The notes beneath the pieces were generated by a model, which was not told the DNA's origin, ran no database searches, and saw only the letters and a list, made by a program, of their open reading frames with translations. From a virus (taxonomy: Duplodnaviria; Caudoviricetes), in the IMG/VR virus record IMGVR_UViG_3300035502_000313, positions 64,001 to 128,000 of that record: 64,000 nucleotides of DNA. One strand, written 5' to 3'. Every line of letters begins with the position of its first letter. The first letter of the stretch is position 1. A program made the position numbers and the translations under genes. Below, piece by piece: positions 1 to 64,000 of the stretch.

Positions 1-916
1 TTATATCTTGAATTGTGCTAAAGTATTGTTTAACTGCATCTGTAGACGTTGTAGCATTCTTGAATCTTACTTTTAAGAAATCTATTCCATTCATCTTAAG
101 ATTACATATATGAGTTATAATTGTCTTAGGATCCATATCAATCATATTGTCAAGGTTTATTGTATCGTATCTGAATGATTTGATAGGTTGGAAATCTACA
201 GTATACTGATGAGTATACTTATCATAAAGACAAACAAGAAATCCCTTTTCTTGTTCTTCTCCAAACTTCCATCTTAATGGACTTCCAGAATAATATATAT
301 GATTCTGATAACATCCTTGAACGTGAACATGACCACATAATATAGGACCATTACATCTAGCGAAGCTATTTATATCAAATACTGGATTCTTAACTGTATC
401 TAAATCAGCTTTATCAAGTCCATATATAGCTCCTTTAATATTACCATGAAGCACAGCCATATCATATTCTTGAGTATAATAAAGAGCTTGTTCATAGTAT
501 TCTCTTCCTTTACCATACTCTTCTGGAATACAAAGAACCGTGGTTCCTTTAATATCTTGAAATTGCATATTTTCTACGATACGGATATCGACACCAGAAT
601 TTATATATCTATAGAATAGCTTTAATTGATCAGCATCGTGTGAGAATGTTCCATGTAATAATACAAGAGTAGCATTATTTTGAATACATAGCTTAACAAT
701 CTCATCCACAAATAATAAAGCATACATAATTACATCAGAATTAGACATAAACTTATGATGAAACAAATCACCATTAATAAAGAATGCATCGAAATGAATC
801 ATACGAAGTTTATTAATCATTTGCTCCATAAGTATATCATATTGTATTTTAGGATCCATGGCTCCAAAATGTATATCTGCTGTATGAATTTCAACAAGTG
901 TTCTATCTGAGTACAT
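1..916 (-). CDS. SbcD/Mre11-like metallophosphoesterase nuclease (3' end runs off window)
   Basis: Not in ORF track. Manual translation from ATG 916 (GGAGGA RBS) gives MYSDRTLVEIHTADIHFG...INGDLFH...LLHGTFSHD...VLHG...CGHVH...YYSGSPLRWKFGEEQEKGF, i.e. the calcineurin-like phosphoesterase motifs of SbcD/Mre11. Confidence 0.88.
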   Translation of the reverse strand, partial: MYSDRTLVEIHTADIHFGAMDPKIQYDILMEQMINKLRMIHFDAFFINGDLFHHKFMSNSDVIMYALLFVDEIVKLCIQNNATLVLLHGTFSHDADQLKLFYRYINSGVDIRIVENMQFQDIKGTTVLCIPEEYGKGREYYEQALYYTQEYDMAVLHGNIKGAIYGLDKADLDTVKNPVFDINSFARCNGPILCGHVHVQGCYQNHIYYSGSPLRWKFGEEQEKGFLVCLYDKYTHQYTVDFQPIKSFRYDTINLDNMIDMDPKTIITHICNLKMNGIDFLKVRFKNATTSTDAVKQYFSTIQDI

Positions 917-938
917 ATAATCTCCTCCAAACTTAAAT

Positions 939-950
939 TATATGAAAGTT
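939..950 (-). promoter_or_regulatory. putative late promoter AACT-N6-TA
   Basis: AACT-TTCATA-TA upstream of nuclease RBS; same fixed-spacing motif in 19 intergenic regions. Confidence 0.6.
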
Positions 951-977
951 TTTATATATGTCAAACTTAAGTTACAT

Positions 978-994
978 TATATATTATCTATGTA
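978..994 (+). promoter_or_regulatory. putative early promoter TATATATTAT-N4-GTA
   Basis: One of 9 fixed-spacing copies, followed directly by a hairpin. Confidence 0.6.
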
Positions 995-995
995 A

Positions 996-1037
996 TAAGT
1001 AGAGATAGAATTAGACTATCCTTTGAACAGCTACTTA
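996..1037 (+). ncRNA. conserved bulged 5'-leader hairpin (partial copy of the 26992/46302 leader)
   Basis: TAAGTAG-A-GATAG-loop-CTATC-CTTTGAACAG-CTACTTA; same architecture and similar bulge sequence as at 26993 and 46304. Confidence 0.6.
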
Positions 1038-1111
1038 AAGTCCAGTTCATGACAATAAACCGAGCGTCATACGAAATAAGCCATGTTTCAAAATTTAAGG
1101 AGGAAACAAAA

Positions 1112-2602
1112 ATGAAAGTACGTAAAAATAATATGTCAGACAACAGCAGCACGGAGATTATGAAAAGGATATTTAATAACTTCCTTACATCCGATAGAAG
1201 TTTAATGACCTTTGTTGTTAAACAGGGAAGGAACGATTTCTATGTAGTCATGATAGTAAAGGATGTTGTTGGAGCTAAATACTCTGTTCATCCTGAAGAC
1301 ACAGTCTTTACCTTCGTAGCTCCATTACGTGTATATGGAACACGAAAAATGAAGACTAAATCAAATCATGTTATCAAAGTCCATGTTAATGGTAAAATCG
1401 GAACCATTAACAGTGATGATATATATGAAATCAGCACTCAGAATCTGTTTAAAGATTACTGTTACATATGTAATCTTTCCAAGTCCGATACAAAGAGTGC
1501 CGTAACAGCATTCATAAATTCATCTGCATGGTCAGAGAATGGAATATCTAATGCTGACTTCAATGAAAATGACTTCGAGTCTATCGATGCAGTTAAGATG
1601 ATGCTGTCTGACGAAGAAGAAGTCACAACCGAGGTCGATCAGGAAGTATCTGAAGTAATAGAGGCTGAATATGAAGAAATCTCAACTGAGGTTGCTGAGC
1701 CTGATACAATGTCTGATGAAGACAGAATCCTTGAAGCGTTTATGAATGAGAAATTTGTGTCAGAGCAGATTATCAATATTCATAATGAAATGCTTGACAA
1801 TCTGATAATTCCACCGGATGAAGTTCTTGACTTTATGAAAAGAGCTGATTCCAACTGCAATTATCTGCAGTCATTGCAGGAAAATGAGAAACAGCTTATT
1901 GATTCTCATAAAGTGACAATCGATTCTATCAGTGATCTTAGAGATAAGATAGAGTCTCTTAAAACTAAGCTTACTGAGCTTGAGGCGATATCTGAGAAAG
2001 AAGAATCTCTTGATATTGGACTTAAGAAATCAATCGTTGATATTAAATCCAACGTTGAAACAGATATCCGTAAACTCAACTCATTTATGGAATCTGCAAA
2101 GAGAGAAAAGGCTGCTTCAGAAATGCGTAATCGTATAGACAGTATGCTTAGTGGACTTTCTAACGATGAGGCAGAGTATCTCAGAAGCAAACTTGGAATT
2201 AGTAGTACTCCTGCTATTGAAATGAAGACTTCTGAAATCGTTATCACTGACGGTGCTTGTGTTAGTGACAACGCAAACGGATATTCATGGGCAGAATACA
2301 AATCACATATCGTGGATGTTTGCCAGGGACATTCTCTCCCTAGCAAGCTTGTATTCAAGGCATTGGCTGATGTAATTAAAAATGGCATGACTCATGCTAC
2401 ATTGGCTGATAAACTCAATAGTGTACATTATGCTAACAAAGCTATTGAGTTCTGCAGAAAGTATGGCTATCTTCCTGAGAAGAAGAAATATGCAAAGCGT
2501 AGAGTTTCTTCAGATCAGATAAAAAATAGAGGCAAAGCCATCACTACAAATTCCAAGAAGAGAAAGGAAGCTATCGAAATGGCTTTCAACTCTAACAAGT
2601 AA
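1112..2602 (+). CDS. hypothetical protein with acidic region and coiled coil (putative early gene)
   Basis: ORF 1049..2602; start moved to ATG 1112 behind AAGGAGG; heptad-like segment around aa 280-370. Confidence 0.75.
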   Translation: MKVRKNNMSDNSSTEIMKRIFNNFLTSDRSLMTFVVKQGRNDFYVVMIVKDVVGAKYSVHPEDTVFTFVAPLRVYGTRKMKTKSNHVIKVHVNGKIGTINSDDIYEISTQNLFKDYCYICNLSKSDTKSAVTAFINSSAWSENGISNADFNENDFESIDAVKMMLSDEEEVTTEVDQEVSEVIEAEYEEISTEVAEPDTMSDEDRILEAFMNEKFVSEQIINIHNEMLDNLIIPPDEVLDFMKRADSNCNYLQSLQENEKQLIDSHKVTIDSISDLRDKIESLKTKLTELEAISEKEESLDIGLKKSIVDIKSNVETDIRKLNSFMESAKREKAASEMRNRIDSMLSGLSNDEAEYLRSKLGISSTPAIEMKTSEIVITDGACVSDNANGYSWAEYKSHIVDVCQGHSLPSKLVFKALADVIKNGMTHATLADKLNSVHYANKAIEFCRKYGYLPEKKKYAKRRVSSDQIKNRGKAITTNSKKRKEAIEMAFNSNK

Positions 2603-2608
2603 TCAAAT

Positions 2609-2640
2609 ACAAAGCGGACTCTACATCCGCTTTGTTTTTT
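2609..2640 (+). terminator. intrinsic terminator
   Basis: ACAAAGCGGA/TCCGCTTTGT stem plus T-tract. Confidence 0.8.
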
Positions 2641-2694
2641 CATATATACAATCTCTTCAACCATTATATAAATATAAAATAGGAGGTGTTTTTA

Positions 2695-3507
2695 GTGGAT
2701 ATTTCTTATCTATCATTTGATACAGGAATAGATGATGACAGGATTTATGCTCATAGAGGAGATATATTTATATGTGATGATTTATTTAAACCTCTCGAAG
2801 AACTTGATAAAGATGATCATATTTTAGGAAAGCCTACTAGACCTGTAATCATAATTTCTAATGATAACTATAATAGAAATATAGTTAAAGTTTTACCATT
2901 TTCAACTAAAGCCGGTTCAGATGATTCAAACGCTATTTCATCTGGCAGAGTTATTAGGGTCCCTGGAATTAATAAAAGTCCAAACCCAAGTTATATTGAT
3001 GTGTCTCAGGTATTCACAATCAATACGTATCAGCTTAAAATTAAATTAGGACATGCTTCTCAAGAGATTGTAGATGCTGCGGTTGCTATGCATGCATTAC
3101 AAAATGTTGCTGATACAACTTCTATTGATACACTTGTTAAAGTATTTAAAGACAGATACCCTAAAGCACAAGTGTTCAATCAAGTTGTTCAAGTTCCTAA
3201 GAGTACAAATCCAGATACTCAACACAAGATAATAAATAATATGTTTAATCCGTGTGAGGATTTATTTGCAGATGTAAGACAAGTTTCATACACAGAACTT
3301 GCTAGTGAGATTAAGCATACTATAAAATTTCCTGATACTAAAGAAGAAGCTTATGAACTTTATCAGGAATGGTTAACTTTAGGAACTGATTTATTTAGAA
3401 GTAAATATGGTCTTACAAGACAGCAATATATTACGTTACGAGACAAATGTGTATATAAGATGCTTGGTAAAATGCCAAACTTTAAAAAGCATGATTGGTC
3501 TACATAA
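2695..3507 (+). CDS. MazF/PemK-like endoribonuclease with C-terminal extension
   Basis: HRGDIF...KPTRPVIIISNDNYN...VKVLPFST...SYIDVSQVFTINTYQLKIKLG matches the PemK/MazF pattern; probable GTG start at 2695 after AGGAGG; AACC-N6-TA at 2659-2670. Confidence 0.75.
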   Translation: MDISYLSFDTGIDDDRIYAHRGDIFICDDLFKPLEELDKDDHILGKPTRPVIIISNDNYNRNIVKVLPFSTKAGSDDSNAISSGRVIRVPGINKSPNPSYIDVSQVFTINTYQLKIKLGHASQEIVDAAVAMHALQNVADTTSIDTLVKVFKDRYPKAQVFNQVVQVPKSTNPDTQHKIINNMFNPCEDLFADVRQVSYTELASEIKHTIKFPDTKEEAYELYQEWLTLGTDLFRSKYGLTRQQYITLRDKCVYKMLGKMPNFKKHDWST

Positions 3508-3513
3508 TATTAA

Positions 3514-3548
3514 TACAGACTGGGTAATTCCAGTCTGTAATTTTATTT
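3514..3548 (+). terminator. intrinsic terminator
   Basis: TACAGACTGG/CCAGTCTGTA stem plus T-rich tail. Confidence 0.75.
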
Positions 3549-3557
3549 TGTTTTATT

Positions 3558-3574
3558 TATATATTATTATTGTG
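3558..3574 (+). promoter_or_regulatory. putative early promoter
   Basis: TATATATTAT-TATT-GTG. Confidence 0.6.
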
Positions 3575-3648
3575 ATTAGGCGAGCTGTTATATGATGCTT
3601 ATCCATACTGGTGGTATTCCAGAAATTATTTATAAAGGAGTCTTTAAT

Positions 3649-3999
3649 ATGAAGATTTATGTGCACTGTCCAATTAACACTGATGGAGAATACGATTATA
3701 AGTCGTTCAGCTCCAATGAGATTATCGGGGAGTATAAAGCTCCTGCAGGGAGATCATTTTCAATCTCCTGCAAGAGTTGTAAAAGTGGTACTTATCAGAA
3801 GTACCACTATTTTAATAAAGGATTGTCTCATGATATGTTTGAATATATCATGAGACATAAATTCGTAATTCTTGAATTCGAGGATTATGAATTCGATGTA
3901 ATCCTCGAAGAAGAAGAAAGTGATGACTATTATGGTGTCACCACTTTCAAAAAGGCTCTGGGATTGTCCATGATGGACGATGCCAGATGGTCTAAGTAA
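3649..3999 (+). CDS. hypothetical protein (putative early gene)
   Basis: ORF 3592..3999; start moved to ATG 3649 after AAGGAG; flanked by its own promoter and terminator. Confidence 0.7.
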   Translation: MKIYVHCPINTDGEYDYKSFSSNEIIGEYKAPAGRSFSISCKSCKSGTYQKYHYFNKGLSHDMFEYIMRHKFVILEFEDYEFDVILEEEESDDYYGVTTFKKALGLSMMDDARWSK

Positions 4000-4004
4000 A
4001 AGAG

Positions 4005-4039
4005 AGAACACCCTGTGGTTGATAGGGGTGTTCTTTTTT
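4005..4039 (+). terminator. intrinsic terminator
   Basis: AGAACACCCT/GGGGTGTTCT stem plus T-tract. Confidence 0.75.
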
Positions 4040-4092
4040 GTCTTATAACTTGAACTTTAATATAAATGACTAATGTAAAGGAGGATATAATA

Positions 4093-5028
4093 ATGTCAAA
4101 AACGTATAATAACACATTTATCTATACTAAGTTTCCGTATGAGGAAAACATTTTTAGATTTCTAATTAATTCAACACGTATTGATAAGAAGTCGCCTAAG
4201 TTTGATGATATCAGATATGAGTTTAAAAAGAGACAGCTTGATAACTGTCTGCTAAAGGTTCTTAATTCTGATAATGTAATTCTTTGTACTTCCGATTCTT
4301 TACCTCTCAATACTCAATTTAGAGTAATGTGTGCTAGGGATCCTAAATTTAAATCTGATACAAATTACAAAATCTTTATTGACTGTACTGGTCTTATTGT
4401 ATTAGATAAGGACGGTAATTATAGATGTCATAGTATTGATATTTTAGTTTCTCATATTGTTAATGCTATGGTATCCATGATTTATCATAAGGCTGAAAAT
4501 CAGATTCTTTCTACTCAGCTTATTAATGATTCTATGGAATGCTTTGCTAATCTATTTACACATGTAATTGATTATCTTACAAAGATTTCAGTTATTCCTT
4601 CTACAAAGTCTAAGTGTCAATTCTTAGCTTGTATGTATTTCACAGAGAATATTATTCAGAAGGAATTTAATACAAACTATCAGCATATAGCTGGTAAGAT
4701 TACTAACCTTTCTGAGAGAGAACAGGATATGATTATGAACCAGTGTGATGAAGGAGACTTCTCTGATATTAAATCTTTTGTCGCTAAAATTGCTGAAATG
4801 ATCAAAGCTCCAAATCTTAAAGTTGATAATGTAATTGATAAGTGGATGTATCTATATGGTGCTAATACTGTATTTGCACTTGAATATTATCCAGCATTGT
4901 CAGCTATGTTAACTGATGCTTATTGTGGTGCTTATTTGAATAATCAGAAGACTATTGAAAAAGTGGTCGGAAATACTCTTGTAAGCTACACAAAGAACGT
5001 TATTGCTAAAGGTGGTACATTAGTATGA
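4093..5028 (+). CDS. hypothetical protein, first gene of late structural operon
   Basis: ATG 4093 after AAGGAGG; AACT-N6-TA at 4053-4064; overlaps next gene (ATGA). Confidence 0.7.
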   Translation: MSKTYNNTFIYTKFPYEENIFRFLINSTRIDKKSPKFDDIRYEFKKRQLDNCLLKVLNSDNVILCTSDSLPLNTQFRVMCARDPKFKSDTNYKIFIDCTGLIVLDKDGNYRCHSIDILVSHIVNAMVSMIYHKAENQILSTQLINDSMECFANLFTHVIDYLTKISVIPSTKSKCQFLACMYFTENIIQKEFNTNYQHIAGKITNLSEREQDMIMNQCDEGDFSDIKSFVAKIAEMIKAPNLKVDNVIDKWMYLYGANTVFALEYYPALSAMLTDAYCGAYLNNQKTIEKVVGNTLVSYTKNVIAKGGTLV

Positions 5029-8000
5029 GTAAATACATTGAGGACGTACAAGGTAAAATTGTGTCTAATCCTATTAATGAGACTAATACTAAATATGGCT
5101 TCAATGAAAAAAGCGAAGATGGAATATACTATAATGATAATTATCCTATAGATACTCAGTATATGTATAATTATGATGAGCCTGTAAGTGATATAGATAC
5201 CGCTTATTATGATGATTACAGAAACAAGATTGAGGAACTTAGAAAAAGAACAGAGAGTACTTATGAAGCTCTAGAATCTTGCTTGGTTCCTGTAGAGATT
5301 CCTGGAATGTCGTTTCAACCATATGAGTTCCAAACCACTGAAACTGATGATGGAGAAGTAATTAAAGAGAAACAAAAATCTTTCACTTATTTTTTCCAAG
5401 ATCATCTATCTCCTATAGGAGAAGATTCAAAAGAATTTGTGTTTAGAACTAATAAGGTTAAATTTATAGATGATAGACATCGTAGATTAATATATGATAG
5501 AACTATTCATCTTATGACATTGAAGGAAGACGAGGATAATAAAGTATCATTTAGAAATGTTCTTCTTCGTACTTTCTTTGAATACTATAATAAAAACTAT
5601 TATCCACTTACTAGGACAGTCGATGCAATTAATATTAACATAGACAGTATTATTAATGATATTTATAGTAATATCATTAGTAGTGGTGAGACATATACTG
5701 TATTAGATTCTGATGGTGAAGAAAAGACTTTAAGTTCTAAGTCTGATTTTGATCTCGTATTTCAATCTGGTCAAGATATAGATACACTGATTCCTAGTAC
5801 AGTATACAATCTTTATAATATTGGATGGCTTGAAGCTTCTGTAATGTTCTTAAATGGTATTATTATACCATGGACTAAGATAATAATTTCTGTAGATAAT
5901 ATAGATACATTTATTATCATATCTAAACTACTAGAAGCTACATCAAATCTATTAGATGATGATAAAGATATTTACTTGGATTATGTACATATTCCATTTA
6001 AAGTAGCATATGCATCTGGTAGAATAAGCTCATCTGATAATAGCTTGATATATTACAAGTATACAGCTGGAGAAGAAATCAATAAAGATAACGATATAAT
6101 ATTTATTATTGATAAATATGGCGGTGTTAGATTTAGTTCATTAACAACAAATGTTAATTTTCGTAAAGTGTCTATATCTGATACATTTGATAGAATCATA
6201 TGCTTAGATCCTAATATTAAATATGCTGAGTTTTCTCTTGATTCTGATTTAAAAGATATTGGTATTGAGTATACTAAGACATTTAAAGATTTCTGTGGAA
6301 ATGATTATAGATGTAAACTTAAACAGTTTAACTTCTTAGGATTTGAACTTGATAGATATTATGAAAATGATGTAAACTATAAAGGAACATTTAAGAATGA
6401 TGACTTTACAGTAACTTGGCATCCATTTAATATAATGGATATCAGATTCAAACGTCTATTCAATAGAAAAAGAGTATTTAAAGTATTCTATAATACTAAG
6501 GTATTATATGATCAAGATAATATTCTAAGAATAAAGAATCACGATTATCTATTTGAAGAATATGAAAGATATAGACAGGATGTTACTGCTAATATAGAAA
6601 CATATCTAAACGAAATCTATATTCTAGCAAAGAAAGATATTGGTACATATATCACTACTGATGGTAAGATGTATGGTTATAAATATCATTATGTAACTCC
6701 TTATGAGTGTTTCTTACTATATAATGCTATCAATACTTCTGTTTATCATAATGCATATACTTCATTTGATGATTTCAGAAATATTAATGTAGCTGGATTA
6801 AGAACAGATTCAAGTAGATTTAAGACAATAATAAACACAGAGCTTACTGCAAATAGTGAAGGTAAATGTGTATGGGTTATTCCTATCGGTGGTAATAATC
6901 AACGTCCAGCTGTTAAGATTACCAGATTATCTGATGGTGATACTGTATTAGCTGATATCAACTTTAAAGATGATAATAGTCAAATCATTATTACTATGAG
7001 TAAAGATGGAAATAATATAGCTGCTGGTTCATATAGAGCTACATTATACTATGCTGATGTTATTAGATATAACCCTGATTTAAAATCTTCTAATGGTAAA
7101 TGTGTATGGACTATGACTGGTGTTGATTTAGATACTACTGTTACAGCAGTTTATAATGCTAATACCAATCAGATTGTATTAACTGATATTGAAAAGGTTG
7201 ATGATACTACATTTAATATCACCATCTATAGCGATGAAGACATAATAACAAGACAGTTCATTGCTGTATTAAATACAACTACTAATACTGTCGATAAGGG
7301 TAGTATATTAAATTATATGAATGGTGGATTTATTGCTATTCCTAGTGATGAAGATAGTATGTTCTTAAAGATGGTAAAAGAGAAAGATATCTATGAAGAC
7401 GATAAAGTAACTGTAAGAGATGATATTAAAGAATACTTTGAAAATATTGCAGAATCTACAAGTGCTTCGTTAGTAGATATTCTGGTTCCTATTGATAATG
7501 AATCTAGAACAGACAGCAAAACTCCTAGTGATTCTTTCTATATGTATGAGGGAGATTCTAAGGGAAAGATTATTCCATATTTATCTATCTATAGTGAATT
7601 TGGAATGGAACAAGAATACACAGATGTTAAGTATGATATATTGAAACTGAGATTTGAACTGTCATATCTTAATAATATGGAAGAAGGTGCAACTCCTGTT
7701 GATGAATTTATCTATTATTTTGATAATAGCGGCGTTATTAATATGGATAAGTATCCAGTCGTAGAAGACAATAATATTACATTTAGAACTACAGCTATTG
7801 ATTTAAATGCATTAGCTAAGAATATATTTAAGTTAGACCCACAGAATGTATATAGTTCTATTGAAAAAATGAACTGGTCTGCTGATTATATTATTCCTCA
7901 AACAATAAATGGTAAGAGAGAAAATTGTCTTGTTACATTAGAATCTGAACCACCAACTTCATCATATGATTATAGATTAGATCCTAGATTCTATTACAAT

Positions 8001-9614
8001 TATGGATATCGTGATGGAGATGATAATACATCAGTTCATAAAGTTGTATCTGAATGGGGATTAAGACGTAATCTTCCTGAAATGTTCTACTGGAGTCTGG
8101 ATAAAGATGAATATACTTTGGATAGTATGCATTTACTTGATGAGGTATTTGACTTTACTTATGACTTTAATAAGACATATGAACAAAACCTTGAAGAAGG
8201 AACTAATTACGTTATAGGATATGATGCTGATAAACTAGAACAGTCTATAAAGCGTAGTGTTGTTTCTTTTTCCAAAAAAGGATCAGAATTAAAGGATCAT
8301 ATGAGCAGGACTCAATGTGTAAAGAGTTCTAGTCTTGGTGGATATAAGATAATTACATTTATTAAAAATAAGAATCAGAAGATAGTATTTGATAATATCT
8401 CGATTACTGTAGCTACGCCTCAATTGGCTAAATATATAAATCCAGTTCCTGTAACTAGTGTTACTTATACAACAAAAGGAGATAGTAAAGAAAATTCATT
8501 TATCAATGTTGATATGAAACACAACAGCCAAGAGAATTATACTATAAAGAAAACAAATACTTCTTTTACTGATGTAGATAAAAACTTTACTCAGGAATTT
8601 GATTCTTATAAGTTTAATAGAGAAACAGAGCTTCTTGAATATTATAAAGGTAATGAACTTGTTGTAACAGTACAGGTTGATAAAATCATAGACAATTCTA
8701 GATTACAGATGTCTCGTTGGAATATAAGTCAACAAGATAATTATGTAATGATATTTAAGAATAGAAAGTTATATGATAAATATAATACTATTGAATATGA
8801 TGATATCTCGTTCTCTGTTGATTTCTATAACGTAGAAATAAAAGATGATGATGAGTTTGAATTTGTATTTTTCTTAAATGCAAATAATACTATCATGAAA
8901 AAGATATGTGAAACCGATGATGATATCAAATTAAAATTACCAGACGGATACTATTCTAATTCTGCCAATAGTATTAGATTAGACATGAATGGTGATTTAA
9001 TGGACAAAGGTTTGTATACTTTAGTTACTGGTACAACTGAATTTGATTGTGCTATTCCATGTAATACAAGTATTATAGATGCTGAGAATGTACAGTTACT
9101 AGTAAATGAAATGCCTAAAGATGAGGATGATAAATATACTGTAACAGATACAACTAATACTACATATGAACTTGATTTTAGTATGAAATCATATAGAACG
9201 AAAGTAGAAACTAAAAATAATAATGGTATTGAGAGACGCTTTATTCATCAACTTACTGACGATAATAAGTTAAACGGACTACACCGTGTTACAAAACAAG
9301 GTGGGGGAGAATATATTCTCTTATTTGACGGTAAAGTTCCTGAGAATACTGGTTCTGAAGATAATGAAACAACTATCGTTACACCTGGTACTGGTGGTAA
9401 TTCTAATTTAGGTATCGGATTATTAGCATTAGCTACAAAGAATGTTAACCGTATAACCTTTAATGGAACTGTAGAACAATGGGAAGCTATATCTAAGACA
9501 AAACCATGGGTAAGAAGTGTTATTAACTTACAACCTAAGGGAATAAAGTGTACTGATGGAATAGCTACAGTTGGTGAAGGTGAAGCTCAAGACGGCACAA
9601 CAGCAGGTGTTTAA
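5025..9614 (+). CDS. large putative virion structural protein (tail/baseplate-associated)
   Basis: 1529 aa in a late operon; duplicated beta module (GKCVW x2); IFKNRKL/FLNG-type motifs; C-terminus resembles a BspA-LRR cap (ITFNGTVEQWEAISK...W...IKCTDG). Confidence 0.6.
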   Translation: MSKYIEDVQGKIVSNPINETNTKYGFNEKSEDGIYYNDNYPIDTQYMYNYDEPVSDIDTAYYDDYRNKIEELRKRTESTYEALESCLVPVEIPGMSFQPYEFQTTETDDGEVIKEKQKSFTYFFQDHLSPIGEDSKEFVFRTNKVKFIDDRHRRLIYDRTIHLMTLKEDEDNKVSFRNVLLRTFFEYYNKNYYPLTRTVDAININIDSIINDIYSNIISSGETYTVLDSDGEEKTLSSKSDFDLVFQSGQDIDTLIPSTVYNLYNIGWLEASVMFLNGIIIPWTKIIISVDNIDTFIIISKLLEATSNLLDDDKDIYLDYVHIPFKVAYASGRISSSDNSLIYYKYTAGEEINKDNDIIFIIDKYGGVRFSSLTTNVNFRKVSISDTFDRIICLDPNIKYAEFSLDSDLKDIGIEYTKTFKDFCGNDYRCKLKQFNFLGFELDRYYENDVNYKGTFKNDDFTVTWHPFNIMDIRFKRLFNRKRVFKVFYNTKVLYDQDNILRIKNHDYLFEEYERYRQDVTANIETYLNEIYILAKKDIGTYITTDGKMYGYKYHYVTPYECFLLYNAINTSVYHNAYTSFDDFRNINVAGLRTDSSRFKTIINTELTANSEGKCVWVIPIGGNNQRPAVKITRLSDGDTVLADINFKDDNSQIIITMSKDGNNIAAGSYRATLYYADVIRYNPDLKSSNGKCVWTMTGVDLDTTVTAVYNANTNQIVLTDIEKVDDTTFNITIYSDEDIITRQFIAVLNTTTNTVDKGSILNYMNGGFIAIPSDEDSMFLKMVKEKDIYEDDKVTVRDDIKEYFENIAESTSASLVDILVPIDNESRTDSKTPSDSFYMYEGDSKGKIIPYLSIYSEFGMEQEYTDVKYDILKLRFELSYLNNMEEGATPVDEFIYYFDNSGVINMDKYPVVEDNNITFRTTAIDLNALAKNIFKLDPQNVYSSIEKMNWSADYIIPQTINGKRENCLVTLESEPPTSSYDYRLDPRFYYNYGYRDGDDNTSVHKVVSEWGLRRNLPEMFYWSLDKDEYTLDSMHLLDEVFDFTYDFNKTYEQNLEEGTNYVIGYDADKLEQSIKRSVVSFSKKGSELKDHMSRTQCVKSSSLGGYKIITFIKNKNQKIVFDNISITVATPQLAKYINPVPVTSVTYTTKGDSKENSFINVDMKHNSQENYTIKKTNTSFTDVDKNFTQEFDSYKFNRETELLEYYKGNELVVTVQVDKIIDNSRLQMSRWNISQQDNYVMIFKNRKLYDKYNTIEYDDISFSVDFYNVEIKDDDEFEFVFFLNANNTIMKKICETDDDIKLKLPDGYYSNSANSIRLDMNGDLMDKGLYTLVTGTTEFDCAIPCNTSIIDAENVQLLVNEMPKDEDDKYTVTDTTNTTYELDFSMKSYRTKVETKNNNGIERRFIHQLTDDNKLNGLHRVTKQGGGEYILLFDGKVPENTGSEDNETTIVTPGTGGNSNLGIGLLALATKNVNRITFNGTVEQWEAISKTKPWVRSVINLQPKGIKCTDGIATVGEGEAQDGTTAGV

Positions 9615-9627
9615 GGAGGGATGATAA

Positions 9628-11508
9628 ATGCAGAATATTTATTGTGGTCTAACTACATTTAATAGCACTACAATTAAAAGAGAAGATTCACAAATTACTA
9701 TATATGGTGATGCACAAAACTCTAGCATTGATCAGACATTTATCAAAAACCTTGCTAGTTGTGTAAATAGTATTTCTATTATTGAATTGAAAGAAATAAC
9801 AAGAGTAGAAGATTATGCATTATCAAATCTTCAAGTAAGTAAGTTCGAACTTATCTTACCTGATACATTACAGTACATCGGAAAGTATGCTTTTGAAAAC
9901 TGCACTGCAATGAATAGTATTGTTATTCCTTCATCTGTCACATATATTGGTGTAGGTGCATTCTATAATTGTGGTTCATTAAACCATATATATTTCAGAG
10001 AAGGTACTACAATAGATTATATTCCTGAACAATTCTGTTCTGGTGGTGGTTTAAATAGTGTCGGAATAGCATATAATGATGGCACGTTTACTCCAGATGA
10101 TACAACAGAATTCCCAGCTTCTATTAAGACAATCAATAATAATGCTTTTAAGGATTGTATGTCTATGGGTAATAATCTAATTATTGGAGACAGCGTAGAA
10201 AGACTCGGTGATTATGCTTTTTATGGAACAATATTTGATAATATTACTATAGGCACTGGTATTAATACTGGTGATGACGAAAACTCTTCTGAATTTGATG
10301 ATGGTGGTTATACTACAGATAGAGAAATCACTACACCATATACATTATATCTATCATCTAAGCGTCAGTTTAGATATAAACGTATTGATATTACAGAAGA
10401 TACTCCAGCAGGTACTATATTCTTACTTAATGTGGATAATTATGTTGAAGATGAAAGTGTTGGCAAATCATATACTTATAAGACTTCTGATGATGATTTT
10501 AAGTTCTGCTTGAATAGTAATCATGTATTAGTATTTAAGAATGGATTATTATTACCTGATACATATTATTATCTACATTCTATAATAAACAATCCTATTA
10601 ACGATGTAGGTATAGTAATTAATGTATCTCTCACTAAAGATGATTATATTGATATTTTCTATGTTACTAACGACTTAAAACACATAGAAGTAGATTATTA
10701 TGATATGGCTAATAAAGAGAGATACTTAAAGAATGGTGATATAAGAGTAGCATCTAATAATGCTACAGAATATCGTAATATGGGTGATACAATGGAGAAT
10801 AAGTATAATAATAAAGTAGTAAATGCAAACTATATTAAACTACGTTCTCCATTATATGCAATATCTAGTAAGCATTCTTTATTTGTATTCTTAAATGGTA
10901 AGAAAGTAAGACTTGAAGAACTAGAAGATATTTCTGACACTATATTGAGTATAAGTTCAGATTATGCTAGATCTTCAGACGTTGAAGATAATACTATGAA
11001 TGCTGTAAGACTAGAAGTATTAAATCATCTTGATACACAGGATATTATTGAACAACTTTATATTAATGATGGTTTAAGTCATAATGATAAAACCATTTAT
11101 GAAAATCAATTTATTTTAAAGAATCAAAAAAATGTATATAAGAATACATTATTAGTTAATTCCATAGACTTAACTAAATTGGAATCTTATGCTAAACGTA
11201 CATTATTAGATGATATTTTAAATGATTTATCTGATGAGAATCTTAATAAGTTATTCTATGAGTATAATACTGGTCAAGGTCCTATAACAGAATTAGATGA
11301 ATCAAAGATGAATGAACCTGATTTTGTTAAGAAAGATGTTGTAATTAATTCTATTATAAATAAATATTATGAAGTTACAAATACTAGTAAGAATCCTACT
11401 AATACATCTACATCCGATTCTGAAGTTTCTGATGATGATACATTGATTTATGCTAGTGACGATTTAACAACAATTCCTGACGGTCATGACGGAAATACTG
11501 AAACTTAA
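9628..11508 (+). CDS. BspA-type leucine-rich-repeat (LRR_5) protein fused to virion-protein-like domain
   Basis: LPDTLQYIGKYAFENC, IPSSVTYIGVGAFYNC, FPASIKTINNNAFKDC and IGDSVERLGDYAFYGT repeats; then SSKRQFRY...VFKNG...VFLNGKK. Confidence 0.75.
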   Translation: MQNIYCGLTTFNSTTIKREDSQITIYGDAQNSSIDQTFIKNLASCVNSISIIELKEITRVEDYALSNLQVSKFELILPDTLQYIGKYAFENCTAMNSIVIPSSVTYIGVGAFYNCGSLNHIYFREGTTIDYIPEQFCSGGGLNSVGIAYNDGTFTPDDTTEFPASIKTINNNAFKDCMSMGNNLIIGDSVERLGDYAFYGTIFDNITIGTGINTGDDENSSEFDDGGYTTDREITTPYTLYLSSKRQFRYKRIDITEDTPAGTIFLLNVDNYVEDESVGKSYTYKTSDDDFKFCLNSNHVLVFKNGLLLPDTYYYLHSIINNPINDVGIVINVSLTKDDYIDIFYVTNDLKHIEVDYYDMANKERYLKNGDIRVASNNATEYRNMGDTMENKYNNKVVNANYIKLRSPLYAISSKHSLFVFLNGKKVRLEELEDISDTILSISSDYARSSDVEDNTMNAVRLEVLNHLDTQDIIEQLYINDGLSHNDKTIYENQFILKNQKNVYKNTLLVNSIDLTKLESYAKRTLLDDILNDLSDENLNKLFYEYNTGQGPITELDESKMNEPDFVKKDVVINSIINKYYEVTNTSKNPTNTSTSDSEVSDDDTLIYASDDLTTIPDGHDGNTET

Positions 11509-11598
11509 TTTATAGCAAACAATATATTATAATCATACCTTTTCTGAGGTACCATGATATAATTATGATTACTAATTTTGCTAAGATATACATTATAA

Positions 11599-11631
11599 AG
11601 AGAGATGGGCTATTATAAATCCCATCTCTCT
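11599..11631 (+). terminator. 11-bp hairpin, probable terminator
   Basis: AGAGAGATGGG/CCCATCTCTCT perfect stem, weak U-tract. Confidence 0.55.
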
Positions 11632-11721
11632 ATTCATTAATTGTGAACAATCTAGTAAATGATATAATATTACATTTAGTATAGTGAATAGATAATATTC
11701 AGAAAGGAGCTTAGAAAAAAG

Positions 11722-12552
11722 ATGGACGAAGTTACTACAACAATTGCAGAGAATGCTCAAAATGCTGATGTAGCTCAGTATTCAGAACTTATTAGCACTT
11801 ATGGGGCATCTACAGTAATTCTGGCTGTATTCTTGGTTGTATTGTTAGCCATGTTTGGATATATTCTTAAAAATAACCAAAAGACGAATAATCAGTTAAT
11901 TAAACAGCAACAAGAGCTTGTTAAGAAGCTAATGGAAAAGGAAAATGAAACAGCTAAGAAAGCTGAAGAACCTATAATTCAGCGACCAGTTGTTACTAAA
12001 GAACCTGACATTGTACAGATATTCCTTGATATAAACTCTGGTATAAAGAGTATATTGAAGGATATTTCAGAAGAACTTGATACTGCCAGAGCTGCAGTAT
12101 ATGTGTTTCACAATGGTGTTTATAGTTCCCATGGTCTACCATTCTTTAAGATTTCATGTGTCTGTGAAGTTATTAAAAAGAATTGTGGTGTGGTAAAAGG
12201 AATTAATTCACAGACAGGACTTCCATTACAAATGTTTGATAACAGTATCTCTTATATGTATAAGAATGGCAAGATAAGTATAGGTGATACTGATGATGAA
12301 TCTAATGAATTTGTTCATGATTCTCCAGTACTTATAGGAATGCTAAAAAGCAATAATATCAAATCAGCTGTAAGTATATCAATATATGATAATGATGATA
12401 ACATAGTTGGTATAGTTCTAACTGAATTTACAGAAACACATGATAAAGAATTTATGGATAATATTCAACAGAAACTAATCAAAAAAGCTCCATTGTTATC
12501 ACCAATTCTTGAGTATTCGGGAATTTTTAATAACAATGTAACTAATAAATAA
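11722..12552 (+). CDS. single-TM protein with GAF-like C-terminal domain; candidate holin
   Basis: One TM helix (aa ~30-48), coiled coil, then ARAAVYVFHNG...IKSAVSISIYDNDDNIVGIVLTEF (GAF-like); AACA-N6-TA at 11646-11657. Confidence 0.55.
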   Translation: MDEVTTTIAENAQNADVAQYSELISTYGASTVILAVFLVVLLAMFGYILKNNQKTNNQLIKQQQELVKKLMEKENETAKKAEEPIIQRPVVTKEPDIVQIFLDINSGIKSILKDISEELDTARAAVYVFHNGVYSSHGLPFFKISCVCEVIKKNCGVVKGINSQTGLPLQMFDNSISYMYKNGKISIGDTDDESNEFVHDSPVLIGMLKSNNIKSAVSISIYDNDDNIVGIVLTEFTETHDKEFMDNIQQKLIKKAPLLSPILEYSGIFNNNVTNK

Positions 12553-12570
12553 GGTATACCTCCATGCTAA

Positions 12571-12609
12571 ATGCAGACGGGGTTCATCCTCGTCTGCATA
12601 ACTTTTTTT
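12571..12609 (+). terminator. intrinsic terminator
   Basis: ATGCAGACGGGG/CCTCGTCTGCAT stem plus T-tract. Confidence 0.75.
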
Positions 12610-12613
12610 GAAA

Positions 12614-12630
12614 TGTATACTATAGAAGTG
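12614..12630 (+). promoter_or_regulatory. putative early promoter (variant)
   Basis: TGTATACTAT-AGAA-GTG. Confidence 0.45.
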
Positions 12631-12708
12631 TTATAGAGACACGCAAGTAATTGCTATCCCCTAGGCAGTCAAGGTAAATCATAAAAAGAAAGTAGAGGTT
12701 AATTTAAA

Positions 12709-13566
12709 ATGAAAAACAAAAACAATATGAGGACCATGATTCGTAATATTATTAAGGATAATTTTATTCCAATCATGGGAATAATTGCATGTGTAATTGT
12801 TATCTTTTATGCATGTGTAACCTACATCGCAAGTGGAGTGGAAGAAGATAAAACTTCTGCTCGTGAAACATCTACTGTAGAGGTTGTTACCACTACAGTT
12901 GTAACAGAGACTATTGTAGCTACAAGCACCACCAGTCTTCCAATATCTACAACAACCACATCGACTACTACAACAGAAACAACAACGACAGAAGTTAGTA
13001 CAACAGAGGACATAAATGAAACGACGGAAGAAACAACAGTTTATATAGAAGAAAACACCGAACCAGCATACGAATATTTATTCTATGCAGAATCAATGAG
13101 AGTCCATAAAAGGAATTGTGTATACGCAGATACATCCTGTATGGAAATCATTTATGGGGATTATATCGAGGAAGCACGTCCTTGTGAAACATGTAATCCC
13201 GATATTACTATAGGAAATCTCTATGTTCCTGAGACAACAAGTTATTCTGAAACATCATCATCTTCAGGACTTACAAGGAACTGGACTGTTACAGAAATGA
13301 CATATTATAGTGGCTCATACGGGTGCATTGGTGCATCTGGAAGAACACTTGTAAATAATTATAGTGTCGGGTGTAATTCAATACCGTTAGGCACTATCAT
13401 ATACATAGAATCATCTGATGGTTCTGTGGATGGGTATTATCGAGTAGATGATACAGGAGGAATGGGTAGTAATGTTATTGATATATTCTACTCAGATTAC
13501 TCTAACACACCCTATTCGTTTAGACAAGCAGGAAGGGTATCCTGTACAGTATATATTGTGGATTAA
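12709..13566 (+). CDS. membrane-anchored 3D-domain (MltA-like) cell-wall protein with Thr-rich linker and Ada-like Zn motif
   Basis: N-terminal TM, poly-Thr linker, HKRNC...RPCETCNP, then TYY...GASG...IPLGTIIYI...YRVDDTGG...VIDIF. Confidence 0.75.
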   Translation: MKNKNNMRTMIRNIIKDNFIPIMGIIACVIVIFYACVTYIASGVEEDKTSARETSTVEVVTTTVVTETIVATSTTSLPISTTTTSTTTTETTTTEVSTTEDINETTEETTVYIEENTEPAYEYLFYAESMRVHKRNCVYADTSCMEIIYGDYIEEARPCETCNPDITIGNLYVPETTSYSETSSSSGLTRNWTVTEMTYYSGSYGCIGASGRTLVNNYSVGCNSIPLGTIIYIESSDGSVDGYYRVDDTGGMGSNVIDIFYSDYSNTPYSFRQAGRVSCTVYIVD

Positions 13567-13681
13567 ATGAGTAGGGTTCTCTATAACAAAAAATAAATAG
13601 GGGTAGTTTAACACTACCTTTATTTTTTAGTATTGAAAGTATACCAATGCCACCATACCTTAATTGGTATGGTGGCTAATA

Positions 13682-14044
13682 TTAATCGCTAGTTACTTCA
13701 CTAGAACTATCGGAAGAAGAAGATGTACCAGCATCATAAACTACAAGTAGACGATCCATATCTACTACACATGTAGGTTCAACACTAATTACATCAAGTC
13801 CATCAAGGGCAGCATCAATTGTCTTCTGTGCTTCTACAGCATCATTAATAGAGAACTGTACAATCTTTACAGCAGGAGTTGTAATCTCAGATTCACCATC
13901 ATAGAGAACAACAGCCATATCACTCTGACCGTTAGATGTAACCTTTAGAGATACAAAACCCTCAAGATCTTTAATCTGTTCATTAATCTTCTTTTCAGCT
14001 TCAACAATATCAGCACGACCGATATGAATTAATAGACTCTTCAT
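13682..14044 (-). CDS. hypothetical protein with two internal ~55-aa repeats (Cse60-like)
   Basis: Repeated pattern strand-helix(E..IN/ID)-strand-(AVVLYD/LLVVYD). Confidence 0.6.
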   Translation of the reverse strand: MKSLLIHIGRADIVEAEKKINEQIKDLEGFVSLKVTSNGQSDMAVVLYDGESEITTPAVKIVQFSINDAVEAQKTIDAALDGLDVISVEPTCVVDMDRLLVVYDAGTSSSSDSSSEVTSD

Positions 14045-14064
14045 AATATTACCTCCTTATTATA

Positions 14065-14595
14065 TTACTCTTCAGAGAAAAGAATAATCATATTATTATC
14101 ATCAAGCATAAAGCTGTCATATGGTTGTAAACCCCATTTATCATCCTCATCAAGAAGTTGCAGTATCATAGAAAGACTACGTGATCCACTAACTGGATTT
14201 GCAGGATTCTTTACAATCTTAACTCTTGGATTTTTAGCAGCTTTATATTCGAAAAGAATAATATACATATATTCAGATGGATGACAAATAGAAATAAATG
14301 ACTTAGGCTCATCTTCAGCAATCTCCATCTCTAAAAGAGTATCATTAATGATATCTTCTGTTTTTCTCATATCCTGAGAACCACGAATAACCTTTACACC
14401 AATCTCAGGTGTATCAGTACCTTTAGAATCTTCTTTCTCAGCAACAAGCATATACTTATTAGCATCTAAAGTTTTAATAAGGCCAGCAAGCCAAGTAACA
14501 GCATTATCCTTACCAATCTTTAGAATGGCTTCATTAATTTTTTCCTCATTATCCTTTTCATTTAAAGACATAGGAACTAAATAAACTTGTTTCAT
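14065..14595 (-). CDS. hypothetical protein with three internal repeats, probable paralog of 13682..14044
   Basis: VKVI...EDIINDTL...MYIILFE-type repeats; AACT-N6-TA at 14641-14652. Confidence 0.6.
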   Translation of the reverse strand: MKQVYLVPMSLNEKDNEEKINEAILKIGKDNAVTWLAGLIKTLDANKYMLVAEKEDSKGTDTPEIGVKVIRGSQDMRKTEDIINDTLLEMEIAEDEPKSFISICHPSEYMYIILFEYKAAKNPRVKIVKNPANPVSGSRSLSMILQLLDEDDKWGLQPYDSFMLDDNNMIILFSEE

Positions 14596-14728
14596 AAACA
14601 GGATTTACCTCCTTATATAACAACTTAACATCATCATCTTTATTATAAAGTTTCGTTAAAAAATAAAAAATATAAACCACTAAGTAATGAAAAAATAAGC
14701 CACCCGATACGGGCAGCTTATATTTTTA

Positions 14729-15067
14729 TTAGACCCAGGAATACACCTCCTTTCCTGTACGAAGATTGATGAGTATCTGCAGATACTCACCCTCTTCGTT
14801 TTCAATATCCGTTATTATCTCCAGGATTCGTATCCTGGAGATATCATTGTTTTCTATTCCATCATAACCTCCGAAGAGGTGATCGATGGAAATTCCATCA
14901 TATTTCCCGGGTCTTTTATAATACCCAGGATTCGTCCCGAGCATCACGTTGAGATACCCGGGATAATAAATGAACTGCACCGGCTTCCTTCCATAGTAAT
15001 CTATGAATGCTTTGTAGATGTTGTGGATGATTATTTTGTTCATTTTCTTATTCATTCTTTTATTCAT
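14729..15067 (-). CDS. hypothetical protein (putative early gene)
   Basis: ORF with AAGGA RBS, its own early-type promoter (15180-15196) and a downstream hairpin (14693-14728). Confidence 0.65.
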   Translation of the reverse strand: MNKRMNKKMNKIIIHNIYKAFIDYYGRKPVQFIYYPGYLNVMLGTNPGYYKRPGKYDGISIDHLFGGYDGIENNDISRIRILEIITDIENEEGEYLQILINLRTGKEVYSWV

Positions 15068-15080
15068 AACTGTATTCCTT

Positions 15081-15181
15081 TTCCCTTAATCGTTGGGAAC
15101 GTAGACTTTCATCTACGCCTGATGCTTTGCGTAACATGTATGCATCGACCATGCTAGAAGTAATAATTTCTTATTCTTCTA
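15081..15181 (-). ncRNA. structured 5' leader (GAAA hairpin, H-type pseudoknot, GAAA hairpin, RBS-proximal hairpin)
   Basis: TAGAAG-AATAA-GAAA-TTATT-A-CTTCTA; GCATG/CATGT crossed by GATGC/GCATC; CGTAGAT-GAAA-GTCTACG; TTCCC/GGGAA. Confidence 0.5.
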
Positions 15182-15237
15182 CCTATATTATATATAAGTA
15201 AAAAATCAGAGGTTGACAAATAGCCAACCTCCAATAA

Positions 15238-15537
15238 TTAATCTAATATTACACCATACCAATCTTCAGCTAGAATATCTTCACAAGAAGGAGACCATAT
15301 AGAGAATGACCCATCTTCACATCTAATCTGGAAATATGGATTTACTTTAATTATGCTACCTTCTTCAATATGTAATGCTACAGCAGTGTTTTCGTTACAG
15401 GGAATTCCCTCAGGATATCCCTTCTGATAAATCACATATACATCTTTATCTTTCCAGCCTTTTCTTGCTACTTTAATTCCATTCTTAAGATACTTTATAG
15501 CATCTCCAAAATCAAAAAATACTTTATCTACTTTCAT
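15238..15537 (-). CDS. DUF2829 / Tad2-like anti-defence nucleotide sponge
   Basis: FGDAIKYLKNGIKVARKGW...PYFQIRCEDGSFSIWSPSCEDILAEDW signature; ATG 15537 after GGAGG. Confidence 0.8.
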   Translation of the reverse strand: MKVDKVFFDFGDAIKYLKNGIKVARKGWKDKDVYVIYQKGYPEGIPCNENTAVALHIEEGSIIKVNPYFQIRCEDGSFSIWSPSCEDILAEDWYGVILD

Positions 15538-15551
15538 ATTATCCTCCAAAA

Positions 15552-16268
15552 TTAATAATACAATTCTTTTATAAATCTTGGATCATTATCAAAGTTATAT
15601 ACAAACAATGGATTAAGTTCATAGAATCTCCATCCACCACCAGTAGTAGCTTGTTTACCAAGTAGACAATCTGAAATATGTCTAGACTCCAATCCATGAT
15701 TCAATCCGAACTGTAACTGATTATTAGTTAAATACAACTGTCCATTAGGAGCCTGAGCAATAAACTTTCTAACTGTTATTGAATTTCTTGTTTGATGAAT
15801 AGGTGTAGACCATGTTATATTACCTCTAACATATCCTAAGTTATTATCTATTCTCTCTATAGAAATTCTCTGATTAGGATACATTGTCTTAGTCTGTATA
15901 TATGATGCATACATATCATCAAAGAAATCAACAAATACATCATAATCTGTAGTTAATCCTCTACCACCATATCTATGATATTCACTATTATTAGGATTAT
16001 AGATACGGTCTTTCATATGAGCCCATACATCATAGAATTTATGATCTACAGATTTCTTTAATCCAAATCCACATACAATATTATGTAATGATGAATTAGG
16101 ATTGTTCTTTAAGTTCTGCTCACTTACTTCTCTTGTACGATTACATTTAGTACAGCGTACATAAAACATTCTTCTGTCGTTCTTTGTGTCTCTATAGGCT
16201 CTTAATAAAACCATATCTCCTATAGTTTCACCTGGTTGTAACGGAATATAATTAGCGTGTCTTGACAT
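15552..16268 (-). CDS. free-standing HNH-type (homing-endonuclease-like) protein
   Basis: CTKC, WAHMKDRIYNPN...RYGGRGL...SIERIDNNLGYVRGNITW...QTRN; AACA-N6-TA at 16294-16305. Confidence 0.75.
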   Translation of the reverse strand: MSRHANYIPLQPGETIGDMVLLRAYRDTKNDRRMFYVRCTKCNRTREVSEQNLKNNPNSSLHNIVCGFGLKKSVDHKFYDVWAHMKDRIYNPNNSEYHRYGGRGLTTDYDVFVDFFDDMYASYIQTKTMYPNQRISIERIDNNLGYVRGNITWSTPIHQTRNSITVRKFIAQAPNGQLYLTNNQLQFGLNHGLESRHISDCLLGKQATTGGGWRFYELNPLFVYNFDNDPRFIKELYY

Positions 16269-16366
16269 ATAATGTCCTCCTTTAAATTTATTTTATAAAT
16301 ATGTTATTTAATTTATAAAATAAATATCCACCGCTAATATACATTACGAATGCTACACTTTTAAAA

Positions 16367-17581
16367 TTATTCTCCGAATGCCTCCATAGCGTCCATTACA
16401 GTAAATTTCTCTGTACTGTCATGAAATGCTTTCATCATAACATTCTTAACTGAACTAGCTAATTGAGGGGTAGCAGTACCGATGTTTGGTGTATTGAGCA
16501 AATAGTATATATCACCAGCACACTTGTTACAGATACATTCATTTTTACATAGAGAAGAGAAACGCATCTTTACTGTCTTATTCTTATATTTATCCATATT
16601 AGTACTATCTAGACGGATTAATTTATTACCTTCTACTATATAAGAATACATTAGAAGATTCATATGGTTTTTATCTAAGGTTACTGTAATAGTACGTTTA
16701 GTACCACAATCACTACCTTTAGGACCTAGTTTAACATGTTGGAATGCTAATAAGAATTTCTTTTCTTCATATCCCCATGTTGCAGTTTTTCTTGCACGAG
16801 AATATGGTCCTGCTGCCAATGAGTTAGACATAGCAGCATAATCATCTTTAGAGATACCTTCTGAATAACATGATTTAATAATATTATATCCCTTTGTTGG
16901 GTCTGGGTCTTTTGTAGCACCTTTAACTACATACATGTTTTTAAAGTTGTTTGATAAGTCCGCACCAGCACCAGCTTTGATATTGTCCCAAGCAGGATCA
17001 TCTTTTAGTTTCTCTTCACAATAGGCTAATAACTCATCTTCTATTTTCTTCATTATAAATGCATCGCCTGCTGCTAATTCTTTCTCATACTTTTTGAACA
17101 ATTCTTTTTTCTTTGGTTCTATTGTTTTTGAGATTAATAACATGTCTTCTGAAGAAGTTGTGCAAATTACTGTTGAGTAGTTCATAAACTTCTGACAACA
17201 TAAAATCCATTGTTTAAACTGTTCTACTGTAACTCTATCTTCCATAATAGCAAGAGATAGTTTATCATTTATATCACCATATACACCTTTATTTACCGGT
17301 TTATTGATATATCCAATCTCATCAAAGATTCCTGAATAATCGATACATCCTTTATTAAAGAACCATGCTCCGACAGTAGTAACAAATTCATTCTTATTGT
17401 TATGATATGTCTTTGGAGGTACCTTCATTACATCATATGTATTGAACTTCTTTTTACCATTGAACTCACCAAAGCATTCCATAAATACACTTGTCTTTAA
17501 ACAATCTTCATTAGAAAGTGATAAGATATAATCACGTTCTGTATCTGTAATCATTCTAGATTTTCTTTTCTTAACAGCCAT
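16367..17581 (-). CDS. phage multisubunit RNA polymerase beta' C-terminal half (virion-RNAP type)
   Basis: Bridge-helix-like GPYSRARKTATWGYEEKK, SDCGT, Zn site RFSSLC..CICNKCAG, trigger-loop-like NVMMKAFHD; ATG 17581 after AAGGAGG; AACA-N6-TA at 17609-17620. Confidence 0.85.
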   Translation of the reverse strand: MAVKKRKSRMITDTERDYILSLSNEDCLKTSVFMECFGEFNGKKKFNTYDVMKVPPKTYHNNKNEFVTTVGAWFFNKGCIDYSGIFDEIGYINKPVNKGVYGDINDKLSLAIMEDRVTVEQFKQWILCCQKFMNYSTVICTTSSEDMLLISKTIEPKKKELFKKYEKELAAGDAFIMKKIEDELLAYCEEKLKDDPAWDNIKAGAGADLSNNFKNMYVVKGATKDPDPTKGYNIIKSCYSEGISKDDYAAMSNSLAAGPYSRARKTATWGYEEKKFLLAFQHVKLGPKGSDCGTKRTITVTLDKNHMNLLMYSYIVEGNKLIRLDSTNMDKYKNKTVKMRFSSLCKNECICNKCAGDIYYLLNTPNIGTATPQLASSVKNVMMKAFHDSTEKFTVMDAMEAFGE

Positions 17582-17706
17582 ACTTAATTCCTCCTTAATT
17601 GGGTATTTTATACTATTGTTGAATTCCATGATAATTAACAAGATAACCATATATTATAAAAATGGAGAAATGGCAACTCTCTAATAATAGAAAAGGAGGT
17701 TATCAT

Positions 17707-18162
17707 ATGGCAGTTATAATAACACCTATGGATAATAAACAACAACAGCCGACACCTAGATATGTGTCTATAACAGAGGCTATGCCTTTAAAGAAAGCAA
17801 GCGTAAACATAATACCATCAAAGACTCTTATAATCAATGAACTCAATGTTACTATTGTACAAGACTTTGATGAAGAAATCGATTTTAAAATCGATACAAA
17901 ACCTGGAGTGTTATCTGATAATAAAACTATCCCTAAGCTTGATATAACAGCAAAAGAGGATATTGAATTTGATGAGGACTTAACACTCGCAAGATTAGAA
18001 AGTATTATACGTCGTTGTGGTATATTAGATGATTATAAAGGGTATTTTACTAATGATCCTGAGATAATAATCAATCAATATACTCTTACAATTAAGAAGA
18101 CATATAGATATTTTAATGAATTCAGAGAAGGTATTATGATAGCTGGTGACATTGTAAGTTAA
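17707..18162 (+). CDS. hypothetical protein
   Basis: ATG 17707 after AGGAGG; early-type motif at 17648-17664. Confidence 0.65.
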   Translation: MAVIITPMDNKQQQPTPRYVSITEAMPLKKASVNIIPSKTLIINELNVTIVQDFDEEIDFKIDTKPGVLSDNKTIPKLDITAKEDIEFDEDLTLARLESIIRRCGILDDYKGYFTNDPEIIINQYTLTIKKTYRYFNEFREGIMIAGDIVS

Positions 18163-18210
18163 AACAGTGTCATCAACTTATGAATAATAACTTAACTAGG
18201 AGGAAATAAC

Positions 18211-19788
18211 ATGTACTCAACAGAAAACTATGATTACCTTTATGAGAAATTACAAGAGTTTTATCAAGTAAAGATAAATGGTAATTATCCGTTCAATATA
18301 CCGTTGAACGAAAATGGACAGCCGACATACAAAATCGAAACACGTATAATTCCTATCAACTTTGATGAGGAATGTGAGAAGGATATCATTTCTGGTAATG
18401 GTTTCTATATAACAAAGAAACAAGATATCAAGAAAGATATTCGTTCAGAGGACAGTATATTCTCTTCAAGATACGGTCTTCAGATTGACGATATGACTCC
18501 GTTTGGTGACATATATAAATGTAAATGTGGAAGAACCATGATGAAGGTAAATAATGGATTGCTTTGTCCAATATGTCATACTAAGGTTCGTTATGTTGGT
18601 AATGACTTTAGTATTACTGGATGGATTAAGATAAATGACTATACTGTCATTCATCCAAATATGTTCAAGAAACTTATTGCCTTTATAGGCAAAAAGAATC
18701 TTGATGCTATAATCAATTTCGATAATAAGATTGATGAAGATGGATTTGTTATTGAGAAAGAACAGACAAAGTCTAATCCATTCATTGGAATTGGTTTTGA
18801 AGAAATGAAAGAAAGATTCGATGAGATTCTTGAGTTCTTCAGAAACAAGTATAAGTCTAATGTAAATAAGATGGCTTACTATGAGGATATTATAACGTAT
18901 AAAGACTTAGTGTTTACACATTGTCTTCCTGTATATACTTCTCAGTTAAGACCATTCTCTATTAAACAGAATAGATTTAACTTCGAGGGTAATAATGCGT
19001 TATATAACGTTATTGCTGGTCTTGCTGCTAAATTAAACAGTGACAAGATATTCTCAAGAGGAAGAAAGAAACCTACTAATCAGATTCTGTATGATATTCA
19101 AATGAAGTATATGGAAATATATGCTGATCTTGAAAAGATTATTGCACAGAAGAAAGGATATATTCGTTCTCTTAATGGTGGACGTTGTAACTTCACTGCA
19201 AGAAACGTTATTATTCCTGACCCTAATCTGAGAATTGATGAAGTAATTCTTCCATATCCTACACTTGTAGAACTTATGAGTTTGACTATCATTAATATCC
19301 TGTCAAAAACCTATAGTCCTTCAGAAGCATATCGTATTTGGGATGAATCACGTATTGAGTATAATCCTGTTATTGCTGATCTTATTCAGAATATAATTGA
19401 TAATCAGTATGTAGCAGTAATCCTCAATCGTAATCCAAGTATTTCACCAGCATCTATTATTCAGCTTCATGTAATCGGAGTTACAAAAGATGACACATAC
19501 AGTTGTCATGTACCTCACGAGATTCTTAAATCAATGGGTGCAGATTTCGATGGCGATACTCTCAATATAATGCTTATCATTAATGACGAATTTCTGATTA
19601 ATTCAGCAAAGTTATTTAATCCTCGTCTTAGTATGCAGGTATCTTATAACGATGGAATGTTTAATGGAAAGATGTCATTACAGACTGATACAATGATTTG
19701 TATCAATTCATTTACTCAGCTTGGCATTGATGAAATTACCGATGAAGAATATTCAATGATTGAAGCTTGTCAGAATTACAAAGAATAA
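18211..19788 (+). CDS. phage multisubunit RNA polymerase beta' N-terminal half with catalytic DFDGD
   Basis: Zn finger CKCG...CPIC, KKGYIRS..GGRCNFTARNVIIPDP, LNRNPSI, GADFDGDTLN; AACT-N6-TA at 18175-18186. Confidence 0.92.
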   Translation: MYSTENYDYLYEKLQEFYQVKINGNYPFNIPLNENGQPTYKIETRIIPINFDEECEKDIISGNGFYITKKQDIKKDIRSEDSIFSSRYGLQIDDMTPFGDIYKCKCGRTMMKVNNGLLCPICHTKVRYVGNDFSITGWIKINDYTVIHPNMFKKLIAFIGKKNLDAIINFDNKIDEDGFVIEKEQTKSNPFIGIGFEEMKERFDEILEFFRNKYKSNVNKMAYYEDIITYKDLVFTHCLPVYTSQLRPFSIKQNRFNFEGNNALYNVIAGLAAKLNSDKIFSRGRKKPTNQILYDIQMKYMEIYADLEKIIAQKKGYIRSLNGGRCNFTARNVIIPDPNLRIDEVILPYPTLVELMSLTIINILSKTYSPSEAYRIWDESRIEYNPVIADLIQNIIDNQYVAVILNRNPSISPASIIQLHVIGVTKDDTYSCHVPHEILKSMGADFDGDTLNIMLIINDEFLINSAKLFNPRLSMQVSYNDGMFNGKMSLQTDTMICINSFTQLGIDEITDEEYSMIEACQNYKE

Positions 19789-19838
19789 AAATGGGCAGGT
19801 GGTATTTGTTACCACCTGCTTTATTTTTTGTTATAATA

Positions 19839-20897
19839 TTAGTAATACAGATAATATGTGATATCAATTCCCTTAGAATAATCAATAAGAGCTTCGTTAG
19901 GGAAGTTGAATCTAGTGAATGGTCTAATATCAGCATACATAAGTTCATCATTCTTAAGATAAGGAATTGCTGTACACAATGAAATAGTATTAATCTTAGA
20001 ATCATTGTTTCCTACAGAACGATTGAAATATTCTCTACAATCAGATGCAGAAACACTCATCTTAAGTTTTACAACAACTTCACCCTCAGATGAACGCTTA
20101 TCTTTCCATACATCATCTACAGCTTCAAGACCTGTACTATCATCAGCATACTGACGAATAAGGATAGGATCCTCATCAAATGTCTTAAAGAAGTATCCAA
20201 TTGCATTGTTTGTCTGCATACGTCCAAAGTACTGTTTTCTATATGTAGTAGACAAATCAGCATCTGTTGTTCTATACTTAAATGGAATCAAACATGTTAA
20301 ATCACCACTATTAGATGTAGGATATGTATTGTTACCACCAGTACCATCATTGTAATCCCAATAACCATATGGTGCAATCCATTTAGTATTATGAACCTTG
20401 AATACACGAGATGCTTCGATACCACAACCATCGATACCTACACACCATAGACAAACACGACGTGCTACATGTCTATATAATGTATGTGCTGAATGATCAT
20501 CAATACTAAGACTCTTAAATGGTGTTAGCATACTATTCTGACCACTTTCACCAGTATAGAATGTATAGCCAACACTACTAGAGAAATCATCCATAGAGAT
20601 TGGAACTTCTACACTATCAGGTGTCTTAAATGATTTAGAAGCAGCTTTAAATGCAGCATCATAGCTAGGAATAGATTCAAGATAATCAACATCACCAACA
20701 AAGTTATCATAATCGAAATCTTTAATTGCATTGAACTCAGAACCAGAAATAATTACTTTGTTACTTCCACGAAACAAAACCTTTCCGCTGTCAAGTGACT
20801 TAAGAATAATATCAGTACCTTTGATGTTAGCTCCATCACTTTTAAGGATATTACCTTTTCCAGCATTATCATCAAAGATTTTAAGTTGTTTATTCAT
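19839..20897 (-). CDS. putative virion (baseplate-region) protein
   Basis: Last gene of late operon downstream of the 1611-aa protein; ends DITYYLYY; function inferred from context. Confidence 0.5.
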   Translation of the reverse strand: MNKQLKIFDDNAGKGNILKSDGANIKGTDIILKSLDSGKVLFRGSNKVIISGSEFNAIKDFDYDNFVGDVDYLESIPSYDAAFKAASKSFKTPDSVEVPISMDDFSSSVGYTFYTGESGQNSMLTPFKSLSIDDHSAHTLYRHVARRVCLWCVGIDGCGIEASRVFKVHNTKWIAPYGYWDYNDGTGGNNTYPTSNSGDLTCLIPFKYRTTDADLSTTYRKQYFGRMQTNNAIGYFFKTFDEDPILIRQYADDSTGLEAVDDVWKDKRSSEGEVVVKLKMSVSASDCREYFNRSVGNNDSKINTISLCTAIPYLKNDELMYADIRPFTRFNFPNEALIDYSKGIDITYYLYY

Positions 20898-20911
20898 ACA
20901 AGTATACCTCC

Positions 20912-23900
20912 TTATGGTAATAAAATATTACCGTTACTATCTTGCTGAACTTCTCCAGTATAATAAACGGTATTCATTTCAAGTTTTTCACTAGGACCAA
21001 TTTTATCTTTAAAGATTAGTTTTGACGTTAAATTTGGATAATCAAATCTATGACCATAAATCTTCTCAGCAAATCCAAAGTCTATAGTGTAAGGTTCGTA
21101 ATGTACATCATTCATTTGTAAATCTTCCCCAACTTTTATAGGGTCTTTATATACTGTATGATTTTCAAAATACTTATATTCTTTAGGACGAACCTTTTCA
21201 AGTAAATTATCAAACGTTGTATTATAATACATATCATCAAGTATATGTACATGGTTATTATATGGGTCATCAATTATATAACTTACAGTAGTATCAAGAA
21301 TCTGTGTTTTCCAAGACTTGAAGAATACTACCATCTTCATTATATAATTCTGAATATTCTCTATATTAGCAGTAGGAATAAGATTGAATAAATAACGCCA
21401 TTCAGACTTATCAAAGTACTTCTCAAGTGCTTCTACAATAAGTTCACATAATGTTTCTATTCTTTTCTTTTTCTCATCAGATGGCATATATCTTACAACA
21501 GAATCATTGTCATCAACCTTTACTGGTACGTTATCGTAATTATATTTCAAATCAATCAATAGAGCATATAATGATGGATTACGATACTCTAAGAAGTCAT
21601 AATAACTTTCTGCAATCTTCTTTGTAATAATTACTTCCTTACCATTAGTAACTTTCTCAGACTTATCTACTATTTCAACAGTATAATTACCATCCTCATC
21701 TTCTATAATAACATACTTCTTATTCTCATCTATAATAACATTACCATCGCTATCAAGATCAACAGGAATCTTAATAGATGGATTATCATTATAAACAAGA
21801 TAATTCTGTTCATTTACATTAAATGTAAAGAAATGATTCTCAGAACTTGGGAAGAAATATGTTTCTCTTCCTAACTGATTTTGTTCATCATAATGAACAA
21901 TATATTCTTTTACTTCTTCACCGTTAATAGTTCTCATATTATAGAAACAATCATAAACTTCGCTAGGATTTGCTATATTATAATATTCACAAACTTTGAA
22001 GTTGGTTTCTACAGCCTTTTTATAATCGAACTGATAATAAGCTACTTTGTTTGTCTCTAAATCAGTACCTTCGAATATAGGAAATCCATTAGGATCACAT
22101 TCTACTTCATCTGATAATGTAAGATAATATAACTCACTAGTATCATTCTCATTAGTATATACAGGATTTCCATTTCTATCAATCTGACCATAGTAATCAT
22201 GATTCATCTTTGTTTCCATAAATGAGTCAAATAGAACTTTGTATATATCATACATACGTTTAGATTCAGCATGTCTTAGCATATATGTCAGATGATCATA
22301 TAGATTTGTATTACTATAATAAATCTTCTTTAGATAATTAATTTTATCTAAATCAGTAATACTCTCATCTGTAAGTGTAGTAAGTATCTCAGTATCTAAC
22401 CAAAGACCATGAGAGTTATTATCACTATCAGGATATTGAGTAGGCTCCCATGCTATATTCAATACAGTTAATTCACCAGTAGTACTTACTAAAGGATGAT
22501 GTTTAAGATTATAATTCCATATCTCAGAAGAACCAAAATCTAATTCCATATCAATAGTAGTAGCACAATCTTCACTACACTGTTCATAACGACCACTAAG
22601 AAAAGCACCTACAGCTGGGTCTGGAACTTTACTATGATCCACAGAGTCAGGAGGCATAGGAATACGATTATTTATTGGAGAACCAGTAGGTTGATTTTCC
22701 TCATCTGAATAAGAGAATATAGGTTCATTATTCTCATTATATCCATATATAGGATATCCGAAATATGCTTTAACTTCTACATAGTCTTCTTCGTCACTAC
22801 AATAAGCTGTACCATAAGATACAGTATCATCGTATATTTCAGTTAACCAACCTTTTCCCATAGGATCCATTCCATATCCTACATTAGTATGAGATACACC
22901 AAACTCATCTATATAAGTATATTCATGAATCTCATTATCATAGTTATTATTGATATAACACTTATTCTCAAGATAGTTATATATTGTAGACCAGTCCGTA
23001 TCAAAGTTAAATCCATTGATATACATATTCTTTTCCATATCGCTAGCAATATTATCTGGTTCTGTACCATTATATATAAAATTAAGAGCAATAGCAAAAG
23101 TAAGCAAATCATTTAATCTAACTTTATCATCAGATATTTCTGAGTCAACTTCAACCATCAAATCTTCTTCATCCATATGCTTATCATATAGCATATTCAT
23201 AAAGTAACTTACTTGATATGACATCTTTACTAAATCTATATTAGCTTCTACAGCTATATATTTAGTACGTTCAATAGTAAAGTCTTTATTTAGAATCTCT
23301 TGTTTCTTAGATTGATGTAACTTATCACGTTCTTCATCAGTAAGAAGATCAAATGTAGATACACCATCCCAGAAAGGATCTGCTAAAGTAATTGAGTCGT
23401 AACTTCTTCTCAAATCTCTACGTTCTATAACAGCATATGCATTAGGATCTAGAATAGGTACTTTTAAGAAACACAAATCATAGTTCTTTCTATAGTATTC
23501 CAATCCAAGCATATCTTTAGTGATTACTTCATAAACATATGCAGACTTATATATAGGAACATTATCTCCAGTATGAATAGTAATTTCATCACCTAATTCA
23601 AGCTCATCTAATGATTTACCTGTCTTAGATACAACTTGACTAATATCCATCCATCCTGTATATCTAGGGGTTGGATTATTAATAGAATCATAAGCCATAT
23701 CATCAAACACAGCTTCAATAAATACTCTAGTAGATATTATATAGCTTTCTCTAAATGCTTTCGTATACTTTGTATACAAGTCACCCAATTTATTATAATT
23801 AGCAGAGAACGAGCCATCAGAATTAAATATATAATTCTTATTATCAGACGTATAATATTCCGTAGTTTCAGGATCATCTGAAGCATCTTTATATTTATAT

Positions 23901-25747
23901 TCATTCCATACCATAAATGGAATAGTATGATTTAAGATATATCTATCATCAGATTCAAGAAAATCAGTAAAAAGACTTTCTATACCATGTGTGTTACAAT
24001 ACTTTTCTGTTATCAATGTGTCTGCTGTATAGAATAACGACTCTAGCTCAGCATCAGTTATATCATCAAGTGTTCTATTATTAAATTTTTCAGCAATTCC
24101 ATCATAATCAAATATACCTAGAATGCTATATAATCTATACTTGATTCTTCTGAAGTTATATTGGTTTAGAGCAAATGAATCATCAGCAGTTTCTTCATTA
24201 AATACAATTCTAATAAGATTAGTAAGAGCATTCTTATACCTATTTAGAAACACGTTTCTATTTGCTAAATATTCTTTTGAACTTGGTTTAGATTCATCTA
24301 TATTATAATTGTCTGTTCCAAACCATGGTAAACCTTTATTATTAAGAGCAACAGTGTTTAAGAAGTCTAATACAAAACTACCATTATTTATTGTATCTGT
24401 AGCTATATCTATAGTTTCAGCATACTTACTAACGATAGGTTGTGAATCACTCATACTTATAGCTCTATTACTAGCAGTATCAGGTTCTCCTTCATCTATA
24501 AGATAGTAATTATATAAGTACGTTCTAATAAAGTTTTCTTTTGTAACTTTGCCATCATCATTCTTAGTAACAGTTATATCATCTTGATTAGTATGTACAT
24601 TCATTAATGGTACTTTGTTATTAGATATATCTTCAGGTCTTCCTACATACATTACTACATCAGTATTAACGTATCTAGGATTTATATCACTCTCTTCATA
24701 ATAATAGAAGTTATCTCTATTGATAGCCTTGATTTTCATTAGATAATACGTAAATACAGTAATAGTATCATCATCAAACAATTCAAGAATATCAGTAATG
24801 TTTCTATGAGATGATTTATATTTAAGAAGAGTGTTTACGTTCTTAATAATACGAATCTGATATTTAGTTGGAATCTCTTTATAATAAGCAATACCATAAG
24901 ATTCAAATAGATAACGTATAGTTCTAGAGTCAAATACATCTTTATTAATGATATACTCTTGTACTTCAGAAATCATATCTACCATTGTTTGTATAATGAT
25001 AAGAATCTGTATAAATGCATCATAATGATATGACATAAATCTATAAGCTTCAGAGTATACAGTAGACATAGTATATCTTCTGTTTCTATCATACATTCTC
25101 TTGAACTTATTTTCTATAATATCAAATGTATTAAGACTAGGACAATATAACATTGCAAAGTTTACAGCCTTACGAGCAGTATAGAAATCAACCCTTTTAT
25201 CTCCTAAATGATAGATATATTGATAGTGAGGGTCTTCAGCATAATCAGCCTTAATCTGGTCTAATATACCACCCTCTACAGATATTACTGATAAATCTTC
25301 AGTATTCAGTTCATGAAGATACTTACCTTCATATTTCTCATCATATTGTCCGACATCTATAAAGTATTTTTCATAGAGTTCTGGTATTACATATGCATTT
25401 CCGATATCCACATATATAGAATCATCATAACCAGTTGCTGAGAAATAAGCGTTTTCATCATTTAATGTATATGCTGGTGGTAATCCATTAAGCATTCTAT
25501 AATAGCTATTCCATTCCATATATGATGCATCAGAGTACTCACCGTCTTTAATATAGTTCCAGTTGCCTTCTTTATATTTAATATATTGACCAGCCAAAGT
25601 AGCAGACCTAGCATCTTCATAATGAAGAGCCTGATTCTCATTTTTAACAACACAGTTCATTCCAAGAATCTTTACACAATTGACTATAAGGTCTATATAT
25701 GGGTTATCTGTATATTTCATATCAAACTCATAATTATATCTAGCCAA
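20912..25747 (-). CDS. very large putative baseplate/virion structural protein
   Basis: 1611 aa; NSYYRMLNGLP and FESYGI...IIKNVNTLLKYKSS wedge-like motifs; late operon. Confidence 0.55.
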   Translation of the reverse strand: MARYNYEFDMKYTDNPYIDLIVNCVKILGMNCVVKNENQALHYEDARSATLAGQYIKYKEGNWNYIKDGEYSDASYMEWNSYYRMLNGLPPAYTLNDENAYFSATGYDDSIYVDIGNAYVIPELYEKYFIDVGQYDEKYEGKYLHELNTEDLSVISVEGGILDQIKADYAEDPHYQYIYHLGDKRVDFYTARKAVNFAMLYCPSLNTFDIIENKFKRMYDRNRRYTMSTVYSEAYRFMSYHYDAFIQILIIIQTMVDMISEVQEYIINKDVFDSRTIRYLFESYGIAYYKEIPTKYQIRIIKNVNTLLKYKSSHRNITDILELFDDDTITVFTYYLMKIKAINRDNFYYYEESDINPRYVNTDVVMYVGRPEDISNNKVPLMNVHTNQDDITVTKNDDGKVTKENFIRTYLYNYYLIDEGEPDTASNRAISMSDSQPIVSKYAETIDIATDTINNGSFVLDFLNTVALNNKGLPWFGTDNYNIDESKPSSKEYLANRNVFLNRYKNALTNLIRIVFNEETADDSFALNQYNFRRIKYRLYSILGIFDYDGIAEKFNNRTLDDITDAELESLFYTADTLITEKYCNTHGIESLFTDFLESDDRYILNHTIPFMVWNEYKYKDASDDPETTEYYTSDNKNYIFNSDGSFSANYNKLGDLYTKYTKAFRESYIISTRVFIEAVFDDMAYDSINNPTPRYTGWMDISQVVSKTGKSLDELELGDEITIHTGDNVPIYKSAYVYEVITKDMLGLEYYRKNYDLCFLKVPILDPNAYAVIERRDLRRSYDSITLADPFWDGVSTFDLLTDEERDKLHQSKKQEILNKDFTIERTKYIAVEANIDLVKMSYQVSYFMNMLYDKHMDEEDLMVEVDSEISDDKVRLNDLLTFAIALNFIYNGTEPDNIASDMEKNMYINGFNFDTDWSTIYNYLENKCYINNNYDNEIHEYTYIDEFGVSHTNVGYGMDPMGKGWLTEIYDDTVSYGTAYCSDEEDYVEVKAYFGYPIYGYNENNEPIFSYSDEENQPTGSPINNRIPMPPDSVDHSKVPDPAVGAFLSGRYEQCSEDCATTIDMELDFGSSEIWNYNLKHHPLVSTTGELTVLNIAWEPTQYPDSDNNSHGLWLDTEILTTLTDESITDLDKINYLKKIYYSNTNLYDHLTYMLRHAESKRMYDIYKVLFDSFMETKMNHDYYGQIDRNGNPVYTNENDTSELYYLTLSDEVECDPNGFPIFEGTDLETNKVAYYQFDYKKAVETNFKVCEYYNIANPSEVYDCFYNMRTINGEEVKEYIVHYDEQNQLGRETYFFPSSENHFFTFNVNEQNYLVYNDNPSIKIPVDLDSDGNVIIDENKKYVIIEDEDGNYTVEIVDKSEKVTNGKEVIITKKIAESYYDFLEYRNPSLYALLIDLKYNYDNVPVKVDDNDSVVRYMPSDEKKKRIETLCELIVEALEKYFDKSEWRYLFNLIPTANIENIQNYIMKMVVFFKSWKTQILDTTVSYIIDDPYNNHVHILDDMYYNTTFDNLLEKVRPKEYKYFENHTVYKDPIKVGEDLQMNDVHYEPYTIDFGFAEKIYGHRFDYPNLTSKLIFKDKIGPSEKLEMNTVYYTGEVQQDSNGNILLP

Positions 25748-25775
25748 TGATATCTACCTCCTTTCATTAAAGATA

Positions 25776-26231
25776 TTATAAGGCAGTTCTATTGTGTTCT
25801 ATAACAAATGTAGTTACCTTAAAGTAAACTCTCTTAGCAATAATGTCGAATATTGCATCTTCATTATAATATAATGCTAACTGCTTAAGCATTACAGGAG
25901 ATATTCTATCACTTACAAGTGCACAAATATCTTTACTGATTTTAATTTCGTCTTCTTCTTTAATATACCAATCTGTTTTATATACAAGATTCATTAAAGA
26001 ATACTCTTGGAAACAGCTCTCTATTACTTTATCAAGTCTGGTTTCAATATCTTCAGTTACATTCAAATGTGTGTCTATGTCATATTTTCTAAGCTCTAGT
26101 TCATCATACTTGAATGCAAGCCATTTACTAAATAGCTTAGATATTACAATCTCACTGCACAGTATTACTATCAGAATTATTCCAAAAATAATAAGGGTTT
26201 GGAGATTCAATTGTGTGTAAAGCACTTCCAT
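25776..26231 (-). CDS. hypothetical membrane protein
   Basis: N-terminal TM helix; overlaps upstream gene. Confidence 0.65.
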   Translation of the reverse strand: MEVLYTQLNLQTLIIFGIILIVILCSEIVISKLFSKWLAFKYDELELRKYDIDTHLNVTEDIETRLDKVIESCFQEYSLMNLVYKTDWYIKEEDEIKISKDICALVSDRISPVMLKQLALYYNEDAIFDIIAKRVYFKVTTFVIEHNRTAL

Positions 26232-26889
26232 AATTCTTCTCACTCCAGTTCTGAATTTCGTTTGCCAATGTTAAAAGTTCATTATCATTAGATTCTGGTT
26301 CTCTCTGAGCTAGTCTTATATAATATAATAACTTAGCACAAATCTCTGGTGTAATACCATTATAATATGTCTTGATTAATTCAGTCCATTTACCAAAAAT
26401 CTGATTAGGATGTACATAGAACAGATCATCGTTATGATATAACTGATGTACAGTTTTACTCATCATAATAATGGGTACTCTATTTTGTTTATGCTCTTCT
26501 CTCAATCCACCAACAATGTGAAATGTTGATACATAACCATATGTATTTAGATAATGCTCGGCGATTAATAATGCAATATCAAATATTGTCAAGATGACAT
26601 GGTTCATTTCTAACTCAGCCATATCAGAGTTTATATTATGTAAATACGAACAATGATCAAGTCCTAGACTCATAAGATTAGCTTTGTATTCTTTATAAAA
26701 CCTGCTATGTCTAAATTGTGCAATAGCGTTATTAATAAATCTACTATAGCTATCAATATCTGCTAATGTTTCTTTGGTTTGCATAAGACTAATTTCATAT
26801 ACAGAACTAGGGCTTCTGAGCGTAGGATTTCCGTTGTTTAAGTATCCTATAATATCAGGAAATTCATTTCCATTAAGAATCATATCCAA
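26152..26889 (-). CDS. hypothetical protein (possible degenerate HNH-like fold)
   Basis: 245-aa ORF with AGGAGG; HCSY...LEMNH...KTVHQLYH; AACT-N6-TA at 26918-26929. Confidence 0.65.
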   Translation of the reverse strand: MDMILNGNEFPDIIGYLNNGNPTLRSPSSVYEISLMQTKETLADIDSYSRFINNAIAQFRHSRFYKEYKANLMSLGLDHCSYLHNINSDMAELEMNHVILTIFDIALLIAEHYLNTYGYVSTFHIVGGLREEHKQNRVPIIMMSKTVHQLYHNDDLFYVHPNQIFGKWTELIKTYYNGITPEICAKLLYYIRLAQREPESNDNELLTLANEIQNWSEKNYGSALHTIESPNPYYFWNNSDSNTVQ

Positions 26890-26977
26890 TTTACTTACCT
26901 CCTTAACAAGTTGATATTACTAAATAGTTGAGGCTTGAAGAATTGATATATAATTTGTAAAAGTCATAATAATTGAA

Positions 26978-26994
26978 TATATATAATACAAGTG
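26978..26994 (+). promoter_or_regulatory. putative early promoter
   Basis: TATATATAAT-ACAA-GTG. Confidence 0.65.
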
Positions 26995-27140
26995 AGTAAG
27001 AGATAATTATAAGATTATCCTAGAATGGCTTACTTGGTCTTAGCTCTAAAAGACCTTTAAAAATTAGGGCAGTTGTTAATACATAAAATGGCATTGCTGA
27101 TATCGGAACAGTCGCAATGCCTAAAACCTATGTTCCATCG
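26992..27140 (+). ncRNA. conserved structured leader RNA, copy A (bulged hairpin plus two H-type pseudoknots)
   Basis: Homologous to 46302-46470 with compensatory base changes; see findings. Confidence 0.7.
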
Positions 27141-27161
27141 TATGTACTAGGAGGTACTATT

Positions 27162-27518
27162 ATGACAGACGTAAATAAAATAAACAACACAACAACTACA
27201 GCATCTGAAACAGAAACGAGAAAAAAAGCGGAGGAGTCCATCGACAAGTGGGCTAGTGCTGTTGTCGATCATAAAGTAAAGACAACAGTTGATGAAAAAA
27301 TTAAAGAAGTTGTAGGCGATATTGAGGCTACTGTTAAGGCAGCCATTGGCGATATTAAAACAAAAGTAGGTGATGCGAAAATAGAGGTAAATCCGACTAT
27401 AAATATCACAGTAAATCCGTCAATAACAGTTGGTGGAAACATATCGATTGATGAAAGGAGGATTGATAACGATTTAGACTCCTTTGCAAAACTTCTTGAA
27501 ATCATCGCAAAAAAATAA
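27162..27518 (+). CDS. hypothetical protein (early cassette cargo)
   Basis: ATG 27162 after AGGAGG; the track start 27117 lies inside the leader pseudoknot. Confidence 0.7.
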   Translation: MTDVNKINNTTTTASETETRKKAEESIDKWASAVVDHKVKTTVDEKIKEVVGDIEATVKAAIGDIKTKVGDAKIEVNPTINITVNPSITVGGNISIDERRIDNDLDSFAKLLEIIAKK

Positions 27519-27522
27519 AGAT

Positions 27523-27556
27523 AAGAAACGCCGTATTACCAACGGCGTTTCTTTTT
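27523..27556 (+). terminator. intrinsic terminator (related to 46754 and 47236 terminators)
   Basis: AAGAAACGCCGT/ACGGCGTTTCTT plus T-tract. Confidence 0.8.
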
Positions 27557-27574
27557 AGTCATAAACTTTATTTT

Positions 27575-29278
27575 TTAACCAATATCAGATGTGTTTACCC
27601 AACCAGATACATAAGTTCCAGCAGGTGTCTTTCCTACATTGCTTGAGGAATTAGTTATACGAATTCTTCCATTAGAAACATCACTACTGTAAATATAGTA
27701 TGTTCCTGACTTCTTAGAAGAGTACTTGGTTGCAGTAGCAGTTGAATATAATGCAGTGCTCTTTAATACAACTTTAGTACCAGCCTTTAATGAAGAAGAA
27801 GTAGATGTAGTTCCAGAAACAACAGATACATCAACCCAACCAGATACATAAGTTCCAACAGGAGTCTTACCTACATTGCTAGCAGAGTTAGTTACACGTA
27901 TTCTATTATTTACAACTTCTGTACTATATACATAGTAAGTACCAGATTTCTTATTACCAACCTTAACAGTTGATGTACTATATAATGTATCACCAGATAG
28001 TGTTACTTTAGTACCAGCTTTAATTGCTATGGATGATGTACTACTTGTAGTAGTGGTTGAAGTTGTTGTGTTAGAAGATGATGTAGTAGTTGTAGATGAA
28101 GAAGATGTTCCATATACATCAGACTTAGAAAGACCATAATACTTATAGAAGTCAGATGTTACAGTATTGTTATTTACACATTCATCACCCTTCCAGATAT
28201 TAGATGTTCTAGCATCTAGATGTGTAGAAGTATATGATGATGTAATATTAGCAATACCACCAAGTCCTAAATCTTGTGCAACACAAGAAATAATCTTTGA
28301 GGAAATAACCTTTTTATTTTTATCATAGAATACAATATCTACAGCATTACCAACACCATGCTGACCAACAAATCCACCAATAGTCTTATCATATGTAGGA
28401 CAACGATAACCACTATTAATGATAGCCATAGAGCAGTTTAATGTATCCATAATCTTTTCAAGTTGATATACAAGATAATGATTAACAAGAATACTATGAT
28501 CTGAACCACACTTGCACTTAAACTCTTGTACATTAAAATGCTTAGAAATCTGTGTCTTATCTGTACTAGCATATGTAGTAACCTTATTCTCAGGAGCAGA
28601 CTTAGATGTAGAAACCACATAACTAGTAGTAGAAGTAGTAGACTCTGTTACTGTAGAAGAAGTAGTAGATGAACCAAGGTTATTTAAACCAAGCTTCTTA
28701 ATCTTTGCAGGATAATCATCTACATAGCAATAATCAAGGTCAACACTACCACTAATACCACTAACAGTACCAGTGCTAGAATACTGCCAAATGGTTTTCT
28801 GTGTCCAAGGTGTAGAGCTAGCATAATGAGCAATAGCAAGATCATACTTAGAATATACAGATTCAGAAATATAACTCTTGATAAAGCTATAGTATGTGTA
28901 TACACCAGGATAATAACCAGCATCTCTTAATGTATCACAAAACGCTGGAATAATTACATCAGCAACCGACTTACTAGTCTGAGTCTTATGTTCAATATCA
29001 AACAAAATAGGATACTCAAACTTCTTACCTTTTAGACATTCAATGCATGCTTTTGCTTCTTGAATAGCTTCTGCCTTAGTAGTAGCATAAGAGAACCAAT
29101 AAGCACCCTTTGGAATACCATACTTCTCACAGGCAGCATAATACTCTTCAAATCTATCATCTTTCTGAGATACTAGCTTACCATATCCTGCTCTCAAAAT
29201 AGCAAAATCAATTTCACTCTTAGTCTTAGACCAATCAATCGATCTTTGCCAAACAGAAACATCAATTCCTTTTAACAT
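27575..29278 (-). CDS. endolysin: GH25 muramidase + Peptidase M15 + two C-terminal cell-wall-binding repeats
   Basis: GIDVSVWQ...FAILRAGYG...FDIE...WQYSSTG...VDLD; SKHFNVQEFKC...NSGYRC...QHGVGNAVDI...HLDAR; duplicated KAGTKV.L...RIR.TNS.SNVGKTP.GTYVSGWV. Confidence 0.9.
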   Translation of the reverse strand: MLKGIDVSVWQRSIDWSKTKSEIDFAILRAGYGKLVSQKDDRFEEYYAACEKYGIPKGAYWFSYATTKAEAIQEAKACIECLKGKKFEYPILFDIEHKTQTSKSVADVIIPAFCDTLRDAGYYPGVYTYYSFIKSYISESVYSKYDLAIAHYASSTPWTQKTIWQYSSTGTVSGISGSVDLDYCYVDDYPAKIKKLGLNNLGSSTTSSTVTESTTSTTSYVVSTSKSAPENKVTTYASTDKTQISKHFNVQEFKCKCGSDHSILVNHYLVYQLEKIMDTLNCSMAIINSGYRCPTYDKTIGGFVGQHGVGNAVDIVFYDKNKKVISSKIISCVAQDLGLGGIANITSSYTSTHLDARTSNIWKGDECVNNNTVTSDFYKYYGLSKSDVYGTSSSSTTTTSSSNTTTSTTTTSSTSSIAIKAGTKVTLSGDTLYSTSTVKVGNKKSGTYYVYSTEVVNNRIRVTNSASNVGKTPVGTYVSGWVDVSVVSGTTSTSSSLKAGTKVVLKSTALYSTATATKYSSKKSGTYYIYSSDVSNGRIRITNSSSNVGKTPAGTYVSGWVNTSDIG

Positions 29279-29300
29279 AAACTTTTACCTCCTTAATTAT

Positions 29301-29345
29301 AATTTTTCTTTAGATTAGAAAATTTTTCTTTAGATTAGAAAATTT
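29301..29345. repeat. 20-nt tandem direct repeat spanning a stop codon
   Basis: AATTTTTCTTTAGATTAGAA x2 plus AATTT. Confidence 0.85.
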
Positions 29346-32300
29346 AGTAATAGCTTTTGGTACATTATCATCACTATCAAAACTCTCGTTTGCACTTTTG
29401 ATATAATTTAAAAATTCATTCAAATATATCACTGAATTTTCTATAAATTTATATATACATTTTTTATAATTAGATTCTGCTGTACAATTATTATATATAT
29501 TATTATTATCAGAATTTAATGTATTATATACTTCTTCTTTAGAATCAGTTAACTTACCTTTCCAAGAATTATAATTAAAATACAGACTAGAATAAGTATA
29601 TCTATTTATTATTAAAACATCACTTACAAAATCTATTATATTAGAATCATAATATGTTTTATTTTTTAATGAGTTATAATATTTTATATACATACCAAAT
29701 GACGGATCAAAATCATATATTTCACTAGAATTTAAATATGCGAATAAATACTGACAACAATTCACATACTCGTCTATAACCTCATCTAGGGATATAGGCA
29801 TAGTTATATTATTAATTGGTAAGGTATCATCAGGAATATATGTACCATTTAATAAATCATTATCAAAATATTCTTTTGTACAAATTAAACCATCTTTAGA
29901 TATATACATACGTTTAGGATATACACTACCATTATGAAAATCATATGTAAAACTTTCAACCTTACTATTTCCATTATCGTTACATTTAGTATATGCTCCT
30001 TCTGTTACAAATACTATTACACCTCTATTATTTAAGGTTTTTGTTTTATTATCATCTGAATATCCATATCCATAATTAAAATTATAAAGATTATGCTTTT
30101 CATCAAATTCAGCATTCTTATCTTTATAATGCTCATATTGAAAACTACCAGTTGAGGTAGATTTACTTATCAGATTTCCATTTTTGTCATATATATTTCC
30201 GTCTTCATCTTTTTTAGATCCATATATATCATCATGACTATTAGCATTGTCTTCTAAATTATTATTATCAACAATACTTATAGTATCACTTATATTTTGA
30301 CCAGCAAGATATATATAATTATTCAATTCAGTTTTCATATCAATAAATGAATCAGATAAAATATTTATTGTTTTATCATTATTTAATGCTAATAACAATG
30401 TTTCCCAAGTTAGTTTATCAACTTCAATTTCACCCATACTACCATTTATTGATACTATAGTTGAATTTTTTGTTTCTCCATCACTTATAGCTAATCCATA
30501 AGTGGTTTTACTACCAGCTTGTTCTTTATTAATATATATAACATCTTCTGATGAATAAGTTTTAGATACATCGTTTCCATTATTATCTACTAATTCTGAA
30601 TTATTAAGTCCATAAATTGAACTGATTTCTACATTATTTTTTAATGTTATAGAAGATTTTAGTGTAACTTTATTGTTAGAAGTGGTAGAATAGAAATTAT
30701 CATTATAACCAGTTCCTTTATCATTTAAGGTTTTTCTAATAGTTATACCTTGTACGTCTTGTCTTGTGAAAAATGCAGTATTTGATTTATTGAATTGTGA
30801 ATCTAGTAATGAATCAGGATTATCTATTGGTATAGACAAGTCTCTAGTTAATATATAATTATAAAATTCATATAAAGATTTAAATGATCCATCATTATTT
30901 TTATAATAACATTCTCTTATTCCTTTGCCATTTATATAAGGGAAATCATCAATATGAATAACCTTATTAATTTTTGTAGATTTAATATAATCTATATATG
31001 TTTTTACATTATAGATATAAGAATTGCTAGAATTTAGAGTATTGGATACATATGGTGCTAAATGATTTTCATAAAGAACTAAAGAATTATCATTTAATAA
31101 TTCTTTAATTTTAAATCCGTCATTTATGCTATCATTGTTTGTATACGCTGCTGCAAAGTATCTAATGTCAACACCATCATTTCTACTATTACGTGTAGGT
31201 ATAGCTAAATCACATGTACTAGAAGCATCCAATTCTGAATTTTTATAATATTTATTAACTATATCAGTATTAATTGGATAAAAATTATAAGCTTTAACTA
31301 TAGTTTTAATAAATAAATTAGGATTTGTACTTATGATTTGATTAGCATCTGAAAATGCTTTTTCAACTGCATCTTCAGAAGAAAGATCACTATCTAATTC
31401 CATTAAATAATGAACTTTATAGTTTACATATGCTCTTACACATACAGGATGATTAGATTTTGAATATTCATTTTTAGTAGCAACCTTAATATCAGCTATA
31501 AAAGTACTAGTATAATAATCATATGAACTAATGTAATCATTTTCTTCATTAGAATTAGTATCATCTGGATTAAAGTAGTATTTAATTCTATATATATAAT
31601 TTTGAGTAGCTGCAGTATCTATATAATACATATACATAAATCCAGTATCATTGCTATCTATCTTTTCATTATTTTTAAACAAGTCTTTGGTAACGTATTT
31701 CATTGATAATCCAGTTATTTCTTCTCCATCATTCTCATCAATCGAACTTGTACCTTCATCATCTATATTATAATTACTATTTATTAATATTTTGAGATCA
31801 AAACCACCATAACTATTATCAAATCCATATGGATATATTTTATATTTACCGTCTGAATATTTTATATGTTCATTAGCAAATTTTATCTTTCTTGTAACTA
31901 AAATATCTTGTATTCCAAATTGTGCATTATTATAATTTGGTTTTTGATCATCACTATAATAAGGAGTACCCATACTAGATATACCTACACGAGATATAAT
32001 ATTTAGCATTAAATAATTCCCGCTTTTATCAGTTGTAATGAATTGATCTGATCCATCATTTCCTAATATAGGTACATTTCGTTTAATTTTTAATTTACTT
32101 GAGATACCGTTTATTTTTATTGTATTTTTATCATTACTGAACGCTTCTCCTGTATATACATTCTTTTCATTATTCTTATTAAATAACAAGTATAAAAAAT
32201 ATCTTGTTTCATCTATATTATTAAAACTATTATTAAAAAATTCATACGATGTTCTATCAAATTTAGAAGGCGTGTTATCGTTATAAAAAGATTCAAAATT

Positions 32301-33836
32301 TGATAGATTTTCTTCTGAATGAGAAAAATCATTTCCATCTTTATCAAATAAGACATTTTCGAATAATTCTGGATATACAATAACAATATTTTTTATTAGT
32401 TTATGATATGGATCTGATACTTTAAATGTAGCAATATCTTCAATAGTATCATTTTCTATACAGCATATTCTTTTTCTTATATATGTTTTATAACTATTAT
32501 TTCCTCCGGTAAAAAAATCTATAAATCTACTAACATCATTCATTATTTCATTTTTAAAAATAGTATCGTTTACATATTGTGATGAATAAGTTACTCTATA
32601 GATCATTCCACTTGAACTCAAATTTCTAGTCTTTAAAAATGCGTCATATGGACAAAAATTATCACCTGTAATAAAATCTTTTACATGTATTCTTTTAACT
32701 CCACCTTCAATATTATAAGCAACAAATCCATTATGATTATCAAAATCCCACCACGATCCTACTAAAATATCACCTTTAGTATATCTAAAAGATAAACCAG
32801 TATTATTACCGTTAACATAAATACCGTTATTAGATATATTAGAATAAGAACTAAATTTCATTGTATCAATATTTATTGGTTTAAACATCATAGAACTATC
32901 TAGTTGATTAGAACTCCAATTATCACCGCTAGTTGTATCTGTCAATACATAATAATATTTATTTCTGTCTTCTTCAGGTATATATTCACATTCATCCTTA
33001 AAATAAATATACGCAGTATGATCTTCACTTTTCCACATTCCGAGATTTGTTAATTCATTATATGTAAAACAGAATTTTTCTATAAATGTATCATTTAAAG
33101 TTCCATTAATTTTTTTAAAAGAATGCATTCCTGTAACATTTTCCATTCCAACATCAGAATTTATCATATTTATAAATGGAAATACCAGATTTTGAATTGA
33201 TACATTTATTCCATTTATATTAATACAATCTAGATTTGCCACAGGTGTCATAGTTCTTTGTGTAATATTTCCTTCATCATCAGTTATATTTACAGGAATT
33301 TCATACACAACATCATCTTCACTGTTTCTTAATAATGCATGCTTATCTTCTTCATTATCAAATTCAACAGCAGCATCAAATACTGAAGTATCTATTTTAT
33401 ATGTATAACCAGTCATATCTTCGTCGCCAGTTATATCAAAAAGTTTTAAATCACAATCACCAGCACCTGTACCAGTGATAAAGTCCTCGAAATTAGTTTG
33501 ACTACAAAAATGCATTGTAAAGTTGTCAAAATCTATGATTACCATTACGTAATCATCGTTTTTCCACACATCTTGTACAGTAGCATAAGCTTTTCCTTCT
33601 CCGATACTGTCTTTTAAAATTCTACCAGCGAAGTCATATACTTTATCTTCTGATACACTTAGTATAGTTTCACCTTCTGAATTATTAAGTGTCCAACTAG
33701 AAGATTTGAAATCGCTTGTTGCTGTAAAGAGTTTTAATACTTTACCAGCAAGCTTTACTGGATAACTTGTATCCATAGTAAGTATCGATCCACTATGATG
33801 TAAATCCATACGTCTATTTAAAAAGTTTGTAGACAT
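29310..33836 (-). CDS. large N/Y-rich late protein, possible tail fibre/receptor-binding protein
   Basis: 1508 aa; AACT-N6-TA at 33866-33877; most of the gene is visibly more AT-rich than its neighbours. Confidence 0.5.
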   Translation of the reverse strand: MSTNFLNRRMDLHHSGSILTMDTSYPVKLAGKVLKLFTATSDFKSSSWTLNNSEGETILSVSEDKVYDFAGRILKDSIGEGKAYATVQDVWKNDDYVMVIIDFDNFTMHFCSQTNFEDFITGTGAGDCDLKLFDITGDEDMTGYTYKIDTSVFDAAVEFDNEEDKHALLRNSEDDVVYEIPVNITDDEGNITQRTMTPVANLDCININGINVSIQNLVFPFINMINSDVGMENVTGMHSFKKINGTLNDTFIEKFCFTYNELTNLGMWKSEDHTAYIYFKDECEYIPEEDRNKYYYVLTDTTSGDNWSSNQLDSSMMFKPINIDTMKFSSYSNISNNGIYVNGNNTGLSFRYTKGDILVGSWWDFDNHNGFVAYNIEGGVKRIHVKDFITGDNFCPYDAFLKTRNLSSSGMIYRVTYSSQYVNDTIFKNEIMNDVSRFIDFFTGGNNSYKTYIRKRICCIENDTIEDIATFKVSDPYHKLIKNIVIVYPELFENVLFDKDGNDFSHSEENLSNFESFYNDNTPSKFDRTSYEFFNNSFNNIDETRYFLYLLFNKNNEKNVYTGEAFSNDKNTIKINGISSKLKIKRNVPILGNDGSDQFITTDKSGNYLMLNIISRVGISSMGTPYYSDDQKPNYNNAQFGIQDILVTRKIKFANEHIKYSDGKYKIYPYGFDNSYGGFDLKILINSNYNIDDEGTSSIDENDGEEITGLSMKYVTKDLFKNNEKIDSNDTGFMYMYYIDTAATQNYIYRIKYYFNPDDTNSNEENDYISSYDYYTSTFIADIKVATKNEYSKSNHPVCVRAYVNYKVHYLMELDSDLSSEDAVEKAFSDANQIISTNPNLFIKTIVKAYNFYPINTDIVNKYYKNSELDASSTCDLAIPTRNSRNDGVDIRYFAAAYTNNDSINDGFKIKELLNDNSLVLYENHLAPYVSNTLNSSNSYIYNVKTYIDYIKSTKINKVIHIDDFPYINGKGIRECYYKNNDGSFKSLYEFYNYILTRDLSIPIDNPDSLLDSQFNKSNTAFFTRQDVQGITIRKTLNDKGTGYNDNFYSTTSNNKVTLKSSITLKNNVEISSIYGLNNSELVDNNGNDVSKTYSSEDVIYINKEQAGSKTTYGLAISDGETKNSTIVSINGSMGEIEVDKLTWETLLLALNNDKTINILSDSFIDMKTELNNYIYLAGQNISDTISIVDNNNLEDNANSHDDIYGSKKDEDGNIYDKNGNLISKSTSTGSFQYEHYKDKNAEFDEKHNLYNFNYGYGYSDDNKTKTLNNRGVIVFVTEGAYTKCNDNGNSKVESFTYDFHNGSVYPKRMYISKDGLICTKEYFDNDLLNGTYIPDDTLPINNITMPISLDEVIDEYVNCCQYLFAYLNSSEIYDFDPSFGMYIKYYNSLKNKTYYDSNIIDFVSDVLIINRYTYSSLYFNYNSWKGKLTDSKEEVYNTLNSDNNNIYNNCTAESNYKKCIYKFIENSVIYLNEFLNYIKSANESFDSDDNVPKAITKFSNLKKNFLI

Positions 33837-33921
33837 ATATAATTTCCTCCTTTTCTTTAAGTATTTATAATAAAGTTCTTCTATTACAACAAAAAAGAAG
33901 AGTTGTGAATGAACACAACTC

Positions 33922-34695
33922 TTATCTTTTATATTGAATACTCATAAGAATAGAGAATAATTCTCTATTAAACATTTGATTGTTTGATATGTTTAATACA
34001 TTCTTATAACTATCGTCTATAAACATAACACCATAATGTCCAAGTCTATACATAGAATCCGAATTGAATTCACGATAGTATTCAATATCAAGTTGTCTAT
34101 TATCATAACGTTGTATAAATGTCATTAACTCTTGTATAGCACCTACAATGTTACCCTTGACAACTTGCTTTAATATATAAGATAGAAACGATAGATAAGC
34201 TGAGTGTAGTTCTAGCTTACTATCATTAATACCTTTGATGTCTAGTATATCACCAGAATCATCAAGTTCATTCATACCATAATATATCTCTATTCCTCTA
34301 CAATAGATATACATATGATATGAATTTCTATGTGTAAATTCTATGTTACCAAAAGTTGTATATTGTAATCTTCTCATAACATAGAATGCGTCTTTCTTTA
34401 TAGATACTATATCATCTTCTGTTAGGTTATTAGATTCAATTAAGCACTTACGAGCCCACTCAAATCCTTCACTTATAACCCTCGACATTTCTGGATTCTT
34501 CTGAAGATTACCTATAGCTATCTCTCTCTGCATCTTCGACATTTGAAGATACATGTTATATTCTTGAGCAGTGATATATCCACCCTGTAAAAGGATGGAT
34601 ATATTTGCCTTTGCTATATCATACTCATGGATTTCATTAATGATAAACTTTACTTTCTTTGTATAGAGTGTTCTTTTATAGAGTTCATTATTCAT
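33922..34695 (-). CDS. small DNA-polymerase palm-like protein
   Basis: IHEYDIAKANISIL (motif A-like) and IVSIKKDAFYV (motif C-like); no exonuclease domain. Confidence 0.45.
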   Translation of the reverse strand: MNNELYKRTLYTKKVKFIINEIHEYDIAKANISILLQGGYITAQEYNMYLQMSKMQREIAIGNLQKNPEMSRVISEGFEWARKCLIESNNLTEDDIVSIKKDAFYVMRRLQYTTFGNIEFTHRNSYHMYIYCRGIEIYYGMNELDDSGDILDIKGINDSKLELHSAYLSFLSYILKQVVKGNIVGAIQELMTFIQRYDNRQLDIEYYREFNSDSMYRLGHYGVMFIDDSYKNVLNISNNQMFNRELFSILMSIQYKR

Positions 34696-35198
34696 GCTAA
34701 ATCACCATGATCTGAGTAAAGTTTATCAGTTCCAAACATTTGGATATATGTCTCCATATTCCTATCAAACATCTGAATTCCATCTGTAGAGAAATCACCA
34801 TCACTAATGATGTCATTCATTATGTCCGTACAAATATTACATTTGAATCCATAAGAGTCAGTTATAAACTTCATTAATGCTTCAATCATATTAATAGATA
34901 TATCGTTATTCCAATCACAAATAATGAAAACACTATACCCATTATATAACGTTCGCATCAAATCAACAAGCTGTCTAAATGCAGCTGGAGAAGTTGTGAT
35001 ATAAGAGATATACATATTATCAAACTCAAACTCATTGAAGAATACTTGCTCTGTTGAACTCCAATAAGGATTCAAAGCATCAAGCTTTTCTACTCCTTCT
35101 ACTAATGAGTTAAAGTTAATGTATATATAGTCTATCTTATTTGGATTCATCCTTAGTATACTATATACCTGAGGAGTTCCAAATATAAGTGCACTCAT
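34692..35198 (-). CDS. hypothetical protein
   Basis: ORF with AGGAGG RBS, in operon. Confidence 0.7.
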   Translation of the reverse strand: MSALIFGTPQVYSILRMNPNKIDYIYINFNSLVEGVEKLDALNPYWSSTEQVFFNEFEFDNMYISYITTSPAAFRQLVDLMRTLYNGYSVFIICDWNNDISINMIEALMKFITDSYGFKCNICTDIMNDIISDGDFSTDGIQMFDRNMETYIQMFGTDKLYSDHGDLA

Positions 35199-35213
35199 TA
35201 CACATACCTCCTT

Positions 35214-35795
35214 TTAATACTGTATGAATAATTGATCATTAGGTCTATTAGAAAGTTTATATCTATTAACGATATCCTGAACCTTAACTACACATTCAGG
35301 AATAATACCTTGACTTAATAAGAGTTGCGGATTACTTCTAATATCTCCAATTCCATAACATAAAACTCCGAATCTAGAATAGAGATAATCAACCAATGCT
35401 TTACAAATCGGCATCCACATTTTAGCATCATCATTGTCAAAGTAAAGAATATAATCAAAGTTTCTTTCAAGCATTCCAGCAAGAAGAACTGCAATATACT
35501 CTTGAATATCTGGGTCGTTATCAAGCTTGTTATAATACTCATAAACAAAGTTATTATAATCCTCATCAATAAGGAAAAACATTGCTCTTGAGTTTGGTAA
35601 TAGAATACTAGCAACGATATAATCATCACCGCTACCTTCTATATCATTGACAACAACAATCTTTGTATGGTGTATTTCTTGATTAACACCACTGTTTTTA
35701 CAAGCCTCTGCATATGCCTGTAAATAAGTTCCCTTATAATTAATAAGGAACTGTAATTCTGTAGCATTTCCAGCCACCATTATATTTCCAATCAT
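35214..35795 (-). CDS. hypothetical protein
   Basis: ORF with AGGAGG RBS. Confidence 0.7.
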   Translation of the reverse strand: MIGNIMVAGNATELQFLINYKGTYLQAYAEACKNSGVNQEIHHTKIVVVNDIEGSGDDYIVASILLPNSRAMFFLIDEDYNNFVYEYYNKLDNDPDIQEYIAVLLAGMLERNFDYILYFDNDDAKMWMPICKALVDYLYSRFGVLCYGIGDIRSNPQLLLSQGIIPECVVKVQDIVNRYKLSNRPNDQLFIQY

Positions 35796-35872
35796 TGAAC
35801 TTCCTCCTGTTATTTATATTATGAGTAAGTTGGAGTTGATGTAATTACCAACTCCTAACCTACATAACACGA

Positions 35873-37912
35873 TTATCTACGACGATTCTTCTTTTTCTTC
35901 TTACCATATTTCTGTTGCTGTTTACGAGTACCCTGTTTTTCATTGCCAATCACTGCCATATTATACTGGTCAACAATTGATATCTTCTCAGGGACTGTTT
36001 TAGGTTCTGGATCTGAAGTTTCTTCTTCATCAACATCATATCCTTCTTCTACAGTACAAGTATTATCATCTTCACTAGAAGCATTGATATCATTGATGAT
36101 ATCTTCTACAGAAGTTTCGTCAGGTTGTACAGTTTCACAATATACCTGCTCTGCATAATTCTCAGCAAGACTAATTGTGTAGTACTTATTTGTATCTACT
36201 TCAAAGTCATACTCTCCACTTTCAGATGCAAACTTCATATTAGATACAGCAGAAGAAATGAACTTCAGAATGTTAGAAGAATTGTATGTGAAGTTTCCTG
36301 AGAGAACGATGTTATATCTGTAATCTTCAAGAGACATACCAATAGCAGATCTATATACATCATATACATCCTTATAGATACAGAATCTAAATACATCTGA
36401 ATTCTCATCAGTATCAAATGAATTGAGTTCGAGCAATAACTTCCAGAAGTTAATAATGCTCATAAAGAATGTCTTTGTATTCTTTACATTAAGGATGAGC
36501 TTATAGAATACTAAGAACATATCCTCATTCATCTCTGCACCGCTTATCTTTCTAAGCATTGCATTGAGCATTGTATCTGCTGTGCCAACATTATCCTCTG
36601 TAATTGTTACACATTCGCCATAAGAATTTATAGTAGCAGCACTAACTTCCCTATACATTCTAAAAGCTTCTTCTTCAGATACAAACGGATTATCTGTAAT
36701 GATCATGCTATTAATAGCTTTGATCAGATTTGTAACAGGAACATTACTAGAATCTACTGCCTGTTCAAATGTCAGACCTGCATTGAGTTTATTGAAAGCA
36801 TTCATGAAGTTAGCTTTCTTATCTCCAACAACTACGACAGGTTTTGCAGGTTCAACCTTTACTTCTTCAACAATATTATTTACTGTTGTTTCTTCGTTGT
36901 TGTTGATAGGAGTTATAATAACTCTTCTCTTTTTCTTAGGTGCAGAGTTAATGTGAGTATCAAATACATGATTCACATTATTATTGAGATTCGATATACT
37001 AGAATCTACATGATTACTCTTTCCACCTGTTTCTTTTACTGATATAACTTCACCAGTTTCAACGCTTGAAATTATTATTTTCATTTTCTTTACTCCTTCA
37101 TTCTTTTTATATCCAACTGCACTTAACAAGGATTTTATATCGTCACCTTCTGGTTTTGATAATGTAGAAGCTAAGTATGTCCTTCCACATTCGGAACATA
37201 CAATATTGTTAAATCCTTCATCATAATCAAGTGTACCAGAACAAAGTTTTCCATTCAATATATCTTTACATAATCTCTTTTTAGGATCTGCTACATACAT
37301 TGATGGATAGTCCAATAACACTGGTCCGAAACCAGATCTATAACCCCAGTTCTTCATACTTCTAGTTCCAATATCATCCATAGCGATATTGTTATTACGA
37401 ATCTTGAAATATAAGATATCAAAGATTTCTTGAGAATACTTTGTAAACTCAGATACATCTTTAATCGGGATTACATTTTCTATGATAGCTAAACTACCAC
37501 ATGGTGATACTTCGAATATCTTATTGCAGAATGGCTTTAAAACATTCTGATTCACATATTCTTTGAGATTACTTGTAAATCCGACATTATCAGTTGCTAC
37601 TTTAGCAACAACTCTTTTATCGTAATTACATACATAAGCTCTTCTATTAGTACCCCCACCAATAAGGCTGAAACCTCTTCTATTCATCAATTCACCAAGT
37701 AATCTATACTTCTCTTTTACATTACAATGCATTGCAGGAGAAGTAGCAAGCTTATGAATAAAAGCGATATCATTTTGGGTAAAGTATGATAACAACGGAT
37801 TGACTTTAAAACTATCAAACCATGCTATCCACTGCTTCATGAGTTTAGACTCTTTAATTACATCTTTTCTATAGATGTCAGAAAGATTATTTTTTATTTT
37901 CATTTCAAACAC
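35873..37912 (-). CDS. protein-kinase-like domain plus Zn ribbon plus helical C-terminal region
   Basis: LIGGGTNRRAY (Gly loop), VVAKVA, NLKE, MDDIGTRSMKNWG, VLLDY; C..C...CSECGR; basic tail. Confidence 0.6.
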   Translation of the reverse strand: MFEMKIKNNLSDIYRKDVIKESKLMKQWIAWFDSFKVNPLLSYFTQNDIAFIHKLATSPAMHCNVKEKYRLLGELMNRRGFSLIGGGTNRRAYVCNYDKRVVAKVATDNVGFTSNLKEYVNQNVLKPFCNKIFEVSPCGSLAIIENVIPIKDVSEFTKYSQEIFDILYFKIRNNNIAMDDIGTRSMKNWGYRSGFGPVLLDYPSMYVADPKKRLCKDILNGKLCSGTLDYDEGFNNIVCSECGRTYLASTLSKPEGDDIKSLLSAVGYKKNEGVKKMKIIISSVETGEVISVKETGGKSNHVDSSISNLNNNVNHVFDTHINSAPKKKRRVIITPINNNEETTVNNIVEEVKVEPAKPVVVVGDKKANFMNAFNKLNAGLTFEQAVDSSNVPVTNLIKAINSMIITDNPFVSEEEAFRMYREVSAATINSYGECVTITEDNVGTADTMLNAMLRKISGAEMNEDMFLVFYKLILNVKNTKTFFMSIINFWKLLLELNSFDTDENSDVFRFCIYKDVYDVYRSAIGMSLEDYRYNIVLSGNFTYNSSNILKFISSAVSNMKFASESGEYDFEVDTNKYYTISLAENYAEQVYCETVQPDETSVEDIINDINASSEDDNTCTVEEGYDVDEEETSDPEPKTVPEKISIVDQYNMAVIGNEKQGTRKQQQKYGKKKKKNRRR

Positions 37913-37915
37913 CCC

Positions 37916-39556
37916 TTAAAAATAAGCTTCCATTTCTTCATCTGTTAATTGTACAGGTGAAGAAAATCCAGACTCAGATGTAACGTCTTCTTCATGTTGA
38001 GATATAATCTCACCAGTATCATCATCTACTGTCATAATACCAAATGTTCTTTGCTCTGGAACAATTCCACCAGTCATATTCTTAGGAATGAATAAATTTT
38101 CTGTGGCTAATTCTGGAGTTACAGTTTTGGTATACATGAACTGATTCTCTGGTTTATTATAATCTTCAAGAGTTAACTGTTCTACAGGTGTCTTAGCAAA
38201 TGTAGGATGATAATGTGCATCTGGTGCTGTAGCACTTCCTAAATTACCAGACATTACTTTATCCATAAACAGCTTTCTCTTAATGTCATACTCTTGTTGT
38301 AACTTCTGATGAACTAACGGATCATTGTTCATTTCTTGTGGTGTTGAGATAAGAGACTTATAATGTAAATCCCTCTCAAAATCATAAGATAAACTAAAGA
38401 AGTTTGATCTATTAGCATAGTCAAGTTCAGTATGACAACAGCTAGAAAGAATATCTCTGAAGTTTTCTCTAGAGAACGATGCTGTCTGTAAAGCTCTCTG
38501 AATCAATCTTTCATGTTTTTTCCAATCGATTCGTTCGTCTTCCCATCTAGCAAATTGTTCATCTATTGATAATCCAGCTGCTTTCCAACTGTTCCATCTA
38601 TTGATATTATCTACATATGACTTATTAAACAAGTTTCTAAAGGTATTAACATACTTATTATAATAAGCAATCTGAGCATACATCTGCTGTATCTCATACT
38701 GTTCCTTTCTATCATCAATCTGAGTATGTGTAGTATATGCCTGACCTAAAGCATCCCTTTCATGATTGACTTCTCTAACAATGTCACCAGTAGCTATATC
38801 AATAATCTTGAAATTGCAAGCTCTTTGGAATCTAATACCACGACAGTCATAAACATCATAAACTACATTATTTCCATCATCTGTCATAGACTGCATCTTT
38901 TCCTGTTGAGCTTTAGCTTGTGCTTCCTGCTGTTCTTTATAGATTTGATCAGCAGGTTTGAATTTAAAAGACTCAGCCCACTTAAGTGCTTCATCTGTTC
39001 CTACCATTCTGGCTGATAAGAGAGCCCATCCATACTTCTGATTATCTGCAAACTCTCTCTGTTGTTCACAATAGTCAAAGTAATTAACCATTTGAGTTGC
39101 ATTAGGAAAACTATATGGATTGATTCCATATAGTTTCATACCAGGAGTATATTGTTTTAGTCTTTCATCATTTGGGTTCATACCATAACCATAATAATTG
39201 TTATAGAATCCATTATTATTGAAAGACATACCAGTACTTGGGTTAGACCCAACTTGAAACAAATTAACTCTTCCCTGAGGTTGTCCTCCTGCAGCGAAGT
39301 TTGCTTCCCAAGGTGGAGAAATAGAAATAGCTTCATGCTGATTGTTTGGTTGATTAGCATAGTTTATAACAATACCGCTATTGTCACTATCTGCACTAAC
39401 TGATAACATCTCAGCATATTCTGGATTGTTAGAAATGAAGTTCTCCACCTCTTCATTTGACATTCCATTTAGTGTGTTTTGTATTTGGTTATCCTGAACT
39501 CTCGTCATTGCAGACGCTCGTTTCAGATTAGCCATTCTTTCTTCTTTTGATAACAA
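37916..39556 (-). CDS. hypothetical Q/N-rich protein (first gene of putative early operon)
   Basis: TTG start after GAGGAG; early-type motif at 39620-39636. Confidence 0.7.
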   Translation of the reverse strand: MLSKEERMANLKRASAMTRVQDNQIQNTLNGMSNEEVENFISNNPEYAEMLSVSADSDNSGIVINYANQPNNQHEAISISPPWEANFAAGGQPQGRVNLFQVGSNPSTGMSFNNNGFYNNYYGYGMNPNDERLKQYTPGMKLYGINPYSFPNATQMVNYFDYCEQQREFADNQKYGWALLSARMVGTDEALKWAESFKFKPADQIYKEQQEAQAKAQQEKMQSMTDDGNNVVYDVYDCRGIRFQRACNFKIIDIATGDIVREVNHERDALGQAYTTHTQIDDRKEQYEIQQMYAQIAYYNKYVNTFRNLFNKSYVDNINRWNSWKAAGLSIDEQFARWEDERIDWKKHERLIQRALQTASFSRENFRDILSSCCHTELDYANRSNFFSLSYDFERDLHYKSLISTPQEMNNDPLVHQKLQQEYDIKRKLFMDKVMSGNLGSATAPDAHYHPTFAKTPVEQLTLEDYNKPENQFMYTKTVTPELATENLFIPKNMTGGIVPEQRTFGIMTVDDDTGEIISQHEEDVTSESGFSSPVQLTDEEMEAYF

Positions 39557-39684
39557 AATTATATTCTCCTCTCAATAGTTATTCATTAAGTAGTAAAATA
39601 AGAAGTTGTATCTTATCATTACATAAATAATATATGTTTCAACTTATTATTAAATAATTGTACAGTAAGGAGTGATTCTTAACA

Positions 39685-40374
39685 ATGATTAAACCAGAGT
39701 CATTATTAAATGACGTTACCTTATTTGACAAAGGTAAGAATGCTAGATACCATATAGATGGTAGGGGTATTCCTAGTGTAACTGAGTTATTATCTTTTAT
39801 AGATAATGAAGGCTTAATCTCTTGGGCTAATAGAGTTGGTAGACAAGGACAAGATAATAGAGAGATAGCTTCTAAAGCTGCAGAGTTTGGAACAATGGTT
39901 CATGAATCGATTGAGATGTATATAAAAAAGAAACCTAATGAAGAAGATAATGTTTGTTTAGATGCTTTTAAAGAATGGTGGCAAGGTATAAATCAATGTC
40001 ATAGAGTTAAGGTATTAGGACAAGAGCAAAAACTAATGTGTGAATATTTCGCAGGAACATACGATTTACTCATAACAATAGATGATAAACCATATCTTAT
40101 AGATTTCAAAACATCTAATCATGTAGGGTATAAATACTTTATGCAGTTAGCTGCGTATAGATATTTACTATATACACAGAAGAATATAAACATACAAGGA
40201 TGTATAATTCTTCAGTTTTCTAAAGAAGAAGCTAAATATCGTGAGTTTAATCTTGACTTTACTAATCCATATGATTATGAGTTTATAGAAAACTGTCATA
40301 GAGCTTTCTTTGGACTTGTATACACATATTATAATACTAAATTATGTCAACGCCAATTTGGTTCAATATTCTAA
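39685..40374 (+). CDS. PD-(D/E)XK (Cas4/RecB-like) exonuclease
   Basis: IPSVTELL...GTMVHESIE...EQKL...AGTYDLL...LIDFKTS...QLAAY; AACT-N6-TA at 39641-39652. Confidence 0.85.
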   Translation: MIKPESLLNDVTLFDKGKNARYHIDGRGIPSVTELLSFIDNEGLISWANRVGRQGQDNREIASKAAEFGTMVHESIEMYIKKKPNEEDNVCLDAFKEWWQGINQCHRVKVLGQEQKLMCEYFAGTYDLLITIDDKPYLIDFKTSNHVGYKYFMQLAAYRYLLYTQKNINIQGCIILQFSKEEAKYREFNLDFTNPYDYEFIENCHRAFFGLVYTYYNTKLCQRQFGSIF

Positions 40375-40427
40375 AAATATATCTGGGTGAGCCGAAACTC
40401 ACCCAGACTTTATTTTCGTTTATATAA

Positions 40428-41963
40428 TTATTCTTCTTCAGAACCAGACTGCTGTTCTGTTTCTTCTTTAACTTCAGGGTCAGTAGTCTCGCTTTCTTCA
40501 GTACCAGTAGTTGTTTCTGGAGTAGTAGAAGTTTCTTCTTTAGTTGAAGATTCAGATGTATCAACATCTTTCTTAGGTTCAGAATCAGTATCAACTTCCT
40601 CAGACTTATCTGTAGAAGGATCTGTTTCTTCTGTAGTTTCAGAAGAAGATGTATCATCCTTAGTATCATCTGTATCTGAAGAATCTGTTGTAGTATCTTC
40701 GTCATCATCAGTGTCTTCAGGCTTTTCGAAGAATAACTTTTCTTCAGTAAATTCATCAAATTCAGCATCATACTTTTCTTCATGGATATTCTTAGAAATG
40801 ATATCACCATTATCGTCAAAGATAGTAAGGTATCTCTTCTTAGTTGTTTCTCCAGTATCTTCATCAGTAGTATACTCATACTTTACTTCATTGATTACAA
40901 CGAATTCATCATCAACGAGTTTCTTTGTAATAACAGAAGTACGTCTTCCCTCTTCGTCATACTCATATGTAGATACCATAGAGTTATCTTCGGAATATAC
41001 AATAAGATTACCATCTTTATCATATACTGTTTTAATAGTCTTATCTTTTTCTAATTTACCTGTTGCACAATCTGTAACTCTAGTTGAAGTAATAGAAGTT
41101 ACATCACCAGTGTCTTCATCAGTAGACTTTTCTGTACGAGAAAACAGTTCTTTTCCATCTTCAAACTTATACAATGAAATTTCATCTCCCTTTAAGTTAT
41201 ATACATGCTCTTCTGTAAGTATACCATTCTTAACAACTTTACCAATCTTATAGTCAGCTGCTGGTACATATGAAGTAACAACGTAAGATATGAGTTTCTT
41301 TGTAGTTGTTCTAATATCAAAGAATCTTTCAGTCTCAGAAAGAATCTTACCTTCACTATTGAAGTCTCTTTCATAATCAATTTCAATATGCTTATCACCA
41401 TCGATTACTTTATAGATTCTTCCAGCTTCATCAAAGAAAGCTCTATAAGGTGTATGAGTCATCTTAGACTTGATAGTCATTTCTGTAATACGACTTACTT
41501 CACCTCTAAAATATTCTCTGGTTCTAACAGTCTGCATACCCTTTGACTTTGAACGGATAACATTATTATCTATATCATACTCATAACTATCAGTACGATA
41601 TACTAATCCATCTCTCATCAATGATTCTTCTTTAATAAGTCTACCAAGTTTATCATAATACTTCTTAGAACCAATCTTTTCAATATCAAGAAGTTTACCA
41701 TTTTTCTTTACAGACTTTGTAACAGAACAACTTAGAGTATTACCTTCACTATCTTTTTTATAATCATAATTATACATTGTAACAAACTCATCACTCGTTA
41801 CTATCTTACCATCAGGATATACTCCATCTTTATCTTTGAAAACAATAACTGTGTCTAATTTTGTTTCACTAGTTACATCTTTTTTAGTGTCATCAGAATA
41901 CTTTTTTGTAGTCTTATGGTTAATATATTTAACAACACCGTCTTCAATTACAATATCACTCAT
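40428..41963 (-). CDS. YD/RHS-like repeat protein with acidic low-complexity tail
   Basis: YYDKLGRLIKE, YEYDIDNNVI, VYDKDGNLI and YEYDEEGRRT repeats; D/E/T-rich last ~100 aa; AACT-N6-TA at 41994-42005. Confidence 0.65.
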   Translation of the reverse strand: MSDIVIEDGVVKYINHKTTKKYSDDTKKDVTSETKLDTVIVFKDKDGVYPDGKIVTSDEFVTMYNYDYKKDSEGNTLSCSVTKSVKKNGKLLDIEKIGSKKYYDKLGRLIKEESLMRDGLVYRTDSYEYDIDNNVIRSKSKGMQTVRTREYFRGEVSRITEMTIKSKMTHTPYRAFFDEAGRIYKVIDGDKHIEIDYERDFNSEGKILSETERFFDIRTTTKKLISYVVTSYVPAADYKIGKVVKNGILTEEHVYNLKGDEISLYKFEDGKELFSRTEKSTDEDTGDVTSITSTRVTDCATGKLEKDKTIKTVYDKDGNLIVYSEDNSMVSTYEYDEEGRRTSVITKKLVDDEFVVINEVKYEYTTDEDTGETTKKRYLTIFDDNGDIISKNIHEEKYDAEFDEFTEEKLFFEKPEDTDDDEDTTTDSSDTDDTKDDTSSSETTEETDPSTDKSEEVDTDSEPKKDVDTSESSTKEETSTTPETTTGTEESETTDPEVKEETEQQSGSEEE

Positions 41964-42033
41964 AAAAAATAATCCTCCTTTTATAAATGCATTTATTATA
42001 AAGTTGTGGGGTGATGATGCTCACCCCACTCTT

Positions 42034-42552
42034 TTATAATTCGATTTCAACTACTTTGCCTTCTCTGATTGATTTACGTACATCTATTATACGTTGATTA
42101 GTACTTCCTCTCCAAGCACAATCTAGAGAAACCTTATCCTTTTCAAATCTACCATCTATAAGATAATCAATATTATGAAGTAGGTTCAAATATGACTTAC
42201 AACCATCCTTAATTATCTTTAAGATTTCTTCATAAGTGAAACCTGTATAACAGATTATATCAAGAGTATGCATACCAGCATTATTAATCTTCAATGCTAA
42301 TTCTGCAAGTGCATCTGATTGTAGAAAAGGTTCTCCACCTGAGAAAGTGACACCAGCTATAACAGGATCTTTTATAATCTCATTATAGATTTCATCAGTG
42401 TCAATAAATTTTCCATCTGTAGGATTATGAGTTTGGGGGTTCTGACAACCTTCACAATTGTGATAACACCCCTGAGTGAAAATTGTGTATCTTAACCCAG
42501 GACCATCGACAATGCTGTTTTTAACTATTCCAGCTATCTTAAGTTTAGCCAT
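42034..42552 (-). CDS. nrdG: anaerobic ribonucleotide reductase activating enzyme (radical SAM)
   Basis: SIVDGPGLR...QGCYHNCEGCQN...FSGGEP...LIDGRF...WRGSTNQRIID; ATG 42552 after GGAGG. Confidence 0.95.
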   Translation of the reverse strand: MAKLKIAGIVKNSIVDGPGLRYTIFTQGCYHNCEGCQNPQTHNPTDGKFIDTDEIYNEIIKDPVIAGVTFSGGEPFLQSDALAELALKINNAGMHTLDIICYTGFTYEEILKIIKDGCKSYLNLLHNIDYLIDGRFEKDKVSLDCAWRGSTNQRIIDVRKSIREGKVVEIEL

Positions 42553-42553
42553 A

Positions 42554-43363
42554 TTAAACTCCTCCCAAATTCTTATAAAGTTTATTACGGTTGATTTCAT
42601 CTTCTAAATCTATTCGAGAATATCTATATTCATCTACACAAACATTCATTTTCTTATCAATTTTATTTAATTCAGTTTCCAAATCATAGATATCGTTTAT
42701 ATCTGGTTTTTCTTCTCCAAAGATATAATCTTCACATTCTGTAATTATATCATCTTCTTCGCCATCCATTTCTAATTGAATACCATATGAATAACTGTTT
42801 GTCCAATCAGTATATTCCGGTGATGGAATCATTACATATGGATTATCTCTATCTAAGAAATGGAACAAATTATCTGAATATCTAGTATCCCATGCTCCTG
42901 GAACCTTCATTAGAGGACGTATTCCACATTCAAGGAATAATCTATATCTTGGAAGGAATCCTCGATCATTAGTGTAGAACAGACCCATCCCAGGTTCGTT
43001 TGCTATATAGGAGAAAGTAATAAGATCTCCATATAATATGGTTATAAGACTATACCAAAAAGCATTATTAGCTGACCATGCATCATAAGAGCATACATGA
43101 AAACTATCATAATTTAAATCAGATATATTTGTTACATAACCACGAGTTCTGAAACCAGTGGTAGAACTCTTGTTGTACTCAAACAATTTGATATTTTGAG
43201 AACAAAGCAAATAAGCTTCTATCTCATCTTCCCATATACAACCATCAATACATTCTATTTCAAATATTTCATTAAGTCTTTTGTGGAAAGTTTTGATAGC
43301 AGCGGATCCTTCAGGAGTTCCATTGCTCATAAAGGTAATAAAATTTTCACACCAATTTGGCAT
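42554..43363 (-). CDS. hypothetical protein, YubB/DUF1281 ferredoxin-like
   Basis: MPNWCEN start and DAWS...EPGMG motifs. Confidence 0.55.
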   Translation of the reverse strand: MPNWCENFITFMSNGTPEGSAAIKTFHKRLNEIFEIECIDGCIWEDEIEAYLLCSQNIKLFEYNKSSTTGFRTRGYVTNISDLNYDSFHVCSYDAWSANNAFWYSLITILYGDLITFSYIANEPGMGLFYTNDRGFLPRYRLFLECGIRPLMKVPGAWDTRYSDNLFHFLDRDNPYVMIPSPEYTDWTNSYSYGIQLEMDGEEDDIITECEDYIFGEEKPDINDIYDLETELNKIDKKMNVCVDEYRYSRIDLEDEINRNKLYKNLGGV

Positions 43364-43381
43364 ATTAATCCTTCTTTCTTT

Positions 43382-43615
43382 TTACTTCTTGCTGGTATAT
43401 GAAAGCATACTACCAGCAATCATGATTGTTGATGAGCAAGCATATAATCCTATTAAATGCGTTGCTGACCATGTTACTTCCGGTATTAACCATTCAAATA
43501 TCTTGAAAATAAGAAATGATGGTATTATAGGTATTAACAAAAGTATAGCGATAAATATCCATGCTATTAGAGCATTTCTACGCTTTTCCTCTTGTTCTTG
43601 CTTTTTATCTGACAT
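43382..43615 (-). CDS. small two-TM membrane protein
   Basis: Two hydrophobic helices; AGGAG RBS. Confidence 0.6.
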   Translation of the reverse strand: MSDKKQEQEEKRRNALIAWIFIAILLLIPIIPSFLIFKIFEWLIPEVTWSATHLIGLYACSSTIMIAGSMLSYTSKK

Positions 43616-43668
43616 ATTTCATCATCTCCTTTCTTTAAAATTTGATATGATCATTCATATCGTATATA

Positions 43669-44139
43669 TTATATACAATCATCTGTAGAAATGAAAAGAT
43701 CACGAGTTACATATTTATTGGTAATGACTTTCTTCTTAATCTTATTACCAAAAGAGTTGGTACATATAACTAGATTATTCTTATAATATCTATAACTTTC
43801 TTGATATCCAGAATAATCCCAATAGTCACATATATTACCCTTAGAATTGTATTTACATTTCCAAGAACATCCACGAGTATCTATATATGATAATGGTCTT
43901 CTATCTTCATCATATTCTATCCAATATTCAAACTTCTCATATCCGATATATTGCATACTATAAATAACATCTCCGAATGAATTACGTTTAACAACAGGAG
44001 ATTTATCTTGAGTTATCTCTTGAGAAAGACTATAACTTAATGTAGGTTTTGGTGTGAATTGGTTGGCTCTTTTCTTAAGATCACTATGTTTATATGAAGA
44101 GTATTTAGGATGAGACCTCTTTTTTCTGGTTCTGCTCAT
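43669..44139 (-). CDS. hypothetical protein with short YD-like repeats and basic N-terminus
   Basis: EYDEDRRP, KYNSKGN repeats; AACT-N6-TA at 44158-44169. Confidence 0.6.
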   Translation of the reverse strand: MSRTRKKRSHPKYSSYKHSDLKKRANQFTPKPTLSYSLSQEITQDKSPVVKRNSFGDVIYSMQYIGYEKFEYWIEYDEDRRPLSYIDTRGCSWKCKYNSKGNICDYWDYSGYQESYRYYKNNLVICTNSFGNKIKKKVITNKYVTRDLFISTDDCI

Positions 44140-44208
44140 AACATCATCCTCCTTTATTATAAAAAAGTTATCGACCCAGTAGGAAACAAATCCTACTGGG
44201 TCTTTATA

Positions 44209-44736
44209 TTATGAACGCTTAACTACCTTAATACCTGCATTAATGCAGTTTCTAATCTGATTATCACATCTACGTAGAAGACCGCATGATAGATAATGCT
44301 TAGTATGATCAATTAATCCCTTATTAACTTCATCACACTCTACTACTACATATACATCATCAATATCAATACCATAATGCTCACAGATATTACCTACTGC
44401 TACAGCATCATTAGAAATATCGTTATCAGACATATAAATGTCAAGAAGTCTGCCATCAATGAAGTATGCTTCAGAACAAGAGCACTCATTCTTTCCACAA
44501 GTGCATTCTGATTTACCACACTTAGGACACTTCTTTACTTCACCTTTACAAATAGGCATTGCGTCTTCATCCATCTTAATACCATTAGGTACTACAACAT
44601 CAGAAAAGTTATGACCATTACCAATTGTATCTTGGAAGCTATCACATGCTTCAGTACATTCATCCTTAGTTACAGCATTTTTACAAGACTTACCAGATTC
44701 TGTAAGAATGCTAAAAATTCTTTCATTGAAACTCAT
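44209..44736 (-). CDS. hypothetical Cys-rich protein
   Basis: CPKCGKSECTCGKNECSC segment; AGGAGG RBS. Confidence 0.65.
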   Translation of the reverse strand: MSFNERIFSILTESGKSCKNAVTKDECTEACDSFQDTIGNGHNFSDVVVPNGIKMDEDAMPICKGEVKKCPKCGKSECTCGKNECSCSEAYFIDGRLLDIYMSDNDISNDAVAVGNICEHYGIDIDDVYVVVECDEVNKGLIDHTKHYLSCGLLRRCDNQIRNCINAGIKVVKRS

Positions 44737-44750
44737 AGTATATTCCTCCT

Positions 44751-46220
44751 TTAATATGGTGCTGAAGCTATAGACTTCAACATACTATCGTTAATTTCAT
44801 ATATACTGCTAACACCTTTAGTACGTTTGCAGCTGACTTTATTAAAAGCAAAGTACTTACCATTCATACTTTGAAGAATAGTTAAGTCCTCATACTCACG
44901 AAGTAATTTCTTTTTATACTCATATTTAACAGGGTCTAATACATTAAACACTATAGGCTTAGCCTCGTTAAATACTATTTGAGTTTGGAACTGTAATGTA
45001 GCTAAAGAACTATTAAAGTTTTCTTGAATCAATTCTTTATCTACATACTCTAATAGATTACTAAATTCTAATTGGTCATATGATAATACCTCATCAAATT
45101 CTGTTACTAATGTAGGAAGAAATTGACAGTCTACATACGATTCATTAGTATATCTAGTATATATTTCTTTTAATATATTAACAATATCATCACCAATATA
45201 TTTAAATGTTTTCACTTCAGCATCTTCAAGAAGTTCTGAGCTTTTCTTACGCTTTAGTTTACCAGTTTCTTTATCTCTTATAATCATAAACTCAGATGTT
45301 ATATCATTAGATAAAGCAAATTCTGTTTCAAATGTATTCTTATTCATTATATTTGAAATAAACATACTAGGCTGAATGTCAGATGTAATTCCAGGAGCCA
45401 TTCCACCGATAGCACAAGGACCAGTATGCTCATGAACTCTAGAAATTGTTTTAGGTTCATCCTCATTAGAATAAGATTCTTTCAATTCAGCAAATATAGT
45501 AAGCAATTGTACAAACTCGTTATTAGTAAGTCTAATATAGTTATACTCACCTTGATCTGTAATGAACTTTTCTTTCATTAATTGCTTAGCTCTATATTCT
45601 GGCATATCACGATTATTCTTATTATCTCCGCCATCTTTAATATCAAATACTAAATTATATGGTAGATAAATAGCATCTGTAATCCAAGTATGTTCTTTTC
45701 CATCATATTCATAATAAATTGTAGGTCCTGGAGTTAGTAAATCTCCAGAATCAATATTCAATACATTATCACAAAATTCAAGAAACTTCTTTTCATAACT
45801 TCCCACGTAAGTTTTGTATGTTCCATCAGACCATCTATACTTACCAGAAATACCACGATTAGCAAGCATTTTAGTTTCTTGCCATTCCATATCATCTAGT
45901 AATGTGGTCTTACCATATACTTTAAGCATATTCTTTTCATAATTCTTTCTGGCTTGTGCTTTACAGTTTTCTGAACAATATGCTTTATATCTTACAGATT
46001 TCTCGTCCCATTCAGTAGGCTTCTTGCATATACGACAAGTACCAGTAGAAGCTCCTACTGGTTCTTTCTTATTACAAACATCAAATACAATTCTATTTGC
46101 AGTAAACCCTTTTTCATCACATAGCATATCATCATGATGCTTATCTATATGACTAGCAAGACTAGTTCTTTCAAAAGATTTATTACAAAATATACATTTA
46201 TATTTTCGAGCAGAAGACAT
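44751..46220 (-). CDS. Zn-finger plus TnsA/T4-gp4-like endonuclease domain protein
   Basis: C2H2 finger CIFC...HIDKHH; CRIC...YCSENC; SYEKKFLEFCD...IYYEY...WITDAIY...FDIKDGG; AACA-N6-TA at 46252-46263. Confidence 0.55.
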   Translation of the reverse strand: MSSARKYKCIFCNKSFERTSLASHIDKHHDDMLCDEKGFTANRIVFDVCNKKEPVGASTGTCRICKKPTEWDEKSVRYKAYCSENCKAQARKNYEKNMLKVYGKTTLLDDMEWQETKMLANRGISGKYRWSDGTYKTYVGSYEKKFLEFCDNVLNIDSGDLLTPGPTIYYEYDGKEHTWITDAIYLPYNLVFDIKDGGDNKNNRDMPEYRAKQLMKEKFITDQGEYNYIRLTNNEFVQLLTIFAELKESYSNEDEPKTISRVHEHTGPCAIGGMAPGITSDIQPSMFISNIMNKNTFETEFALSNDITSEFMIIRDKETGKLKRKKSSELLEDAEVKTFKYIGDDIVNILKEIYTRYTNESYVDCQFLPTLVTEFDEVLSYDQLEFSNLLEYVDKELIQENFNSSLATLQFQTQIVFNEAKPIVFNVLDPVKYEYKKKLLREYEDLTILQSMNGKYFAFNKVSCKRTKGVSSIYEINDSMLKSIASAPY

Positions 46221-46287
46221 ATTTCATTTATCCTCCTTTCATTAGTGTATTTAATATTATGTTTTTGTAAAACTAAATTATTTTAGA

Positions 46288-46304
46288 TATATATAATATA
46301 AGTG
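46288..46304 (+). promoter_or_regulatory. putative early promoter
   Basis: TATATATAAT-ATAA-GTG. Confidence 0.65.
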
Positions 46305-46470
46305 AATAAGAGATAGATATAAGTCTATCCTTGAACAGCTTATTCTCTAGACTACAATAGTCTAGATTTGGTCTAGCTCTAAGACCGTAATAAAATTGAG
46401 CGATTTAAATAAGTTAAAATGCATTGCTGATAACGGAACAGTCAACAATGCTTAAATTCTATGTTCCATT
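46302..46470 (+). ncRNA. conserved structured leader RNA, copy B (bulged hairpin, extra hairpin, two pseudoknots)
   Basis: Homologous to 26992-27140; inserted perfect hairpin TCTAGACTA-CAA-TAGTCTAGA at 46346-46366. Confidence 0.7.
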
Positions 46471-46488
46471 AAAGTACAGGAGCTTATT

Positions 46489-46755
46489 ATGAAAACAACA
46501 ACTATGACAACAATAACAGCGGGCAATGTAATATTAACAAAGGATATCTTACAGTATCACTGGGATAAGAATCTTGGTGGTTATATGTTAATATTAACAA
46601 ATGAAGGTATAACAATAACAGATAGAGAAGACGGAGAAATTCAGTTTGATCCGTCATTTGATAGAGACGAACTTACTAGAAAGATTCGTCAGTCTGTTAG
46701 ATGTAATTGGGAAGACGCAAAATTTTATGCGTCTTACTATACAAGAAATATTTAA
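46489..46755 (+). CDS. hypothetical protein (early cassette cargo)
   Basis: AGGAG RBS; no visible similarity to the 27162 ORF despite the shared leader. Confidence 0.65.
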   Translation: MKTTTMTTITAGNVILTKDILQYHWDKNLGGYMLILTNEGITITDREDGEIQFDPSFDRDELTRKIRQSVRCNWEDAKFYASYYTRNI

Positions 46756-46787
46756 AAGAAGGCGTGCATAAAGCACGCTTTCTTTTT
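46754..46787 (+). terminator. intrinsic terminator
   Basis: AAAAGAAGGCGTGC/GCACGCTTTCTTTT. Confidence 0.8.
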
Positions 46788-46870
46788 AATAGATTAAATT
46801 ATTTTTTCATTATATATCATTGTAGTGATAGGATGAATACTATCAAATAAATTAATTTTGGAGGTTTACT

Positions 46871-47209
46871 ATGAACACGAAAAGGGAATTTGACGAGAAG
46901 AAGAATCTGAAAATAGCGTTAGGCAAGAGTTATCGTCTTCATAATTTTGACGATATCGTAAATTACCTTATCGCCATGGAATCTCAAAGGTTCCTCAGAG
47001 AAGTAATGTTCTCTAAAGACCATAACAACAAGTTCTCAGATCCATTACTGAGAAATGTTGTAAACGCTGATGATTTCTATTATAGTGCTATAATAAAAAT
47101 CACAGAAGGTCACAGCACACAGTTTCGGTATAACTTTATGAATAAGATATTCGATGAGAGTATCCCACTTACCCTTAGAGCGGAGATGCTTGATTTTGTA
47201 AAGTTATAA
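46871..47209 (+). CDS. hypothetical protein (early cassette cargo)
   Basis: GGAGG RBS; early-type motif at 46811-46827 followed by TGATAG/CTATCA hairpin. Confidence 0.65.
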   Translation: MNTKREFDEKKNLKIALGKSYRLHNFDDIVNYLIAMESQRFLREVMFSKDHNNKFSDPLLRNVVNADDFYYSAIIKITEGHSTQFRYNFMNKIFDESIPLTLRAEMLDFVKL

Positions 47210-47235
47210 GAAGCTGTACTTACACAAAGGGAAAC

Positions 47236-47270
47236 AAAGAAACGTGCTAATTAAAGCACGTTTCTTTTTT
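47236..47270 (+). terminator. intrinsic terminator
   Basis: AAAGAAACGTGCT/AGCACGTTTCTTT plus T-tract. Confidence 0.8.
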
Positions 47271-47273
47271 ATA

Positions 47274-48986
47274 TTAATACTTGTTTACATTAAGAGTTGG
47301 AAGAATGAACTGGTTAGCAGTAGCCATGATAGTAATAATCTTAGAGATAGTATTGAGTGTGCATGTATCTGTATCAATACTTGTAAGAACTTTACCATCA
47401 TATTGTCTTGACACAATATTGAGAGGCATTCCCTTTTCAATAGACTCTGCTACAATATCATCAACAGACTCCATATTGTTCATAGTATCATATAACATAC
47501 TTGAAATTTCTACATATGCTGAATAAATGATAGTAGCAATAGCAAGCTTTGTCGAGTTAGCACTATCAGAATAGTTATCAAATATAGTCTTAGAAGCACG
47601 AAGACCCTCAAAGTTAGCAGCATAACCAACACCATTTAATGCTGCAGAACGACAGTTAAGAACAGCATCTTCGAGAAGGTCACGTTCAGCATCTCTATCT
47701 GCTACAGTAATACCGCCAACAAAGATTTCTACCATCTTACCCTTTAGAGAGTGAAGTCTCTTCTTAAGTGTATAAATATCTGTAGTATTGTTTCCTTCTA
47801 CCTCAAGCTTTTCAATCTGCTTTTCGAGATAATCAGTTCTCTGCTTAAATAGAGCTGTTGGATTACCATCTTCATCATACATATTTAATGGATAAACAAA
47901 AGTTGTCTTATTAGCATCAGAATTAACCTGAACAGCAGTACCAGCAAAATCATCAATTGTATCAGGTGTAGGAGCAAGACCCTTCTTAATATCTTCAGCC
48001 TGAATTTCTACATCAAGATACTTCTTAATATACTTACAACCACAAAGGTCACAGATATCTTCAAACTGTTCCATATCACAACCCTGAATATCTGTAATAA
48101 TATTCAACCAACCACGATTAGCAGCAGGTGCAGCAGCCATAGACTGCATAAGCATATCAATGTAAGAAGAATAGTCACGAGAAATCTTTGGTGCCATAAT
48201 AACTGTAGGAACCATATCTTCTGGTTTCTGATTCTTAATAGGACCAACAATATTCTTATAAAGAATAGCATCAAGGAATGTACCCATTTCGATAGTATCA
48301 ATTGGATCTTTAAATGCATAAATCTTAGGATTCTTGATTACACAAGCATTCTTGTCTACATCGTTAATAAGTGTAGGATCAAGGAAACCACAATCAATTG
48401 TCATACCATTAATCTCTTTAAGATATGTAGTACCATTCATAGATGCCTTTACATCAATATATACATCAAGTCCATATGTAGTATAAACATCCTTAACAAT
48501 AGATGCTAGCTTTTCATTATCATTTGTAGAGATAAGTGCAATATCATACATACTGACAATATCAGCTTCTCTAGAGTTGTTCTTAATCTCTTCACAGATT
48601 TCTTCAGTTACTTCCTTGAACTGAGTTACAATACTAGCAGGAGTAATCAAAGAAGAGTTTTCTTCTTCATATTCGGCAAGTTTCTTAAAAATAAGAGACG
48701 AAAGAATTGTGATAGATGTAGTAGAATCACCAATCTTAATAGCTTGTGTTCTTGTTTCCTCTTCAATATCAGAAAGAACAGACTTTTCGATTTCACCAGC
48801 AAACTGGATACTTCCAAGAATAGTATGACCATCCTTTGTATATCTAGGAAGTGCACCTTCCTTATAAATAATTGTATTAGAACCAAAAGGACCGAAGGAC
48901 TTACTTAGTGCATCCTTAAGAATATCCATAGTTTCAAGCTGAACTCTTCTAAGAGATTCTTTGTTAACAATGTTTGTGAAAGACAT
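47274..48986 (-). CDS. phage GroEL-like chaperonin
   Basis: SFGPFG, TKDGHTIL, IGDSTTS (GDGTTT-like), IFVGG...ERDLLEDAV. Confidence 0.88.
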   Translation of the reverse strand: MSFTNIVNKESLRRVQLETMDILKDALSKSFGPFGSNTIIYKEGALPRYTKDGHTILGSIQFAGEIEKSVLSDIEEETRTQAIKIGDSTTSITILSSLIFKKLAEYEEENSSLITPASIVTQFKEVTEEICEEIKNNSREADIVSMYDIALISTNDNEKLASIVKDVYTTYGLDVYIDVKASMNGTTYLKEINGMTIDCGFLDPTLINDVDKNACVIKNPKIYAFKDPIDTIEMGTFLDAILYKNIVGPIKNQKPEDMVPTVIMAPKISRDYSSYIDMLMQSMAAAPAANRGWLNIITDIQGCDMEQFEDICDLCGCKYIKKYLDVEIQAEDIKKGLAPTPDTIDDFAGTAVQVNSDANKTTFVYPLNMYDEDGNPTALFKQRTDYLEKQIEKLEVEGNNTTDIYTLKKRLHSLKGKMVEIFVGGITVADRDAERDLLEDAVLNCRSAALNGVGYAANFEGLRASKTIFDNYSDSANSTKLAIATIIYSAYVEISSMLYDTMNNMESVDDIVAESIEKGMPLNIVSRQYDGKVLTSIDTDTCTLNTISKIITIMATANQFILPTLNVNKY

Positions 48987-49016
48987 ATATTATTTCCTCC
49001 TTAATAATTATATTAC

Positions 49017-49781
49017 TTAATTGTTTTTCTTTTTCTTTTTTACCACAAATCGCAATGTTGCATAATCAGGGTCATCTTTTCTATAAGTATCGATGATTCC
49101 TGTCTTAGAATAACCATTTTCCCAAAGATAATGAGAAACTTTTATATCTGGATATGGTTTATCATCAAATGTAATATTGAATTTGTAGTTCATGAAAAGG
49201 ATTCTTTTTTCATTGAATTTATTCTTAAATTTAAAAACATCGTTCTTATTCTTAAAAATAAACTCTGTATACTCATCTAATGACAAATCAGATGGGTCTT
49301 CTTTAACAATGATATTTACCTTAGAATGGTACTTTCTAATTACAGCTTCTTCCTCTTTAGAAGTACACAGCACTGTAACATGTACATTATCTATATTTGT
49401 ATATACAGAAATTAAAAAGAATAAACCAGTAATAGCCATATACTTATCTTCTTTAAGTAAGTCTGAATATCTTGTAGTCATGATTTCTTTATAAATATTA
49501 TTGGCTATTTCTTTATCTCTAATACATATAGTTACAGGATTAGGATCATTCCTATTTAAAAGAATTGTCTTAACTTGCTTGGTTGTCATATTCATAATCT
49601 TCTGATTAACATACTTTGGATTATTGAATTCTTCTTGAATCATTCTTAGAATAGCAAAATCTAAATCAACAAGTGTATTAAACATAACGAGAAAATTATG
49701 ATATCCAGTAGCTGGGTCGTTCTTTATTTCTTTTCTTGTTCCATCAGAATGAACTTCTTCGACTTTAATATCTTGAATCAT
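49017..49781 (-). CDS. hypothetical protein
   Basis: 254-aa ORF coupled (ATGA) to upstream gene. Confidence 0.7.
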   Translation of the reverse strand: MIQDIKVEEVHSDGTRKEIKNDPATGYHNFLVMFNTLVDLDFAILRMIQEEFNNPKYVNQKIMNMTTKQVKTILLNRNDPNPVTICIRDKEIANNIYKEIMTTRYSDLLKEDKYMAITGLFFLISVYTNIDNVHVTVLCTSKEEEAVIRKYHSKVNIIVKEDPSDLSLDEYTEFIFKNKNDVFKFKNKFNEKRILFMNYKFNITFDDKPYPDIKVSHYLWENGYSKTGIIDTYRKDDPDYATLRFVVKKKKKNN

Positions 49782-50014
49782 TCTTGTAACACCACCTTTA
49801 TATCTTCTTTCTTCTTACCAACAGGTAATACATATAGTGTTTCATCTTTCTTCATTAGATGCTTTACACAATCTGAATTATAATAGATGAACTGAAGTGC
49901 TTCTTCTTCAGTATTAAAAGTCATATTAGAATAACCAGAGAATAAATATCTACCAGTGTGATCTTTGTAAAGAAATGAAACTTTATCGTTATTACGTTTT
50001 GCGATAGTAAACAA
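49778..50014 (-). CDS. hypothetical protein
   Basis: TTG start after AGGAGG. Confidence 0.6.
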   Translation of the reverse strand: MFTIAKRNNDKVSFLYKDHTGRYLFSGYSNMTFNTEEEALQFIYYNSDCVKHLMKKDETLYVLPVGKKKEDIKVVLQE

Positions 50015-50035
50015 AATTTATATCCTCCTAATAAT

Positions 50036-50290
50036 TTATCTATTACGTCTAATAAGAATAGATACTATAAAATATATAATAGCATAAAATGATATACTTG
50101 CCATTATACAATATAACAAAGCATTGTATTTGTTTTCTAAATACATAAAACTTCTATTTCTACTAAGTAGTCTATATATTATAGCACCAATTTTTGTTCT
50201 TGGTTTTTCTCCATCACCAAAAAATAACTGATATAGAACAAGAGTTATTGATACTATAAACACAACCATCCATATTATTAATCCTATCAT
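50036..50290 (-). CDS. small two-TM membrane protein
   Basis: ATG 50290 after AGGAG; two hydrophobic helices. Confidence 0.6.
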   Translation of the reverse strand: MIGLIIWMVVFIVSITLVLYQLFFGDGEKPRTKIGAIIYRLLSRNRSFMYLENKYNALLYCIMASISFYAIIYFIVSILIRRNR

Positions 50291-50354
50291 ACAACTTCTC
50301 CTTTTCAAAAGAGAGGGATAACAAATTATCCCTCTCAATTATATTTTACTTATC

Positions 50355-51155
50355 TTAGTCCAACAAAGAAGCAATCTCATTCATAGCATCTTCATAATCT
50401 GTAGAGTTAATCTTAGGACTCTCTGAATTAACTGATGTTGAATTGTTATTGTACCAACTTGACTTGCTATTGAATTTACTGCTGCTATTCTCACTCTTAA
50501 TACCAAGCTTTTCTCTAGCATCTTTAATAAAGTTAAATGTACGATTATCGTTAGCCTTGTTTGCTTCAAGAACGGATGATGCCATAGCACTTGTATATGC
50601 TTCTACAAAACTCTTAAGAAGAGTTTCAATCATATCGAGTTCAATAGAACTTGAATAGTCTGTATACTTTTCAAAGTCATTACTATTTACATAGTTTACG
50701 ATTCCATATACATCTGTAGTATTAATCTCGTATGCCGCTTCTCCTTCTTTAGAACCGTCAGCTCCAATAAGATTAATAACAATGAAAGTTCCCTTTACAT
50801 TGTACATCTTCTCACCATTTGCAATATAGATAACTCCTTTATTTGTAGGAACACCAATATTTGTATAGGCATCAGGATTTGCTCTAAACTGCTGAATACA
50901 ATGCAAGAACATCTGAGCCTTTGACGGAGAAAGATAGATATCGATATGATTATTTGTATCAACCTTATTAGCAGAACCTTCCTGAACAATGATAGGATTC
51001 ATTGTAATCTTGAGAAGAGAACTCCAATATGTGAAATTAAGACAAGTGTTATCCACCTTAGATGTTGAGTTGAAGAATCTGAAAGATGAACGTGTAGACG
51101 GTGAAAAAGTATTGTTACCACCATTCTGATTGTTGCTATTGTTGTTAGTCATCAT
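50355..51155 (-). CDS. hypothetical protein, possibly ssDNA-binding
   Basis: Beta-rich core, N/S-rich linker, acidic C-terminus (DYEDAMNEIASLLD); AACA-N6-TA at 51192-51203; function speculative. Confidence 0.55.
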   Translation of the reverse strand: MMTNNNSNNQNGGNNTFSPSTRSSFRFFNSTSKVDNTCLNFTYWSSLLKITMNPIIVQEGSANKVDTNNHIDIYLSPSKAQMFLHCIQQFRANPDAYTNIGVPTNKGVIYIANGEKMYNVKGTFIVINLIGADGSKEGEAAYEINTTDVYGIVNYVNSNDFEKYTDYSSSIELDMIETLLKSFVEAYTSAMASSVLEANKANDNRTFNFIKDAREKLGIKSENSSSKFNSKSSWYNNNSTSVNSESPKINSTDYEDAMNEIASLLD

Positions 51156-51288
51156 TTTAATTTACCTCCTGGCTTTAAGCCATATTTATTTTATTAAATT
51201 GTTATAGCTATACTAATTTGTAACTATCCTATTGCCTTCAATTACGTCAACTTATTAATAAAAGTCCTTAAGAAAGGAGAGAAATAAA

Positions 51289-53604
51289 TTGGCTGTTAAA
51301 ATAGTAAATACTGGTGTTACTATATATGATGATGACTCAGATAATACAGATGTCACTTATAGTAATCCACAATATCTAGGTAATATGAATCCTATACCAG
51401 ACAATAAAACTAGTCCAAAACGTTATGTTCCTTTGGCTGGATTATTCGGTGCTAAGAAAGCTTCTTCCGATGTACAAGAAGATACAAGATGTGATTCTAG
51501 TGGTAATTATGTTACAGTATATTATCAAATGAATACAGAGAATAAATCATTCTTAGAGATGCATTATTATTTAAGAGCTATTGGTATAAAGAATAATAAG
51601 TTTCATCTTTTATTATATGATAAGGATTTAGCTGGAGTAGATCCATATGATCAATCTCTTCCTACATACATGAAACAAAAGATATTCTTAGAATGTCAAA
51701 GAAACTTTTGGTATTATGTAAGAGAAGTAGTTAGAGTACAGAGTCAGGGTGGTCCTTATGTAAGATATAGATTAGACAGAGGAAACCTTGCATTGAACTT
51801 CTGTTTTACATTAAATCTAAATATATATGAAGAACAACCTCGTCAGACAGGTAAAACTGTTGGTACTAACGTATGGTTCTCGTGGGTTTATAACTTTGGT
51901 TCTCGTAACGCTAATATGATATTCTTAAACAAGAAACATGATGACGCTAAGCGTAACCTTAATGATTTAAAAAATATTATAAAAGCGTTACCATCTTATT
52001 TAAGATTCGACCAAGCTTTTGGTATTGACGGTAAGAAACTTAAAGCAACCAACACTGTACAATATCTACAGCATAAGATTAACTTTAATAAAATAGAAGC
52101 ATTACCAATGGCTAGAAACCGTACATCTGCTATATCATTACTCCGTGGTCGTACAGTAACAAATTGCTGGATCGATGAGTCTGCGTTCTTCCAATATCTT
52201 GAAGAATCATTACAGAATGGTATGCCTGCTCTTACAACTGCATTTAGAAACTGTAAGATAAATGGTGCTCCTCATGGTTTATGTCTTACATCTACACCAG
52301 GCTTCTTAACCACAGAAGAAGGACAGTATATGTATGATCTAAAAAATAAGATGACACCATTCTCTGAGTTATGGTATGACTTCTCACTTAAGCAATTAAC
52401 TGATACACTAAATGCTAATGAGAAATCTATTTTTGTATATATCAGAACTACATATCAACAGTTAGGTTATAGTGAAGAATGGTTAAAAGAAAGAATCAAA
52501 GAACAGAACCAGAAATGGACTGATATACGTCGTGAATTCTTACTTGAATGGGCAACAAGTTCTGAGAACTGTCCTTTTACTCAAGATGAATTAAGAAACG
52601 TACAACGTTTCGTACAAAATCCAATTAAGCAAATCTATATTTCAAATTATCTATTTAATATCTATAGTGAAATCAATCCTAGAATAAAGACATTGATTGG
52701 TGTCGACGTAGCCGCTGGTTATTCTAAAGACTCATCTGCTATATCTGTAGTAGATTCTTCTACAACAAAATTAGTAGCTGACTTTAACTGTAACTATATT
52801 AACCCAGTGGATTTAGGTAATGTAATATACAATCTTGTATTAAACTACTTACCTAACTCGCTTGTTACTATCGAGCGTAACGGTGTAGGCACAGGTACTC
52901 TAGCACAATTAATGAAATCTAAGATTAGAAATAATCTATACTTTGAGATAAAAGAACGTACAATAGAAGAACGTTTAGACGGATTCAAAGCAAATAAACG
53001 TAAACAAATGACAAAAGTATATGGTGTAGATAATACTCAAATAGTAAGAGAAAGACTTATGGATTTACTTACAGATAGAGTAAGAGACCATTATGATAAA
53101 TTTGTTTCACCTGTTCTATTTGAAGAATTAAAGAATCTTGAATTAAAGAAAACTGGTAAGATAGACCACTCTGCTAATAGTCACGATGATGGTTTGTTCT
53201 CATTTTTATATGCTATATATCCATTATATTATGGAAAGAATGTAAGAGAGAACTGGCATATTTCTATTCCTACATTAAAAACTGCTGATGATGAAGCAGA
53301 AGAAATATTCCAAGATTATAGTGCTACTGAAGCAATACCTATAGTTAGAGATATAGAAAATCTTGAAAACGATGATATGATTCAAGAGCAGTTGTCTAAG
53401 CTAGATAGAACAAAGTTATATCAACAATTCCTTTCTGAACAACAGTATGAAAATGATATGGCTATGGCAAGAATCCTAGCAACTAAAACAGGTAGAGATG
53501 CTTATGCTGATAAGTTCAATATTCCAAGAAATCAACTTGACGATAATGATAATGGATTTGATATGCTAACTGCTATTGACAATTTCTATAGTGAAGATAA
53601 TTAA
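51289..53604 (+). CDS. terL: terminase large subunit
   Basis: Walker A QPRQTGKT, Walker B WIDESAF, TSTPG, RNase-H-like GVDVAAG..KDSS, IERN, HDD; AACT-N6-TA at 51249-51260. Confidence 0.92.
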   Translation: MAVKIVNTGVTIYDDDSDNTDVTYSNPQYLGNMNPIPDNKTSPKRYVPLAGLFGAKKASSDVQEDTRCDSSGNYVTVYYQMNTENKSFLEMHYYLRAIGIKNNKFHLLLYDKDLAGVDPYDQSLPTYMKQKIFLECQRNFWYYVREVVRVQSQGGPYVRYRLDRGNLALNFCFTLNLNIYEEQPRQTGKTVGTNVWFSWVYNFGSRNANMIFLNKKHDDAKRNLNDLKNIIKALPSYLRFDQAFGIDGKKLKATNTVQYLQHKINFNKIEALPMARNRTSAISLLRGRTVTNCWIDESAFFQYLEESLQNGMPALTTAFRNCKINGAPHGLCLTSTPGFLTTEEGQYMYDLKNKMTPFSELWYDFSLKQLTDTLNANEKSIFVYIRTTYQQLGYSEEWLKERIKEQNQKWTDIRREFLLEWATSSENCPFTQDELRNVQRFVQNPIKQIYISNYLFNIYSEINPRIKTLIGVDVAAGYSKDSSAISVVDSSTTKLVADFNCNYINPVDLGNVIYNLVLNYLPNSLVTIERNGVGTGTLAQLMKSKIRNNLYFEIKERTIEERLDGFKANKRKQMTKVYGVDNTQIVRERLMDLLTDRVRDHYDKFVSPVLFEELKNLELKKTGKIDHSANSHDDGLFSFLYAIYPLYYGKNVRENWHISIPTLKTADDEAEEIFQDYSATEAIPIVRDIENLENDDMIQEQLSKLDRTKLYQQFLSEQQYENDMAMARILATKTGRDAYADKFNIPRNQLDDNDNGFDMLTAIDNFYSEDN

Positions 53605-53647
53605 CAAAAATACAGAGGTGGGATTTTTATATCCCACCTCCATTTTA

Positions 53648-54475
53648 TTACTTAATATAGTCACTCAAATCAGATAAGAAGTTATAGAAATCCTTGATTC
53701 CTCTATCTAGTTCTTTCTTATATTCATCACAATCTTTCGAGAGTGTCTTCATTTCTTCCCCAACATTGATTCCTGTATCTAGTTTTTTCTTATATTCATC
53801 GCAACCTTTAGCGATTGCTTTCATCCCTTCCCCAAACTGAACTGACATCTTTTTGATGTCCTTAATAACTTCCGCCTCAGTATTTTTATCCTTAAAAGTA
53901 GGAGTTTTTTCAGTTGCTTTATTGTTTTCTGGTTTAATCTTGTCTTTTATCTTATTATCATTAATCTCTTTAGAGTCACACTCATGTAGACATTTCTTTT
54001 TACAATCTGGACTGCAAGATTCTTTATTTAGATATCTAAGACTTTCAGTTATAGAATCAACCTTATCATTTACTTTGTTAATCTTATCAACCTTTTCGAT
54101 AGGAGTCTTCTTAGTACTATTAATTATAGAACCAAAGAAAGAAGGACCAATTTTGATATTATCTGTACAAAGAAAACAATTTACACAGTCACCATCGCAC
54201 TTAGCAGTGGTTACCTTAGCTTCTTCTCTTACTTTTACTATGATCCATTCTTCGGAAAACAGTTCAATCATTGTTTCTTTCCATGGAACGTTACCATATC
54301 TAGATTGTACATAAAGATATGGAGCTGTCATCTTAGAATTATCTGTAGGAGTCTGAACTCTAATTACAACTTCTTCAGACCATTCAGGAAGTCTAATTCC
54401 ATAATCTTCTGGATATTCCTTAATAAAGTCAAATGCATATCCGAATGTCACATTTTTCTTAATAACTTTATACAT
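53648..54475 (-). CDS. divergent Tad2/DUF2829-like N-terminal domain plus Cys motif plus tandem repeat
   Basis: TFGYAF...IRLPEW...PYLY...VPWKETMIELFSEEW; CDGDCVNC; GE.MK...K.CDEYKK.LD.GI x2. Confidence 0.55.
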   Translation of the reverse strand: MYKVIKKNVTFGYAFDFIKEYPEDYGIRLPEWSEEVVIRVQTPTDNSKMTAPYLYVQSRYGNVPWKETMIELFSEEWIIVKVREEAKVTTAKCDGDCVNCFLCTDNIKIGPSFFGSIINSTKKTPIEKVDKINKVNDKVDSITESLRYLNKESCSPDCKKKCLHECDSKEINDNKIKDKIKPENNKATEKTPTFKDKNTEAEVIKDIKKMSVQFGEGMKAIAKGCDEYKKKLDTGINVGEEMKTLSKDCDEYKKELDRGIKDFYNFLSDLSDYIK

Positions 54476-54479
54476 ATAA

Positions 54480-54746
54480 TCATTCTCCTTCTCTAATAAA
54501 ATTAGTAATCTTTACATTATCAAATTTTTTATAAGCATCAATATAAAGCTCATTTAAATCACCATTGTATGTACACTCATAATACATTCCATCAGGAAGC
54601 GTAGTACTGATTAAGGCTTTCCAATTCTGAAGTGTCTTACAAGTCCATACTGTATATACATCAGAAATTGAAAATTTTACTTCATCTGTTACATCAAGAT
54701 GTTTTAATACATACTCATAAACAGCTTGTCTCATTTTTTCAAACAT
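54480..54746 (-). CDS. DUF6275-like protein
   Basis: VYTVWTCKTLQNWKALISTTLPDGMYYECTYNGD.NELYIDAYKK signature. Confidence 0.75.
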   Translation of the reverse strand: MFEKMRQAVYEYVLKHLDVTDEVKFSISDVYTVWTCKTLQNWKALISTTLPDGMYYECTYNGDLNELYIDAYKKFDNVKITNFIREGE

Positions 54747-54764
54747 AATTGTTTTCCTCTTCTC

Positions 54765-55151
54765 TTAATTAAATGTAGCAATATCGTTATGCCCAATTTC
54801 TTCAAAACCAGAAGTACTGAGCTCTTCAATTGTTCTAATATCACATACGTTTATTGTACGAATCTTAGATTCTCCATCCTCAGAACAATCAACAGAAATA
54901 GTATCAACAACAAATGGTTTAGTTTCTTTTGTCACATAAGATAATACTTCTTTTGTTTGACTCATTGTAAAAGATACAATACGACCATTTAGTGTATGAA
55001 TACCACATTCATTATCGGCAACGGTAATCTTATACACATCATCGGTATCAACTTCAATTACTTTATGAGCAATTCTATTCTTTTCTTGATAACTCAATTC
55101 AAGAACTAATCTAATCACAGCCTTAGCTTCACATTTCAAAAAATTAATCAT
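54765..55151 (-). CDS. hypothetical protein
   Basis: ATG 55151 after AAGGAGG; AACA-N6-TA at 55179-55190. Confidence 0.7.
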   Translation of the reverse strand: MINFLKCEAKAVIRLVLELSYQEKNRIAHKVIEVDTDDVYKITVADNECGIHTLNGRIVSFTMSQTKEVLSYVTKETKPFVVDTISVDCSEDGESKIRTINVCDIRTIEELSTSGFEEIGHNDIATFN

Positions 55152-55231
55152 AGGAATTATAACCTCCTTTATTATATTTATTGAAATGTTATACAAGGAG
55201 ATATTTAATCCCCTTGTATACATTCATAACA

Positions 55232-55462
55232 TCATCTATCATCATTTAATCTTGCTAAGGTTAATTCAATAAGATTATTAGTTGGAGTAACGATATTATC
55301 TAATACGTCTTGCTCCATATCTAACCAAACTTTCTTACGTTTTAAAAATGGAGTATCATTTATCTTGCCAATTATCTGACCACAGATTATTGCTTCTCTC
55401 AATCCCCAGTAGCCATCACAAGCTCTTTCATTACACCACTTTTTAAATTCTCTATATGTCAT
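55232..55462 (-). CDS. hypothetical protein
   Basis: Coupled (TAATG) to upstream gene; WCNERACDGYW motif. Confidence 0.65.
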   Translation of the reverse strand: MTYREFKKWCNERACDGYWGLREAIICGQIIGKINDTPFLKRKKVWLDMEQDVLDNIVTPTNNLIELTLARLNDDR

Positions 55463-57144
55463 TATCTCGCCTTCTTATTTCTCTTTCTAAGTTTCTTACT
55501 ATTTCTAGCTTCAAGAGGAATCATATACTCAGAAATTTTATCAAGAATATATACAATCTTATCAGAAACAATATCATTTACTTCACTATTGTTATTAGTG
55601 AAAGCAACTGTATATACAGCATTAGAAGCATAATATGCATAAATGTGCTCTGTAAGAGTATCAGCTTCAATAGCACTTAATACTGTATTAGCTACAAGAA
55701 CAATAAGTGTATTAATATAAGCTTCAGAATACAATCTATACTCATTGAATTTATTAAGTCCAATAGAATAGAACTTTAACTTTCTAGGAGAAGGCTCAAC
55801 AGTAGCAACCTTTTTATCATACTCATCTTCAAACTTCTTAAAACTATCACGAGCAGTCTTATAAGCTTTATTGATATTAGAAGGGGTTGCTTCAATACTA
55901 TTAATTACTCTAGTAAGATTAATAGCTTCTTTAAATGAGCTAGAAACTTCTCTTAACTGAGTAGCTTTATCAGGGTCTTCTTCCTGAATCTCATCAGCCT
56001 TTTCTTCAAGCTTATCAGTAAACTTATGATAAACTTCATCAGAGTATTCATCCATCATTGTACCAGCAATATTATTCATAGGAGCAAGGGTTTCCTTTAA
56101 TTCTTCATTAAAGTCCTTAATCTCTTTATCAAGATAAGTATTGTTTACAAGGTCATTAATGAATGACTTAGCAAAAAAGTTAATTGTAGCTTTATCAGCA
56201 CCACAAGATGCTGCCTCGGTAGAGATTACAGTCTTGATTGAATTTGGAAGTGCTTCAAATACATTAAACTTTTCACCAGACTTATATCTGTTCATAACTT
56301 CAATAAGCTGTGCTGCTTCTTCGTATGTTACGCTGTCATACTTATCCATAAGTGTAGATGTAAGAATGTTTTCATCTACAGTTAATGATGTTGCAGGAAC
56401 ATCGTTGAATTCCTCAAGAGTCATCTCATGTTCTTCTTCTACAGCTTCTTCCTGAGTATCTTCTGTTTCTTTATCAAGAGATTCCTTTAAACCATCAGCA
56501 GAAGTTACATAGTTTACAGTATCAATTAATTCTTGAGTAACATCGCTTAGTGTTTCACTAGTTGTATATGTGTTTCCTTCAAGAACAGTATTAGATACAA
56601 AACTTGGGAAAGACAACATTGAACTCATTTCTTCTTTAGATAATTCAACAGTGTCTTCACCCTCTCCAATAGTGATATTTTCAATAACAACATCATCTGT
56701 TGCAGCAGTGTCATATGTCTGAAAAGAACTTGTGTCCTCAGACACTACCTCCTTTTCACTATCAGAAACTACTTCTGTTGCATTGTTTTCTGGTTCACTT
56801 GTTTCAAGACCTCTCATGATTTCTTCTTCGATCGATTTCATTACATCGTCCTCCTGATTATCATTTAGTTTATTAATATATTTATCATATATTCCTTTGG
56901 CTTTTAAAGCATTAACCTCTTCTTGAGAAAGTGGTATATCGCTATTGATGATACTATTCATAATATCTTCTTCAATAATATCGGCGTCTTTCTCAAAATA
57001 GATTTTTTCTTGTGCATTTGGATTGTTGATTATATTATCCATAATCATTACATCTGGGTTATTTTCTCTGGCTGAACATAATTTCCCTATAAGGGCATCT
57101 ATATCATCATCAGACAACCCTTTTACGAATTCCTCATCACTCAT
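55462..57144 (-). CDS. hypothetical acidic protein
   Basis: 560 aa, GTG start overlapping upstream stop. Confidence 0.7.
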   Translation of the reverse strand: MSDEEFVKGLSDDDIDALIGKLCSARENNPDVMIMDNIINNPNAQEKIYFEKDADIIEEDIMNSIINSDIPLSQEEVNALKAKGIYDKYINKLNDNQEDDVMKSIEEEIMRGLETSEPENNATEVVSDSEKEVVSEDTSSFQTYDTAATDDVVIENITIGEGEDTVELSKEEMSSMLSFPSFVSNTVLEGNTYTTSETLSDVTQELIDTVNYVTSADGLKESLDKETEDTQEEAVEEEHEMTLEEFNDVPATSLTVDENILTSTLMDKYDSVTYEEAAQLIEVMNRYKSGEKFNVFEALPNSIKTVISTEAASCGADKATINFFAKSFINDLVNNTYLDKEIKDFNEELKETLAPMNNIAGTMMDEYSDEVYHKFTDKLEEKADEIQEEDPDKATQLREVSSSFKEAINLTRVINSIEATPSNINKAYKTARDSFKKFEDEYDKKVATVEPSPRKLKFYSIGLNKFNEYRLYSEAYINTLIVLVANTVLSAIEADTLTEHIYAYYASNAVYTVAFTNNNSEVNDIVSDKIVYILDKISEYMIPLEARNSKKLRKRNKKAR

Positions 57145-57955
57145 CTTCTAATTCATTCTCCTTTTCTTCATCATATTCTTCTGATGATGCAACTTCTGGA
57201 GTAGAATTCTCAGAATCTGATATAATAAGATTTTGAATAGCTACTCGTATTTCAGTAAGAATAGATGGAATATTTATAACTTTACAAATCTCATCTTTAA
57301 ACAGATTACCCATAGGAGCAATATTAGAATAAATAAAATCACATGTCTCTCTAGGATAATTGAATGTCAAGAATGTATAGAAGTCAATATCAAAACCAGA
57401 GATATAATAAATTACTTCTCTGATTCTAGCAATAATGACATCTACATTTTTAGAATTGTCAAACACTTTTCTTATATAATTAGTAGTACTATCTTTACTC
57501 TTCTTATACTTGTCAAGACCCATGTTATTATATATCTCGTTCTTATACATATAGATATAACGAGCAAAGAAATTAATTATGTTTCTGGAAAAACCAGAAA
57601 CAAAGATGTCATACATATTATATGCTAAGACATAACAGTCTGGGTTATCACCAATATACTGAAGATTAAATGAGTTACATATTTTATTAATTATAGTAAG
57701 ATAAGTCTCTTGTCTAATAGACATTATGTTTTCTCCATCATTTGGAAAATTATTTAACATACCCTTGAAGTTAAGTTCATATGAGTTAATAATATTTGGA
57801 TTTGAAATGGTCGAGTTAAATGCAAAACGATTTCTTATATTAGAATCAATAACGTCCATAACGTATTGGGTATTAAACTTAGATAAGATTTCAGCAATCT
57901 CACCTTCTGCCACCATATTATATACGTTACTATTTCTATACAAATCAATAGGCAT
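57137..57955 (-). CDS. hypothetical late protein
   Basis: AGGAGG RBS; AACA-N6-TA at 57988-57999. Confidence 0.7.
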   Translation of the reverse strand: MPIDLYRNSNVYNMVAEGEIAEILSKFNTQYVMDVIDSNIRNRFAFNSTISNPNIINSYELNFKGMLNNFPNDGENIMSIRQETYLTIINKICNSFNLQYIGDNPDCYVLAYNMYDIFVSGFSRNIINFFARYIYMYKNEIYNNMGLDKYKKSKDSTTNYIRKVFDNSKNVDVIIARIREVIYYISGFDIDFYTFLTFNYPRETCDFIYSNIAPMGNLFKDEICKVINIPSILTEIRVAIQNLIISDSENSTPEVASSEEYDEEKENELEDE

Positions 57956-58058
57956 AAAACGTACCTCCTTTTCTTATGCTTATATTTTAATAAATTGTTG
58001 TAGGTATTGTTGAAACGAAAAAATAAAGGGCACGATAAAGTGCCCAGTATTCTCTTGA

Positions 58059-58853
58059 TTAATCAATTACATCGGATACAAAATCTAAGTATCCATCTGA
58101 AGTAACTGATATATCAAATCCATAAAATTCTGGAATTTTGCTTGGAAAATATGATAAGAGTATATTTACAAAGTTCATCAAATCCTTACCATATTTTGAT
58201 CTTCTATAAATATCAGAAAGATTCTTATACTTATCAAAATCAAGTAATGAATTTATCGTAAGTACATGATCTTTTATATATCTATGTATTTCTTTTTTAA
58301 CAAGGTCTTTTTCCTCATCATCATAGATACTTCTTACAAGGAAAATACTATTTGCTTCTGCGACTTTATGGAATCCTAACATTGACGATATATCAATCCA
58401 GTCATTAGGTACATTTGTTTTAATACATCTAGCAACTGGAATGTTATACAGTTTTAAGCATTCATTAGGATATTGATATTCAAATCCCTTGATTAATGAT
58501 ATTTGGAATGGATTGATTGTTGTAGTAGACATTACTTTTGTCTTAAACTTTTCCATCATATTATTCCATACATTATTCTTACTTTCATAATTGATATAAT
58601 CAAATATTAAGAATACATCCAAAATTTCACTAACAGTAATGCAGTTATCTTCTTCTGTTATCTTTTTGAATGATTTGACTATATTATATACATCCCAGCT
58701 TAATTTGTTTTCCCTTACAAATTTTTCTAAGATGCTAATACTGTTATTGTAATCATCGATTTCATTCTGTTCAATCAGAATCATATGATTACCTTTATCA
58801 ATTCTCTTTGATTTGTTTTCCCTATTTTCAATCTTACCGTTTTTGATATTCAT
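58059..58853 (-). CDS. hypothetical protein
   Basis: 264-aa ORF, AAGGAG RBS. Confidence 0.65.
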   Translation of the reverse strand: MNIKNGKIENRENKSKRIDKGNHMILIEQNEIDDYNNSISILEKFVRENKLSWDVYNIVKSFKKITEEDNCITVSEILDVFLIFDYINYESKNNVWNNMMEKFKTKVMSTTTINPFQISLIKGFEYQYPNECLKLYNIPVARCIKTNVPNDWIDISSMLGFHKVAEANSIFLVRSIYDDEEKDLVKKEIHRYIKDHVLTINSLLDFDKYKNLSDIYRRSKYGKDLMNFVNILLSYFPSKIPEFYGFDISVTSDGYLDFVSDVID

Positions 58854-58916
58854 TTACATACACTCCTTAAAATTATGTAAAACAGGGTGGATTTCATTCC
58901 ACCCTGCCATCGAGTT

Positions 58917-59990
58917 TTACTTACGTCTTGAAACCTTGTGCTTATTATATCTATCGATATTATCAATAAGTACAAACTGGAACGCAATCTTGTTTGCTAT
59001 ATCATCAAGATTGAAAGTTTTCTTAATAGCAGCATACTCTACATCAGGAATAGTGATATTGAAAATGATATCTTTCTTATTGTCATTCTCGTCAGTCATA
59101 TTGACATTGTAATTCGAATAACAATTGTTAATACCCTTATTGATTCCAATAATTGTCTTTAACATGCAATCTTTAAAGGTAACGATATTCTCTTCGATAA
59201 ACGAAGCCCAATCTTCAGGTACAGTTACTTTTACCTGATGAATGGTAAATCCCTTATCAGTGAAGAAGTATGCAAGCTTATACTTGATTTCTTCATCATA
59301 ACGGAAATTCTCAAAGTACTCTCTTTTCTTAAGAGATATCTTAAGACCTATCTTATCTCTTGATGAGAAAAGAGACTGATTGATTCTTGCAGGGTATTCA
59401 CTAAAAGGAACCCTGTCAGTAAGAATATCAATAACATCAGTAACAAAGCTGACATTTCTATTCTTACGATGTTTTTCAATTACCTGCATTATTCTTGCAG
59501 ATAACTTGACATCGACATTGTATGCTGTTTTGTATCTTGGACTGATATTCAATTCCGATTCATCAGGAATATCAAGAACAGTCAAAAGACTTGTAACAAG
59601 TCTTGACGATGTGACATCAAACTCTTGTGCTACAGTTTTGATGATTTCATCATCGTCATCATTCACAGTAAATGATGGGTGCGTAAACTCTGGAATTACA
59701 ACACTGTTATTCATCATTATATTGAATTTTTCAATAGCCTGCTGAATATCATTTATGTTATATCCAGTTTCAGAAACTTCTATAGGACTTGAATGCAGCT
59801 GAAAATAGCTGTCATTCAGCATGTACATAACAATACGTCTGTACACCTCCGTCACAGAGGTTTTAAGATTTGTAGCATATGTTTTTACTTTGTTGTGACG
59901 AGTCGTAGGAACATAAGCCTTAACGATATTAGACAATGCTACGTTGTCTGGTACGTTTATCGTATCCTGGATTACTTCTTTGTTAGTCAT
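58917..59990 (-). CDS. hypothetical protein (putative early gene)
   Basis: Early-type motif at 60053-60069 followed by the ATAAACAGGATGG/CCATCCTGTTTAT hairpin. Confidence 0.7.
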   Translation of the reverse strand: MTNKEVIQDTINVPDNVALSNIVKAYVPTTRHNKVKTYATNLKTSVTEVYRRIVMYMLNDSYFQLHSSPIEVSETGYNINDIQQAIEKFNIMMNNSVVIPEFTHPSFTVNDDDDEIIKTVAQEFDVTSSRLVTSLLTVLDIPDESELNISPRYKTAYNVDVKLSARIMQVIEKHRKNRNVSFVTDVIDILTDRVPFSEYPARINQSLFSSRDKIGLKISLKKREYFENFRYDEEIKYKLAYFFTDKGFTIHQVKVTVPEDWASFIEENIVTFKDCMLKTIIGINKGINNCYSNYNVNMTDENDNKKDIIFNITIPDVEYAAIKKTFNLDDIANKIAFQFVLIDNIDRYNKHKVSRRK

Positions 59991-60071
59991 ATTATGACCA
60001 CTCCTTTATTTTTAATAATATAAACAGGATGGAATTAACCATCCTGTTTATTCATATTTATAATATATAGA

Positions 60072-60146
60072 TTACATATGTTTTACTCTATCTCTTTCTT
60101 CAGCACGTTTTGCCGAATTCCATCTGTCTAATGTACCTACAAGATA
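60072..60146 (-). CDS. nrdD: anaerobic ribonucleotide reductase, last exon
   Basis: Manual translation YLVGTLDRWNSAKRAEERDRVKHM*, which completes RIRRITG|YLVG. Confidence 0.9.
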   Translation of the reverse strand, partial: YLVGTLDRWNSAKRAEERDRVKHM

Positions 60147-60820
60147 CACTTGTTAAAGTGGACTATTCCTTACTCAGTAGAGTCAATGTGTCTAGTCTCT
60201 GCATTCAGAATAATAAATATTAAAATCAAATATACGAGAACGTCTCTTTTTCATCTTACTTCTGACATGGTCTTTTTCTTTAGAATAATATTCTGCTATA
60301 TAATTAGATGCTTCACTAATAGATTTGAAACATAATTTTTCTTTAGTGATTGAGTTTACTATTGTTACTGGTTTAGATATACATATTTTATTATAGGTTA
60401 TATATCTTAGATTAGAATAATGATTATTTCTAGAATTTCTATCTATATGATCTATTTCATATCCTTCTGGTATGTCTCCTAACCAACATTCAGCAACAAC
60501 TTTATGTATCATTACTCTAGTAACAACACCTTTTAAATTTATAAAAGCGTCATAATATCCAGATTCATCTAAGAATATCTTTATATTCTTCTTAGACTTC
60601 ACATTTCTTAAAATAGTGCCGTTCTCATTTATTTCATATAAAAAGTATAATGATTTTATTTTTCTGAACTCAAGGTTTGAATTGTTATTATTCATCTCTT
60701 GATACCTCCATAGTAATTATTTGATTTCTGACCCTTAATAGAGTCTAGCTATGGAAACCCTATTTTATATACAATAGGTTTACATTAGTTTTAGGGCTTA
60801 CTTTATAGGTACTCTAGTTA
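60147..60820 (-). mobile_element. group I intron (674 nt) in nrdD carrying an HNH endonuclease
   Basis: Exon ends in U (GGT), intron ends in G; R-like GCAGAGACTA and S-like AAGGAATAGTCC (P7 GACTA/TAGTC). Confidence 0.85.
60192..60695 (-). CDS. intron-encoded HNH homing endonuclease
   Basis: YEINENG...IHKVVAECWLG...EIDHIDRNSRNNHYSNLRY plus NUMOD1-like FKSISEAS. Confidence 0.88.
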   Translation of the reverse strand: MNNNNSNLEFRKIKSLYFLYEINENGTILRNVKSKKNIKIFLDESGYYDAFINLKGVVTRVMIHKVVAECWLGDIPEGYEIDHIDRNSRNNHYSNLRYITYNKICISKPVTIVNSITKEKLCFKSISEASNYIAEYYSKEKDHVRSKMKKRRSRIFDFNIYYSECRD

Positions 60821-62012
60821 ACCCGTTATACGTCTGATACGTTCAAATGGCTTATCTTCAGTTTCCTTTCTATGACAGTAAGGACACTCATCATTAATTA
60901 CACCAGTGTAACCACATACTGGATCTCTATCTACTGGGTGATTAATAGAACCATATCCAATATTATTATCATGCATACATTTAACAATAGCTTCAATAGA
61001 CTGTACGTTTCTACTTGTATCACCATCAAGTTCTACATAGCAGATATGACCACCATTACATAAATCATGGAAAGGTGCTTCAAGACGAATCTTATCGGCA
61101 GCAGAGATATTAAAGTATACAGGAATATGATTAGAGTTTGTGAAATATTCTCTATCTGTTACACCTTTAATTTCACCATATTTAGCTTTACACTGTCTTA
61201 ATGCTTTTCCCGCATATGATTCAGCAGGAGTAGCTAAAAGACCAAAATTAAGTCCAGTATCTTCAGAAGCTTTATCACAATATTCTCTCATAAGTTTGAC
61301 AATACTATAACCTTTATTCCAATACTCTTCACCTTCACCATGATGATGACCATAAAGAGCAACAAGAGTTTCTGCAAGACCAACAAAACCAATAGAAAGA
61401 GAACCATGTTTAATTACTTCACGAATCTCATCTTCTGGACCAAGCTTATCAGAACCAATCCAAACACCTTCACCCATAAGAAATGGCATATTCTTTACTT
61501 TACGTCTAGCTTGAATTTCAAATCTTTCAAGAAGCTGTTTTTTAGAAATGTCCATATACTTATAAAGAAGCTCAAAGAATTTATCTTCATCACCATTTGC
61601 TTCAAGTGCAAGCATAGGAAGATTGATTGTAGTGAATGAAAGATTACCTCTACCATAAGCAATCTCATTCTCAGGATCATAGACATTTCCCATAACACGT
61701 GTTCTGCATCCCATTTGTGCTACCTCAGTCTCTGGATGACCTGGCTTATAATACTGAAGATTAAATGGAGAATCTAGGAATATATAGTTAGGGAATAAAC
61801 GTTTAGCAGTTACTCTATATGATAACTGTAATAAATCATAATTCTTATCTTCTGGGTTATAGTTTACACCTTCCTTGACTTTGAAGATAACAATTGGGAA
61901 AATACATGTTTCTCCATGTCCTAGACCAGCTTCAAGTGCAAGAAGAAGATTCTTAATAACCATACGTCCTGCATTAGATGTATCTGTACCCAGGTTGATT
62001 GACGAAAAAGGT
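60821..62012 (-). CDS. nrdD: anaerobic ribonucleotide reductase, middle exon
   Basis: PFSSINLGTDTS...IFPIVIFKVKEG...MGCRTRV...GRGNLSFTTINLP...ATPAES...YFTNSNH...RIRRITG. Confidence 0.93.
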
Positions 62013-63238
62013 CAGTTGTATTATCTTATAGGCTTTTTATCCTATAATTCTGGAGCTTATGATTTCGCTCATACGTTTTAAAACGATACGTCTGTCATTT
62101 CAGACCAGCTTAGCATAGATTTCCACCCTCGTTTAACGTTAGGCATATATACGTGCGATATATAAGTGTATTACTATATAATACAGTGTCGGATACTCGT
62201 GGCGGTATTATATTCTCATATTTGAGTTTCAACCACTATGCGTTACGGTACTTATCTGTGTTAAAAGATAAGTTACCTCGGTATTAACATATCTTATATC
62301 ATATTATTTAAAATAAAGTATTGTTCAAATTTATCTTTCTTTCTAGATAAATATATATTAGCATTGTTATATATGAAATTATAAAATTTCATTATTTCAT
62401 CTTTTCTAGCTATATCAACCATTTCTAAATATATTTTACTATTACATCTTTCTGTTCTCCAATGGGTTATACCTATATATTCTAGTAGCTTTATTATATC
62501 ATTTTTTAAAATTTCATATGTTATAAGAGCTACTCTTCCAGAATAAGAATTGCATACTTTTCTTTCAGGATGAGATAATCTATAAGTAAAACATCCATCA
62601 CCATCAAAGAAACCTCTAATCATATGATTGACTAAATCGTATCTTATAATTGGAAGTGGTCTTAGCCATTTAGGATTGTCTAAACCATAAAAATTTAAAT
62701 CTCTTGCTATTTTAAAACTAGAAACTACACATGATATACATTCTTTATCAGCTCTATTATCTAGTCTTAATGATGTTTGAGCATTTAAAAATTTATGAAA
62801 ATTCTCTACCATATAAGAATCTGTAGTACTTAGTTGTAATATTATTTTTGGAGATGCATTTTGATTACGCTTATTGTAAAATACACATCCATCAGCTAAT
62901 AACAATCCTAAGAAATATGCTTTTTCTTCAGTATCTATAATACTAAAGATATCTTCATTAAGACCTATTGAATATAGTTGTTGTTTAGTATAAATAGGTA
63001 CATTGTATTCTTTAAGTATCTTTGAAATGGTAGGTTGTGATAAATTATATTTACTACATAAACAACTCAAAGGTTGAACATTAGATATATAATCGTTAAC
63101 AATATTTATTTTTATTTCATCAGATATAATTATTGACAATTCATATCACCTTCCTCAAAAGTGATATGATATAAGATAAGCCTTCACCGATTTTACCCGA
63201 TTACGGTATAATATTTCTATTATACTAGGCAAACTTTT
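62013..63238 (-). mobile_element. group I intron (1226 nt) in nrdD carrying a LAGLIDADG endonuclease
   Basis: Joining CAG GT|A CCT TTT restores SRAGAQVPFSS; 5' exon ends in U, intron ends in G; core elements AATCGGTGAAGGC, CCGTAACGCATAG and CTATGCTAAG (P7 GCATAG/CTATGC). Confidence 0.88.
62294..63139 (-). CDS. intron-encoded double-motif LAGLIDADG homing endonuclease
   Basis: KAYFLGLLLADGC and HMIRGFFDGDGC motifs; N-terminal HTH-like segment. Confidence 0.88.
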   Translation of the reverse strand: MSIIISDEIKINIVNDYISNVQPLSCLCSKYNLSQPTISKILKEYNVPIYTKQQLYSIGLNEDIFSIIDTEEKAYFLGLLLADGCVFYNKRNQNASPKIILQLSTTDSYMVENFHKFLNAQTSLRLDNRADKECISCVVSSFKIARDLNFYGLDNPKWLRPLPIIRYDLVNHMIRGFFDGDGCFTYRLSHPERKVCNSYSGRVALITYEILKNDIIKLLEYIGITHWRTERCNSKIYLEMVDIARKDEIMKFYNFIYNNANIYLSRKKDKFEQYFILNNMI

Positions 63239-64000
63239 ACCTGTGCACCTGCTCTAGAATGTAATGTATTTAGGTTATGTACAAAACCTTCCATAGCTTG
63301 ATAACAAGCTTTTTCTGTATCTTTATATGACATCTCTAGAATCTTTGTAATATAGTAATTATATACTGAAGAAGATATATTGAATTCACTATATAACTTA
63401 TCATCAAGACCATCATTAGCTTCACAAATTTCAAGATAGTGTTCAAGTTCTTCTAATTCCATATTGTTTATACTATCAAAGAACTCAGTTAATTCATCAC
63501 TATCATTAATAAACATCTTAAACTTTTCATAATTAGCATTGATTGACTTTCTGAATGTTTTATATATTCCAGGAGCCATCGAATAATCAAAATTAGGAAT
63601 CGATTGTCCACCATGCTGATCATTTTGATTGCTTTGAATTGCAATTGCTGCATGTGTAGCATACGATCCAATGCTATTAGGTTCTCTTAGGTAACCATGT
63701 CCTGTATTAAAACCATCCTTAAATAACTTAAGACAGTCAATCTGGCAACATGTTAGAGTAAGTGAATAAAAGTCAAGGTCGTGGATATGGATATAACCAT
63801 CTGTATATGCCTTGGCAATATCTTTACTCATCATATTATTTACATAATAATTCTTAGATACATTTGCACCTACTTGTAACATTGTACCCATAGGAGCATC
63901 GCCATCGATGTTACCATTATCACGCTTAAGGTCATTATCTTTAGATTCTGTATTAAGTAAAGAGGAGATTGTATTTGAAATACTATCTCTAGTATTTCTG
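63239..64000 (-). CDS. nrdD: anaerobic ribonucleotide reductase, upstream exon (5' end outside window)
   Basis: DNGNIDGDAPMGTM...IHIHDLDFY...TCCQID...QSNQNDQHGGQS...HNLNTLHSRAGAQV. Confidence 0.93.

Follow-up and report, generated by a model that had tools for sequence, protein, structure and literature searches.

The early genes of AR9/PBS1-type jumbo phages are transcribed by an injected RNA polymerase and, to our knowledge, almost nothing is known about the stabilization, translation and shut-off of the resulting mRNAs. In Firmicutes, 5'-terminal stem-loop stabilizers (e.g., those of ermC, aprE and phage SP82) are hairpins at the 5' end, with a stem starting within ~4 nt of it, that protect the mRNA, need no particular sequence and contain no pseudoknots. 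The leader of T4 gene 32 includes an H-type pseudoknot that is the nucleation site for a translational repressor in the autoregulation of a single gene, and type III antitoxins (ToxI, CptI and antiQ) are tandem, nearly identical repeats of 34-45 nt adjoining the gene of an endoribonuclease toxin. The PeSL cassettes of T4-type phages consist of an early promoter and a stem-loop around variable ORFans and mark indels and replacements (PMC2839356, PMC4122927). For AR9, published work describes early promoters of the virion RNA polymerase with the consensus AAATATATATTAT-N6-G, in which G is the start, as well as long 5' UTRs of early genes with a predicted, uncharacterized early-UTR motif (PMC5312081).

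The two leaders and their predicted early promoter

The window analyzed here comprises 64,000 nt (bases 64001-128000) of a viral record that is 212,182 bp long and bounded by direct terminal repeats. It contains two homologous, non-coding leaders, A (26992-27161) and B (46302-46488), each located between a predicted phage early promoter on the 5' side and a ribosome-binding site on the 3' side and followed by an ORF that is closed by a terminator. The leaders are ~74-80% identical to each other and share a 23-nt core with two exact occurrences in the window, where none is expected; the ORFs behind them (118 aa and 88 aa, respectively) are mutually unrelated. The first-pass annotation had described homologous non-coding blocks at 26992-27140 and 46302-46470 in front of unrelated ORFs, and all of its details were located as described, except that the blocks do not end just before the ribosome-binding site: the leaders reach the start codons at 27162 and 46489, and the last ~25 nt include a small hairpin around the Shine-Dalgarno (SD) sequence. 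Leaders A and B are very probably members of a multi-copy family of structured 5' untranslated leaders that belong to an early-gene cassette.

In front of every leader copy, T(A/G)TATATAAT is followed after four bases by GTG; a TTGTAAAA box, present in many copies and missing in some, lies 17 nt upstream of this core. The predicted early promoter of leader A occupies 26955-26987 (+), with the upstream box TTGTAAAA at 26955-26962 and the core TATATATAAT at 26978-26987, and that of leader B occupies 46265-46297 (+), with the same box and the core at 46288-46297. The window core TATATATAAT-N6-G is identical to the AR9 early consensus in 9 of 10 bases, and a sigma-70 scan of the window did not pick out the leader promoters. 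The promoter is predicted to be an early promoter of the AR9 type, for the virion RNA polymerase. Given the alignment of the core to the AR9 early consensus, transcription would start on the third base of GTG (G26994 and G46304). Placed in this way, by analogy with the AR9 consensus only, the predicted +1 coincides with the base at which pairing in the 5' hairpin begins. The original assignment of the leader start to the early +1 is supported with respect to the promoter context, and the position is probably 2 nt further downstream than assumed. The AR9 early transcripts (PMC5312081) resemble those of the leaders in the promoter core and in the G, the predicted start here, six nt beyond it.

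In the genome of the window (G000), the same type of promoter also heads other structured leaders, namely those at 19943 (+), 139647 (-), 10589 (-), 180474 (-) and 142655 (-), and at ~15219 (-) of the window. One compact type, GAUAGGA...UAUAAAGA...UCCUAUC-SD, has the GAUAG/CUAUC helix in common with the 5' hairpin of leaders A and B and contains an inner hairpin that covaries (AGAG/CUCU vs GCAG/CUGC). Another leader behind this promoter contains a different H-type pseudoknot, with stem GGAGU/ACUCC, loop UGAGGG, linker UUAAA and the partner strand CCCUCA.

Fold and covariation

The leader is a real structured RNA under RNA-level selection, as the first-pass annotation had maintained. In the 28-sequence model alignment, to which the second pseudoknot (PK2) was added and which was used for the tool pair count, 85.1% of the cells are paired compared to 75.6% in shuffles, 19 of the 36 pairs change on both sides compared to 10.2 ± 1.4 in shuffles (none of 500 reaches the observed value), and the covariation score is 0.191 compared to at most 0.065 with slid partners. 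In an anchor-based swap test, the strands of all seven helices pair better with their own partners than with those from other copies (the observed value is attained in 0-24 of 2000 permutations); the copies are mutually related, so that both the shuffle and the swap tests overstate independence. MAFFT alignments of the modules were mis-registered and were left out of the pair counts. The two hairpin stems and the two pseudoknot pairings are backed by covariation, as are the bulged 5' hairpin and the SD hairpin. Taken alone, leader A has an unremarkable minimum free energy (z-score -0.99). All three modules of the original description, namely a bulged hairpin with compensatory changes followed by two pseudoknots, are present with every stem, loop and partner strand that it had listed.

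Module 1 is the bulged 5' hairpin, and its fold is supported by covariation. In leader A (26994-27035, +), the outer stem (26994-27000/27029-27035) encloses an inner stem GATAAT/ATTATC (27002-27007/27014-27019) with the loop TATAAG (27008-27013) and a 3' bulge (27020-27028). In leader B (46304-46345, +), the outer stem is at 46304-46310/46339-46345 and the inner stem is GATAGA/TCTATC (46312-46317/46324-46329), with the same TATAAG loop. The outer stems are GAGTAAG/CTTACTT in A and GAATAAG/CTTATTC in B, and the bulges are CTAGAATGG and CTTGAACAG, respectively. A K-turn was considered for this bulge, which contains a conserved GA; however, by eye, the GA is set apart from the outer helix by 3-4 extra bases, a spacing that does not match K-turn geometry. 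In leader B only, a 21-nt insertion between modules 1 and 2 (46346-46366, +) forms an extra 9-bp hairpin that a simple scan scores as terminator-like. It is followed directly on the 3' side by UUUGGUCU and could be an attenuator in that single leader.

Module 2 contains the first H-type pseudoknot (PK1). In leader A (27036-27070, +), the stem GGTCTT/AAGACC (27036-27041/27050-27055) is combined with a loop helix in which GCTCTAA (27043-27049) pairs with TTAGGGC (27064-27070; GGGC at 27067-27070) across an A-rich linker. In leader B (46370-46401, +), the stem is GGTCT/AGACC (46370-46374/46382-46386) and the loop GCTC (46376-46379) pairs with GAGC (46398-46401). The stem shows changes from G-C to A-U between copies. 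In the loop helix, the core GCU:AGC is invariant, the fourth pair changes from C-G to A-U in L070 (GCUC:GAGC to GCUA:UAGC), the fifth from G.U to U-A in copy A (GCUCUAA:UUAGGGC) and the sixth from G-C to A-U in copies A and B, so that PK1 is supported by covariation; its own partners outperform swapped ones, with 1 of 2000 permutations reaching the observed value.

Module 3 contains the second H-type pseudoknot (PK2), which is likewise supported by covariation, though more thinly than PK1. In leader A (27090-27136, +), the stem 27090-27101/27111-27121, including GCATTG/CAATGC, carries a loop in which GGAACA (27105-27110) pairs with TGTTCC (27131-27136), the latter overlapping the conserved CTATG (27128-27132). 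In leader B (46421-46467, +), the stem is at 46421-46430/46442-46451 and GGAACA (46435-46440) pairs with TGTTCC (46462-46467). All 11 pairs of the stem vary among the copies (GGCAUUGC, ACAUAU, AUCAAUAUA, GUCAUACG and others). The 6-bp loop helix is 100% paired in 19 sequences, with a single clean compensatory event, from A-U to G-C, in L330 (GGAACA:UGUUCC to GGAGCA:UGCUCC). In a short class of leaders, the PK2 helix is kept as a plain hairpin, GGAUC/GAUCC, which the same CUAUG precedes. Amid these covarying stems, three patches are invariant: the GAUAG/CUAUC helix, CUAUG and GGAACA.

A fourth element, overlooked in the first reading, is a small hairpin that presents the SD sequence in its loop. 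In leader A (27144-27157, +), GTAC and GTAC flank the loop TAGGAG, and the SD sequence AGGAGG is at 27149-27154. The stem differs between copies (GUAC/GUAC, AAUUC/GAAUU, AAAC/GUUU), and the stability of the hairpin exceeds that obtained when the flanks are shuffled (mean z -1.1, p = 0.001).

Three other features were considered and rejected. CsrA-type GGA loops do not apply, given that the module 2 loop of copies A and B lacks GGA and the loops are engaged in pseudoknots; a small uORF from the AUG in CUAUG has frames and stops that are not conserved among the copies; and the in-frame ATG at 27117 has no ribosome-binding site, is buried in a stem and lacks a counterpart in copy B. As for the xrRNA-like roadblock against RNase J put forward in the first-pass annotation, which would require a ring-like fold around the 5' end, the secondary structure gives a plain bulged hairpin and H-type pseudoknots, and nothing in it indicates such a fold.

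Similarly to the ermC, aprE and SP82 stabilizers, the leader has a hairpin at, or within a few nucleotides of, the (here predicted) 5' end and a strong SD sequence downstream; unlike in those stabilizers, the inner helix and bulge are conserved in sequence and two pseudoknots follow. The T4 gene 32 leader, likewise at the 5' end of a phage mRNA, resembles it in the order of an H-type pseudoknot, an A/U-rich stretch and the ribosome-binding site, whereas the leader described here is present in multiple copies in front of unrelated genes and combines two pseudoknots with a 5' hairpin.

Distribution and modular use of the leader

The genes adjacent to the leaders lead to related phage contigs of ~212-238 kb. 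At the syntenic site of one of these (L017), a diverged copy of the leader with compensatory changes is seen by direct reading. BLAST searches of related loci with the leader missed diverged copies, and only a covariance model found them. The covariance model used for the search for copies (R1) detects two full and two partial copies in the window's own genome (window 995-1114 and genome 44615-44730); among the relatives, G003 has seven copies, G001 has four (three strong and one weak), G002 one and G004 four, and no convincing copy was found with R1 in the more distant G005-G010. With additional copies recovered from metagenome assemblies using a specific three-part pattern, the family comprises 28 distinct full leaders on about ten contigs, with 1-7 copies per genome in related uncultured AR9-like phage contigs of 212-219 kb. 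Thus, the scan of the genome and its relatives that the first-pass annotation proposed yields further copies with covariation, and its count of two copies is superseded by a partial third copy in the window, a fourth elsewhere in the genome and the 28 distinct leaders in relatives.

A second model built from the 28 sequences (R2) reached no further than R1; it gave matches in G005 and G008, of which the latter is weak and located in a coding sequence. Two loose IUPAC scans of IMG/VR each returned more than 100 chance matches and together one new copy (L187), and the exact core motif had no match in IMG/VR. A BLAST search of the leaders against INPHARED (50,697 phage records) likewise gave no match. 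Neither AR9 nor Staphylococcus phage PALS_2 contains a copy according to the covariance model, a 22.9-bit match in AR9 being a chance hit inside a gene. Since the motif is missing from these cultured relatives, no experimental system carries the leader, and the family is known from uncultured phages only. A diverged look-alike is present in G006 (L073:1481-1641, -) behind a ATATATTATAAT promoter, with only 21 bits in R1 and no match in R2. It has an outer stem AGCGU/ACGCU and an inner stem UGAUAU/AUAUCA with a 3' bulge, followed by AGUC/GACU with a UUAAAAC linker and by a hairpin, CACUG/CAGUG, the loop of which can pair just downstream.

A scan of the whole window against Rfam 15 at the gathering score gave no match, including to preQ1, SAM-II, fluoride and guanidine-III, and three leaders searched at E <= 10 matched no family beyond chance snoRNA and miRNA hits (E 0.3-7). 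The family is new, being absent both from Rfam 15, in agreement with the original claim, and from the published work searched.

The modules are used in several combinations. The partial copy at 995-1114 (+) of the window (45.9 bits in R1 and 51.9 bits in R2) retains an intact module 1, with outer stem AAGUAG/CUACUU, inner stem GAUAG/CUAUC and bulge CUUUGAACAG, and the remainder is remodeled; it precedes a 496-aa ORF (1112-2602) and a long run of plus-strand genes, not a one-gene cassette. The other partial copy (G000:44615-44761, +; L043/L369) consists of the same promoter, module 1 and the beginning of module 2; the longest ORF behind it has 20 aa, and the unit apparently has no ORF. The occurrence of module 1 alone at an operon and in an apparently ORF-less unit suggests that it is a general 5'-end element. 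The short class of leaders, found in G004 and others, is devoid of the module 3 hairpin.

This modularity bears on the possibility that the pseudoknots form a small-molecule aptamer, i.e., a riboswitch that governs translation of the downstream gene. H-type pseudoknots with A-rich linkers near an SD sequence recall the architecture of the preQ1-I, SAM-II and fluoride riboswitches, and base pairing between UUCC in the 3' strand of PK2 and GGAG in the SD sequence is conceivable. Nevertheless, no Rfam riboswitch model matched even at E <= 10, no pathway is common to the downstream genes, and modules are lost (in the short class), inserted (in copy B) or used alone (at window position 995), which aptamers rarely tolerate. 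A direct test gave no support for an SD-sequestering switch based on a UGUUCC...GGAGG helix, given that this anti-SD:SD helix does not exceed versions with shuffled spacers in stability (mean z +0.33, n = 27). Both the loss and insertion of modules and the lack of selection for the sequestering helix make a small-ligand riboswitch quite improbable. The independent use of module 1, the dispensability of the module 3 hairpin and the insertion in copy B argue against a single ligand aptamer; a string of semi-independent elements fits better. A protein-sensing leader is possible.

The early cassette and the proposed function of the leader

At every full copy, the promoter, leader and SD sequence are followed by an unrelated ORF and a terminator, whereas the L043 unit apparently has no ORF. 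The cassette is monocistronic and often opposed in orientation to its neighbors, and in the full copies a strong SD sequence and the ORF are at a fixed short distance. The cargo ORFs of the window, A (27162-27518, +; 118 aa) and B (46489-46755, +; 88 aa), belong to no known family in Pfam, PHROG or PADLOC. Cassette A ends with a terminator hairpin at 27523-27553 that is common to the convergent endolysin gene, and a hairpin at 46762-46778 lies downstream of ORF B. A suspected paralogy of the 567-aa and 570-aa convergent neighbors was dismissed, one being the endolysin and the other a GroEL-like chaperonin; the best cultured relatives of the latter are AR9/PBS1 and Staphylococcus jumbo phages, at ~25-27% identity.

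The cassette terminators fall into two conserved families, one with a GGACUUUACAUCC core and the other with ACGUGC...GCACGU, so that conservation by module seems to extend to the 3' ends of the cassettes. In the first family, the GGACU(U/C)UACAUCC core is accompanied by covarying outer stems. Terminators are located at 27523-27553, 46762-46778 and 47236-47267 in the window and at the cassette ends of L049, L050, L055, L060, L061, L063, L064 and L070.

Comparison of related genomes reveals exchange of the cargo. At the site between a 245-aa gene and the endolysin gene, the leader is followed by three different cargo ORFs in G000, G003 and G001, and the whole cassette is absent in G002 and G006. 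The nearest relative of each copy is found in its own genome or, for G001 and G002, in a closely related one, and the mean leader identity is 81% within genomes compared to 69.5% between them (58-79% for syntenic copies). The locus thus combines a conserved promoter and terminator, variable genes at sites of indels and replacements, and concerted copies, as in mobile cassettes of the PeSL type. As in the PeSL cassettes of T4, a promoter and terminator stem-loops bracket ORFans, many units are present per genome, and insertion, deletion and replacement occur between close relatives; the differences are the ~165-nt leader with covarying helices and two pseudoknots and the predicted promoter of the AR9 virion RNA polymerase instead of sigma-70.

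These observations raise the alternative that the leader is only a DNA-level repeat, a PeSL-like recombination cassette whose conservation is unrelated to RNA folding. The swapping of cargo, the presence or absence of the cassette at syntenic sites, the concerted evolution of copies within genomes and the conserved terminator families are all compatible with this explanation. However, compensatory changes maintain pairing in five helices and both pseudoknots, which DNA homology does not predict, so that a repeat conserved for recombination alone is highly improbable.

One relative carries a cassette with an identifiable cargo, a 369-aa protein of the AIPR family (PF10592, E 4.9e-20; L066:1667-2773, +, in G003), which is of the abortive-infection type and indicates that the cassettes do carry conflict genes. 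This cargo, together with the presence of short H-type pseudoknots, with A-rich linkers between them, in an RNA predicted to be expressed early, is what speaks for an explanation put forward in the first-pass annotation, namely that the leader mimics ToxI, CptI or antiQ and, as a decoy antitoxin, neutralizes a host abortive-infection endoribonuclease. The likeness extends to small pseudoknotted RNAs with A-rich junctions and to the role of type III antitoxins in phage-host conflict. Unlike in those systems, there is neither a tandem array nor a toxin gene: Tandem Repeats Finder detects no tandem direct repeats in leaders A and B, PK1 and PK2 are unlike in size and sequence, no Rfam family is matched, no ToxN/AbiQ-like ORF lies beside any copy, searches of the cargo ORFs against Pfam and PADLOC gave no toxin, and the leader, apart from the apparently ORF-less L043 unit, is always joined to a translated ORF. 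Given the lack of tandem repeats and of a toxin gene, the decoy explanation is unsupported and, in our estimate, extremely improbable.

The L043 unit, in which the promoter, module 1 and the first part of module 2 are apparently followed by no ORF, would also be in line with a leader that is cleaved from the mRNA or builds up as a stable small RNA, resistant to nucleases and acting in trans, the role in the mRNA being secondary, and compact pseudoknots can block exonucleases. With a strong SD sequence and an ORF at a fixed short distance behind every full copy, and with no target complementarity found, such a trans-acting small RNA is very improbable.

The modular pattern and the disfavored SD-sequestering helix leave a leader acting in cis as the best-supported reading. 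The best explanation overall, which is held tentatively and at somewhat below an even chance, is a new modular family of structured leaders that reside in portable early cassettes and act in cis. Under this hypothesis, an AR9-type early promoter and a leader of ~140-190 nt would precede a variable small ORF, and an intrinsic terminator would complete this four-part cassette. The RNA would start on the first paired base of the bulged hairpin, continue through two H-type pseudoknots and the SD hairpin, and influence the mRNA of which it is part. Early transcripts might be shielded from 5'-end-dependent decay (of the RppH, RNase J or RNase Y type) by the flush 5' hairpin together with the compact pseudoknots, and the leader might keep the ribosome-binding site accessible, in a defined context. 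Protection against 5'-3' decay would fit a hairpin flush with the predicted 5' end. Such a stabilizing and translational mechanism, inferred from the layout of the leader, is conceivable, with a probability well short of even. A pure stabilizer would need neither invariant sequences nor two pseudoknots, which counts against this mechanism. At the DNA level, the conserved promoter-leader and terminators would permit exchange of cargo by recombination.

The invariant patches hint at an additional, trans-acting partner, and GAUAG/CUAUC, CUAUG and GGAACA may also dock such a factor in a leader that acts in cis. If this were the principal role, the leader would be an operator for a trans-acting regulator, either a phage or host RNA-binding protein or anti-SD small RNAs of the phage itself, that switches all early cassettes off (or on) at a defined time. 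The invariance of these three patches next to freely covarying stems, the reappearance of the GAUAG/CUAUC helix in other leader types behind the same promoter and the sequence flavor common to all copies of a genome are compatible with an operator, and an SD sequence in a hairpin loop would be a good target for C-rich RNA loops; the same genome holds a small RNA with CAUGAUUUCCUC and UUUUCCUC motifs. On the other side, no candidate protein has been identified, the complementarity of the small RNA is generically anti-SD and not specific to the leader, and the likeness of copies within a genome is equally explained by gene conversion. An operator is therefore possible but on the unlikely side. 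The small unit itself is located at ~162040-162180 (-) of G000, and its two motifs are complementary to SD and start regions such as GAGGAAAUCAUG.

A broader version, clearly unlikely at present, is that the leader serves as a common address tag for a post-transcriptional regulon spanning the whole phage, with a genome-specific factor (a phage protein, anti-SD small RNAs or a defense-related nucleotide signal) docking on the invariant helix and pseudoknots, such that all swappable early accessory genes would be timed or gated together. If true, this would be a new class of RNA control device for early genes of jumbo phages.

For the AR9-like phages, the leader, reused up to seven times per genome before interchangeable ORFans, offers a concrete candidate element for the protection or timing of early mRNAs, and it marks cassettes of fast-evolving accessory genes that probably function in host takeover or counter-defense. 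As a structured RNA family that Rfam lacks, it is new, its known sequences suffice for a seed alignment, and it extends the PeSL idea of portable regulatory cassettes to a phage lineage very different from the T4-type phages.
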